Shown here in pieces: positions 1-39,831 of a stretch of 39,831 bases of DNA. Source of the stretch: Clostridia bacterium (GTDB lineage Bacteria; Bacillota; Clostridia; Christensenellales; UBA1242); contig JAFSVX010000020.1 in assembly GCA_017444785.1 (NCBI GenBank), forward strand, positions 1-39,831, written 5' to 3'. Positions within the stretch are counted from its first letter, which is position 1. Every line of letters starts with the position of its first letter. A program made the position numbers and the translations under genes. The notes beneath the pieces are model-generated. The model was not told the DNA's origin. It did not search any database and saw only the letters and a list, made by a program, of their open reading frames with translations.

Positions 1-287
1 TCTTCTTTTTTATCCTCAGTTTCCTCTTGAGATTGTCCACCATTGACATGAACATTCACAACAACTGCTGGGTTTTCTTTTTCCTCTTGACTTTTCTTTG
101 TTGCTTCTTCAAGACGAGCAAGCATTTCATCAAGATCAATTTCTCCAATTTCCTCTTCTTGAACTGGTGCTTCTTCCACTTTCTTTTCTTTTCTGCAAAA
201 CTCAGCAATAAAGGCAATTGTAAGACATATTGCAGCAAGTGTGCCAGCTCCAAGTAAACATACCGCTATAATTTGAAATGTAGTCAT
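1..287 (-). CDS. Membrane-anchored acidic hypothetical protein (5' part; runs off the window)
   Basis: Not in the ORF track. AGGAG RBS, ATG at 287, open frame MTTFQIIAVCLLGAGTLAAICLTIAFIAEFCRKEKKVEEAPVQEEE... to the window edge; N-terminal hydrophobic helix then a Glu-rich region. Confidence 0.8.
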   Translation of the reverse strand, partial: MTTFQIIAVCLLGAGTLAAICLTIAFIAEFCRKEKKVEEAPVQEEEIGEIDLDEMLARLEEATKKSQEEKENPAVVVNVHVNGGQSQEETEDKKE

Positions 288-331
288 AATAATATCTCCT
301 ATAATTCAAAAATATTTTTCCTCCGCTTGTT

Positions 332-687
332 TGGTGGAGGCGGCGGGAATTGAACCCGCGTCCAAACAATCTGAAAGCACCCTTCTTCGTTCTCCAGTTG
401 GTTTATAAGTTTCATCTGCCATCGAAAGCCAACAATCTTAAGCAAACAATCTTGGCCTTATTTTCGAGAATAGGTTATGCCAAGAAATAAACTATCTCAC
501 CTTACTTTACTTTAACAAGCCTTTGAACCAGTAAGCCTTTCAAAGCACCCGAGCCGCTTAATTTACGCAGCAGCTAAAGCTAAATTTTCGTTAGCGTTTA
601 TTTTTTCACCACTTTTAAGGTCTTTGGTGAGGACCAGAACGCTTATAATGTTTTCGATCAATTGCCTGTCGAAACCAAATCGCCCCC
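332..687 (-). ncRNA. ssrA: tmRNA; tag reading frame 595-563 encodes ANENLALAAA*
   Basis: 5' GGGGGCG..GGTTTCGAC and 3' GGTTCAATTCCC..CGCCTCCACCA with the G3-U alanine identity pair; resume context AATAAAC-GCT; adjacent to smpB. Confidence 0.96.
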
Positions 688-714
688 ATGTAAGAGGACT
701 TTGCCAAGAAGAAA

Positions 715-1161
715 TTATTTAAAGTTTTTGATATCCCTTGAAGTTTCCCTTGAAATGTCTTTTTCTTTTAAAGATTGTTTCTTTTCGTAAAGGTGTTTAC
801 CTTTTGCAAGTCCCAAAAGCACCTTGACGATACCATCTTTAAAATATGCTTTAAGTGGAATAAGTGTAAAGCTTTTGTCTTGCACCTTTCTTTCCAGCCT
901 TGCAATTTCGCTTTTATGGAGCAAAAGTTTTCTGCTTCGCTTTTCGTCCTGCTTAAAAGCCGATGTCTTTTCATAGCAAGGAATGTTTGCGTTTATCAAA
1001 AACACTTCACCATTTCTTATCACTGCATAGTTGTCTGAGATTGTCAGGTGCCCTGCCCTTAAAGACTTAACTTCTTGTCCTGCAAGAGCGATGCCACACT
1101 CATACGTTTCTTCAATGAAATATTCAAAATTTGCCTTACGATTTACTGCTATTTCTTTCAT
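715..1161 (-). CDS. smpB: SsrA-binding protein
   Basis: NRKA.FEY, G..L.G.EVKSLR, RKLLLHK.EI and GKHLYEK motifs; lies between rnr and ssrA. Confidence 0.97.
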   Translation of the reverse strand: MKEIAVNRKANFEYFIEETYECGIALAGQEVKSLRAGHLTISDNYAVIRNGEVFLINANIPCYEKTSAFKQDEKRSRKLLLHKSEIARLERKVQDKSFTLIPLKAYFKDGIVKVLLGLAKGKHLYEKKQSLKEKDISRETSRDIKNFK

Positions 1162-1173
1162 CTTTGCTCCTCG

Positions 1174-1202
1174 ATTATATCACATAGTTTTTCATTTTTC
1201 AA
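1174..1202 (-). promoter_or_regulatory. sigmaA-type promoter for smpB
   Basis: TTGAAA-N17-TATAAT with TG extension. Confidence 0.65.
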
Positions 1203-1358
1203 GATGCTTTTTTAAAATTATTATATTTTTTTACTGTTTTTAAGCAAAATTTATGCATTTTTGCGTTTTTTAGCCCTATTTTCACTCACAATTAGTAAAT
1301 TTTCTGCATTTTTCTGCAAAATTATTTTTCAAATTTTTGATATTATTGCAAATATGAT

Positions 1359-3524
1359 TTAAAAGACATTTTTTCTGCTGTCTTCTGAGATATTGCAGAT
1401 TTCAAAGTCGATGTGGCGCGTGTTTATATCTGCAGCCGCAACCCTTATTTTCAATCTTTCCCCAAGCATAAACCTGTTGCGTCTGCCAACAAGCATATAC
1501 CTTGTCTGATCAAAGATGTAATGATCCTCTGGCAAATTCTCAAGATATATAAATCCTTCAATAGTGTTATCAAGTTGCACAAACAATCCTGCATCTGTAA
1601 CACCACTTATATTGCCCTCATAAATCTCTCCAATTTTATCGCGCATATATTCAGCTTTTTTCAGGTCATCAACCTCTCTTTCTGCAGTTTCTGCATTTCG
1701 TTCAGTAAGAGATGACTGGTCCGCTGCCTCTTTCACAAACTCGCCAAGGAAATTTAATTTTTCCATAGTCAACTTATTTCTCAGATAAAGCTTTATAATT
1801 CTGTGAATAGTCAAATCTGGATATCTTCTTATTGGAGAAGTAAAATGGCAATAATCGCGCAGTGCAAGACCAAAATGCCCCAGATTTTCACTGTCATATC
1901 TTGCTTTTTGCATGCTTCTGAGCATAACTTTACTGATTGGCTGACTGTATGGCGTATCTTGGATTTCTAAGAGCAGTTTTTGGAAATCTTTTGGATCGCT
2001 TCCATCAACTCCACCTTGAAGCTTCAGTCCAAAGCTTGAGACAAAATCACGGAACGCTTTGACGCGCTCATAGGTTGGCTCTTCATGCACACGAAATACA
2101 AAAGGCAATTTCAAATTATCAAAGTGATTTGCAACAACCTCATTTGTTACAACCATAAATTGTTCTATCAGCCTGTCACTTAAATTGCGTGGCTTTTGCG
2201 TAATAGATGTTATCCTGCCCTCTTCATCAATATCAATTTGAGCCTCTGGCAAATCAAAGTCAAGCTGACCTGCACGATTTCTTCTTTCCAAAAGCAGAAC
2301 TGCAAGTTTCGCCATTTGCTTCAGCATAGGCACAATCTCTTTATAAGTATGGCAAAGTTCACTGTCGCCGTCAAAAATTTTGGTAACATTGGTATAGGTC
2401 ATGCGATATGCCGAACGAATCACACCCTCAAAGAAATTATAGTCCTTTATATTTCCGTCTTTGTCAAACTCCATGACCACTGAAAGTGTCAGCCTGTCCT
2501 CATTTGGATTGAGTGAACAAATGCCATTTGAAAGAGATTTTGGAAGCATAGGAATAACATAGTCAGGAAAATAGACACTTGTTCCACGCCTGAAGGCTTC
2601 TTTATCAATGACTCCGCCCTGTTTTACATATTCACCAACATCAGCAATATGCACACTTAAAACATAGTTTTCCCCTTTCATTTTCAGTGAGATTGCGTCA
2701 TCAAAATCCCTTGCGTCTTCACCATCGATTGTGATGGTGAGCTCATTTCTGAAGTCTTTTCTGCCTTTGATTTGATTTTCAGTTATTGGGACATTCAACT
2801 TGTCCGCCTCTTTCACGACATTTTCAGGGAACTCATCAATAAGCCCAAAACTGCGAATAACAGAAAGCGTGGAAACTTTGAAGCTCCTTGCATCACCAAG
2901 CACCTCAATAACCTCACCCTGAGCCATACGAGTTCTTGTTGGATACTCTGTGATTTTCACCACAACTTTCACCGTTCCAGAAGCTCCATTAGCTTTGTTT
3001 GCAGGGATAAACATGCTGTCTGCAAATCTGGCGTCATCAGGAACGACAAGTCCTCCGCCAGATGTTGGAGCATATGTTCCAACGATAGTGGTAAAGCCTC
3101 GCGCCAAAATACGAATAACTCTTCCAATTGTTCTGCCACGCGCAGCTTGTGGAGTTTTTCCTCTGAAATTTCTGCCCTTCTGTTTGCCAAGAATTTTCAC
3201 AAGCACAGTATCGCCATGGCTTGCACCTTCAAGGTCTCTTTCTGAGATAAAAATATCAAGTCCGCCACTTGCCGGCCTTGCATAGCTATACCCATTTGGA
3301 CTGCCAATAATGGTGCATTTTATTGCACCACTGTTGTCTGCAAGCGTGTATTTATTACGTTTGGTAAAGACAATCTGATCAGCTTTCACCATCTCACTGA
3401 GCGCAGAGGCGAGCGCCTGCCTGTCAAATCCTCGCGAAAGACCAAGAGCTTTGGCAATTTCGTCAAAGTCAAAATACTTTTGTCCGCTTTCAAAAACTTT
3501 TAAAATACTTTCTTTAAAATTCAT
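1359..3524 (-). CDS. rnr: Ribonuclease R
   Basis: TIDGEDARDFDDA and HFTSPIRRYPDL RNB motifs; N-terminal HTH/CSD; C-terminal S1. Confidence 0.96.
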   Translation of the reverse strand: MNFKESILKVFESGQKYFDFDEIAKALGLSRGFDRQALASALSEMVKADQIVFTKRNKYTLADNSGAIKCTIIGSPNGYSYARPASGGLDIFISERDLEGASHGDTVLVKILGKQKGRNFRGKTPQAARGRTIGRVIRILARGFTTIVGTYAPTSGGGLVVPDDARFADSMFIPANKANGASGTVKVVVKITEYPTRTRMAQGEVIEVLGDARSFKVSTLSVIRSFGLIDEFPENVVKEADKLNVPITENQIKGRKDFRNELTITIDGEDARDFDDAISLKMKGENYVLSVHIADVGEYVKQGGVIDKEAFRRGTSVYFPDYVIPMLPKSLSNGICSLNPNEDRLTLSVVMEFDKDGNIKDYNFFEGVIRSAYRMTYTNVTKIFDGDSELCHTYKEIVPMLKQMAKLAVLLLERRNRAGQLDFDLPEAQIDIDEEGRITSITQKPRNLSDRLIEQFMVVTNEVVANHFDNLKLPFVFRVHEEPTYERVKAFRDFVSSFGLKLQGGVDGSDPKDFQKLLLEIQDTPYSQPISKVMLRSMQKARYDSENLGHFGLALRDYCHFTSPIRRYPDLTIHRIIKLYLRNKLTMEKLNFLGEFVKEAADQSSLTERNAETAEREVDDLKKAEYMRDKIGEIYEGNISGVTDAGLFVQLDNTIEGFIYLENLPEDHYIFDQTRYMLVGRRNRFMLGERLKIRVAAADINTRHIDFEICNISEDSRKNVF

Positions 3525-3577
3525 ACTATACCACCAATTGATGATATTTTACCGCAAAATTACAAGCTTTGTCTATT

Positions 3578-3607
3578 AAAAAAGGCCAAAACATGAAGTT
3601 TTGACCT
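3578..3607 (-). terminator. Intrinsic terminator after the kinase/HipS-like pair
   Basis: AGGTCAAAAC-TTCAT-GTTTTGGCCT followed by a T tract on the minus strand. Confidence 0.65.
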
Positions 3608-3676
3608 ATATTTTGAAGATTTTTTACTATTTTTGGTGTTTTTCAAGATTTCTGGCAAAAAAACAATTAACATTTT

Positions 3677-3780
3677 TTATCTGCACTTTAATTAAAACGA
3701 GATCATCTGTTCTTTTGTTAAAATGTGATCATCTGCACTTTTAATTAAATGTGGTTATCTGCACTTTAAATAAAATGAGC
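3677..3780 (-). repeat. Four tandem degenerate 26-bp units; the first on the minus strand is the 3' end of the HipS-like gene
   Basis: Plus-strand units start at 3677, 3703, 3729 and 3755: ttatctgcactttaattaaaacgaga / tcatctgttcttttgttaaaatgtga / tcatctgcacttttaattaaatgtgg / ttatctgcactttaaataaaatgagc. Confidence 0.85.
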
Positions 3781-4075
3781 CCCTGTCCAAATTCAGTCTT
3801 GCGATTTTCACAAGTTTCTCAAAGTCAGATTCGCCGTCAATAATGTTTGCCTCGCTCTTGATATAGCTGTTTTTCAAAAGGTTCAAAAAATAGGCGTATT
3901 CGCCAAACAGTTTTTCAGACACCTGTTTTTGTCCTTCCAAAAGTTTGCATGCACGTGGAATAATATACTTTTGCATTGCAAGAGCCTTTCCTGTAAGCGA
4001 TTCAAACACATATTTTCCGTTTTCTTGAGTCAATGCCCCAAGTTCGAATTCTTTATAACAAAGTATAACTTTCAT
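3755..4075 (-). CDS. HipA N-terminal-subdomain-like (HipS-like) protein
   Basis: 106 aa; ELGALTQENGKYVF, KLFGEYAYFL and SDFEKLVKIA resemble the HipA N-terminal domain pattern; starts 3 nt after the kinase stop. Confidence 0.6.
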   Translation of the reverse strand: MKVILCYKEFELGALTQENGKYVFESLTGKALAMQKYIIPRACKLLEGQKQVSEKLFGEYAYFLNLLKNSYIKSEANIIDGESDFEKLVKIARLNLDRGSFYLKCR

Positions 4076-4078
4076 AAT

Positions 4079-5089
4079 TTACTCTCCCAGCACCATTTCT
4101 TTATAGTCTTTTATTTCCTGATCAAGCAGTTGCTGTCTTTCATAAACAACATCTTCTGCAAGTCTTAAATAATCATATGGTATTTTAAAATTTGTTTCTT
4201 TTTCAATTTCTTTTGCGGCTTTAAATATACTGAAATCAAGATTATCATAAAACTTTTTAAGTTCAGGATTATTCATGATTTCAATTGCAAAAGAGTTCGC
4301 AAATCTTTTCAAGACAAGTTTGTCAAGTTGTTTATTTTTCAGCATTTTCACAACATCACCTGCAACTGCATGTCTGAAACTTTGAACATCAAAGTCCGTT
4401 CCAAGAACTGGATGAAATACATGATTTACTTTGACTGAAATTTGCACAACTTGAGGCAAGGGAATATCATCAATATGATCTTGAACATAGCCGAACATAA
4501 ACGCAAGCTCATTATCATAAAGCGGACAAAGTCTTATTGTCTTTTTGCCACTTTGATCCACTATTTCAAAAAGCAAATTTTCCTCATGCCTGTCAGACTG
4601 ACAACACAGATAGTCCATAAGTGCATACTTATAAAGTTGAAGCCTTAAATCTTTTTGACATTCAATATTATTTTTTTTCGCAAATATGTTTACTTTTTCA
4701 CAAATTCCTTCAATGCTGTAATCAGAATATTCCCCAATTTCACACAACATGTCATAAGTCAACCTTTCGCTGCCCTCTTCGCAGACATCCTCACTTATCA
4801 CCATGTCAATTCCGCCAAGGTTTCCCGCGTCAACATTTGCACAAGGCAACCCATTCATCTTTGCAAGTTCAGAAAATAACAGCTCGCCATAAACTGACAC
4901 GATATACTCTGGTTTAAGGCTTGATTTAACAAGATACTTCTTATCTTTCCCCTCCAGCCAAAAAGAGCTTGAAGCACCGTCTTTTGCGCCACTTACCTGC
5001 GTTAAGTGCAGTTTTTCATAGCCATGTGCGCCATAGTCCTCAAGGATATATTTTCCGTCTTGATCTCTTGAAAAGTTCAATTCAACCAT
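4079..5089 (-). CDS. HipA-family (HipT/CtkA-like) Ser/Thr kinase
   Basis: Gly/Ser loop SGAKDGASSSFW, YLVK, GELLFSELA, catalytic DYLCCQSDRHEENL, Mg-binding CPLYDN. Confidence 0.82.
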   Translation of the reverse strand: MVELNFSRDQDGKYILEDYGAHGYEKLHLTQVSGAKDGASSSFWLEGKDKKYLVKSSLKPEYIVSVYGELLFSELAKMNGLPCANVDAGNLGGIDMVISEDVCEEGSERLTYDMLCEIGEYSDYSIEGICEKVNIFAKKNNIECQKDLRLQLYKYALMDYLCCQSDRHEENLLFEIVDQSGKKTIRLCPLYDNELAFMFGYVQDHIDDIPLPQVVQISVKVNHVFHPVLGTDFDVQSFRHAVAGDVVKMLKNKQLDKLVLKRFANSFAIEIMNNPELKKFYDNLDFSIFKAAKEIEKETNFKIPYDYLRLAEDVVYERQQLLDQEIKDYKEMVLGE

Positions 5090-5095
5090 ACGCCT

Positions 5096-5124
5096 ATTTT
5101 ATCACCTGCAAGCGTTATTGTCAA
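5096..5124 (-). promoter_or_regulatory. sigmaA promoter giving a leaderless kinase mRNA
   Basis: TTGACA-N17-TAAAAT-N6-ATG with TG extension and no SD. Confidence 0.7.
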
Positions 5125-5244
5125 GAAGGCAAATTTGGACGGCACATTATGACAAAAAAGATAAAATTTTATTATTATTAAAAAATAGTTGCAAAAGCAA
5201 AAAAAATATGCAATATTAAAATCACAAAATAAGGAGGAATTATT

Positions 5245-5766
5245 ATGAGCAGAAAAGTAGCAGAATTTTATAAAGTATCATTTGAAAGATTTAAGGAGGA
5301 TTTTGAAAAGACCTACTTTCAAGCCGGGCTTTCAGAAGAAAAAATAAAGGAAATGTATGACGCAATCAAGCTTCCATCAAGGGCAACCACAGCTTCCGCC
5401 GGATACGACTTTTATTTACCATTTGAAATCAACCTTGATGTCGGTGATGAAATTATGGTCCCAACAGGAATAAGATGCCGTATGGATGAAGATTATGCCC
5501 TTTTCATCATGCCAAAAAGTGGGCTTGGCACCAAGTCAAGACTGATCATGTATAACACCGCCGCGCTGATTGACGCAGACTATTATAATTCCGACAACGA
5601 AGGCCACATCATGATCAAACTTTTATATGACCTGAGAAACAGCAACAAATCCCTTTTCCTTCCTGCCGGCAAAAGCTTTGTTCAAGGAGTTTTTCTTCCA
5701 TTTGGCATCACTGAAAGTGACAACGCCACAGGCATTCGCAACGGCGGCTTCGGCAGCACAAAGTAA
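5245..5766 (+). CDS. dut: Trimeric dUTPase
   Basis: SAGYDF, PKSGLG, IDADYY and RNGGFGST motifs; AGGAGG RBS. Confidence 0.95.
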   Translation: MSRKVAEFYKVSFERFKEDFEKTYFQAGLSEEKIKEMYDAIKLPSRATTASAGYDFYLPFEINLDVGDEIMVPTGIRCRMDEDYALFIMPKSGLGTKSRLIMYNTAALIDADYYNSDNEGHIMIKLLYDLRNSNKSLFLPAGKSFVQGVFLPFGITESDNATGIRNGGFGSTK

Positions 5767-5799
5767 AAATTTTAAAGTGAAAATTTTAAAGTGAAATAC

Positions 5800-5831
5800 A
5801 AAAAGACCAGATTTTACAATCTGGTCTTTTT
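5800..5831. terminator. Bidirectional terminator between dut and the foldase gene
   Basis: AAAAAGACCAGATT-TTAC-AATCTGGTCTTTTT. Confidence 0.85.
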
Positions 5832-5843
5832 ATTATTCACTTT

Positions 5844-7781
5844 TTATGAAATCGCATCAGTAAGTTCACTGTTTGACATCTTATTGACATACTTAATTTT
5901 TTTCGCATCTTCATACTCTTTCACAAGCGCATTTTTATGATCAGTAAAGTATGTCCCGCTGTCACCAACAAGTTCATCTTTGATAAGGTCATAAATATAC
6001 TCATAAAGACTCTCTGTTGTAAGGTTTGAAATATATGTATTTTTCAACTCGCTGACTATTTCTGCATCAGTCTTGTCAACAATATCATCGGTTACCTCTT
6101 TTGTTGTGGAAACAACTTCACCTTTGTTATAAACGCCAGTGAGCATCATAAGGTGCACGCCATAATCTGAAACAACAGCCTTGATTTCGTTACCAAAATT
6201 GTATGTTCCGTCATGATTGTCAGCATTTGCAAGAAGCTCTCTTGCGCCCTCGGCAAATTCTTTCACCCAAGAGCCGTTCTCATTGGCTTTGTTGTTGATT
6301 GTAAAGCCCATAACACCAGAGAGTTTATCACTTACAAGCGAACCTGTGTCTTCGCTATATTTCCATGAAAATTCTTGGAACAGAAGGGTTTTTACTCTTT
6401 GGTCGGTAGCAGCTTTTTCATCTGCGGTCATTGCTGCATATTCATCAGTTGCGTGAAGTGCAGCAAGTCTTGCTGTCAATTCGCTGTTATACTCACCAAG
6501 GATAGTGTCATCAGTTGACGCATCACCAATAGCGATCTTGCTTTCAACCATTTTGCCGGTGCCGTCATCTTCTTTCACAGCATAGCCATTTTCATCGCGA
6601 TAAGATGCTGTCATTGACTTGATAAAATCATCAGTTGCAATTGAAGATCTCACGCCCTCATAGTATTCGCGGAACATTGCATCTTTTGTTACGTCATAAC
6701 CTGCAGTCTCTTTCAGAGTGTCAAGGGTTGCATCATCAAACTTAACAAGAATGTGTTGAACAGTAAAATATGTGTCCTCAACATCTTCGTTGTGATATAA
6801 AATAAGTGTATCATTTGAAGATGATGTTACAAGTTCGATATAACTTTTATCAACAGTATTGCTTTCTTTTGAGGCTTTCAAAAGCTTTTTATACTTTTCA
6901 ACAATTGCGCTGTCGGAAAATTTGTTTTCATATTTTCCTTCCACACCTGCAATCGTTGACTTGATATAGTCTTGGTATTTTGTGTAAAGCATGCTATCAA
7001 AGTATGATTTATAAACTCTTTCAACCTCAGCCTTCAAAACCTTGTCCGCTGCATAGTCTTTTTTGTTCGATTTTGCAACAAATTGAAGATCTGCAATATA
7101 CTCATTTATTGCTTGATTTCTCACAGCAAGTTCATCTTCGGCAATATCAACCAAAGTTTTTTCTTCTTCATCTTTTGAGGTGTTATATTTAAGCAAATAG
7201 TTTTTAAGCTCAACAATTTCGGCATCTGTATCAAAATTGTCAGGATCATAGGCTGAATCAGTTTCCGTCTTCACCTCCACAGCTTCAAACTCATAAGCTT
7301 CATATTTATAAGCTTTCTCATCTGAAGTTTCCTCTTCCTTAAGTCTTTCAGGATACTCATTTTCTTCTTTTCCTGCAAGCTCATAAATAGCCTTTTCGTT
7401 TGAGTCAACTTGGCCATAGACAAAGTCAAACACTTTATCCCAAACACCCTGAACATCTTTGTCAGTTATAACAAGTGTGCCATCATCAACAAGCTTCTGT
7501 GCTTCGATCATAATAATTTTGTTTTCAATCACACTGTTATAGAAAATTTCCATAATCGTGTCAGTATCATAATACATAAAATAAGTGGAATTCTGTTGAT
7601 AGAATCTGTTATAATCCTCAATCAATTCCTCTTTAGTGATCACAGTGTCCCCAATTTTAAGTGCAATTTTAGCATTGTCTTTCTCTGTATTTTTAACAAA
7701 CAAAGAACAGCCGGTCAGCACACTGAAACACATGCAAATACAAATTAAAATAGCCACAATTTTAGTTTTTAAGTTTTTCAA
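5844..7781 (-). CDS. Large PrsA/SurA-like parvulin foldase lipoprotein
   Basis: Likely TTG start at 7781 after GGAGG; lipobox VLTGC; parvulin motifs VQHILVK, YSEDTGS, WVKEF, SDYGVHL; downstream of mfd as in Clostridia. Confidence 0.75.
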   Translation of the reverse strand: MKNLKTKIVAILICICMCFSVLTGCSLFVKNTEKDNAKIALKIGDTVITKEELIEDYNRFYQQNSTYFMYYDTDTIMEIFYNSVIENKIIMIEAQKLVDDGTLVITDKDVQGVWDKVFDFVYGQVDSNEKAIYELAGKEENEYPERLKEEETSDEKAYKYEAYEFEAVEVKTETDSAYDPDNFDTDAEIVELKNYLLKYNTSKDEEEKTLVDIAEDELAVRNQAINEYIADLQFVAKSNKKDYAADKVLKAEVERVYKSYFDSMLYTKYQDYIKSTIAGVEGKYENKFSDSAIVEKYKKLLKASKESNTVDKSYIELVTSSSNDTLILYHNEDVEDTYFTVQHILVKFDDATLDTLKETAGYDVTKDAMFREYYEGVRSSIATDDFIKSMTASYRDENGYAVKEDDGTGKMVESKIAIGDASTDDTILGEYNSELTARLAALHATDEYAAMTADEKAATDQRVKTLLFQEFSWKYSEDTGSLVSDKLSGVMGFTINNKANENGSWVKEFAEGARELLANADNHDGTYNFGNEIKAVVSDYGVHLMMLTGVYNKGEVVSTTKEVTDDIVDKTDAEIVSELKNTYISNLTTESLYEYIYDLIKDELVGDSGTYFTDHKNALVKEYEDAKKIKYVNKMSNSELTDAIS

Positions 7782-7886
7782 AGCAAAGCCCTCCAATATT
7801 TCAATATCCAAAAAGGATACATTTTTACATAATACTTTTATAGTATAAAACAATAATGTCCAAAAATCAATTGTTTTTTCAGATTT

Positions 7887-10800
7887 TTATACTCCAGCAA
7901 GAAAATCTTTTAAAAGTTTAAAGTTTTGCTCGGCAGTATCCCCTGTTTTGAAGCAAATTTTAGGTGCTGAAGAGAAATCCAAATTGCATCTCATTCTGAA
8001 TTTATACAAAAGTTCACCAATCTCGGCATTGTCAATGATTTTATTTTTGTCATCAAAGATAATTTCCAAGCTGGTTGCAGTGCTGACAATCTCTTTAGCC
8101 TTAAGCCTGCCCGCCTTAGCCTTGACAAGCGCAATGTCAATAAGATTTAATGTTGGCTGAGGGATTTTTCCAAAAGTATTTTCGAAATCTCTTATAACTC
8201 TTTCTTTTTCGTCAACACTTGTTATGCTTGCAATAGTCTTATAGGCAACCATTCTGTCCTCACTTTTGGTCATATAGGTATCCGGAATAAACGCATCAAG
8301 AGAAATCTTCACAAGCACATCTTGTTTTTCTTCCACTTTTTCACCCTTAAGCTCTTGAACTGCCTGAGCCAAAAGCTTGCTGTAAAGCTCATAGCCCACT
8401 TTTTGCATGTGGCCATGTTGTTCTGCCCCAAGCACATTTCCGCTTCCACGAATTTCCAGGTCGCGCATGGCAAGTTTAAATCCGCTTCCAAATTCGGTAA
8501 ACTCTGAAATGGCATCAAGACGTTTATATGCCTCTTCGGTCAGCACTTTGCCCGGGTTATAGGTAAGATATGCATAGGCCATCTTGCTTCCACGTCCCAC
8601 TCTGCCACGAAGTTGATAGAGCTGAGAAAGTCCAAACCTGTCACTGTCAATGACTATAAGAGTGTTAGCATTTTCAATATCAATACCATTTTCTATGATA
8701 GTTGTGCAGACAAGCACGTCTGCCATACCATGATAAAATTGATAAATTATATCTTCAAGTTGTTTCCCAGGCATCTGACCATGTCCAACCAACACTCTTG
8801 CATCAGGAACAAGTTTTCTTATTTTGTCCGCAAAAGCATAGATATGCTCGACCGAGTTGAACAGCACAAAAGTCTGACCACCACGGTTCATCTCTTTTTT
8901 TATTGCATCACGGATAAGTTCATCAGTTTGCTCAGTAACAAAAGTGGCAACCGGCAGTCTTTCGCTTGGTGGAGTGGATATGATTGACACATCACGAATG
9001 CCCGAAAGTGACATATGAAGAGTTCTTGGAATAGGTGTAGCACTGAGCGTCAAAACATCAACATTTGGATATTTGAGCTTGATTTTCTCTTTATCTTCCA
9101 CACCAAACTTTTGCTCTTCGTCCAAAATTATAAGCCCAAGGTCTTTGAAAGAAACATCTTTGCTCAAAAGCCTGTGTGTTCCACAGATGATATCTATTTC
9201 CCCTTTTGCAAGCCTGTTCAAAATGTCGTCAACCTGTTTTGGAGTCTTAAACCTGTTAAGCACCTCAATTTTTGCGCCAAAGTTCTCCATACGAATTTTT
9301 GCGGTGTTATAATGCTGCTCAGAAAGAATAGTTGTTGGAGCCATAAATGCAACTTGTTTGCCAGCAAGTATCGCTTTAAATGCAACACGGAGTGCAACTT
9401 CTGTCTTACCAAAGCCAACATCACCGCAAAGGAGCCTGTCCATAACTTTTCCATTTTCCATATCTTTTTTGATTTCACTTATACTGATAAGCTGATCCTC
9501 GGTTTCAGTGTATGGAAAACTGTTTTCAAACTCAATCTGAAGCTCGTTATCTGGGCTGTAAACATATCCCTTTTTCTTTTCTCTTTCCGCATAAAGAGCA
9601 AGCAGATCAAAAGCCAATTTTTTAACAGATGTCTTGACTTTTTCCTTGACCTTGGCAAAGTCCGCACCACCAATTTTACTCAATTTCTTTGGAGTTTCCG
9701 CACCAGAAAACTTATCAAGCATATCCATTTGGTCTATTGGAACGTAAAGTTTATCATCACCGGCATAGCGCACCACAACATAGTCCTTGGTGCCAAAATT
9801 ACCCGAGAGCTTGGTTACCCCTTCACAGATACCTATACCATGAAAATTATGGACAACATAGTCCCCGACTTTTGGAACAGAGAACACATTTTTACGCTGA
9901 ACTTTCAGTCTGGATTCTTGCATTTTTCTTGGGAGAATGTCATAAGTTCCAAGCACCAATATTTTGTGCGCAGGCAAAACAAAACCACTGACAAACTCCT
10001 CAGGGATAATCATGTCATCTGAGATTGAAAGATTTGATGATTTTTTTATCTCATAGTCAATCCCATAATCTTTAAGAGTTCTTTGAATATGTTTGGCATC
10101 TTCGCTGTTTCCCGCGAAAATTATGTTGCGGTAGCCCTCAAAGTCATATTTTTTAAGGTCTTTTGCAAGATCTTTTAAACTGTGCGTATATCTTGATACC
10201 GGAAGCGCCTTTTCCTCCAAAATTATCTCTGGCTGGAAAAACTTATTAGTGTTTGTTATTTTCTGGAACACAACAGCTTTGCCACTGCTCATTTTTTTTA
10301 CAAAATCAGCAAAATCAATCAAATTATCATCTTTTGAAAGACATGTCCCACGAGAAAAAAGTTCTTTAACTCGACTTTGGAATTCTTTTGAATAAGATGA
10401 TCCCTCATCATAAACCATTTTGCACTCATCAATAACGGTAACTTGGTCGTCAAAAAAATCAAAGATGCTTGCTTTGTTTTCAATAAGTGGCATCAAATAG
10501 TCAAGATTAAAACCTGCATCTCCGCTTTCAAGCTTAAAAATTAGGTCATTGACACATTTTGTATATTCTTCTTTTGCAGTGTTATCTTCAAACTTTCTTT
10601 GATCAATGCTTTTCAAATATTTGATGATCTTTTCTTTTTCGCCTGCATTTAAGAAAATATTTTTGCATGGATAAAAAGTAAGATCTTTAATTTTCTTACC
10701 TTTCTTCATGTTCTGTGGATCAAGCTCACAAATATCATCAATTTCACGATCAAAAAAGTCAATTCTGTATGCAATATTTTCCCCAAGTGGCAAAACATCC

Positions 10801-11324
10801 AAAATGTCCGAGCGAATCGAATATTCCCCCGGCGCCGACACAAGCTCTACTTTTTTGTATCCTGCAAATTGCAGTTTTTCAGCAAGTTTCCTTGGTTCCA
10901 CAATTTGACCAATTTTCACTGAAAAAGTGTTTTCAATTATGCATTTTTTTGTTGGATAAAATCCAAGTGCCAAGGATATTGGCATAATAACAACATCAAG
11001 TTTTTTATTTGCAAGTTTTCCAAGTGTCAACGCATTTTCCATAAGCGTATCAACACTTTTATTTTTTGCATATAAAAGATTGTCGGCAACAGGTTTAATA
11101 ATGCCAACCCTCTCTCCCAAAAGATTTGAAAACATTTCAAAGCATCTGCTTGCCGTGGTAAAGTCTGAAGTTATATAAAGGATCTGCTTTTTAAATCCAA
11201 CAGAAAACACAATTTTGAAAGATTCGCACGCACCAAAAATAGAGCCGTTTTTTCCGGCCCCTACCCCTGTATAAAAGTCCTTCATTTTAGGACTTATGTT
11301 TTGAAGATCAAAATAGTCTTTCAT
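7887..11324 (-). CDS. mfd: Transcription-repair coupling factor
   Basis: CarD/RID domain GDYVVH..HGIG, GDVGFGKT, DEEQKFG, QLRGRVGR, TRCF C-terminus. Confidence 0.97.
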   Translation of the reverse strand: MKDYFDLQNISPKMKDFYTGVGAGKNGSIFGACESFKIVFSVGFKKQILYITSDFTTASRCFEMFSNLLGERVGIIKPVADNLLYAKNKSVDTLMENALTLGKLANKKLDVVIMPISLALGFYPTKKCIIENTFSVKIGQIVEPRKLAEKLQFAGYKKVELVSAPGEYSIRSDILDVLPLGENIAYRIDFFDREIDDICELDPQNMKKGKKIKDLTFYPCKNIFLNAGEKEKIIKYLKSIDQRKFEDNTAKEEYTKCVNDLIFKLESGDAGFNLDYLMPLIENKASIFDFFDDQVTVIDECKMVYDEGSSYSKEFQSRVKELFSRGTCLSKDDNLIDFADFVKKMSSGKAVVFQKITNTNKFFQPEIILEEKALPVSRYTHSLKDLAKDLKKYDFEGYRNIIFAGNSEDAKHIQRTLKDYGIDYEIKKSSNLSISDDMIIPEEFVSGFVLPAHKILVLGTYDILPRKMQESRLKVQRKNVFSVPKVGDYVVHNFHGIGICEGVTKLSGNFGTKDYVVVRYAGDDKLYVPIDQMDMLDKFSGAETPKKLSKIGGADFAKVKEKVKTSVKKLAFDLLALYAEREKKKGYVYSPDNELQIEFENSFPYTETEDQLISISEIKKDMENGKVMDRLLCGDVGFGKTEVALRVAFKAILAGKQVAFMAPTTILSEQHYNTAKIRMENFGAKIEVLNRFKTPKQVDDILNRLAKGEIDIICGTHRLLSKDVSFKDLGLIILDEEQKFGVEDKEKIKLKYPNVDVLTLSATPIPRTLHMSLSGIRDVSIISTPPSERLPVATFVTEQTDELIRDAIKKEMNRGGQTFVLFNSVEHIYAFADKIRKLVPDARVLVGHGQMPGKQLEDIIYQFYHGMADVLVCTTIIENGIDIENANTLIVIDSDRFGLSQLYQLRGRVGRGSKMAYAYLTYNPGKVLTEEAYKRLDAISEFTEFGSGFKLAMRDLEIRGSGNVLGAEQHGHMQKVGYELYSKLLAQAVQELKGEKVEEKQDVLVKISLDAFIPDTYMTKSEDRMVAYKTIASITSVDEKERVIRDFENTFGKIPQPTLNLIDIALVKAKAGRLKAKEIVSTATSLEIIFDDKNKIIDNAEIGELLYKFRMRCNLDFSSAPKICFKTGDTAEQNFKLLKDFLAGV

Positions 11325-11325
11325 T

Positions 11326-11886
11326 TTAGTTTACTTTTTGCATGATTTGATCAAGAGAGCTTCCCGTAATAAACATCTCAAGTGCTTCCGCCGCCTTGCA
11401 AAGCCCAGCATTTATGCCCTCTTTATCGGTAAACTTTGCGGTGACAAAGTCCACAAGATCCACATGCTCTGGAGGCTTTCCAACCCCCACGCGAAGCCTC
11501 ACAAATTCGGTAGTGTTGATCTCTTTAATAACACTTCTCAGTCCGTTATGCGTTCCCGCACTGCCAGACTGCCTTACTCGCACGCGCCCGATATCCAAAT
11601 CAATGTCATCACTTATTATAATCATATCTTTGGCGGTGTCAATACCAAATTTTGATATAAGACTTTTAACCGCAATTCCACTTGCATTCATATATGTTGT
11701 TGGCTTTGCCAAAATAATTTTCTCGCCACCACAATTAAACTCACCCACCATGCTGCTACACATATTTTTGGCTATCTTAACATTATACTTCTTTGCAAGC
11801 ATATCCACAGCCATAAAGCCCATATTATGATTGGTGTTTTCAAATTCTTTGCCAATATTTCCAAGTCCTATAACCAGCTTAGCCAT
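11326..11886 (-). CDS. pth: Peptidyl-tRNA hydrolase
   Basis: GLGN.G, HNMGF, KPTTYMNASG, GTHNGL motifs. Confidence 0.95.
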   Translation of the reverse strand: MAKLVIGLGNIGKEFENTNHNMGFMAVDMLAKKYNVKIAKNMCSSMVGEFNCGGEKIILAKPTTYMNASGIAVKSLISKFGIDTAKDMIIISDDIDLDIGRVRVRQSGSAGTHNGLRSVIKEINTTEFVRLRVGVGKPPEHVDLVDFVTAKFTDKEGINAGLCKAAEALEMFITGSSLDQIMQKVN

Positions 11887-13033
11887 TTTGCCCTCTCTTT
11901 AATGAATGTTTCACCTCTTCACCAGCTTTGACCGTGACACCTGTTTCAATGACAACTTTTTCCGAGATTTTGACCTGATCCCCAATCTTCACCTCTTTTT
12001 GAATATAGACTGGTTTTATCTCTGTTCCATTTATCTGGCAGTTGTTTCCAACCACGCATCTTTCATCCAAAGTAAGATAATTTATGATTGTATTTCTTCC
12101 AATAATGCAGTGCTCACCAATAATTGCGTTTGAAATGATTGAGTCCTCCAAAATAACAGCGCCCTCTTTGATCGCCGTATTTTCAAGAAGCTTCACACCT
12201 GATTTTATCTTGGCATTTTCCATGACAACAGCGCCGTCAATTCTTGCGCCCTCAACAACTGCACCACTTAAAACTTTTGCGTTACTCAGAGTGCTTCTTG
12301 ATAAAATCTTTGCGTTTTTCTCAATATCTGTATCACCGGTAAGACTGACAAACTCGCCAATGACCGTTCCTTCACCAATGGAAACATTTGCATCAATATA
12401 GATTGTTTCAGGCGCCTTAAAATGCACTCCATTTTTCATGTGATAGGTTATGACACGATTTTTCAAAATATCACTTATGATACTAAGCGTTTCATAAGAA
12501 GATGCAACCATAAAGTCCTCTTCTTGAAAATAATATATCGAAGGTGAATAGATCTCGTCCACACGCTTAATATACTCAGTCTTAAACACCCAGCCACGAG
12601 TGAGTTTGCAAACATTAAGTCCTTTTGCCTTTGCAAAGTCCAAGATGTTAAGCACATTATTTTTAGTAATAAGTGGAGTGTCCGCAAACAAGACAAGTGT
12701 ATATTCACTCTTGCCCAAAAATGGCTTAATTTTGCCAAGCACAGTTTCTTTTTCGTGATCAAACTTTAAGCAGTTTGGATAGCTTGGACACGCCCTGACA
12801 ACATATTGATACATAGGATTTCCCAAAAGATCAATGTTAAAGCTTCCGTCTTTCGCCTTAAATTCTGGAAAATCTTCCATCAAAACAAAGCAGTCAACAC
12901 TGGCCGCCTCGTTATCCCTTTTGATAAGTCTTGGATCAGTCTTTATTTTATCGCCTGCAACAATATTAAGATCAAGGTAATCCTCAATACTTTCTTTTTC
13001 CAAAGTTTCAACTTCACTCATAATTTTATCCAT
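11879..13033 (-). CDS. GlmU-like protein with degenerate catalytic motifs
   Basis: GlmU position upstream of pth-mfd; LLGNPMYQYV, LFADTPLI, MKNGVHFKAPETIYIDANVSIG linker, then hexapeptide repeats; no LAAGxGTRM motif. Confidence 0.7.
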   Translation of the reverse strand: MDKIMSEVETLEKESIEDYLDLNIVAGDKIKTDPRLIKRDNEAASVDCFVLMEDFPEFKAKDGSFNIDLLGNPMYQYVVRACPSYPNCLKFDHEKETVLGKIKPFLGKSEYTLVLFADTPLITKNNVLNILDFAKAKGLNVCKLTRGWVFKTEYIKRVDEIYSPSIYYFQEEDFMVASSYETLSIISDILKNRVITYHMKNGVHFKAPETIYIDANVSIGEGTVIGEFVSLTGDTDIEKNAKILSRSTLSNAKVLSGAVVEGARIDGAVVMENAKIKSGVKLLENTAIKEGAVILEDSIISNAIIGEHCIIGRNTIINYLTLDERCVVGNNCQINGTEIKPVYIQKEVKIGDQVKISEKVVIETGVTVKAGEEVKHSLKRGQNG

Positions 13034-13039
13034 AACCTT

Positions 13040-13068
13040 ATTTTAAATAAATATTATTCCTTTGTCAA
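13040..13068 (-). promoter_or_regulatory. sigmaA promoter, leaderless start of the glmU-like/pth/mfd operon
   Basis: TTGACA-N17-TAAAAT-N6-ATG. Confidence 0.7.
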
Positions 13069-13081
13069 ACTTTTATAAACT

Positions 13082-13570
13082 TCAATTTCGTTTATTTTTA
13101 AAATATGACGAAATCAGCTCAGAGCATTCCGCTTCTTTCACTCCACCAATAAATTCGGTAACATGGTTAAGTTCTGCTTGTTTTGCAATATCATTTATGT
13201 CCAGCGCATTTTCTTTGTTGTTCTTTGCACCAAAATAGACAGTTTTTATTCTGCTGTTTAGGACAGCCCCAAGACACATCAAACATGGCTCAAGCGTCAC
13301 ATACATCACTGCTCCGTTAAGCCGAAAATCTTTAAGTTTCTTGCAAGCCTTTCTTATTGCAATAATTTCCGCATGGCTGGTGGCATCATGACCATGTTGC
13401 CGAGTGTTATATCCCTTCGCAATAATTTTCCCATCAAGAACAATCACTGCGCCAATTGGCACCTCATCTTTTTTCAATGCCTTTTTTGCAAGCTCAAGCG
13501 CCTCACCCATAAAGATATCATGGCTGATGTCTTTTGTTTGTTTTTTAATTGTTTTTTGTCTTTTTTCCAT
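13082..13570 (-). CDS. tadA: tRNA adenosine(34) deaminase
   Basis: EVPIGAV, HAEI, TLEPCLMC motifs. Confidence 0.9.
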   Translation of the reverse strand: MEKRQKTIKKQTKDISHDIFMGEALELAKKALKKDEVPIGAVIVLDGKIIAKGYNTRQHGHDATSHAEIIAIRKACKKLKDFRLNGAVMYVTLEPCLMCLGAVLNSRIKTVYFGAKNNKENALDINDIAKQAELNHVTEFIGGVKEAECSELISSYFKNKRN

Positions 13571-13596
13571 TTGTTAATCCCACTATTTTATCAAAT

Positions 13597-14469
13597 TTAT
13601 TTGTAGGTTTGAAATATTTTCATAGCCTTCGGAAGTAATTTTATCACATTTTTATTTTTTTGGTAAATCTCTGGCAAAAATTTTTCAGAAATTGGATGAG
13701 AAAGATTGTCGCTTCCCACCTCAACAGTGATTGACGGAATTTTCAGTTTTTGCACGCACCAATCCTTATATCCACCACTGCTTGACTTCTCTGTGCTTTT
13801 TATCTTATACCCAGTCGCCTTTGCAAAAAGTTTTGCTATTTTTTTATCCCTTTTCCTTTCTCTGCCACTTTGATAAAAATCATAATAAATTTCTTCACCT
13901 TTGCAGTGATAACTTATCGTAAAGCAAGGTTTCACCTTTTTTGTCAAACTGACAAGCGCCTTGACCTCTGGCTCACTTTCAGGCCTCTTACCAATATATC
14001 CATGAAACGCCGGCAGTTTTACATTTTCTTTTCCTGTTCCCCAGTTTGCATCAAAGTTATTATTGAGGTCCACAGCATTTGCATTTGCTTTAAAAAGTGT
14101 AAAATCTTCATTTTTTATATTGATTTTTTGCAATTTAAATTTAACTTTTTCATTTTTAACACTTTTAAGCCCATGACAAGAAATCATCACTCCATCAGGA
14201 TTTGCCATTGGAACAAAGATAATGTTTGGCATATTTAACTGCTTATAAAATTCAAAGTTTTTTGATACATCTTTTATAAACTTTACCACCAAAGATGTTG
14301 TAATGTGTTCCCTTGCATGAATTGACGCCTGAATGATGACATTATAATTACTATGAAAATCAAAATAAACAGCATAAATATTTCTGCCAAGCACACTTTT
14401 ACCAATAACATCCACATCAGCATTTGGTATTTTGTTTTTTAAAAATTTTTCAAGTTTAACATAGTCCAT
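13597..14469 (-). CDS. M14 zinc carboxypeptidase (gamma-D-glutamyl-meso-DAP peptidase-like)
   Basis: IHAREH, NPDG, KANANAVDLNNNF, SEPE, ISYH, TVEVG motifs. Confidence 0.85.
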   Translation of the reverse strand: MDYVKLEKFLKNKIPNADVDVIGKSVLGRNIYAVYFDFHSNYNVIIQASIHAREHITTSLVVKFIKDVSKNFEFYKQLNMPNIIFVPMANPDGVMISCHGLKSVKNEKVKFKLQKINIKNEDFTLFKANANAVDLNNNFDANWGTGKENVKLPAFHGYIGKRPESEPEVKALVSLTKKVKPCFTISYHCKGEEIYYDFYQSGRERKRDKKIAKLFAKATGYKIKSTEKSSSGGYKDWCVQKLKIPSITVEVGSDNLSHPISEKFLPEIYQKNKNVIKLLPKAMKIFQTYK

Positions 14470-14517
14470 AAAATATCCTCAGACTATGTTATGAGTGGCC
14501 TTAAATTAAAGTTACTT

Positions 14518-15723
14518 TTACGCGCCAAACCCACTTATAAGTGCCAAAATCCAATCAGTAACAAGATAGATAAGTGAAACAGAAAGCAAAATAATACCCG
14601 CAATCTTCAAACTGCTCTCTTTTTCTTTTTTCGCAGCATCTTCCGCCTGCACGGCTGCACTTTCGTCATCAGGTTTTACATCTGCAGTTTTAGTGTTAAT
14701 CGCTTCATTATCCTCATAATCTTTCATCTCTGCAACAAGTTGTTTCAAAAGTTGAACTTCAGTTTTACTCAAATTTTCTTTTGCAGTCAGCGAAAGCATA
14801 AGCTCTTTATTTTTCTGATATTTTTTATCATTTTGTGTTTTGATTGCTTTTATGCAAACATATATGATATATGCCCCAAGCGTTGCAAAAGCCAAGCTGA
14901 AAACCAAAGTCATTGCAAGTGATCCCCAAGAAGAAAGTTGCTCCGCCGCATCACCACCTGCAGTTTCCGCCGTTTTTGGAAGGAAACTTGTTATATAGAT
15001 CATTGTAACTGAAATAAAGTTATTCAAGAAGTGGATAAGAATTGTCATCCAAATACTTCCAGAATATATAAAAACATAGCCCAAGATCACGCCCAAAATA
15101 AACTGATGAACAGTTTGCTCAGGGCCTCCGTGCATAAGCATAAATATAAGCGCGCTCATAAGCACTGCAAAATGTTTTCCCTTACCCCTGAATCCTTGCA
15201 AAATAACACCACGGAAAAGTGATTCTTCGCAAACAGCTGGCACAGCGCAAACAACAATGACATAAAGAAGATAAACGCCAAAGTTCGGTATTGCCATGTT
15301 ACTGAGCGAAGTTGTATACCCAAATTTTTGCAAAGATATAACAAAAACATTTGTAAGGCCAGAGAAAGCAAAAATGGATACAAAAGATATCAAAACTGCA
15401 AAAAGTATCATAAGTTTTGTTGGTTTTTTGTTAAATGTTGTTGCTTTGAAATATTTAACCTTAGTATTGTTTGCAGCAATAAGGCCAGCAACAAAAAACA
15501 CTGCTTCAACCGCAATTGCAATCACAATATATAAAGTCAGATACAAAAACACTGAATGATCAACAAGTCTTTCTTGTATGTCTTTTGTCCAGAACTTTCT
15601 TACAAAAAGCTTAGTAACCAAAAGTAAAACAATAAAAGCCATACAGGCAAAACTGCTGTCAAAAAAGTCAAATTTATCTTTTTTTGTTTTCAGTTTTTTT
15701 GTTATTTCAACCTGATTTTCCAT
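14518..15723 (-). CDS. CPBP/CAAX-family intramembrane glutamic endopeptidase
   Basis: EESLFRG, FMLMH and HFLNN motifs; multiple TM helices. Confidence 0.9.
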   Translation of the reverse strand: MENQVEITKKLKTKKDKFDFFDSSFACMAFIVLLLVTKLFVRKFWTKDIQERLVDHSVFLYLTLYIVIAIAVEAVFFVAGLIAANNTKVKYFKATTFNKKPTKLMILFAVLISFVSIFAFSGLTNVFVISLQKFGYTTSLSNMAIPNFGVYLLYVIVVCAVPAVCEESLFRGVILQGFRGKGKHFAVLMSALIFMLMHGGPEQTVHQFILGVILGYVFIYSGSIWMTILIHFLNNFISVTMIYITSFLPKTAETAGGDAAEQLSSWGSLAMTLVFSLAFATLGAYIIYVCIKAIKTQNDKKYQKNKELMLSLTAKENLSKTEVQLLKQLVAEMKDYEDNEAINTKTADVKPDDESAAVQAEDAAKKEKESSLKIAGIILLSVSLIYLVTDWILALISGFGA

Positions 15724-15725
15724 AC

Positions 15726-16529
15726 CTAATCCTCACTTTCAGAAAAATAAAAGTTATTTCCGTTTTTATCTTGTCTGCTGTATCTTAAATATACATCTTT
15801 TTCCAAAATAAATCCAGCATTTTCAAGGGCTTTTGCACTTGTAAGATAGGCCTGCTCTGGCGTATTTGAATTTTCACTGAGATGCGAAAGCACAAAATAT
15901 CTTGTCCCATTTTTTGCGAGTTTCACGATAATATCCGCAGCCTGATCATTTGAAAGATGCCCGTGATCACTAATTATCCTTTGTTTAACAATATATGGGT
16001 ACATGCACCCCATAAGCATCTTTTTGTCATGGTTAGATTCAATAAACACCAAATCACTGCCATTCATCGCGTCAAGCATATTCTCTGGCATATAACCAAG
16101 GTCAGTTGCAATCGATATCTTTTTGCCACCAACTGAAAAAACAAAACCAAGACAAACCTTGCTGTCATGTGGAAGCAAATAAGGCATAATGCGAACATCA
16201 CCAACACTGAAAGCATACTCTGAAATCTCAATAACCTTGTCAATATTTCTGCCCTGCAAATCTTTTAAGCAATCACTTACAATGTCTTTATGTATAAAAC
16301 ATTTTGGATTGTATTTTTTCAAAAAAGCACAAAGACCTTTGATGTGGTCGCTGTGTTCATGAGTAATGATTATTGCATCAATATTTTCCGGTGTTTCCCC
16401 AATATTTTTAAGTCTTTTTGTAAGCTCAGACAAAGAAAATCCAACATCAAGAAGAATCTTTGCATTTTTTGTCTGCAAAAATGTGCAATTACCTTTACTG
16501 CCCGAACCCAAATTTACAATTCTCATCAT
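15726..16529 (-). CDS. YycJ/WalJ-like MBL-fold hydrolase
   Basis: LGSGSKGN, THEHSDH, PHD, ESNHD, GHLSN, HLSENSN motifs; start moved to the ATG after GAGG. Confidence 0.88.
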   Translation of the reverse strand: MMRIVNLGSGSKGNCTFLQTKNAKILLDVGFSLSELTKRLKNIGETPENIDAIIITHEHSDHIKGLCAFLKKYNPKCFIHKDIVSDCLKDLQGRNIDKVIEISEYAFSVGDVRIMPYLLPHDSKVCLGFVFSVGGKKISIATDLGYMPENMLDAMNGSDLVFIESNHDKKMLMGCMYPYIVKQRIISDHGHLSNDQAADIIVKLAKNGTRYFVLSHLSENSNTPEQAYLTSAKALENAGFILEKDVYLRYSRQDKNGNNFYFSESED

Positions 16530-16583
16530 CAGCCTCAAATAGATTGTAACACATAAGACAAATTTGTGCAATTAAAATTCAAA

Positions 16584-18089
16584 TTATCTTATCTCTCCAA
16601 CAATAGTTTTCCCTGAAAGCCAGCTGTCAAAAAATCCTTCAATATCTCGTCCTGCGGTTTTTCTGAAAGATTCAATCAAGTCGTCAGTGGTGGCAATTTT
16701 AAATTTATAAGTTGAAAAATATTTTTTGAAACAACTGTTTAACTTTTTTGCGCCTATGACACTTCTTAAACTGTCAAACATAATAATTCCCTTAACATAG
16801 ACCATGTAAGAATATTCATACTCGCTGTTATACTCATTCACCGGAAGCAGCATGCTTGTTTTAATGTTACCCTCCACAACATTGACAATATCCGCATAAA
16901 GAGTATACATTGCCGTTGCTTGATTGACCAGCTCGTCATAGGCCATTTGGTATTCAGGGTGAGCCTCGAAAAACAGCAATGTGCTATATTCTGCCAAACT
17001 TTCATCAAGCCAAGCTTCTGTTACCTCGTTATTTCCAACAAGACCATACCACCATTGATGCGCAACCTCATGCACAATCACCTTAGCGATATCAAACGGC
17101 TCGGTTATGCTGTCTGAAATAATGACAAGATTTGGATATTCCATTCCCCCATGAACAAACGGAGCCTTTACTATTGTGAGCGTAGCGTATGGATATTTTC
17201 CAAAAGTTTTGTTGAAAAATGTTACAGCCTTTACTGCTGTATCCAAACATTGTTTGATGTTCTCATCTTTTTCATAGCCCACATACGTAATTTGTGTTTT
17301 TTCAGAGATTTTTGTTTCAATTTGAGCATTTTGAGTTAAAAACATGGCAAAATCACGAACTGCAAGGGCTTTGTAAATATCGGTTTTTTTATCATCACTT
17401 GCAACACTTTTAACACACTGACCTGTGCTTGCCAAATTGTATGACTTTGGATAATTGACCTCAACTTCAAAATTTGCAATATCTGAAAAGAAAGGATCGC
17501 CCGTGCTGTAATAAGGAGCTACTTTAAAATCCCCTTCTTTATAGATCGCAAGTATTGGAAAAAAGTTTCCAAGATTTATGCTCCCACCAAAAAAGCCAAG
17601 CCTGTGGGTACATTCCGGCAAGGTCACAACATAATCAATGTGCACCAAGACACTTTCTTTTGGCTCAACAGTTGTTTCAAGCGGGATTTTGAGTGCGTTA
17701 TTATCTTCTCCACAAATGGAATAGACAGATGTTTTATCATTAACTTTCAGATTAGTGATGACAATATCCCCATAACTTATCCCATTTGGGAAGACCTTGC
17801 CACTATTTCCCGCCGTATATGGCAAAATCACAGCATCTTCGCTGAAAGCTGAGGCATACAAATTGAAACAAACTTCACCAAGAGGCACTAAGTTATTGTT
17901 TACAACATTCACATCTTGAGAACAAAAAAGTTGCATGTTATCCTCATCAATATCAACATTTATCTTATAATTGGATAAATCTTTACTGACCTTTTTGATT
18001 TGACCGCCGGCACTGCAACCTGACAAATAAAATAAAACAATAAATAAAGAAAACAAACATGCTGTGAAAAGGTATACTTTCTTTTTCAT
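16584..18089 (-). CDS. M1 family aminopeptidase, probable lipoprotein
   Basis: GGMEYP and HEVAHQWW..WLDE motifs; lipobox LSGC. Confidence 0.9.
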   Translation of the reverse strand: MKKKVYLFTACLFSLFIVLFYLSGCSAGGQIKKVSKDLSNYKINVDIDEDNMQLFCSQDVNVVNNNLVPLGEVCFNLYASAFSEDAVILPYTAGNSGKVFPNGISYGDIVITNLKVNDKTSVYSICGEDNNALKIPLETTVEPKESVLVHIDYVVTLPECTHRLGFFGGSINLGNFFPILAIYKEGDFKVAPYYSTGDPFFSDIANFEVEVNYPKSYNLASTGQCVKSVASDDKKTDIYKALAVRDFAMFLTQNAQIETKISEKTQITYVGYEKDENIKQCLDTAVKAVTFFNKTFGKYPYATLTIVKAPFVHGGMEYPNLVIISDSITEPFDIAKVIVHEVAHQWWYGLVGNNEVTEAWLDESLAEYSTLLFFEAHPEYQMAYDELVNQATAMYTLYADIVNVVEGNIKTSMLLPVNEYNSEYEYSYMVYVKGIIMFDSLRSVIGAKKLNSCFKKYFSTYKFKIATTDDLIESFRKTAGRDIEGFFDSWLSGKTIVGEIR

Positions 18090-18313
18090 CATAACCTCTT
18101 TAAAGCATATGACCAACCAAATTTCATTATGAATTATAAGTTTAAAACATCTTTAACATTATCGCTTAAAACAAAATAAGTTTGCTTACAACACTTTTTG
18201 TTTACATAAAACAATTTTAAAATGATGCACCCATTTCTTTAACAATGTAAAATGTTACAATAAATCGCAATAAAAAAACACCTCAGCATTTTATCTGAAG
18301 TGTTTTATTTATT

Positions 18314-19426
18314 TTATCTGTGCATGCCGCTTCCGTTTTCTTCTTCATCATCAATTGATGGCTCTTTAACGATTTCACCAGTGTTAGTATTTTCATCATC
18401 ACCTGCAGAAACAGGAGTTACGCTGCCTTCACCTTGCTCCACTGCAGCTCCGGTTCCGTTTGTTGAATAGTTGTTTCCAGAGTTTTGACCATCGGAATAA
18501 CCCTTATCATAAGCATCTTTGTTATCAACTGTAATATCAACTGAGTCTTGACCTTCTTTATAACCTTTGTCGTATGCGTCTTGGTTGTCTGTTGTGATAT
18601 CAACTGAGTCTTGACCTTCTTTATAACCTTTGTCATATGCACCTTGGTTATCCGACTCTCTCCATCTGTTAAGATAGTCCGCATCGCTCTCACCTTCAAG
18701 TCTTGGGAAATCAGGCAATTCAAGAACAGGAATCTCGGCAGACTTACCGTCGTTATAGCCTTGATCATAAGCATCTTGGTTATCAATTGTGATATCAACT
18801 GAATTTTTACCAGCTTCATAGCTGTCTTTTTTATCCTTTTTCCAACCAAATAAATGAGTTGCGGCAAGTATTCCTAATGATGCAATTGCAGCGATAGAAA
18901 CACCAATCAACGCTCTTTTAAATCCTTGTTGTTTTTTAAAAAGAGTTTGCGCCTTTTGTTGTTCTTTATCAAGCAAGACTTTGTTATTATATGCCCTTGT
19001 TTGAGCTTCTGCCCAATTCTTTTTTGCTTGTGCAAGTTCTGCTTCCAGACCAGATTGATTGCTCTGGTTTTGGAATTCATTGAGTGCTGCTTGCAATTTT
19101 ACAGGATCAGTTACATCTTCAAGAGTTTGAATATTTACATTTGCTCTTGTGCCATCATCAGCAGCAGGGCTTAAAATGTCAAAAACAATCTGATCAACCC
19201 CAGCTGGATAGATAATTTTTCCGTTATCTGAAACAGGGTTTGCATACACTCCATTTTTCAAGTCTGAAATAAATTTAAGCGCAGCCTGTTTATTTGCTTT
19301 TTTATTTACATAATCAAGACTGTTAAGAACATTTTCCAATTTTACGAAAAGTTCGTTAACATTTTGCGCTTGATCAAATCTTTCTCCGGTTTTTGGTGTT
19401 ACGGCTTTGTTCTTCATAACATTCAT
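18314..19426 (-). CDS. Orphan single-TM protein with coiled coil and 21-aa AYDKGYKEG repeats
   Basis: GGGAGG RBS, TTGACA-N17-TAAAAT promoter, TM segment ALIGVSIAAIASLGILAA, downstream terminator. Confidence 0.8.
   Translation of the reverse strand: MNVMKNKAVTPKTGERFDQAQNVNELFVKLENVLNSLDYVNKKANKQAALKFISDLKNGVYANPVSDNGKIIYPAGVDQIVFDILSPAADDGTRANVNIQTLEDVTDPVKLQAALNEFQNQSNQSGLEAELAQAKKNWAEAQTRAYNNKVLLDKEQQKAQTLFKKQQGFKRALIGVSIAAIASLGILAATHLFGWKKDKKDSYEAGKNSVDITIDNQDAYDQGYNDGKSAEIPVLELPDFPRLEGESDADYLNRWRESDNQGAYDKGYKEGQDSVDITTDNQDAYDKGYKEGQDSVDITVDNKDAYDKGYSDGQNSGNNYSTNGTGAAVEQGEGSVTPVSAGDDENTNTGEIVKEPSIDDEEENGSGMHR
18485..18650 (-). repeat. 63-bp (21-aa) intragenic tandem repeat
   Basis: atatcaactgagtcttgaccttctttataacctttgtc is identical at 18534 and 18597; a further diverged copy lies near 18750-18820. 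Confidence 0.85.
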
Positions 19427-19982
19427 CCTCCCTCTTGCTGCCTTTAAGCATCAGCAATTGCTTTTCAAATGTATTTTTCTCGTTTAGCGAAAGTATTTTA
19501 GCACATTTCAGCCATAATGTCAATACCCACCAGTCACAAAATTCGCAAAACATAAAAACTATGCCAAAAAACGCAAAACAGTCAATTTTTCTCGCCTTTC
19601 TCAGTGAAATTTATGCAATTTTTGACATGAAATTTCAACTTAGCTTTATTTTTGCCTCAAAATATGCCATTTTTATCTCAAAAAATGCCTATATTTTTCA
19701 CAAATTTTTCAATTTTTTTCTAAATTTGCAAATTATTTCCTATAAAGTCCTCAAAATCTATATCAAAACGCAGAAAATTTTAGGATAATTTGATTATTTT
19801 TATCAGTTTTAAAGCATAAAAATTAAATATTTTACGCTTTTTTATATTGTCTGATCACAAAAATCAATTCTTGTTATTCATATTGAGACCTTAAATGCTG
19901 TATATCAAAGTAAATTTTCTTAATTCTGAATATCAAAATAAAAATTTCTTAATTCTGGTCATTAAAACCAAACAATTTAATT

Positions 19983-20597
19983 TTAATCATCTAAATCTAT
20001 TTTGAATTTATGAATAACATTCATGCAAACAGCATTGTCAAAGCCTTTTCTTGCAAGAAAGTTATATAAGTTTGCGAAAGTTTTTTTATCAAACGATTTA
20101 TTTTTCATATACTTTTGTGCCAAAAACCAAGCATTATCATTCTCATCTTCCGCAGAAATTTCAGAAACTGCTTCCTCAATGATGCTCTTTTTAACGCCTT
20201 TAAAAAGCAGTTTATTTTTCAACTCTCTTACACTTTTGTTTTTATTGCTTTGCACAAAACTCTTTGCATAGGTCAAATCATCAATATATCCATAATCTTT
20301 TGCCAGATCTATCGCAAGTCTTATTCCATCACTGTTGAAGCCTTTTTTGATAAGTTTATCAAAAATCTCCTTCTCACAGCACAGTTTTCTGGAAATCATA
20401 TCAATCAGTTTTTCAAATGCACGCCTTTTTTCGCTTTGAACAACAATCTCTTCAAGTTGTTCTTTCGTCAAATCTTGCCCCACTTTAAGCTTATTTATGA
20501 CAATAACCTCTTCATCAATGCCACTGTAAAATGCGTCATCTATAAAGAGGTTATATCTTCCTTTTTTCTTTTGCTCAGAAATTTCAGTAATTATCAT
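19983..20597 (-). CDS. recX: Regulatory protein RecX
   Basis: IT.I..QK..RYNLFID, GYIDD..YA and FLARKGF motifs. Confidence 0.9.
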   Translation of the reverse strand: MIITEISEQKKKGRYNLFIDDAFYSGIDEEVIVINKLKVGQDLTKEQLEEIVVQSEKRRAFEKLIDMISRKLCCEKEIFDKLIKKGFNSDGIRLAIDLAKDYGYIDDLTYAKSFVQSNKNKSVRELKNKLLFKGVKKSIIEEAVSEISAEDENDNAWFLAQKYMKNKSFDKKTFANLYNFLARKGFDNAVCMNVIHKFKIDLDD

Positions 20598-20621
20598 TAT
20601 CGCTTCTTCTCACAAATAAAC

Positions 20622-21266
20622 CTAGAACTCTGACTTATAGTATTTTGCGCCAACCTTGGTCATATGCGTTCCTTCTTTAAAGCGAATACGAATATCCATA
20701 AGCACTTCTTCACTTGTATCCATAGGAATAGCACATTTAATCATAGGCATTGACTCATCAAAATTACGTTCCAAGATTTCAAAGCCCTTTTCAGTGATCA
20801 TTTTGCTGAGTGCTGCAAAATGGTTATAGCTTACTTTGATCTCAAAGATATTGCAATATACCATCATAATTTTCTTTGCATTGTCAAGCGCATGTGAGGC
20901 TGTTTCTGCATAAACTCTTGTCAGCCTGCTTTTGCCGAGTTCGATTCCACCAAAATATCTGACAACAGCAACAAGAGTGTTTGTCATATGTTTTTCGCGC
21001 AGAGCTTGATAGATTGGATTTCCGGCACTGCCCTCTGGCTCACCATCATCACTGCTTTTGGCAATGGAATAGTTTTCGCCAAGCAAATATGCATAAGCAA
21101 TATGCTTTGCATTTTTATTGCTTTTTTTCAAATCTGCCAAAGCTTCTGCCACCTGTTTTTGAGTTTCAACAGGAAAAACCACGCCAATAAATCTTGACCT
21201 GTTAACTTTTGTTTCAATCATAGACATCTCTGATGCCATGCAATATGAATAATGTTGTTCTTCCAT
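20622..21266 (-). CDS. YigZ/IMPACT family protein
   Basis: SRFIG, DDGEP.GSAG, VVRYFGGIELG motifs; AGGAG RBS before ATG 21266. Confidence 0.9.
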   Translation of the reverse strand: MEEQHYSYCMASEMSMIETKVNRSRFIGVVFPVETQKQVAEALADLKKSNKNAKHIAYAYLLGENYSIAKSSDDGEPEGSAGNPIYQALREKHMTNTLVAVVRYFGGIELGKSRLTRVYAETASHALDNAKKIMMVYCNIFEIKVSYNHFAALSKMITEKGFEILERNFDESMPMIKCAIPMDTSEEVLMDIRIRFKEGTHMTKVGAKYYKSEF

Positions 21267-21440
21267 AAAAACTCCTTTAAAATTCAGGCTGGCTGAAAAG
21301 TTTTTGCACAATTTCGCCGAATTTCAATATAATTGTAACACAAAATATTGAATTTGCAAAATAATAATTAACAAAAGTTTTACTTTTCTTGCAAATAATG
21401 ATAAAATATAATCAGTTCAATTATTATACGGAGGATTTTT

Positions 21441-22133
21441 ATGAACATTTCAAAACATGTAAATGATATGTGCCCAGTTGCAAAGGGCGCAAGACACGAA
21501 AATGCCCCTATTCCTGAGGAAGGTAAATGGGTGCATGCAAAAGAGATTAAAGATATAAGCGGTCTTACCCACGGTATTGGCTGGTGTGCCCCTCAACAAG
21601 GTGCCTGCAAACTGACCCTTAATGTGAAGGAAGGCATTATTCAAGAGGCTCTTGTTGAAACAATTGGTTGCTCTGGTATGACTCACAGTGCAGCAATGGC
21701 TGGTGAAATTTTGGTTGGCAAAACTATACTTGAGGCTCTTAACACCGACCTTGTTTGCGATGCTATCAACACAGCTATGCGTGAACTTTTCCTGCAAATT
21801 GTCTATGGAAGAACTCAATCAGCATTTTCTGACAACGGCCTTGAGATTGGCGCAGGTATGGACGATCTTGGAAAAGGTATGTGCTCACAAGTTGGCACAA
21901 TTTATTCAACCGCACTTAAAGGCACAAGATATTTAAATATGGCCGAGGGATATATCACCAAACTTGCTCTTGACAAAAACAGCGAGATTATCGGTTATGA
22001 ATATATTTCCACCGGAAAATTCTTTGAGGCAATCAAGAAAGGTGTAAGCCCAGAAGATGCACTTAAAGAAAACACAAAAACTTATGGTCGATTTGGCGAA
22101 GCTGTCAAATATATCGATCCAAGGAAGGAGTAA
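21441..22133 (+). CDS. NifU/IscU-like protein of the GGGtGRT cluster
   Basis: GWCAPQQGACKL, ETIGCSGMTHS, NTDLVCDA motifs; adjacent to the GGGtGRT gene. Confidence 0.85.
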   Translation: MNISKHVNDMCPVAKGARHENAPIPEEGKWVHAKEIKDISGLTHGIGWCAPQQGACKLTLNVKEGIIQEALVETIGCSGMTHSAAMAGEILVGKTILEALNTDLVCDAINTAMRELFLQIVYGRTQSAFSDNGLEIGAGMDDLGKGMCSQVGTIYSTALKGTRYLNMAEGYITKLALDKNSEIIGYEYISTGKFFEAIKKGVSPEDALKENTKTYGRFGEAVKYIDPRKE

Positions 22134-22137
22134 GACA

Positions 22138-23133
22138 ATGGTTGAATTTGAAGGTAAAGAGAAAAGAATTGACGGCATCAATGTTGCCCTCAAAAAGTTT
22201 GGTATCAAATCACTTGAAGAAGCAAAGGAGATTTGTGACAAAAAAGGTATCAATGTCAGTGAAATTGTCCGCGGAGTTCAAACAATTTGTTTTGAAAACG
22301 CTGTTTGGGCGTATACACTTGGCACTGCTATTGCAATAAAACAAGGCGCAAAAACCGCAGTTGAGGCTGCAAAACTTATCGGCGAAGGGCTTCAAGCTTT
22401 CTGTGTCCATGGTTCAGTTGCTGACCACAGAAAAGTAGGCCTTGGCCATGGCAATCTTGGAGCAATGCTTTTGGACGAAAAAACAAAATGTTTCTGCTTC
22501 CTTGCAGGTCATGAAAGCTTTGCCGCAGCGGAGGGCGCTATCGGTATCGCAAGCACTGCAAATAAGGCAAGAAAAACTCCACTTAAAGTTATTCTCAACG
22601 GTCTTGGCAAAGATGCTGCATATATCATCAGCCGTGTCAACGGTTTCACATATGTTAAAACTGACTATGACTTTGCAAATGCAAAGCTTAACATTGTCGA
22701 AAAAAAAGCCTTTTCTGATGGGCCAAGAAGTCAAGTTCTTGTCTATGGCGCAAATGATGTCAACGAAGGCGTAGCAATCATGGAATATGAAAAAGTTGAT
22801 GTTTCAATCACAGGAAACAGCACCAACCCTACCCGCTTCCAGCACCCAGTTGCCGGAACTTACAAAAAGCTTTGCTTTGAAAGTGGCAAACAATATTTCA
22901 GCGTTGCAAGTGGTGGCGGAACAGGAAGAACTCTACACCCAGATAATATGGCTGCCGGCCCTGCGTCATATGGTATGACCGACACTATGGGAAGAATGCA
23001 CGGAGATGCTCAGTTTGCCGGTTCCTCATCAGTGCCTGCTCATGTTGACATGATGGGCTTTATAGGCATGGGCAACAACCCAATGGTTGGCGCAACAGTT
23101 GCACTTGCAGTTGCCGTTGAACTTAACAAATAA
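22138..23133 (+). CDS. GGGtGRT protein
   Basis: Signature SVASGGGTGRTLHPD; ATG at 22138 after AAGGAG. Confidence 0.93.
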   Translation: MVEFEGKEKRIDGINVALKKFGIKSLEEAKEICDKKGINVSEIVRGVQTICFENAVWAYTLGTAIAIKQGAKTAVEAAKLIGEGLQAFCVHGSVADHRKVGLGHGNLGAMLLDEKTKCFCFLAGHESFAAAEGAIGIASTANKARKTPLKVILNGLGKDAAYIISRVNGFTYVKTDYDFANAKLNIVEKKAFSDGPRSQVLVYGANDVNEGVAIMEYEKVDVSITGNSTNPTRFQHPVAGTYKKLCFESGKQYFSVASGGGTGRTLHPDNMAAGPASYGMTDTMGRMHGDAQFAGSSSVPAHVDMMGFIGMGNNPMVGATVALAVAVELNK

Positions 23134-23219
23134 AATAGAAAAAATGAAATAAATAAACAAATAAATAGAGATTAGTAAAAGAAAAAACAAATACTCACAT
23201 TACCAAAAGGAAAAATGCT

Positions 23220-24599
23220 ATGAAAAAAGTATTGATTATCGGCGCAGGGCCATCAGGAATATTCACTGCCCTTGAGCTGATAAAACAAAATGCCAAATTC
23301 GATATCACTATTATCGAACAAGGCCATAAGATCGAAAACAGGGCTTGCCCAAAGGGTAGAGGCCTTGATTGTGTGCATTGCAAACCATACTGCAACATCA
23401 CATCAGGATTTAGTGGTGCAGGTGCTTTCAGTGATGGGAAACTGTCCCTCAATTGCGATGTTGGTGGGGATTTTCCTCAACTGATAGGCGCTCAGAATGC
23501 TCAGGATTTAATTGATTATACAGACAAGATTTATCTTGACTTTGGCGCCGACACTCACATAGAGGGCGCAACCGAAACCGAGGAAATCCGAGAGATAAGA
23601 AAATCAGCCACAATTGCAGGACTTAAGCTTGTGGACTGCCCTATTCGTCATATTGGAACAGAGAAGGCGCATCAGCTCTATTATGATATTGAAAAATACT
23701 TAATAGAGCATAACGTGAAACTCCTTGCAGACAAAAACTGCAGCGATATCATTATCAAGGACAAAAAATGTATTGGCGCTGTCGTTGATGGCGAAGAAAT
23801 TTTTGCAGACATAGTTGTTGTTGCAACAGGCAGAAAAGGTGCAGATTGGCTTGACAATATGTGCCGTCAACATGGCATAGGCCGTGAGCCTGGCGTTGTC
23901 GATATAGGCGTCAGGGTGGAAGTAAGAAACGAGGTCATGGAAAAGGTCAACAAAGCGCTCTATGAGTCAAAGCTTATTGGCTGGCCAGCACCATTTCACA
24001 ACAAGGTTCGAACATTCTGCCAAAATCCTGGCGGTTTTGTCGCTCAAGAGAATTATGAAGACGACCTTGCAGTTGTAAATGGCCACAGCTTCAAAAACAC
24101 AAAATCCAACAATACCAACCTCGCGCTTTTGTGTTCACACCACTTCACCTATCCTTTTGATGATCCAATAACCTATGCAAAGAAAATCGGTGAAATCACT
24201 AACATGCTTGGCGATGGACACATTCTTGTTCAAAGGCTTGGGGATATCAAGGCCGGCAAAAGAACTTGGCCAGATGAACTTTCAAGAACAAACTTAAAGC
24301 CAACTCTTACCGATGCAATCGCAGGCGATATCACCTCTGCAATACCATACAGAACAATGATATCTATTCTCAATTTTATCGAAATGATGGATAAAGTTGT
24401 TCCTGGTTTTGCAAGTAATGAAACCCTGCTTTATGCCCCTGAAATCAAGTTTTACAGCAACCGAATAAAGATGGATAAAAATCTTAAGACGAATGTTGAA
24501 AACCTCTATTGTCTTGGTGACGCAAGTGGTTGGACACGTGGTCTTATGATGGCAAGCGCCATGGGCGTTCATATGGCAAGACAGATTTTGGATAAATAA
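23220..24599 (+). CDS. FAD-dependent oxidoreductase
   Basis: GAGPSG, CPK..C..C..C cluster, GAGAFSDGK, VRTFC.NP, APEIKFY motifs. Confidence 0.88.
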   Translation: MKKVLIIGAGPSGIFTALELIKQNAKFDITIIEQGHKIENRACPKGRGLDCVHCKPYCNITSGFSGAGAFSDGKLSLNCDVGGDFPQLIGAQNAQDLIDYTDKIYLDFGADTHIEGATETEEIREIRKSATIAGLKLVDCPIRHIGTEKAHQLYYDIEKYLIEHNVKLLADKNCSDIIIKDKKCIGAVVDGEEIFADIVVVATGRKGADWLDNMCRQHGIGREPGVVDIGVRVEVRNEVMEKVNKALYESKLIGWPAPFHNKVRTFCQNPGGFVAQENYEDDLAVVNGHSFKNTKSNNTNLALLCSHHFTYPFDDPITYAKKIGEITNMLGDGHILVQRLGDIKAGKRTWPDELSRTNLKPTLTDAIAGDITSAIPYRTMISILNFIEMMDKVVPGFASNETLLYAPEIKFYSNRIKMDKNLKTNVENLYCLGDASGWTRGLMMASAMGVHMARQILDK

Positions 24600-24638
24600 A
24601 CACATTAAAATATAAATTATTATAAAAATGTTAAAATT

Positions 24639-24668
24639 AAAAAAGCCACATTTGATATGTGGCTTTTT
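24639..24668. terminator. Bidirectional terminator
   Basis: AAAAAAGCCACAT-TTGAT-ATGTGGCTTTTT between convergent genes. Confidence 0.8.
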
Positions 24669-24691
24669 CTATCAATTGATTTATAAATGTT

Positions 24692-25303
24692 TTATTTTTC
24701 CTTTTCATCTTTATCATGACTTGCAAACAATTGCCTCTCTGCTTCTTCAAAAAATTCAGAAATCTTTTCTAATGAGTTTTTCTCTATGTAATCAACATAT
24801 TCCTTAATTCTTTCATATCCATCCATGTATTCTCCAGCCTCTTTCCTCCAAGACACATAAGATGCATCTTTGGCTGTTTGTAACATATTTTGGAATTTAT
24901 TTATCATCAATTTTTCAAACTTAATTCTTTCGGCAAGCAATTGTTTTTTATCATCAAAAGAATAATCCTCAGGATATCTTTTTAAAATATACTTATGTCT
25001 CTTTATATAGGTTGTATTATTTAAAGGTTTATTAACAACCTTGTAACCAAAAATTTTACTGTTATAGTCTGCAATCAAACGCGAAAGACTGGTTTGAAAA
25101 AAATGTATTTTATCTTTATCATAAAGACTTTTAATTTTCTTTTCTTTTAGATATTCATTATAATATTGATTTAAATCTGATGAACTGTTCACAATAGCAT
25201 CACAAAAAGTATCAGCATAATAGATTGATTTTGCCAATAAATCCACCATATCAGATATATCATCATTATATTGATATACTTTTCTTATTCCTCTTGCTTT
25301 CAT
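24692..25303 (-). CDS. Hypothetical helical protein
   Basis: 203-aa AT-rich ORF with upstream TTGATT..TATAAT; no motif recognised. Confidence 0.65.
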   Translation of the reverse strand: MKARGIRKVYQYNDDISDMVDLLAKSIYYADTFCDAIVNSSSDLNQYYNEYLKEKKIKSLYDKDKIHFFQTSLSRLIADYNSKIFGYKVVNKPLNNTTYIKRHKYILKRYPEDYSFDDKKQLLAERIKFEKLMINKFQNMLQTAKDASYVSWRKEAGEYMDGYERIKEYVDYIEKNSLEKISEFFEEAERQLFASHDKDEKEK

Positions 25304-25450
25304 ATTTACCTTTATCCAATCAAATTATAGCATATTTCACAGCAAAATCAACTCTTATTTAAAATTTATAACTATAATAACATGCACTCACGGTGATTAC
25401 ATACACTTTGTGATTACATGCCAAGCCTTCATATCCATTCAGGCTTGGAT

Positions 25451-25855
25451 AAAAATAAGACATCAACAAATGTTGATGTCTTATTTTTGGCTCCCCTGAT
25501 TCGTCGCAACTCGTCCTTATTGCTCATTTTGACTTTAATCAAAATTTCGCCTTACTGTCGGTTACTCCTCTCCCCGCACGAAAATCATAGATTTCCTACA
25601 GGGACCCCATACAAGAATCCTACCCTTGTGAGCAAAAAAAATAGCGACGCTGATGCGTCACTATTTTTTGGCTCCCCGGATTCGTCAGAACTCATGCTTG
25701 TCTTAGCTTGTTTTGAAAATTCAAAACTTCGCCTTGTCTTTCGCATGGTTCTTCCTCTCCCCACAAAACCACTGCGTATTTTTGCGGGGCACCCCAATTA
25801 TGAATCCTACCCTTGTGAGCAAAAAAAATAGCGACGCTGATGCGTCACTATTTTT
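25451..25855 (-). repeat. tRNA-Asn-linked tandem repeats (187 and 181 bp units)
   Basis: The tRNA 3' end ATC(C/A)GGGGAGCCA recurs at 25856, 25669 and 25488, each followed by a terminator hairpin; structured cores at 25681-25796 and 25501-25609. Confidence 0.9.
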
Positions 25856-25930
25856 TGGCTCCCCGGATAGGATTCGGACCTACGACCTTGTGATTAACAG
25901 TCACCTGCTCCACCACTGAGCTACCGGGGA
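25856..25930 (-). tRNA. tRNA-Asn(GTT)
   Basis: TCCCCGG/CCGGGGA-GCCA acceptor, anticodon loop CTGTTAA; promoter TTGCAA-N17-TATAAT at 26002-25974. Confidence 0.93.
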
Positions 25931-26135
25931 ATATATGTAAACTTACGCTTGGTTTCCAAACGCAAGTAAACGTATTATATAATAAACCTTTCAAGATTGC
26001 AAGTGTTTTTGAAATTTTTATCTAAGTTTTTATAAAATAATCAATATTCCACCTGCAATGATAATTTTGATTGCGGTTAAATCGATTATAATTCATTTTT
26101 TGTATTATTCATTCAAAATATTAAATATGATCAAT

Positions 26136-26714
26136 TTATTCAATATAATCGATGATAAAACTTGCGACAGCATCTTCAAACTCGACATTAAGCCTATAAG
26201 TTTGGCTATACTCAAGCCCAGTTATGCTCTCTTTAAGTATATCAGTAACTGCTTTCATATTTTCACTTGTTATCAAAACATCAATACCAAACCAAGAGTC
26301 GCCAACATCTTTAATAAATTCATCAGTGAGTGCTTCGCTGAGATTTATTTCATAAGTTGACTGCACATCATCGCTTGTGATGTTTGCAATAAAAACAGCT
26401 TTTACAAACGCGCCGGTGTCAAGAAATGAGTATTTTTCAAGAACTGTGTAAGTTTTTCCATCCACATCAAACTCTGTTTCGCCATCATGGTAAATAGGAT
26501 TGTCTTTTCCGATGATATAGACTTTCTCAGTATGATATTTATCTTTATAGACAAGTTTTTCAACAGACTTTTCCACCTCCACCGTTTTGTATGGTCTTGG
26601 CAGAACAATCGCAAGCACAACAATAGCCACCAAAAGCGCAGCAATGATACTAAGATAAATCTTGTCGCGTCTTGTTATTTTGATAGTGATTTCATCTTTA
26701 GAATTGTTTTCCAT
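26136..26714 (-). CDS. Membrane-anchored hypothetical protein
   Basis: N-terminal TM helix; starts 2 nt after the upstream stop. Confidence 0.75.
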   Translation of the reverse strand: MENNSKDEITIKITRRDKIYLSIIAALLVAIVVLAIVLPRPYKTVEVEKSVEKLVYKDKYHTEKVYIIGKDNPIYHDGETEFDVDGKTYTVLEKYSFLDTGAFVKAVFIANITSDDVQSTYEINLSEALTDEFIKDVGDSWFGIDVLITSENMKAVTDILKESITGLEYSQTYRLNVEFEDAVASFIIDYIE

Positions 26715-26716
26715 AA

Positions 26717-27148
26717 CTACCTCAAGATGATTGTGGAAGAAGTTGGGCAGATCTCCTCACCTTCCGCCAAAACAATAGATTCACCATGCTTATACTCTTT
26801 CACATAGTTACCAATACGGATATTGAATGTTCCCTCATTTTCATAGGCAGAAAGAACGGTATATTTTCCTGGCTTAATCACACCTTTTTTGTCCACTTTC
26901 ACCATTTTTCTTGGTTGCAAAACGATATCGTCTTTGACGTATGACACATTCTGGTTGCCTTCTTTATCCACGATTTCCGCATCAGGAGTATATCTTACGC
27001 CGTCTTTTTCCACGACATCTTCAACCTGTCTTGACTTAGACTCTTTTTTCTCTTTATTTTTTTTTACCATTTTCTTGATGGTTATAATTGATGTTATAAA
27101 CACAATTAAACCCAAAATTCCATAAAAAATATATCTTATAAAATCCAT
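26717..27148 (-). CDS. Membrane-anchored hypothetical protein
   Basis: AAGGAG RBS, N-terminal TM helix, beta-rich C-terminus. Confidence 0.75.
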   Translation of the reverse strand: MDFIRYIFYGILGLIVFITSIITIKKMVKKNKEKKESKSRQVEDVVEKDGVRYTPDAEIVDKEGNQNVSYVKDDIVLQPRKMVKVDKKGVIKPGKYTVLSAYENEGTFNIRIGNYVKEYKHGESIVLAEGEEICPTSSTIILR

Positions 27149-27222
27149 AAGAATTCTCCTTTCTTATTTTAGTTTAGCATTATTTTCTTGTTTTTACAAG
27201 CAAAAATGATGCATTTTGCAAA

Positions 27223-27783
27223 TTATTCATGCCCAGGATAGACTTTTTTACCTATAAGATAGGGCTTCAGTTTGATCAGACTTGTAACAAGTTTGCTTCG
27301 ATTTCCGTCCAAAAGGTCAGTCCTGCCATAGACTCCGTCACCAAAATATGTGTCCCCAGTGAATATTTTGTCGCCATAGATAATACACACACTACCCGAG
27401 GTGTGCCCAGGGGTGAAAATAAACTCAAATTCCTAACTTAAAAGTTCTTTTTTACCCTCTATAATAAATTCATCAGGCAAACACTTTGGTACTGTGCAGT
27501 CATACAAAAATCCCATGTTTATCTCACTGTCCAAAAGCTTTGGTGCATCGTCCTCACTGATCAGCACTTTTGCACCCATATCTTTAAGCGCTTTTGCAGA
27601 GAAAATATGATCAAAATGCCCATGTGTCAAGACAACAAACTCTGGCTGAACTTTAAGCTCTGAAATGGTCTTTAAAATCAGGTCGGTGTCAAGTCCCGGA
27701 TCAATAACAATAGCCTTCCCATCTTTTGAAAGCACATAGCAATTTTCATTCAATTGTCCGTTCGTAATCTTAGTTATTTTCAT
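27223..27783 (-). pseudogene. Glyoxalase II-like MBL hydrolase interrupted by an in-frame TAG at 27435-27433
   Basis: THGHFDH before the stop; the same frame continues [32 protein letters not shown] to TAA at 27223. Confidence 0.85.
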
Positions 27784-27799
27784 GTTTATCCAACGTTAA

Positions 27800-28837
27800 T
27801 TATAAAATATTGATGATGTGGTCAGCATAGCCATACACGTTTTCAAGCTTAATCATACTGCCATCGTCAAGAGTGATTTTGCCCGAAAATGAGCCAAACG
27901 CTTGATTGTGGTTATGCAAAAAGCAAAGTCCAAAAATTTTGTGTTTATTCAGTGCCACAGGATCAAAGGTCAACTCAATTTTTCCATCACTGCTGTAAAA
28001 TGTCCAGGTTCCCATATAGTCTTTGCCCGAGCCTTGCTTTTGAATATAGATCTTGACCTCATCAATAAACTCCATTTTTCCGTCATAGCAAAGCATGCTT
28101 TTGTCGTTAATTTCATTATTGCCTGGGCCCATGCTCAGTTTCATGGCAAGGGGTTTCTCACGATCCACTTTGAAAAGCAAACATGCATTTCGCATGGTAG
28201 TTTTAAGTGGAAAACAGCCTCTTGAAAACTCATAAAGAGCTTGGCTTTCCTCTTCATAGATCCCATATTCTTTGCCGGCAAGTGTGAATCTTCCTGCCAC
28301 ACTTGAAGCACAAATAGTGTTTGTAAAACAGAAATGATATGGATTTTTGAAAGTTGACGACTCCAAAAAGTCCATTTTATTATCAAGTTGAACAGTGAAA
28401 TCGAACACAAAATTTGAGTTCGTCTCGTTGGTGAAAAAGTTGTCAAAATAGCCTGTCAAGTGGGTTTTCCCGCCGTTGATATCAAATTTAAACTCAGCAT
28501 TTTCAGTCTTAAGATAGGAAACGCCTTTTTCTGGATTATCTGAAAGGATTGTGGCATTTAAAGGCCTCTTTATCTTGGATTTGTTGAAATAAACCTTATT
28601 TCTCATAAAGTCGACAACAGTGGCAGTCGCAAACGCCAAACCATTGCGCTCAGTTATTGCTAAAGATAAAGCGAATCTTGAATCGGAAATATAAAACAAA
28701 TCCTGAGCTTTGATCTTCTTTTTATTTTTAGCACAATCTTGATTGTAAGAAAGCACAAGCTTATCTGTAAAGCAATAGTTTTTGACTCTGCCGTCTGCAT
28801 TCAAAAGTACATCTTTTTTCACAAGTTTTTCTGACAT
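27800..28837 (-). CDS. DUF2804-like beta-rich protein
   Basis: LLN.DG, SRG.FP, W.F.S.DG.IELTF.P and Q.FG.FSG.I.L.DG patterns. Confidence 0.7.
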   Translation of the reverse strand: MSEKLVKKDVLLNADGRVKNYCFTDKLVLSYNQDCAKNKKKIKAQDLFYISDSRFALSLAITERNGLAFATATVVDFMRNKVYFNKSKIKRPLNATILSDNPEKGVSYLKTENAEFKFDINGGKTHLTGYFDNFFTNETNSNFVFDFTVQLDNKMDFLESSTFKNPYHFCFTNTICASSVAGRFTLAGKEYGIYEEESQALYEFSRGCFPLKTTMRNACLLFKVDREKPLAMKLSMGPGNNEINDKSMLCYDGKMEFIDEVKIYIQKQGSGKDYMGTWTFYSSDGKIELTFDPVALNKHKIFGLCFLHNHNQAFGSFSGKITLDDGSMIKLENVYGYADHIINIL

Positions 28838-29074
28838 ATCTATTCCCCTTTAAACGAATAAATCAATTTTAAACAAGTAAATTTTTGCCCCAAGCAATAA
28901 AAAAAATAATTTTACTGATGTTATAATAACATATTTTTTATAACTCTGTAAAATTATTTTAACTATTATTTAATATTTTTATGTGATATCTTTGTATAGG
29001 TCTCAAAGATTTCAACATTAAAGATATAATCTATCTTGAAAAACTAAAAAATATATGATATAATTGCCAAGTCT

Positions 29075-29992
29075 ATGATGAAAACAACTTTGAAAGACAA
29101 CCAAATATTGATGTTTATCGACTTTAATAATACTCTTGTCGACTATGAAAATGAGTATAACGACTTCACCCCTCGCGGAATGGATGAAGCCATTTACAGT
29201 CGTCCTTTTACCATACGCAAAAGAGTTATCGATTGTTTAAGATACTTTGAAAAACAGACCGGTCTGACTCCTGTTGTCTGTGTTGTTACCAACGCGAAAG
29301 CTGATGCACTTGATATAAATGGTTCGCCAGGAATTTTTGAAGATTTCAAAATGACTTTTTTCCCTCCTGAGCAGCTTTTAAACAATTCTCTTTCACAAGC
29401 TTGTGCAAAGTATTTAAAATATATCACATATGCTAGGAATGATTACTATTTCAAAGTAAATCCAGAAAAATATACAAATAACATGTTTGAAAAAGTTTAC
29501 TTTGATGATAAAATCTTGACAATCAGGTATGCTCCTGACTTTAAGAAAAAAGAAATGGTTGACAGAATGTTAACAACACTTGATCCAACCAAAAGCACCA
29601 GCAAATACATTATTTTTGCCGGCGACAGCATCAAAGACGACTACCCAATGAAAGAAGTTGAGACTCCTGAAGGTGTCTGCAAGATTTTCATAAGACCATT
29701 CCGTGCGAAAAAAACCGCCTCTCCACACGTAAAATTGCAATTTGCAAAAGCTAAAGGTGAAATATTTACAATGAAAAACCAACAAAATGGCAAAATAATA
29801 AAACACCTTGACTATAACAATATTCAATTTCTGCCTATTGATGAGCAACTTAAACTTGACAATTATTCCAGCGGAGACATCATTTATCTTACTCAGAAAA
29901 ACAGTAGAGGTCTTACTGATGGCCTATATAAAGCCGCCGATTTCATTGCAAGTAATCTCCAAAATAAAGAAGATACAGAAGAAATGGAATAA
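29075..29992 (+). CDS. Divergent HAD-like hypothetical protein
   Basis: MFIDFNNTLVD (motif I-like), VVTN (II), FAGDSIKDD (IV). Confidence 0.65.
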   Translation: MMKTTLKDNQILMFIDFNNTLVDYENEYNDFTPRGMDEAIYSRPFTIRKRVIDCLRYFEKQTGLTPVVCVVTNAKADALDINGSPGIFEDFKMTFFPPEQLLNNSLSQACAKYLKYITYARNDYYFKVNPEKYTNNMFEKVYFDDKILTIRYAPDFKKKEMVDRMLTTLDPTKSTSKYIIFAGDSIKDDYPMKEVETPEGVCKIFIRPFRAKKTASPHVKLQFAKAKGEIFTMKNQQNGKIIKHLDYNNIQFLPIDEQLKLDNYSSGDIIYLTQKNSRGLTDGLYKAADFIASNLQNKEDTEEME

Positions 29993-30072
29993 ATCATAAC
30001 GTTATATGCACAAATCATAAAATGCTATATAAACAAAAATTTACAAGATGTTAAAAAATTTTGGAAAATATG

Positions 30073-30101
30073 TTGACAAAAACAATCAGTTTTGCTATTA
30101 T
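30073..30101 (+). promoter_or_regulatory. sigmaA promoter of the tRNA-Ala/Ile operon
   Basis: TTGACA-N17-TATTAT with TG extension and AT-rich upstream region. Confidence 0.8.
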
Positions 30102-30134
30102 AAGTAAGCATTTTGATTGAAGTGCATCTTTTGT

Positions 30135-30211
30135 GGGGGTATAGCTCAGCTGGCTAGAGCACCTGCCTTGCAAGCAGGGGGTCAGCGGTTCGAATCCGCT
30201 TACCTCCACCA
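30135..30211 (+). tRNA. tRNA-Ala(TGC)
   Basis: GGGGGTA/TACCTCC-ACCA acceptor, loop TTGCAAG, GGTTCGAATCC. Confidence 0.97.
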
Positions 30212-30321
30212 CACGGTGATAAAGGTTTATACCTCACCCTCGCATTCATGCTCTGTTGCGAGTAAAAATAACAGACATAATTTATAAAATCATTTTTTAT
30301 GAACACCATTAAAAATGATAT

Positions 30322-30398
30322 AGGATTGTAGCTCAGCTGGTTAGAGCACCACCCTGATAAGGTGGGGGTCGGTGGTTCGAGTCCACTCAATCCTACCA
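30322..30398 (+). tRNA. tRNA-Ile(GAT)
   Basis: AGGATTG/CAATCCT-ACCA acceptor, CCACC-CTGATAA-GGTGG arm, GGTTCGAGTCC. Confidence 0.97.
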
Positions 30399-31017
30399 GC
30401 AAAAAGCCAAGCACTTGCTTGGCCTTTTTTGTTGGTGATTTAGTGACTTGACATTCTCCGGTCCCCCACCTTATCAAGACTGGGGTCCCCATAAAATTAC
30501 GCAAGTGGTTTTATGGGGAGAGGAACGGCCATGCGTTTACACAAGCGAAGTTCTTGCTTTTGCAAAAACAAGCAAAAGTCAAGCATGAGCCGTGACGACG
30601 TGGGGGCCGTGGTTCGAGTCCACTCAATCCTACCAACAAATAAAGCACCCTTGTGGTGCTTTTATTTTTGGGTTGAATTGGACTTGACAAACACCCACTT
30701 GCGAGATGTATGTACGCTATAATTATGCGGAAAATTTATGGCAGCAGATTTGTTTAGATTTTTGAGATAAAAGGCAGGAATAAGGTTCGCCATAAGGTGA
30801 TCCTATGGCGGTTCTTATTCGTGAGCTTTTAGCCAAAAAGATGAATAAAGATGCGTTGAATCGTTGGCGCCGATTCGGTAGAGAGGCGCAATACTTTCCT
30901 TTCGAGTCCACTTGAGTCCTACCAACAAAAAGCCAAGCTTTTGCTTGGCTTTTTTTGTTGGTGTTATGTGGGCTTATTGTCGCCTATCCCCACCTTATCA
31001 AAACTGGGGTCCCCATA
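30399..31017 (+). repeat. tRNA-Ile-linked repeat array
   Basis: tRNA 3' end regenerated at 30600-30635 and 30901-30924, each followed by a terminator and an inverted tRNA-like arm; core at 30481-30599 is homologous to the Asn-linked cores; truncated core at 31005-31017. Confidence 0.9.
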
Positions 31018-31044
31018 ATAATATATCTAATTTTTTTCCTTGCA

Positions 31045-31083
31045 AAAAGTAAAAGAACGCTACATAAACGTTCTTTTACTTTT
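31045..31083 (-). terminator. Terminator of the flavodoxin-gpx-mmcQ unit
   Basis: AAAAGTAAAAGAACG..CGTTCTTTTACTTTT inverted repeat. Confidence 0.75.
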
Positions 31084-31111
31084 AAATTTATTTTATGCTT
31101 TCAAGACAAAT

Positions 31112-31495
31112 TTAATTGCTCTTTTTCTTTCTCCCTGTCGCCACAAAGCTTTGATCAAGAAGGTCATAAATTTGTTTCAGCTCAACTGAGCCATCAAGAA
31201 GAATTGAAATCCAATTGCCACGTGCGATGTGATAGCCATCAATGATTCCATTTTGCTTTATAAGAAATTCTTTAAACATAAAGTCAGCAGCTTTTACGTT
31301 AAGAATATCAGCTACTCCATCTTTGTCTATTCCAAGCTTTTTATATGGCACATCCATGATAATGCCATACCACTTTTTATTATCTTTGTGCCTGAACACA
31401 CAATAATTTGGAAAACGAAACCAAGGATACTCAATTTCGCTTTGATATACCTCTTTCACATATTCAAAAATTTTTTCACGAAGTGATTTTATCAT
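31112..31495 (-). CDS. MmcQ/YjbR family DNA-binding protein
   Basis: EYPW..FP.Y.VFRH..NKKWY and GYH....WISI.LDGSV patterns. Confidence 0.9.
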   Translation of the reverse strand: MIKSLREKIFEYVKEVYQSEIEYPWFRFPNYCVFRHKDNKKWYGIIMDVPYKKLGIDKDGVADILNVKAADFMFKEFLIKQNGIIDGYHIARGNWISILLDGSVELKQIYDLLDQSFVATGRKKKSN

Positions 31496-31539
31496 AAGTC
31501 AAGCACTTAAATTAAAGATTTTAATTAAAGATGATTTTA

Positions 31540-32019
31540 TTATTTTTTTAACTCTTCTTTTACTCTGTCAAGAAAGCTTTCAGGCTTATCCATTGGCCCA
31601 AAGCGATCAACAACCTCACCTTTTCTGTTGATTAAAAACTTTGTGAAATTCCATTTGATTGATTGCGCCTTTCCCTTCTCATTTTGAGTTATAAGCCAAT
31701 TATAAAGTGGATCTGCATTTTTCCCCTTAACATCAATCTTCTTAAACCTTGTAAACTTAGTATTAAACTTTAATGTGCAGAAAGTGTTGATTTCATCATC
31801 TGTTCCTGGCGCCTGATGCATGAACTGATTGCAAGGAAAATCAAGGATTTCAAACCCCTGATCCTTAAGCTCTTCATACATACTCTCAAGTGCATCATAT
31901 TGTGGAGTGAATCCACATTTTGTCGCAGTATTCACAACAAGCAAAACCTTGCCTTCATACTTTGAAAGGCTTACTTCCTCTCCATTTTGTGCCATAACTT
32001 TGAAATCATAAATAGTCAT
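31540..32019 (-). CDS. Glutathione peroxidase (Cys type)
   Basis: NTATKCGFTPQY, FPCNQF, KWNFTKFL motifs. Confidence 0.95.
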   Translation of the reverse strand: MTIYDFKVMAQNGEEVSLSKYEGKVLLVVNTATKCGFTPQYDALESMYEELKDQGFEILDFPCNQFMHQAPGTDDEINTFCTLKFNTKFTRFKKIDVKGKNADPLYNWLITQNEKGKAQSIKWNFTKFLINRKGEVVDRFGPMDKPESFLDRVKEELKK

Positions 32020-32046
32020 AATTTTCTCCTTTTTTATTTTTTTATT

Positions 32047-32556
32047 TTAAATTTTTGCCAACTTTTCCAAAATGCTGTCTGCAGAATTTACTCTGCTTCC
32101 ATAAATTGCTGTGCCTTCCTGAATTTCAGAATTTGGAAGAAGCTTTCGCAAATCCACTTCGGAAGATCCAAAACCACTTCCTTCGTGCGATACTATTGGG
32201 ACAATAGTTTTTCCTGAAAAGTCAAAACTCTCCAAAAAAGTAAACACGTGGACAGGAAATGTTCCCCAGTAGATTGGGTAAATCAAGAATATCTTGTCAT
32301 ATTCGTCAACACTTTTAAGGTTTTCTTTAAGTGCAGGTCTTGCGTTTTTACGTAAATCCTCTTTTGCTTCATCAATGCAAATCAAATAGCTGTCTGAATA
32401 AGGTTTAAGTGGTTCAATCTTAAACACATCTGCTTCTGGCAATAATGCTTTAAGTTTTTCAGCCAAAACCTCATTGTTACCTTTTTCAAGATATTTGATT
32501 GATCCGCCAGAATAATTTTCCCCTGCCCTTGAAAAATATACAATAAGTATTTTCAT
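32047..32556 (-). CDS. Flavodoxin
   Basis: VYFSRAGENY, YPIYWGT, HEGSGFG motifs; GGAGG RBS before ATG 32556. Confidence 0.92.
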   Translation of the reverse strand: MKILIVYFSRAGENYSGGSIKYLEKGNNEVLAEKLKALLPEADVFKIEPLKPYSDSYLICIDEAKEDLRKNARPALKENLKSVDEYDKIFLIYPIYWGTFPVHVFTFLESFDFSGKTIVPIVSHEGSGFGSSEVDLRKLLPNSEIQEGTAIYGSRVNSADSILEKLAKI

Positions 32557-32627
32557 TACTCCTCCTTTAACTACTTTAAATATATCATAAATGTTAATAA
32601 AATCATAATAAATTTTCAATATTTTCA

Positions 32628-32654
32628 AAAAAAGCAGGGTAGACACCCTGCTTT
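32628..32654 (-). terminator. asnA terminator
   Basis: AAAAGCAGGGT..ACCCTGCTTTT hairpin with T tract. Confidence 0.8.
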
Positions 32655-32684
32655 TGAAAACTTTTAACTATAAATTATTTAAAT

Positions 32685-33680
32685 TTATAATAAGTCTATT
32701 TTAAATTTTTCACATTGCTTTATGGTTTCTTTATCCCAATAGCTTGCCTGAACTTCGCCAATGTGAGCTCGCCCAAGAAGAAACATACAAAGCCTGCTTT
32801 GTCCAATTCCACCACCAATTGTAAGTGGCAACTGATCACTTAATATTGACTTATGATAGGAAAATTCAAGTCTTTCTTGTTTGCCAGATTTTTCAATTTG
32901 TTTTAACAAAGATGTTTTATCCACCCTTATTCCCATGCTTGAAATTTCAAGTGCCATATCAAGTACCTCATGATAGAAAAGTAAATCCCCGTCAAGACTC
33001 CAATCATCATAGTCAGGCGCTCTTAAGTCATGAGGTTTTCCATCGCTTAAATCATCTCCAATTCCAATAATAAACACAGTTTTATATTGTTTTGTAATAA
33101 GGTACTCACGCTCTTTATCTGTTTTGTCTGGATACATATCAAGAAGATCTTGACTTGTAATAAAGTAAACATCAGGGCAAATTTCAACGCTTTCAAAACC
33201 TTCTTTCTTTAAATACTCGCTTGTTTCAAAAATTGCCTTAACTATCTTTTTTACTGTTTTTTTAAGATAGTCTATTGTTCTGTCCTTTCTTGTTATCACT
33301 TTTTCCCAATCCCATTGATCGACATAAATTGAATGCGTTTCATCCATTTTATCATCTCTTCTTATTGCAGTCATATCCGTATAAAGTCCTTTATGTACAT
33401 CAAAGCCATACTTTTTCAGTGCAAATCTTTTCCATTTTGCAAGTGATTGCACAACTTCCAGTTCTTTGCCATCTTTTTTGATGTCAAACGACACTTTTCT
33501 TTCAACTCCGCTCAAATCATCTTGAAGTCCACTCTCTTTAGTAACAACAAGTGGCGCCGAAACCCTTGTAAGCTCCATTTGTTTTGCAAGTTTTCTTTCA
33601 AACTTATCTTTAATTATTTTAATATATTTTTGTTTTTCTAATATGCTAAGTTTAACATATTTTTCTTTTATAAATTTCAT
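32685..33680 (-). CDS. asnA: Aspartate-ammonia ligase
   Basis: VQSLAKWKR, YVDQWDWE, RAPDYDDW, GGGIGQSR motifs. Confidence 0.97.
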   Translation of the reverse strand: MKFIKEKYVKLSILEKQKYIKIIKDKFERKLAKQMELTRVSAPLVVTKESGLQDDLSGVERKVSFDIKKDGKELEVVQSLAKWKRFALKKYGFDVHKGLYTDMTAIRRDDKMDETHSIYVDQWDWEKVITRKDRTIDYLKKTVKKIVKAIFETSEYLKKEGFESVEICPDVYFITSQDLLDMYPDKTDKEREYLITKQYKTVFIIGIGDDLSDGKPHDLRAPDYDDWSLDGDLLFYHEVLDMALEISSMGIRVDKTSLLKQIEKSGKQERLEFSYHKSILSDQLPLTIGGGIGQSRLCMFLLGRAHIGEVQASYWDKETIKQCEKFKIDLL

Positions 33681-33752
33681 AATTTTTATCTCCTTAAATT
33701 TTTATTTGTTTGTAAATTTTAAAATTTGAAACTTATTTAAGGAGCATAAAAT

Positions 33753-33827
33753 TTACATAAAATTTCTCCTTAAACAACTATTATTGTTATTATCATTGTC
33801 GCCCGCTACGGCATTTGCTTTACTCAT
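33753..33827 (-). CDS. Asn-rich leader peptide 2, MSKANAVAGDNDNNNNSCLRRNFM
   Basis: AAGGAG-N7-ATG; 7 Asn in 24 aa; its 3' end pairs with a downstream anti-SD. Confidence 0.8.
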   Translation of the reverse strand: MSKANAVAGDNDNNNNSCLRRNFM

Positions 33828-33866
33828 AATCTTTCTCCTTTTTTGTTACTTTGTAAGTTCTGTGCA

Positions 33867-33899
33867 ATAAAAGTGCACCCTTCTTTTGAGGGTGCACTT
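33867..33899 (-). terminator. Attenuator terminator 2
   Basis: AAGTGCACCCT-CAAAAGA-AGGGTGCACTTTTAT. Confidence 0.75.
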
Positions 33900-33933
33900 A
33901 TTATCCTGTTATCAAGTAAGCAACAATGCAAAT

Positions 33934-33966
33934 AAAAAACACCCTCTTGGATTTCAAGAGAGTGTT
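33934..33966 (-). terminator. Attenuator terminator 1
   Basis: AACACTCTCTTG-AAATC-CAAGAGGGTGTT-TTTT. Confidence 0.85.
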
Positions 33967-33989
33967 GAATTTATTTGCTTAACTTATGC

Positions 33990-34073
33990 TTAGATCTTTT
34001 CAACAACAAAAATGAAACCCATGTTAAATGCGTTTAAATTATTATTGTTGTTGTTATTTATAAGCCTAAACAT
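33990..34073 (-). CDS. Asn-rich leader peptide 1, MFRLINNNNNNNLNAFNMGFIFVVEKI
   Basis: AAGGAG-N7-ATG; 7 consecutive Asn codons; directly after the promoter and before terminator 1. Confidence 0.85.
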   Translation of the reverse strand: MFRLINNNNNNNLNAFNMGFIFVVEKI

Positions 34074-34103
34074 ACATTTTCTCCTTTTCAAACTTACAAA
34101 GGT

Positions 34104-34132
34104 ATTATATCACAACATTTTTGCAATGTCAA
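34104..34132 (-). promoter_or_regulatory. sigmaA promoter of the asnA leader
   Basis: Perfect TTGACA-N17-TATAAT with TG extension. Confidence 0.88.
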
Positions 34133-34433
34133 CATTTTTACACAAAGAAGATACTTTCTATTTATTCTAAATTTGGTTAACCCTATCCCTCACTAAGGCG
34201 ACTGTTATAAACTATATATTTTAGATGTTTTTAAAGGTCTTTTATGCATCTATGAATGATATTGTTTTGTTTTTTAGTTTTTTTTTACAATCAAAGTGAT
34301 AACATAGTTAATATTGCTTTATTTACAAAAAATTTTAAATTTTGCAAAATATCAGTAAACGGACTGAAAGTGAACGTTATTTACAAAAGTAATTTAATTG
34401 GTTTTAATGTTTAAAACATAGATTTAATAAACA

Positions 34434-35546
34434 CTAGTCACTTACATCAACATCAAGAGTTATGGTTAAATTATAATCGCTGTATTTCCCTTTGACTTCG
34501 TCATAAATTTGTTTATACAAATTTTCTCGGCCTTTTACACTGAAATCTATAATAATATCAAAGCTCATAGTTTTTTCTTTGATATCAACATAAAAGCCAT
34601 GCATTTGCAATATGCCCTCATGTGAAAAAACTATTTTTTGAACATCTTTTCTGATTTCTAAAGTATCTTTATCTTTTGTGTTTATAGAGTAAACTCCAAT
34701 TGTATGAAGAATGACTCCAAATTTTTCAGCAATATTTTTTGTTATACTTCTTGAAATTTGGTCGATTTCAGAAACCGACAATGTGTCTTCCAATTCAATA
34801 TGCACCGAGCCCAAATATTTGTCAGGTCCATAATTGTTTAAAATTAAATCAAAAGCACCTTTTACGTGTTCTTCTTTAAGTATTTCTTTCTTAATATCGC
34901 GAGATAAATTACTTTCTATTCTTGTACCAATCATATTATCAATAGCTTCTTTAAGCAGTTCAATACCAGATTTTATTATTATAACTGAAAGAAGTGCACC
35001 TACATAGGCTTCTATGCTTATATTAAATAAAATATAAACAACGGCGGATACAAGAACCGAAATTGATAAAAGTGCATCATTAAAAGCGTCTTGTCCACTT
35101 GCAATTAAGGCGTCTGACTTAACAGCCTTTCCCTTTTTCTTAACAAAAATACTCAGGACAAATTTGACTAAAATACCAACTGCCAAAATTACAAGAGTTA
35201 TAGTGCTGTAATCAGCAACCTCAGGATGAATTATTTTTTTAATTGATTCAATAAATGCTGTCAACCCTGCATACAAAACAAGGACAGAGATAAGCAGTGA
35301 TGTCAAATACTCAATTCTCCCATATCCATATGGGTGCTTTTTATTAGGGGCTTTTCCTGCAAGTTTTGTCCCAACAATCGTAATGGTGCTTGATAATGCA
35401 TCAGTTATATTATTGACAGCATCAGAAATTATAGCTATTGAATGTGAAAAAACACCTACAATAGCTTTGAATATTGACAGCACTACATTTGATGCAATAC
35501 TTATTATACTTGTTTTTACTACGGTTTTTTCTCGTTTGTTTTTCAT
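34434..35546 (-). CDS. Cation diffusion facilitator transporter
   Basis: SDAVNNITD and HPYGYGRIEY motifs, about 6 TM helices, duplicated C-terminal domain. Confidence 0.93.
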   Translation of the reverse strand: MKNKREKTVVKTSIISIASNVVLSIFKAIVGVFSHSIAIISDAVNNITDALSSTITIVGTKLAGKAPNKKHPYGYGRIEYLTSLLISVLVLYAGLTAFIESIKKIIHPEVADYSTITLVILAVGILVKFVLSIFVKKKGKAVKSDALIASGQDAFNDALLSISVLVSAVVYILFNISIEAYVGALLSVIIIKSGIELLKEAIDNMIGTRIESNLSRDIKKEILKEEHVKGAFDLILNNYGPDKYLGSVHIELEDTLSVSEIDQISRSITKNIAEKFGVILHTIGVYSINTKDKDTLEIRKDVQKIVFSHEGILQMHGFYVDIKEKTMSFDIIIDFSVKGRENLYKQIYDEVKGKYSDYNLTITLDVDVSD

Positions 35547-35634
35547 AAAGACCTCATAATTTATTTATTTTCTGATTAACCACATTATAACATAAATTAA
35601 ATATTTTGAGAATAAAAAAACATTCTTTTAATAT

Positions 35635-35706
35635 TTAATCTTTTCTTCCAACTAAAGCATCTATTTCTTCGCCGAAAAAATCAGCAATTTTACAAAGATT
35701 ATCACT
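35635..35706 (-). pseudogene. C-terminal remnant of an XRE HTH gene
   Basis: Frame reads SDNLCKIADFFGEEIDALVGRKD* with no plausible start. Confidence 0.55.
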
Positions 35707-35944
35707 AAATTTCCAAATTGTCACTGTCAAAAAGCGGCGAATCTAAAAATTCATATATTTGCATATTAAAAGCATCAGCAAATAAAAATATGGTTGAAAA
35801 TTTTATATCACTTGTTCTTCCATGCAATATATCACTTACCGTTTTTTCAGTTAAACAAGTGATTTTCGTCAGCCTATATTGTGTCATACCTTTTTCTTTT
35901 AAAAGTTGTTTCGTTCTTTCGCCAACCGCTTGTGCAAGTTTCAT
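35705..35944 (-). CDS. XRE-family HTH regulator, probably leaderless
   Basis: GMTQYRL..TVSDILHG..FADAFNM.IYEF; TATACT-N6-ATG at 35944. Confidence 0.88.
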   Translation of the reverse strand: MKLAQAVGERTKQLLKEKGMTQYRLTKITCLTEKTVSDILHGRTSDIKFSTIFLFADAFNMQIYEFLDSPLFDSDNLEI

Positions 35945-36191
35945 AAGTTTAGTATATCTCAAAAAATTTTTAAAATACCCATACTTAAATATGGATATAT
36001 AGTTGACTTATGATATTTTAGTATGGTATATTTGTAATGAAATATATTTCATGAAACAACATAATTCTGAAATTCAATAAAAAATATACATATTATCAAA
36101 GAATAAAAAATGTAAAAATTTTTATACAAATTTCTTATTTAATTAGATATAACAGCATAATTTGTAATTTAAAATTCAGAGGAATAAATAT

Positions 36192-36890
36192 ATGGCAAGA
36201 TTTAATTATAACGATCCGGTAAAATTACCTGATGACCCAAAAAAAAGAAGCGCAGTAGAACATTATTTAAATGGCGAAAATTTATCTTTTGCTGATAAAC
36301 TAGCTTTGGGAGACCGAGAAACATCAATAAAATATAATGGATATCAGTGCAAGCCAGATTGTGCATATAGAGGTGTTGATAAAAAGGCTTATGATGCGTA
36401 TTTAAATGCAGGGTGCGTATTTGATAATGGTCCCGATTTCGAGCCTGGTAGTAATGCTGGAATTGACTGGTTTTTAGGTGCCGTTGGAGAAAGATATGCC
36501 AATAAAGGAGGTTATGTAATTGAGTGTCCTGCTGACAAAAGATACTTTGATGACTCTGGATACTTAACCTCAAAAGATCCACGTGCCAGACACCTTAAAA
36601 GTGGAAATAAAAACCCTGTTAAACTTGAAAATTGTAGAATTATGACTGTTGAAAATATGAAAAATGGAAATTATGAAAATATTATAGAAAATCAATATCC
36701 ATATCAGGATATTCCAGAAGATAAACCGCCAATTATTGATAAACCATCGAAAGAACAAATTGATAAAGCGAAAGATGAGCTGGGAATAAAAGAACCAGAA
36801 ATACTTATTGAAAAAAGAAACACTTCTTTTGAAAATGAAAAAAATATGGATTTTGAAGATGGTCCCGTTTTTGGAAAAAATAAATTTTAA
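36192..36890 (+). CDS. Hypothetical protein (possible ART-like motif)
   Basis: GAGG RBS; AYRGV..IDWF..YVIE; divergent from the XRE gene. Confidence 0.7.
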   Translation: MARFNYNDPVKLPDDPKKRSAVEHYLNGENLSFADKLALGDRETSIKYNGYQCKPDCAYRGVDKKAYDAYLNAGCVFDNGPDFEPGSNAGIDWFLGAVGERYANKGGYVIECPADKRYFDDSGYLTSKDPRARHLKSGNKNPVKLENCRIMTVENMKNGNYENIIENQYPYQDIPEDKPPIIDKPSKEQIDKAKDELGIKEPEILIEKRNTSFENEKNMDFEDGPVFGKNKF

Positions 36891-36905
36891 GACAGCTGAA
36901 AAATT

Positions 36906-37475
36906 ATGAAAAAAACAGAATCTAAAAACAATAAAGTCACTATTTCACAAAAAGTAGCAGAAGCATATGAAAAGATGTCAGAAAGTGATAGAAATAAACT
37001 TTTAAAAAAATATAACATAGAAACTGTTCTATTAAGTATATACTATATTATTGCGCTTCCGGTTGTAGTTACAATATTACTTCAAATGGAGTTAGAAAAT
37101 ACAGGGTTAGAAAATATTTATACTATAATAACCTTTTTCATTGCTTTTATATTGACATTATTATTCATAAAATACAGACACTTATTCACGAAAGCTTCAA
37201 AAAAATCAAAAGTAAAAAATATCATTAAACAGTATAAACTATTTTCTGAAGATCCATTAAAATCGTACAAATATAGATATTACACAGAAGATAAAGGAAC
37301 ACGCGCTCTAATTTACGTTGGTATTGGATCTATGTTGCTATTTGCTGTTGTCGGTATTTATGTGGTTTTTACAAACATAGAAATTGGTGCAAAAATTATA
37401 TTTTCAATTTTTTCAGTTATATTAATTTTAAGTTCTATTGTTTTGTGGATTAAATGTTTAAAAAAGCCAAAATAA
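36906..37475 (+). CDS. Four-TM hypothetical membrane protein
   Basis: Four hydrophobic segments; 15 nt after the preceding ORF. Confidence 0.7.
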   Translation: MKKTESKNNKVTISQKVAEAYEKMSESDRNKLLKKYNIETVLLSIYYIIALPVVVTILLQMELENTGLENIYTIITFFIAFILTLLFIKYRHLFTKASKKSKVKNIIKQYKLFSEDPLKSYKYRYYTEDKGTRALIYVGIGSMLLFAVVGIYVVFTNIEIGAKIIFSIFSVILILSSIVLWIKCLKKPK

Positions 37476-37503
37476 ATTTAAATGATGTAAAAATAAATAT
37501 GAT

Positions 37504-37532
37504 AAAAAGGTCTTATATCGATAAGACCTTTT
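37504..37532. terminator. Bidirectional terminator
   Basis: AAAAGGTCTTAT-ATCG-ATAAGACCTTTT. Confidence 0.8.
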
Positions 37533-37546
37533 ATTATATATTTTTT

Positions 37547-39349
37547 TTAATTTTCACTAAACTGGCTGTTATAAAGTTCTGCATAAAAGCCATTTTTCTC
37601 AAGTAAGTCTTTGTGCGTGCCACTTTCAATTATATCTCCATCTTTCATGACCAATATCAAATCTGCATTTTTTATTGTTGAAAGACGATGTGCAATCACA
37701 AAACTTGTTCTGCCTTTTGTCAAATTATCCATTGCATTTTGAATAACAAGTTCCGTCCTTGTATCAACGTTACTTGTTGCTTCGTCCAAAATAAGAAGCG
37801 GACTGCCTTTAATCATGGCTCTTGCGATTGCGAGTTGTTGTTTTTGACCTTCAGAGAGTGCTCCATTTTCTTCTATGACAGTGTCATAACCTTTTGGCAA
37901 TGTTTTTACAAAGTGTGAAAGGCCAACCGCATCGCAAACTTTGTCAAGTTCTTCGTCAGTGACTCCTTGTTTGTTATAGACAAGGTTTTCCCTAAGCGTT
38001 CCATTAAACAACCACGTATCTTGAAGTATCATGTCAAACAGGGCATGAACATCTTCCCTCTTCATATCTTTAAGAGATTTACCATCAATCAAGATGTCAC
38101 CATTATCAACCTCATAGAACCTCATAAGCAGATTTACAATAGTGGTCTTACCCGCCCCGGTCGGCCCAACAATTGCAACCTTTTGACCAGCCTTAAGTTT
38201 TGCAGAAAAATTATGAATGATCGTCTTGTCTTTGTCATATCCAAACTTGACATTGACAAACTCAACATCACCCTTTATATCTTTAAGCTTAAGAGTTTTG
38301 TTTGATTCATCATCCATTTCCTTGGCTTCAAGGATCTCAAAAACACGTTTTGATGCTGCTGACGCTTGTTGAAGCGCAGTCATGCTTTGTGCAAACGTAG
38401 AAAGGGGCTGACTGAATAATCTTGCATAGATAACGAAAGAAATCAGCGTTCCGATTGTTACCTGTGTTCCGCCGTTAAGTATTATAGCAACCCCAACAAT
38501 AAATATAAGAACATAGCTGAGATTTCCAACAAATATCATAATGGGCATCATCATCCCAGAAAGGAACTGAGATTTCCAATCCACACTATAAATCTTGTCA
38601 TTCTTTTGACCAAATGTTCGCTTTTCATTGTCAACCGCGCCATAGGATTTAACAATCTTATAGTTGGTATAGACTTCTTCAACCTGACCGTTTATTTCAC
38701 CAATATGTTCCTGTTTTTTGTTGAAATACTTTTGAGATTTCGCAAGAATAAGTGCCATAAGCACAAACCCAAGCAGTGATGAAACAATTGTAACAATGGC
38801 AAGCACCCAGTTAGAGATGAGCATCATCACAGTAACACCAATAAACAACACAAGCGCACTAATAAGGTTTGCAAGGCTTGAGCCAAGTGTTTGCGAAATC
38901 ACATCAACATCGTTTGTCACGCGGGAAAGTATGTCACCACGGGTGGTCTTATCAAAAAATGATAATGGCAATTTGTTTATTTTTGTTTCCATATCAGTTC
39001 TCAGCGATTTTGATGCTTTTTGCGTGATGATCGCCATAATAAACTGCTGAATGTATGAAAACAACACCCCACCAGCATAAAGACAGATAAGCAATATACA
39101 AGTGTTTGTAAACGCTGTCATGTCAATACCACCGATGATGCCCTTTGTGATAATGTTCATAAGGTCGGAAATTTTATCTGGCCCAATAATGGTTGTCACC
39201 GCACCAACAACTGCGCAAAAGATACTTATGATTATTGCAGGAAGATAAGGTTTGCAATATGCAAACATCTTTTTTAAAGCTTTGATGTCCAGTTTTTCTT
39301 TTTTATCGGATCCTCTTCTCATTGGTCCGTGTCCCATTGGTCCTGGCAT
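37547..39349 (-). CDS. Heterodimeric ABC exporter subunit (TMD+NBD)
   Basis: GPTGAGKT, LSEGQKQ, LILDEATS; start MPGPMGHG after AGGAGG. Confidence 0.95.
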   Translation of the reverse strand: MPGPMGHGPMRRGSDKKEKLDIKALKKMFAYCKPYLPAIIISIFCAVVGAVTTIIGPDKISDLMNIITKGIIGGIDMTAFTNTCILLICLYAGGVLFSYIQQFIMAIITQKASKSLRTDMETKINKLPLSFFDKTTRGDILSRVTNDVDVISQTLGSSLANLISALVLFIGVTVMMLISNWVLAIVTIVSSLLGFVLMALILAKSQKYFNKKQEHIGEINGQVEEVYTNYKIVKSYGAVDNEKRTFGQKNDKIYSVDWKSQFLSGMMMPIMIFVGNLSYVLIFIVGVAIILNGGTQVTIGTLISFVIYARLFSQPLSTFAQSMTALQQASAASKRVFEILEAKEMDDESNKTLKLKDIKGDVEFVNVKFGYDKDKTIIHNFSAKLKAGQKVAIVGPTGAGKTTIVNLLMRFYEVDNGDILIDGKSLKDMKREDVHALFDMILQDTWLFNGTLRENLVYNKQGVTDEELDKVCDAVGLSHFVKTLPKGYDTVIEENGALSEGQKQQLAIARAMIKGSPLLILDEATSNVDTRTELVIQNAMDNLTKGRTSFVIAHRLSTIKNADLILVMKDGDIIESGTHKDLLEKNGFYAELYNSQFSEN

Positions 39350-39350
39350 A

Positions 39351-39831
39351 TTACAGTTCCTCCTTTGAAAGTTGAGAAAGAGCAATTTCCTTATAGACCG
39401 TGCAACTTTCAAGCAGATCTTTATGCGTTCCCATGCCCACAACCTTGCCCTCATCAAGAACTATGATTTTGTCAGCATTCATAATAGTTCCAATTCTTTG
39501 AGCAACAATGATGATGGTTTTGTCTTTCAAGTTTTTCTTAATTTTGTTTCGCACAAGCGCATCTGTCTTATAGTCAAGTGCAGAGAAACTGTCATCAAAA
39601 GCAATTATCTCAGAACCTTTGAAAACCGCCCTCGCAATTGAAATTCTTTGCTTCTGTCCGCCCGAAAAGTTTGTCCCACCTTGAGAGACTTCTGAATTTA
39701 CCCCCTTCTCCATATCAAGAACAAAATTCGCACCAGAAATATCTATTGCATCAAGCAGTCTCTTATCATCATCTGCAACTTCTTCATCGAAACCATAAGT
39801 TATATTTGATTTAATCGTCCCCTTAAATAAA
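39351..39831 (-). CDS. Heterodimeric ABC exporter, degenerate-site subunit (3' part)
   Basis: FSGGQKQR, FDDSFSALD, VAQR; open to the window edge. Confidence 0.93.
   Translation of the reverse strand, partial: LFKGTIKSNITYGFDEEVADDDKRLLDAIDISGANFVLDMEKGVNSEVSQGGTNFSGGQKQRISIARAVFKGSEIIAFDDSFSALDYKTDALVRNKIKKNLKDKTIIIVAQRIGTIMNADKIIVLDEGKVVGMGTHKDLLESCTVYKEIALSQLSKEEL

Follow-up and report, generated by a model that had tools for sequence, protein, structure and literature searches.

The stretch analysed here (the window) comprises 39,831 nucleotides of a contig from a gut Clostridia bacterium (JAFSVX010000020.1). In it, two intact tRNA genes are each followed by an array of short units (Table 1): tRNA-Asn(GTT) on the minus strand, and tRNA-Ile(GAT), which stands second in an Ala-Ile operon (predicted promoter, 30073–30101), on the plus strand. 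Each unit runs from the 3' part of the tRNA through a terminator, an inverted copy of that 3' part (the arm), an A/T linker and a structured core, core A, to a repeat of the 3' part. This is the order described in a first-pass annotation of the DNA, and searches with nhmmer, a covariance model and blastn confirmed its three cores and one stub. We use p for the junction in the tRNA gene where the duplicated 3' part begins; arms in the window extend 5–10 nt past p. The last 14 nt of the first Ile arm are perfectly complementary across the junction, and the core-proximal 11 nt of Asn arm 1 are complementary to the T-arm/acceptor junction. The arms at the Ile, Asn and Glu loci are decayed inverted copies of the whole tRNA 3' part, longer than first annotated, and, by our own reading of the sequence, their first bases behind the terminator are the complement of CCA.

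Table 1. Features of the tRNA-Asn and tRNA-Ile arrays, listed in the direction of each tRNA gene.
Feature	Positions	Strand	Evidence
tRNA-Asn(GTT), intact host gene	25856–25930	−	ARAGORN; Rfam tRNA
Terminator hairpin TA, copy 1, directly after CCA end	25821–25855	−	sequence; inverted repeat I23
Arm 1, decayed inverted copy of tRNA-Asn 3' part	25802–25820	−	sequence comparison
A/T linker, 5 nt, between arm 1 and core	25797–25801	−	
Core A copy Asn1 (UGGGGU, P1, AGAGGA, P2/P3, GACGA)	25682–25796	−	nhmmer E 1.6e-29; covariance model 117.7 bits; fold
X1, repeat of last 13 nt of tRNA-Asn, abutting GACGA	25669–25681	−	
Terminator hairpin TA, copy 2	25634–25668	−	direct repeat D1
Arm 2	25615–25633	−	sequence; direct repeat D1
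Linker, 5 nt, after arm 2	25610–25614	−	
Core A copy Asn2	25501–25609	−	nhmmer E 9.6e-25; alignment
X2, tRNA-Asn 3' end repeat, one mismatch	25488–25500	−	
Terminator TB, unrelated to TA	25451–25487	−	inverted repeat I6
tRNA-Ile(GAT), intact host gene	30322–30398	+	tRNA searches
Terminator T1 (stem 30406–30423)	30399–30431	+	terminator scan
First arm, decayed inverted copy of tRNA-Ile 3' half, CCA back to anticodon loop	30432–30476	+	
Linker between first arm and core	30477–30480	+	
Core A copy Ile1	30481–30598	+	nhmmer E 2.3e-31; covariance model 114.2 bits
X, tRNA-Ile 3' half repeat, anticodon stem to CCA, 92% over 39 nt	30599–30635	+	direct repeat D2
Terminator T2, unlike T1 (stem 30642–30662)	30636–30670	+	terminator scan
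Next cassette's arm, decayed inverted copy of tRNA-Ile T-arm region	30672–30698	+	sequence reading
Family B cargo, ~205 nt, unrelated to core A	30696–30899	+	nhmmer E 2.9e-62
X', tRNA-Ile 3' end repeat, T-loop to CCA	30902–30924	+	direct repeat D4
Terminator T3, 91% identical to T1 over 47-nt repeat	30925–30957	+	D4; terminator scan
Third arm, related to first Ile arm	30958–31000	+	alignment; D5
Stub, first 14 nt of Ile core A, then unrelated sequence	31005–31018	+	blastn; D5

At the Asn locus, X1, the second copy of terminator TA and arm 2 make up an 81-nt direct repeat (D1) that is 94% identical to the copy adjoining the tRNA. The last terminator, TB, is probably the original terminator of the tRNA-Asn gene; its difference from the two inner terminators, together with the mismatch in the last 3' repeat, fits the prediction of nested insertion. 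Judged by eye, the two Asn cores are visibly more diverged than these flanks, an observation that calls for gene conversion subsequent to insertion, or for some other process. At the Ile locus, the family B cargo has a weak, sub-threshold match to Rfam MicX, and the stub falls within a 36-nt repeat of 30464–30499 (92% identical). The A-B-A order is common to the Ile and Glu loci, suggesting that part of the arrays arose by tandem amplification and not by repeated insertion.

Core A is an uncatalogued, strand-specific structured RNA family of 105–120 nt; no Rfam family matched it. Alignments bore out the layout and the covarying stem pairs quoted in the first-pass annotation: conserved single strands (UGGGGU, AGAGGA and GACGA) connect two hairpins, P1 with 14 bp and P2-P3, which is long and bulged. 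Among 18 copies from the source genome, mutually diverged with the fold retained, 21 of the 32 predicted pairs showed changes on both sides, and 95.1% of cells were paired, compared with 82.0% in shuffles (none of 500 as high) and 39–48% when the partners were slid. For 71 copies from relatives, in an alignment fitted to the model, pairing was 93.2% versus 68.0%, and 31 of the 32 pairs were compensatory. G-U pairs recur in both alignments, which shows that folding is confined to this strand. These data support the earlier proposal of one structured, non-coding, multi-copy family, and core A matched no described Rfam or MITE family.

The source genome (0.84 Mb) contains 19 core A copies by nhmmer, so that the family extends well beyond the copies first annotated. 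The covariance model detected it in 20 of 41 relatives, among them each of the other 10 members of the genus. Of 151 sampled Clostridia, 28 carry core A, and a single copy is frequent in Clostridia; genomes of ~1 Mb have 19–38. The region downstream of tRNA-Asn is polymorphic among the 10 genomes of the genus: G002 and G003 have core A there, G005 has family B and G008 has three core-less units, and no such unit was seen in G006, G010, G004, G001, G007 or G009. Only 24 of the 87 copies examined are directly tRNA-linked, and 48 fell outside our classification rules. A location mostly away from tRNAs, which the first-pass annotation named as evidence against its reading, is thus seen in part among relatives. 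Core A without an arm occurs in tRNA-operon leaders, in mRNA leaders (including those of ftsH and a cdaA-like gene), in the loops of terminators and within the pemK RNA motif; the scaffold is not tRNA-specific, contrary to the first-pass inference of a tRNA-targeting element. At L133 and L139, the match to pemK (Rfam RF02913) spans core A, seated in the loop of the first pemK hairpin; pemK occurs in the same organisms and is a host of insertion, not a relative, and the window copies of core A gave no pemK match in Rfam. Core A also lies inside a loop of family B, and at L062 it sits at a protein gene's 3' end, which is duplicated. Because it is found in the leaders of genes and in the loops of other hairpins, we conclude that core A is a modular RNA domain with a life of its own.

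These placements bear on whether core A is mobile at all. It could be a non-mobile cis-acting or small RNA, serving tRNA operons and some mRNAs as a leader, processing or stability domain, with the tRNA-linked arrays produced by local duplication alone, the usual assumption for repeats. Consistent with this idea, an orthologous copy in the leader of the tRNA-Gly operon is ~95% identical between two species where the leader upstream is ~70% identical (both counted by eye), with L015 a further instance; core A abuts the mature 5' end of a full tRNA directly downstream in four copies and, in G028, the ftsH ribosome-binding site; and the single copies in many Clostridia and the retention of the fold in diverged copies point the same way. 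We nonetheless consider a non-mobile RNA unlikely, because congeneric species differ in whether a given tRNA carries it, because copies sit inside pemK and family B loops and at the duplicated gene end of L062, because the ends are sharp in unrelated contexts (G-A-C-G is invariant in 86–87 of 87 copies), and because of the high copy numbers in ~1 Mb genomes.

We next consider the arm. The downstream flank is also repeated upstream in 30 of 83 analysable copies, the repeated 3' part varying from 5 to 73 nt. A significant arm, defined as a level reached by at most 1% of shuffled sites, was present in 19 of these 30 and absent from the other 11. All 19 span p, by 5–10 nt on its 5' side, and stop 1–8 nt before the core, in agreement with the earlier claim that the arm matches whatever target lies upstream. 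With distances placed on the cloverleaf, 13 of the 19 junctions fall in tRNA loops, four of them at TTCG/AAT (slash, junction), the same position as in E. coli. Mismatches in the arms were wobble-type in 36 versus 25 cases, with 115 other mismatches.

The first-pass annotation regarded the arm as a guide owned by the scaffold, in an RNA- or single-stranded-DNA-guided mobile element whose arm selects the site by pairing while a trans-acting enzyme or the core transfers strands. The internal guide of a group I intron is complementary to the joined exons, and the layout here recalls it: every significant arm covers both sides of the junction at regular spacing from the core, nothing inside the cassette pairs with its 5–10 nt on the 5' side, and the junctions favour tRNA loops. 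The arm is real, but it is not a guide specific to core A: the same architecture encloses four unrelated cargos, families B–E (family B, with ~20 copies in the source genome, family C, and two further cargos in genomes without core A), as well as the E. coli tyrT repeat, and arms without cargo occur at tRNA-Arg and tRNA-Ser of the source genome. Conversely, core A is armless in the four tRNA-abutting copies, the ftsH and cdaA-like leaders and the pemK loop. One copy (L023) targets a tRNA gene in antisense, arguing against targeting of the tRNA molecule itself, and a guided element does not account for the acquisition of a new guide. As the first-pass annotation noted, no recombinase was apparent in the window: a Pfam scan of 30 window ORFs, a set that excludes the larger ORFs 32047–32646, 36906–37475, 37547–39457 and 39351–39830, gave no domain of a recombinase, transposase or reverse transcriptase. 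Likewise, no neighbouring ORF recurs across 61 core A loci. The postulated trans-acting enzyme did not emerge from the relatives, since the presence of none of the candidates tested tracks core A: RVT_1 was detected in 10 of 41 relatives (genus genomes, 1 of 10) but not in the copy-rich G005 and G022–G024; Y1_Tnp is found in 6 of 41, TnpB in 3 of 41, and IS110 in 4 of 41 and in 0 of 24 genomes of the same family. We regard a guided element as distinctly unlikely.

The closest known relatives of this architecture are the E. coli tRNA-linked repeats (tyrT/rtT, rrA/rrB/rrF). As described in passages of PMC8144298, these immediately follow tRNA or rRNA genes, finish with a repeat of the 3' end of the gene before them, and are transcribed by read-through and processed; those passages do not mention an arm. 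We found that the tyrT repeat consists of a spacer, a 22-nt inverted arm across TTCG/AAT with its junction in the T-loop, ~80 nt of cargo and a 19-nt 3' repeat, whereas the argQ/argZ and rrfB repeats had no inverted arm at the threshold used. The precedent named in the first-pass annotation is valid, but "loose" understates it, since the shared architecture, inverted arm included, is close. Both kinds of unit are often tandem and non-coding, each with a core shared within its family. The Clostridial units differ in having another, much more strongly folded core, a repeated 3' part of 5–73 nt (18–19 nt in E. coli), usually a terminator inside, and targets that extend to protein genes, terminator loops and other RNA motifs.

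That the same architecture exists in E. coli and Clostridia without any shared enzyme would also follow from replication template switching at quasi-palindromes, in which the T-arm and terminator hairpin provoke inverted and direct duplications and core A is passive filler. Taken together, 3' part, terminator and arm do make a long, imperfect palindrome with the terminator at its centre. Junctions are concentrated at the T-loop sequence, itself palindromic, and arms exist without cargo. Passive filler, however, would not be the same few families repeatedly with exact ends, nor would it keep a covarying fold, and the regular arm-to-core spacing is not predicted. Template switching is, in our view, very unlikely.

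We lean modestly towards a Clostridial counterpart of the tRNA-linked repeats that carries a new structured RNA, with cassettes spreading, we infer, by hairpin-dependent DNA recombination using host functions. A cassette consists of the tRNA 3' part from p, the terminator hairpin, the inverted 3' part reaching 5–10 nt past p, the A/T-rich linker and the core, with the displaced original 3' part after it. It would enter at p by Campbell-type recombination within the common 3' part, a purely conjectural step that would leave the tRNA gene whole. Arrays would grow through further insertion and unequal crossing-over. In single-stranded DNA, recombination probably acts on the hairpin of 3' part, terminator and arm, and host functions probably carry it out, given that no element-specific enzyme was found. 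The model is weakened by the repeated 3' parts of only 5–13 nt in some copies, which are too short for ordinary homologous recombination, and no circular or excised cassette came to light. If correct, it may help to explain how E. coli-type tRNA-linked repeats, so far unexplained, arise.

Known mobile systems share parts of this scheme. In integron attC and CTX phage attP sites, an imperfect hairpin mimics a duplex recombination site. Core A units may be likened to them in their 80–110 nt imperfect hairpin and in the stacking of cassettes beside a fixed point, and attC sites are single-stranded DNA hairpins according to PMC5737381; the hairpin of core A units, however, is copied from the target, whereas attC and attP are element-specific. 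Core A cassettes also resemble tRNA-targeting integrative elements, which bring a replacement tRNA 3' part and leave the gene intact with a partial copy at the far end. Unlike those elements, they measure only ~190–240 nt, encode no integrase and carry an inverted copy of the site. With MITEs, REP/BIME and IS200/IS605-derived palindromic elements, which use enzymes in trans, core A shares small size, lack of coding capacity, multiple copies and stable folds, but it has neither terminal inverted repeats of its own nor a short fixed target duplication, and its occurrence does not coincide with that of Y1 transposase or TnpB.

No promoters were predicted between the terminators and the cores, and transcription probably reaches the cassettes by reading through the tRNA terminator, as it does for RrA/B/F in E. 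coli. In the transcript, pairing between the arm and the repeated 3' part would enclose the core in a predicted helix, P0, giving the cassette RNA a tRNA-like 3' end. P0 reached −15 kcal/mol or lower in 42% of 85 copies, compared with 16% when the flanks were mismatched.

Repeat, blastn and nhmmer searches recovered the three copies of core A, a structured element of 105–120 nt, and the stub that the first-pass annotation had placed in the window, which is contig C56 of the Clostridia bacterium genome (G000; 844,111 bp, 65 contigs, 36% G+C). The window cores share one layout: UGGGGU, a 14-bp hairpin (P1), AGAGGA, a long hairpin (P2-P3) interrupted by a single bulge and an inner loop, and GACGA. 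For the 18 full-length copies in G000, RNAalifold predicted 32 pairs, 21 of which had changed on both sides. Paired cells amounted to 95.1% in these copies compared with 82.0% after shuffling, none of 500 shuffles scored as high, and sliding the partner strand reduced pairing to 39–48%. In relatives, which supplied another 71 copies, pairing extended to 93.2% of cells compared with 68.0% after shuffling, with compensatory change in 31 of the 32 pairs; the alignment of these copies was fitted to the model, and the structure is favoured by that. The earlier claim of covariation was thus borne out in both sets. Two positions were mostly G-U on the folded strand, both in G000 and in relatives, indicating that only the tRNA-sense strand can fold. 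Such strand-restricted folding is typical of RNA, yet compatible with single-stranded DNA.

Features of the window and of related loci (strand in parentheses; window coordinates unless a contig or locus is named)
Feature	Location	Strand	Remarks
tRNA-Asn	25856-25930	(-)	
Core A, copy nearer tRNA-Asn	25682-25796	(-)	
Core A, second copy behind tRNA-Asn	25501-25609	(-)	
tRNA-Ala	30135-30211	(+)	
tRNA-Ile	30322-30398	(+)	
Core A behind tRNA-Ile	30481-30598	(+)	
Family B	30696-30899	(+)	~205 nt; also G000 contigs C42, C40, C57, C53, C43, C24 and others
Core A stub	31005-31018		
Family C	G000 contig C28, at tRNA-Leu(TAG) 4070-4154	(-)	~105 nt; two tandem tRNA-linked units
tmRNA, SmpB and RNase R	332-3524	(-)	
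Metallo-beta-lactamase-fold region	27212-27783	(-)	ORF 27433-27783, 116 aa
SAM riboswitch match	L132, 1177-1450	(-)	53.9 bits

The ends of core A are sharp, with G-A-C-G invariant in 86–87 of 87 copies and the preceding six bases ~80% A/T. In Rfam 15 the cores had no match at the gathering score or at E ≤10, and divergent copies had none at E ≤1. A profile built from the three window cores found 19 copies in G000 at E < 0.001, and a covariance model matched 20 of 41 relatives, among them each of the 10 remaining genus members (4–34 copies each) and four further genera of the bacterial family (up to 38 copies). At E ≤1e-5, the model matched 28 of 151 genomes sampled across the class, many of which have a single copy. 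Six G000 contigs (C59, C39, C10, C43, C58 and C7) terminate no more than a few hundred bases from a copy of core A, suggesting that the repeats probably break the assembly and that copy numbers are lower bounds. We conclude that core A is a new, widespread structured family.

Several other identities for core A were considered. A coding reading was rejected: ATG, GTG or TTG follows the ribosome-binding-like AGAGGA in 10 of 18 copies, but a start codon is missing from the remaining 8, and those bases covary as a stem. A replacement for RNase P was dropped, since type A RNase P RNA is present in 6 of the 10 genus genomes; neither type was found in G000, which is 86% complete. As regards self-cleaving ribozymes, the junction strands differ from the hammerhead consensus, and Rfam gave no match of core A to that class or to twister, pistol, hatchet or HDV-like ribozymes. 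As for a promoter of its own, there is no -10 pattern in the A/T-rich 6 nt ahead of the core, and none was predicted between terminators and cores.

The association with tRNA genes held for only part of the family. Among 87 copies, 20 had a duplicated flank and an upstream tRNA on the same strand and 4 abutted a full tRNA, whereas 10 had a duplicated flank without a tRNA; others lay in mRNA leaders, in terminator loops or in the pemK motif. Three further copies were inside family B, an unrelated repeat, two were assigned by a terminator-loop rule, and 48 fell outside all rules because the terminator-loop regular expressions were too strict, catching 2 copies where at least 10 have that layout by eye. 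The four copies that abut full tRNAs have no arm and lie directly 5′ of them. One of these sits in the leader of a tRNA-Gly operon, orthologous between two species, in which the core is ~95% identical compared with ~70% for the leader upstream (manual count). Core A also occurs arm-less ahead of the ftsH ribosome-binding site in relative G028 and upstream of a gene that we read from its ORF as cdaA-like, nested inside family B, and in the loops of terminator-like hairpins belonging to another repeated unit. At L016 (contig C3 of G010), L061, L014 and L055, and on G000 contigs C7 and C10, tandem short units end in a terminator-like hairpin, the loops being short in some and holding core A in others. 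Inside the Rfam motif pemK, core A copies (L133 and L139) occupy the loop of hairpin one; this motif is not named in the main text of PMC5737381, whose supplements may describe it. We found no literature on such elements in Clostridia.

Where core A is tRNA-linked, it forms part of a cassette that comprises the tRNA 3′ part from a junction (p), a terminator, an inverted arm extending past p, an A/T linker and the core. From its sequence, we read the arm as an inverted copy of the tRNA 3′ part that has decayed: it begins with the CCA complement right behind the terminator and is well preserved only in its core-proximal part. Hence, the tRNA 3′ part, terminator and arm together form a long imperfect palindrome. 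The arm is complementary to the upstream tRNA, as originally described, but it is a decayed copy of the 3′ part rather than a short guide. The core is placed 4–8 nt past the foot of the palindrome, and the 3′ part is repeated directly behind GACGA. The downstream flank was repeated upstream in 30 of 83 analysable copies; in 19 of these 30 the arm was matched by ≤1% of shuffled sites, and in the other 11 it was not significant. All 19 significant arms cross p, covering 5–10 nt on its 5′ side and ending 1–8 nt ahead of the core. Around the core, a helix (P0) can form between the arm and the 3′ repeat; it reached -15 kcal/mol or lower in 42% of 85 copies compared with 16% with mismatched flanks. 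By manual cloverleaf placement of the junctions in 19 tRNA-linked copies, 13 fell in D, anticodon or T loops, although some of these copies are orthologous and not independent. At L023, a perfect 14-nt arm matches a tRNA-Ser gene in its 5′ part, the gene lying in antisense, and at L132 core A abuts an antisense tRNA-Leu; these antisense targets count against the idea that the tRNA molecule as such is recognized.

This anatomy also bears on two known classes of element. A MITE was rejected because core A has the ends (U)GGGG and GACGA with no terminal inverted repeats of its own and no short target-site duplication of constant length, the flanking inverted repeat being copied from the target and variable in length. 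Group I and group II introns use a guide that spans the exon junction, much as the cassette arm spans p in 19 of 19 significant cases, but this is a resemblance only: no intron family was among the Rfam matches, the reverse transcriptase domain RVT_1 was found in 1 of 10 genus genomes, and the core is only ~115 nt long.

The same order of terminator, inverted arm, cargo and repeated 3′ part surrounds sequences unrelated to core A. Family B, with about 20 nhmmer matches in G000, has conserved blocks and hairpins, and stood in the tRNA-linked architecture in the three cassettes inspected, at tRNA-Ile, tRNA-Glu(TTC) and the tRNA-Asn of G005. Family C lies behind tRNA-Leu(TAG), and a related copy is mirrored upstream of tRNA-Leu(TAG) as tRNA 5′ fragment, cargo and arm (contig C28 and locus L126). 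Two further cargos share the architecture in a genome without core A. None of these cargos had an Rfam match, family B reaching only a sub-threshold similarity to MicX (40.4 bits against a cut-off of 75; E 1.7e-6 in a 5.9-kb search). In G008, three tandem units have almost nothing between arm and repeat, and lone arms lie behind tRNA-Arg(ACG) and tRNA-Ser(TGA) of G000. Overall, an inverted match scoring at least 8 was found downstream of 10 of 23 G000 tRNAs, compared with 1 of 23 in a reversed-sequence control. The proposal that the scaffold owns a guide arm was therefore not upheld: arms enclose family B, family C, other cargos or nothing, and core A also occurs without an arm. We conclude that arm and scaffold are independent of each other. 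In relatives (L131 and L108), a short repeat with the sequence GTCATTCTGAGCG turns up in more than one genome close to core A or to tRNA arms, and it may represent a further small repeated element.

The closest known relatives of these cassettes are the E. coli tRNA-linked repeats (TLRs). According to passages of PMC8144298, which cites earlier related work (Egan and Landy 1978; Rudd 1999; Bosl and Kersten 1991/1994), 22 such units are spread over ten loci, and every unit ends in 18–19 nt of the upstream tRNA or rRNA; no function is known for them except that of RrA/B/F, products of read-through transcripts. These passages do not speak of an inverted arm. We inspected tyrT/rtT, argQ/argZ and rrfB for arms. 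The 178-bp tyrT/rtT units of K-12 contain a 22-nt inverted arm, ~80 nt of cargo and a 19-nt repeat; the arm corresponds to the variable and T-arm region and crosses TTCG|AAT. No inverted match reached the threshold in the units of argQ/argZ and rrfB, with a weak one visible by eye in the arg units. Like the TLRs, the window units at the Asn and Ile loci lie directly downstream of a tRNA on the same strand, as do the 20 tRNA-linked copies with a duplicated flank, and their 3′ ends repeat the tRNA 3′ end. This repeat spans 5–73 nt over 19 tRNA-linked copies (5, 12, 13, 13, 17, 19 in four, 20, 22 in two, 26 in two, 38, 40, 63, 71 and 73 nt; in the window, the Asn units repeat 13 nt and the Ile unit 37 nt). 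By eye, the conserved hairpin of the E. coli units differs from core A. The tyrT/rtT unit, with inverted arm, cargo and repeat, indicates that the architecture is common to different phyla. Hence, tyrT/rtT is indeed a precedent, but not the loose one it had been taken for. The cassettes have a TLR-like architecture with an inverted arm spanning the junction.

The insertion at tRNA-Asn is polymorphic within the genus. In the window, the Asn locus reads tRNA, terminator TA, arm, core 1, repeat, TA, arm, core 2, a repeat with one mismatch, and a different terminator, TB. This order is consistent with two nested insertions at one junction, in which each cassette would have brought a 3′ part, TA, arm and core, displacing the original end and terminator outward. 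Over 81 nt, the flanks of the two Asn cassettes share 94% identity, whereas the cores are much more diverged, requiring later gene conversion or another route. At tRNA-Ile, a core A unit is followed by a family B unit and the core A stub, the first and third terminators and arms being alike; the Glu array (contig C24) also has the order A-B-A, with two nearly identical core A copies. These similarities suggest that part of the array growth was probably tandem amplification. DNA contigs from four runs over the region, in short pieces at low depth, contained no joint with gain or loss of a unit.

Consistent with the first-pass annotation, none of the 30 ORFs scanned in the window had a recombinase, transposase or reverse transcriptase domain. 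No ORF recurred beside core A copies in 61 loci. Among candidates for the trans-acting enzyme postulated to serve the element, RVT_1 was detected in 10 of 41 relatives (not in G005 or G022–G024), Y1_Tnp in 6 (1 of 10 genus genomes), the TnpB domain in 3 and the IS110 family DEDD transposase in 4 (none of them among the 24 members of the same bacterial family), where domains are to be read as not found rather than absent since several of these genomes are incomplete. The rarity of Y1 transposase and TnpB argues against an IS200/IS605 derivative or a TnpB guide RNA, and that of the DEDD transposase against an IS110 bridge RNA.

We infer that the cassettes probably insert by recombination within the shared 3′ part, the likely substrate being a hairpin in single-stranded DNA and the work being done by host functions. 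Read-through transcription would probably yield an RNA that is closed by P0 and whose 3′ end resembles that of a tRNA. The part of the arm that extends 5–10 nt past p may be a mechanistic footprint or a working toehold. It is possible, though we think it unlikely, that the cassettes represent a new kind of integrative element, one that either needs no protein or is driven by host enzymes. In it, a folded single strand would show the target copy as a hairpin, the unpaired 5–10-nt extension would serve as a toehold that bridges the insertion point, and the conserved three-way-junction core would catalyse or recruit strand transfer at its GACGA end. If the integrative-element reading is true, the E. 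coli TLRs, unexplained since 1978, would be relics of the same process. The shared architecture, inverted arm included, itself ties the core A class to these repeats. Clostridia also gain a widespread, strongly supported structured RNA class, with 19–38 copies in ~1-Mb genomes that are almost without transposases. With the many diverged copies, varied cargos and empty sites, the origin of the repeats can be tested by comparative as well as laboratory work. In genome annotation, the units probably account for many contig breaks and 'partial tRNA' calls in gut metagenome-assembled genomes.

Three other loci were recorded. The SAM riboswitch match at L132 spans 274 nt against a model of 108 positions, and may hold a large insertion in one hairpin. 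The metallo-beta-lactamase-fold ORF includes no more than the initial part of the domain before an in-frame stop codon ends it; it may be a broken gene or reflect a sequencing error. Near the start of the window, the genes for tmRNA (tag ANENLALAAA), SmpB and RNase R adjoin one another.

Follow-up and report, generated by a model that had tools for sequence, protein, structure and literature searches.

A pair of short Asn-rich reading frames with two terminators and a ribosome-binding-site switch upstream of asnA in a small Clostridia genome: probably a two-stage asparagine sensor

In the small genome of an uncultured Clostridia gut commensal, the asnA gene (aspartate-ammonia ligase) is encoded on the minus strand of the window, the whole 39,831-nt stretch of DNA analyzed here. 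Upstream of the gene lie two short Asn-rich reading frames (uORF1 and uORF2), two terminators (T1 and T2), and an RNA switch at the ribosome-binding site (RBS). The minus strand carries, in order, the promoter, uORF1, T1, T2, uORF2, a triplet of Shine-Dalgarno (SD) mimic, anti-SD, and SD, and asnA. A preliminary description of this DNA had proposed the same order, with a consensus promoter upstream of uORF1, a first leader with seven consecutive Asn codons, two terminators between the uORFs, a second leader with its own SD and an Asp/Asn tract containing NDNNNN, and an anti-SD switch, and each of these parts was found in its place:

34104..34132, minus strand: sigma-70-type promoter, TTGACA-17-(TG)TATAAT, a 12/12 match including the TG
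33990..34086, minus strand: uORF1 with its SD (AAGGAG at 34086..34081, 7 nt, ATG at 34073, stop codon at 33992..33990), peptide MFRLINNNNNNNLNAFNMGFIFVVEKI; homologues in 29 loci
34038..34058, minus strand: the run of seven Asn codons (34058..34038), region 1, which pairs with UUGUUGUUG in region 2
33999..34022, minus strand: region 2, AUGGGUUUCAUUUUUGUUGUUGAA, within uORF1, the 5' strand of a two-part antiterminator
33930..33969, minus strand: terminator T1, with UUCAACA, stem AACACUCUCUUG/CAAGAGGGUGUU, loop AAAUC, and a U tract (stem-loop at 33966..33938); 96.4% of cells paired
33865..33899, minus strand: terminator T2, AAGUGCACCCU...AGGGUGCACUU (hairpin at about 33899..33871) with a U-rich tail; -16.8 kcal/mol
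33753..33840, minus strand: uORF2 with its SD (AAGGAG at 33840..33835, 7 nt, ATG at 33827; reading frame 33827..33753), peptide MSKANAVAGDNDNNNNSCLRRNFM; homologue in 27 of 29 loci
33798..33815, minus strand: invariant core of uORF2, AAU GCC GUA GCG GGC GAC (N-A-V-A-G-D), overlapping the hairpin UGCC-GUAGCG-GGCG at 33813..33800
33780..33800, minus strand: Asp/Asn tract of uORF2, GAC AAU GAU AAU AAC AAU AAU (D N D N N N N), enriched in Asn
33766..33775, minus strand: M, the SD mimic GUUUAAGGAG in the 3' end of uORF2, forming helix H1 with the anti-SD (-14.1 kcal/mol)
33748..33756, minus strand: X, GUAAAUUUU, which includes the stop codon of uORF2; its alternative partners are X' (helix H2) and the spacer plus AUG of asnA (OFF helix)
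33735..33744, minus strand: anti-SD, CUCCUUAAAU
33712..33720, minus strand: X', AAAAUUUAC, the partner of X
33670..33699, minus strand: asnA SD AUUUAAGGAG (33699..33690), 9-nt spacer, AUG at 33680, and first codons, the 3' strand of the OFF helix
32685..33680, minus strand: asnA, 331 amino acids (Pfam AsnA, PF03590; E = 1.9e-97)

Three terminator-like sites were observed in this region against 0.2 expected. The absence of a T-box, as given in the preliminary description, held up in a covariance-model scan of the asnA leader: Rfam detected no T-box in the region even at E <= 10 and no family at threshold, the top leader match being Phe_leader (21.5 bits against a gathering threshold of 55). Rfam likewise gave no T-box or other family at threshold at the asnA loci of 12 relatives, and among 20 more distant asnA loci a T-box was present in one alone (L169, Intestinibacter bartlettii). 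T-box-like elements do occur elsewhere in the genome of the window, e.g., upstream of a ThrRS-like ORF. A search for further codon-run leaders in this genome gave no convincing case, and a Pfam search of both uORF peptides found no family. We found asnS but not asnB in the assembly, which is 86% complete; what the Asn codons report should therefore be the free Asn that AsnA makes.

Paired uORFs recur in relatives. The poly-Asn uORF was found in 29 of 72 pattern matches, placing the uORF1 attenuator in 29 other species genomes, and uORF2 was found in 27 of those 29. The window and the 29 other loci make up the 30-sequence set used below. A recognizable AsnA N terminus follows the leader in 26 of the 29 loci, the other three being cut by contig ends. 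Loci found by other queries (L095, L231, L296, L300, and L302) have the same plan. A metagenome scan gave 10 matches, 2 of them due to chance (L298 and L299) and 8 genuine, although one of the latter is the contig of L020 and three are near-copies of L024. The wider AsnA survey added little sampling, since among its best 80 loci (mostly 53 to 60% identity) only L095 and L096 had the leader. No such leader precedes the gene for the closest AsnA found, at L093 (79% identity). In all, about 35 genomes or contigs keep the arrangement, and compensatory changes accompany it.

This conservation bears on whether the leader arose by chance in AT-rich intergenic DNA. Words such as AAGGAG that resemble an SD are common, and the genome has 14 runs of four Asn codons, which means that the NNNN of uORF2 is not significant by itself. 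However, the seven-codon run of uORF1 is the sole run of at least five Asn codons (AAY) in all 844 kb of the genome, and the folding of the entire leader has a z score of -7.6. Together with the compensatory changes in relatives, this makes a chance origin next to inconceivable.

We then considered how uORF1 (27 codons) could act. Besides the seven-codon run, it has two more Asn codons nearby. We infer that both uORFs are translated, on the strength of their SDs, spacing, and codon-periodic conservation. The 1:2 helix between the Asn codons and UUGUUGUUG was paired in 97.5% of cells across the 30 sequences, with compensating changes in L095 and L231. The two-part antiterminator captures the 5' arm and the loop of T1; it was paired in 93.3% of cells, but its 5' strand had been fixed by the search pattern used to collect the loci. 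In 29 of the 30 loci, the window included, the minimum free energy (MFE) structure of the nascent RNA was the antiterminator. T1 is on average more stable (-17.2 kcal/mol, against -9.9 kcal/mol for the antiterminator), and antitermination must therefore be kinetic. A leader ORF with an SD, a run of cognate codons, an intrinsic terminator, and mutually exclusive pairings are all present in silico, and as modeled, uORF1 fits a classical leader-peptide transcription attenuator for Asn.

The signal of this first stage would be Asn-tRNA(Asn). With plentiful Asn, a ribosome would read uORF1 through region 2 to the stop codon, T1 and then T2 would form, and transcription would end. Without a ribosome, the Asn codons would pair with UUGUUGUUG and the outcome would be the same. 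With scarce Asn, a ribosome would presumably stall on the seven Asn codons, and region 2 (GGGUUUCA...UGUUGAA) would capture the loop and 5' arm of T1.

The two terminators do not look like independent stops. In T1, 8 of the 12 stem pairs changed on both sides. The automatic detector called T2 in 20 of the 30 sequences, and we added four by eye (L026, L041, L050, and L055), leaving six loci without T2. In all 24 loci having T2, the 3' arm of T1 is complementary to the 5' arm of T2 (-15.3 kcal/mol for this duplex in the window). The duplex averaged -11.85 kcal/mol, compared to -5.3 kcal/mol for shuffled arms, and none of 10,000 permutations matched the cognate mean, although such shuffle counts overstate the support because the loci are related sequences. 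This complementarity suggests a terminator relay, in which the freed 3' arm of T1 would pair with the 5' arm of T2 and RNA polymerase would pass both. A single stall could thus plausibly relieve both terminators, if the relay operates as we envisage. In L044 and L053, T1 has no U tract, implying that T2 alone can terminate.

We also asked whether the uORFs share a transcript. An internal promoter driving the second leader independently would have spoken against the model of the preliminary description, but the sole strong promoter is the one preceding uORF1: 27 of the 30 leaders have a match of 10/12 or better there, in the same relative place, whereas an internal match reaching 10/12 occurred in 1 of 30 loci and was built from the loop and U tract of T1 itself. 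The alternative, that uORF1, T1, and T2 form an independent small gene or small RNA while uORF2 and asnA have their own promoter, draws on the distance from T2 to the start of uORF2, which is 44 to 65 nt in the window and its nearest relatives, and on a TTTACT-like hexamer that several relatives share between T2 and uORF2 (by eye). Yet in the window, the stretch from T2 to uORF2 has no promoter-like site, and in short-form loci the SD of uORF2 directly follows T1, at a distance of no more than about 25 nt (L045, L231, L028, L036, and L060), leaving no room for a promoter. Two separate units would also leave the antiterminator pairings without purpose, and we consider them very improbable. A single transcript from the consensus promoter would carry two ribosome-read stages before asnA.

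The preliminary description had presented uORF2 as a second Asn sensor. Its Asn-rich tract stood up to comparison: among the eight residues after NAVAG, Asn accounted for 73 of 204 (36%) over 28 uORF2s, compared to 6.1% in a proteome proxy, a sixfold enrichment. Three of the 28 had no Asn among these residues, and L044, L045, L060, and L231 have uORF2s poor in Asn codons. What is invariant in uORF2, however, is not the tract but the N-A-V-A-G-E/D core over a GC hairpin, which the preliminary description had not noticed. This core is the only part of uORF2 common to all 28 and is also present in L095 and L231, and it occurs in lineages without the anti-SD switch. Two of its codons are nearly fixed despite the 36% GC content of the genome (GCC in 27/28 and GGC in 27/28), while variation elsewhere is codon periodic. 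The stem of the hairpin is kept by compensatory changes in L060, L041, and L084. Counting back from the core Asn codon, the start codon is four codons away in 24 of the 28 uORF2s. Among the at least 119 loci listed in a scan for the core, most were GC-rich chance matches, and the genuine AT-rich ones were L182 (on the contig of L095) and L231.

These constraints raise the question of what the core does. It could itself be the real second sensor, either as a programmed arrest or pause peptide responding to free asparagine, aspartate, or another factor or as a protein-binding hairpin, the Asp/Asn tract and the anti-SD switch being later additions. Its presence in lineages without the switch, the mostly constant distance from the start codon, and the double constraint (third positions vary, yet GCC and GGC persist and the stem is restored by compensation) all point in this direction. 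Against it, the peptide is not known to match any arrest motif and hits no Pfam family, the hairpin is short (4 bp; -5.2 kcal/mol), and a search for a conserved long-range partner of the hairpin across the loci found none. Moreover, the first codon of the core is itself an Asn codon, which fits a simpler stalling model. We regard a core acting as the real sensor in this way as quite unlikely. A related idea, also rather unlikely, is that the nascent N-A-V-A-G-E/D peptide and the GC hairpin in the same codons form a programmed module for pausing or arrest, which would sense asparagine status through free Asn or Asp or through Asn-tRNA and control the pseudoknot switch over the asnA start; if true, the leader would be a composite two-level amino acid sensor whose second stage has no described counterpart. 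A dnaX-like -1 frameshift element (SD, AUG AAA AAG, and hairpin) was rejected, as neither the window nor several of the other loci have the slippery word. The distance from Asn codon 5 to the tract, compared by eye as a possible disome spacing, was inconsistent, and this idea was dropped.

Between uORF2 and asnA, M, the anti-SD, and the asnA SD are all present in the window, and the anti-SD switch with its pseudoknot was found in 19 of the 30 sequences. Ten of the 30 have no anti-SD switch, and stage 2 cannot work in this manner everywhere. Helices H1, H2, and H3 were all present in 18 of the 19 sequences with an anti-SD. Among 10,000 permutations, the cognate mean was reached by 0 for H1, 0 for H2, and 40 for H3, with the same overstatement of support. 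On the MAFFT alignment, H2 (X:X') was paired in 94.8% of cells, with 7 of 9 pairs changed on both sides, and H1 (M:anti-SD) had 4 of 10 pairs changed on both sides. H1 reached only 78.8% of cells paired on MAFFT alignment A2 because six rows are shifted by one column, and we preferred the per-sequence duplex analysis for this helix. H3 had almost no covariation, as expected from an SD that cannot vary; in L084, an SD reading AGGGAG is matched by the anti-SD CUCCCU. The competing OFF helix (26 pairs; -20.8 kcal/mol; 94.9% of the core paired) includes the asnA AUG and was found in all 20 sequences examined. No terminator follows uORF2 in the window. A start-stop AUG-UAA after M was set aside as incidental, since no sequences other than the window, L035, and L083 have it.

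The geometry of uORF2 suggests how a ribosome might set this switch. In 17 of 18 loci, the stop codon of uORF2 falls within M or beyond it, and the anti-SD begins 11 nt past the stop in 7 of 18. The Asn codons of the tract are 1 to 43 nt upstream of M, each at least 1 nt away; where they are only 1 to 8 nt from M, a stalled ribosome would cover part of it. In the OFF state, X and the anti-SD would pair with the SD, spacer, and AUG as one long helix. In the ON state, the pseudoknot of M:anti-SD and X:X' would leave the SD and AUG free. The ON state would fold first during transcription. A ribosome reading uORF2 to its stop would strip M and X from their partners and leave the anti-SD free, and the RNA would pass to OFF, whereas stalling at Asn codon 5, which is invariant, or in the Asp/Asn tract immediately before M would make a ribosome block those following it, and ON would persist. 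We infer that Asn-stalled ribosomes would keep the switch ON.

Nested-only equilibrium folding, as modeled, runs against this direction. In free RNA, the probability that the asnA SD is unpaired was 0.12 in the window and at most 0.05 in 7 of 18 loci. When a ribosome was placed at the uORF2 stop, the SD was more open in the window, L026, L035, and L083 (0.49 to 0.66), but constrained folding of this kind depends on 2 to 3 nt of assumed footprint, ignores the pseudoknot, and gives mixed answers. These results would suit a different second stage, in which uORF1 works as described above while uORF2 is constitutively translated and is not an Asn sensor: the terminating ribosome would melt the OFF helix and turn asnA translation on, with the Asn codons being secondary or merely slowing the ribosome. 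The MFE of the free uORF2-asnA RNA is indeed the OFF helix burying the asnA SD and AUG, the uORF2 stop lies within X or M, uORF2s with few Asn codons exist (as named above), and mgtQ/mgtB offers a precedent, as outlined in the report on that system (PMC8092293). On the other hand, Asn stalling would then lower asnA translation, the wrong sign for a biosynthetic gene. Such unmasking would also leave unexplained X', given that the X:X' helix competes with the OFF helix and has covariation at 7 of its 9 pairs, as well as the SD mimicry by M, the sixfold Asn enrichment, and the recurring 11-nt spacing that puts the anti-SD just beyond a terminating ribosome. We view constitutive unmasking as unlikely.

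Comparison of the loci demonstrates the elements, their conservation, and their pairings, and the leader is probably a two-stage asparagine sensor. On balance, we favor a single transcript that carries an Asn transcription attenuator with a T1-T2 relay, followed by an ON/OFF translational switch set by uORF2 ahead of asnA. The proposal of the preliminary description, two ribosome-read stages in series, agrees with the comparative data in its anatomy and serial order (uORF1 in 29 other genomes, uORF2 in 27 of them, and the switch in 19 of 30 sequences). To it are added that T1 and T2 do not look like two independent stops and that the core, not the Asn tract, is the invariant part of uORF2. The two stages may together act as an AND gate. 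Sensors of the same amino acid in series, at transcription and at translation, would sharpen the response and reduce leaky production of an enzyme that consumes ATP. In this Clostridia lineage, whose genomes are very small, ribosome-read leaders would take the place that T-boxes have in other Firmicutes. Three compact designs in the leader lend themselves to testing. In the terminator relay, an arm released from the first terminator would disable the second. The switch composed of SD mimic, anti-SD, and pseudoknot would be coupled to a uORF, and a short peptide-plus-hairpin element is constrained both as protein and as RNA.

Classical enterobacterial attenuators (trp, his, pheA, thr, and leu) have a leader ORF with codons for the end product, 1:2, 2:3, and 3:4 pairings, and an intrinsic terminator. 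The asnA leader resembles them in its codon run, alternative pairings, terminator, and the position of its stop codon, at which a ribosome that finishes the ORF would mask region 2. It differs from them in amino acid and gene (Asn and asnA), in its Clostridia host, in a two-part antiterminator that grips the loop and 5' arm of the terminator, and in a second terminator wired by arm complementarity, followed by a second uORF and a translational switch. None of the Rfam leader families matches it. Where other Firmicutes control asnA and asnS by T-box leaders, these respond to tRNA(Asn) charging; they share gene and signal with the leader described here, which has no T-box. In translational attenuation of the ermC type, a drug-bound ribosome is the signal and a specific nascent peptide is required. 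As in the erm type, the position of a ribosome on a leader ORF would choose the pairings that hide or free a downstream SD, and in silico the asnA SD and AUG are sequestered in a helix with an alternative partner. Unlike in erm, the presumed signal is tRNA charging, and the SD mimic, anti-SD, and X:X' pseudoknot partner take the place of four nested segments.

The preliminary description knew of no described example, which was too strong: two-uORF leaders have been described for Salmonella mgtCBR (PMC3641672), mefA/msrD (bioRxiv 10.1101/2021.11.29.470318), and ermB, with its two leader peptides (PMC8274638). The mgtCBR leader, as outlined in that report, has the uORFs mgtM and mgtP, which respond to ATP and Pro-tRNA and both act on transcription. 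It shares with the asnA leader a single RNA with two short ORFs, each with its own alternative stem-loops, and one of its ORFs has many codons for the same amino acid. In contrast to mgtCBR as outlined there, both uORFs are Asn rich here, and the second, which no terminator follows, appears to act on translation initiation. The mefA/msrD operon is likewise similar in having two serial leader peptides that sense one signal for one gene; according to the preprint's summary of the system, the inducer is an antibiotic (erythromycin), both peptides act by transcription attenuation, and a full gene lies between them. Transcriptional attenuation with a terminator-containing leader is outlined for ermK (PMC5418344). 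Translation of the mgtQ uORF unmasks the RBS of mgtB and activates mgtB (PMC8092293), and mgtQ, as presented there, is a uORF with acidic residues adjoining a stem-loop that hides a downstream RBS. The sign that we propose for uORF2 is opposite to that of the activating mgtQ, and this difference is the main rival explanation. Listeria Rli60 (PMC5864092) is also a Firmicute leader-peptide attenuator for amino acid biosynthesis, a ribosome-mediated ilv-leu attenuator with a single uORF rich in branched-chain amino acid codons, one terminator, and, in the account outlined there, no translational stage. A full-text search of a literature collection with few subscription journals yielded no described leader-peptide attenuator for asparagine biosynthesis.

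All the elements named in the preliminary description, a tandem two-leader asparagine attenuator before asnA with two Asn sensors in series, lie on the minus strand in transcript order:

34132..34104, minus strand: promoter TTGACA-17-TATAAT with TG, 12/12 match
34073..33990, minus strand: uORF1, AAGGAG at 7 nt, peptide MFRLINNNNNNNLNAFNMGFIFVVEKI
33966..33938, minus strand: terminator T1, then a U tract
~33899..33871, minus strand: terminator T2, then a U-rich tail
33827..33753, minus strand: uORF2, AAGGAG at 7 nt, peptide MSKANAVAGDNDNNNNSCLRRNFM
33775..33766, minus strand: Shine-Dalgarno (SD) mimic M, GUUUAAGGAG
33744..33735, minus strand: anti-SD, CUCCUUAAAU
33699..33690, minus strand: asnA SD, AUUUAAGGAG
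33680..32685, minus strand: asnA, 331 aa, Pfam AsnA E 1.9e-97

The leader folds more stably than its shuffles (z = -7.6). The stated lack of a T-box was borne out with Rfam: no family, T-box or other, reached threshold in the asnA leader, the top match being Phe_leader at 21.5 bits against a cut-off of 55. A second AUG (34075-34077, minus strand), 4 nt 5' of the uORF1 start in another frame, reads M-Y-V-stop; only 3 nt from the SD, closer than the uORF1 start, it probably goes unused. The unit is flanked on the minus strand by a cation-efflux (CDF) transporter upstream (34434-35546) and a flavodoxin-like protein downstream (32047-32646), neither with an evident tie to asparagine.

The window's genome (G000; 844 kb, 65 contigs, 36% GC, 86% complete) encodes AsnRS (595 bits). 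At contig C60:12727-15500 (loci L173 and L174), asnS is preceded directly by the gene of a class II synthetase paralog that scores 229 bits with the asnS model and is probably aspS. Since AsnRS is present and a search of the assembly (86% complete) turned up no asnB-type synthetase, Asn-tRNA charging should track Asn from AsnA or uptake. Two T-box-like elements occur elsewhere in the genome, at C52:18178-18366 (L090, ahead of a ThrRS-like ORF) and C41:3927-4143 (L089), scoring 65 and 91 bits, just under the 93-bit cut-off; the lineage therefore uses both T-boxes and ribosome-read leaders.

With every frame counted across the whole genome, only uORF1 has at least five Asn codons in succession. 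Four in succession are seen 14 times, so the NNNN of uORF2 is unremarkable on its own. A homologous poly-Asn uORF was present in two family relatives that have asnA. The preliminary description suggested seeking paired poly-Asn uORFs in relatives. We searched 185,579 species genomes for the conserved RNA 3' of the Asn codons. Among the 72 stretches recovered, 29 had an Asn run just upstream; a recognizable AsnA N terminus lay downstream in 26 of these, and the remaining three ended at contig ends. A second uORF, M-K-K-x-N-A-V-A-G-E/D followed by an Asp/Asn-rich stretch, was present in 27 of the 29 loci, the exceptions being L076 (none) and L061 (broken frame). Other queries added more divergent members with the same plan, namely, L095 (from the AsnA protein), L231 (from the uORF2 core), and the metagenomic L296, L300, and L302. 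Uncultured gut Clostridia account for the named records, and some of these carry the label Christensenellales. Most of the sequences were gathered by patterns from conserved parts and are mutually related; as judged by conservation, which settles the point, the arrangement is more than chance.

The closest AsnA found (L093, 680-1212; 79% identity) has neither a poly-Asn leader nor uORF2. The sequence preceding it is unrelated, with a higher GC content and apparent structure; another sequence seems to have taken the place of the leader there. No T-box was found at the asnA loci of 12 relatives, and only one (Intestinibacter bartlettii, L169:819-1058; 117 bits) was found among 20 more distant Clostridia asnA loci scanned.

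We aligned 30 sequences to study stage 1, transcription control by uORF1 and the terminators. In T1, 96.4% of the cells were paired, and both sides had changed in 8 of 12 pairs. Base pairing joins the Asn codons AAC AAC AAY to UUGUUGUUG further downstream, and AAACNCAU to AUGGGUUU. The resulting helix between the Asn codons and region 2, a strand inside uORF1 and 3' of those codons, had 97.5% of its cells paired and varied little; in L095, where GUA interrupts the Asn run, region 2 carries a matching U-to-C change, and in L231 a U-to-A variant pairs with AAU. Region 2 (GGGUUUCA...UGUUGAA) is also complementary to the T1 loop and stem top and to UUCAACA at the foot of the T1 5' arm. In this two-part antiterminator, 93.3% of the cells were paired, with only one-sided change visible, as the search pattern set the 5' strand; the loop variants GAAAUCC, GAAACUC, and GAAACCC always keep complementarity to GGGUUUC. 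When the nascent RNA was folded from region 2 to the T1 loop, the antiterminator was the minimum-free-energy (MFE) structure in 29 of 30 loci (mean, -9.9 kcal/mol). Because the completed T1 hairpin is more stable (mean, -17.2 kcal/mol), antitermination would have to be kinetic, as it is in trp. The uORF1 stop lies just 3' of region 2 (just 5' in some lineages), where a finishing ribosome would mask the antiterminator strand. Stage 1 thus has every sequence-level feature of a leader-peptide attenuator and appears to be a classical one, with the addition of a probable relay.

That relay is suggested by T2, found in 24 of the 30 loci (four added by eye). The preliminary description listed T1 and T2 one after the other; we read them as one relay driven by uORF1 and not as two independent stops, because the T1 3' arm is complementary to the T2 5' arm in all 24 loci. 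The duplex averages -11.85 kcal/mol, versus -5.3 for shuffled arms (window, -15.3), and cognate arms outdid noncognate ones in all 10,000 permutations. The complementarity could be a by-product of a common origin of the hairpins. In L044 and L053, T1 has lost its U tract and T2 alone looks able to terminate, an arrangement that makes sense only if the state of T1 is passed to T2. Both stages likely share one transcript. Upstream of uORF1, 27 of 30 loci have a promoter-like sequence that matches at 10/12 or better and has the same relative location; the T1-uORF2 interval holds such a match in 1 of 30, built from the T1 loop and U tract. In short forms, the uORF2 SD is within ~25 nt of T1. An internal promoter between T1 and uORF2 is therefore unlikely.

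As a candidate Asn sensor, uORF2 is enriched in Asn: within the eight-residue stretches that follow NAVAG, 73 of 204 residues (36%) are Asn, versus 6.1% in a proteome proxy, although the P value overstates the support because the sequences are related. At least two Asn residues follow NAVAG in 22 of 28 uORF2s, and three have none there. The most unusual part of the locus is the invariant core, AAY GCC GUA GCG GGC GAN. In 24 of 28 uORF2s, the start codon precedes the Asn codon of this core by four codons. Third-position variation in the codons for Asn, Val, the second Ala, and Glu/Asp is that expected of coding sequence, whereas 27 of 28 uORF2s keep GCC and 27 of 28 keep GGC, in a 36% GC genome. 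Together these two codons make a hairpin stem, (Y)GCC-GUAGCG-GGC(R), kept by compensatory changes: L060 has GCU..AGC, L041 closes the stem with U-A, and L084 adds a C-G pair. By these substitution patterns, the core is under constraint both as a peptide and as an RNA. We found no conserved distant partner for the hairpin and no Pfam family match for either leader peptide.

Stage 2 comprises uORF2 and the RNA over the asnA start. Five ordered segments (M, X, anti-SD, X', and asnA SD) occur in 19 of 30 sequences, plus L058, cut by a contig end. M lies inside the uORF2 3' end, and X holds or follows the uORF2 stop. All three helices, H1 (M:anti-SD), H2 (X:X'), and H3 (anti-SD:SD), occur together in 18 of the 19; of 10,000 permutations, 0, 0, and 40, respectively, reached the cognate mean. 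In H2, 94.8% of the cells were paired and both sides had changed in 7 of 9 pairs (e.g., GUAAAU/AUUUAC, GGUGAAU/AUUCACC, GUAGAUUGU/ACAAUCUAC, and, in L095, AGGGCA/UGCCCU); X' has no other visible role. H3 (94.9% paired) shows almost no covariation because the SD cannot vary, with the exception of L084, where the anti-SD CUCCCU matches the SD AGGGAG. The MFE structure of the free RNA is one long helix joining X and the anti-SD with the SD, spacer, AUG, and first codons (26 pairs and -20.8 kcal/mol in the window), present in 20 of 20 sequences tested. The alternative helices and this long helix together imply two states: OFF would be the long helix, and ON an H1+H2 pseudoknot, which in the model occupies both halves of the OFF helix 5' strand and frees the SD and AUG.

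The anti-SD switch is absent from 10 of 30 sequences. A subclade (L024, L041, L048, and L080) keeps uORF1, T1, T2, and uORF2 without an anti-SD; L024 has a different hairpin (GAUAAUUUUC...GAAAAAUUAUC) around the uORF2 stop. L061 (~358-463 and ~100 nt upstream) has lost the uORF2 frame and start (core GCC TTA GCA GGC TAA), with the M/X/anti-SD/X'/SD RNA intact. In the window (33753-33775, minus strand), an AUG-UAA start-stop pair lies 7 nt after the SD mimic, in frame with the uORF2 end; it recurs in L035 and L083 but is not conserved beyond them. In L025 and L086, a third mini-ORF begins at that position.

M, X, and the anti-SD emerge first in transcription, and ON should therefore fold before OFF. 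In 17 of 18 loci, uORF2 ends within M or immediately after it, and in 7 of 18 its stop is exactly 11 nt before the anti-SD. A terminating ribosome would thus cover M and X while the anti-SD, just beyond it, stayed free for the SD; OFF would then be favored. Every Asn codon is upstream of M, the invariant Asn codon 5 at 31 to 43 nt and the tract codons at 1 to 23 nt. A ribosome stalled at codon 5 would also cover the uORF2 start, so none would pass and ON would persist. Asn codons within ~8 nt of M speak against this direction, since a ribosome stalled there could overlap M in part. The main rival has the opposite sign, uORF2 translation unmasking asnA as mgtQ translation unmasks mgtB (available portion of PMC8092293). 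In its favor, constrained folding left the SD mostly paired in free RNA, and in four loci a ribosome placed at the stop made it more accessible, a result that hinges on 2 to 3 nt of assumed footprint in nested-only folds that ignore the pseudoknot. From the stop and codon placement, we infer that stalling keeps ON, the homeostatic sign.

This account of the locus is built on sequence and folding. The earlier statement that no example had been described stands in part. Leaders with two uORFs are known: in the portions of the sources available, mgtCBR has two uORFs that read different signals and both act on transcription (PMC3641672), mefA/msrD has two erythromycin-sensing leader peptides (bioRxiv 10.1101/2021.11.29.470318), and the ermB leader carries two uORFs (PMC8274638). 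No leader-peptide attenuator for Asn or asnA was found in a full-text literature search; an older account is possible, as most subscription journals were outside its scope. Ribosome-mediated attenuation of biosynthesis in a Firmicute has a precedent in Listeria Rli60 (PMC5864092, as far as available). Compared with these systems, what would be new is asparagine as the amino acid and asnA as the gene, the relay between terminators, a pseudoknot switch coupled to a second uORF, and the core that combines peptide and hairpin.
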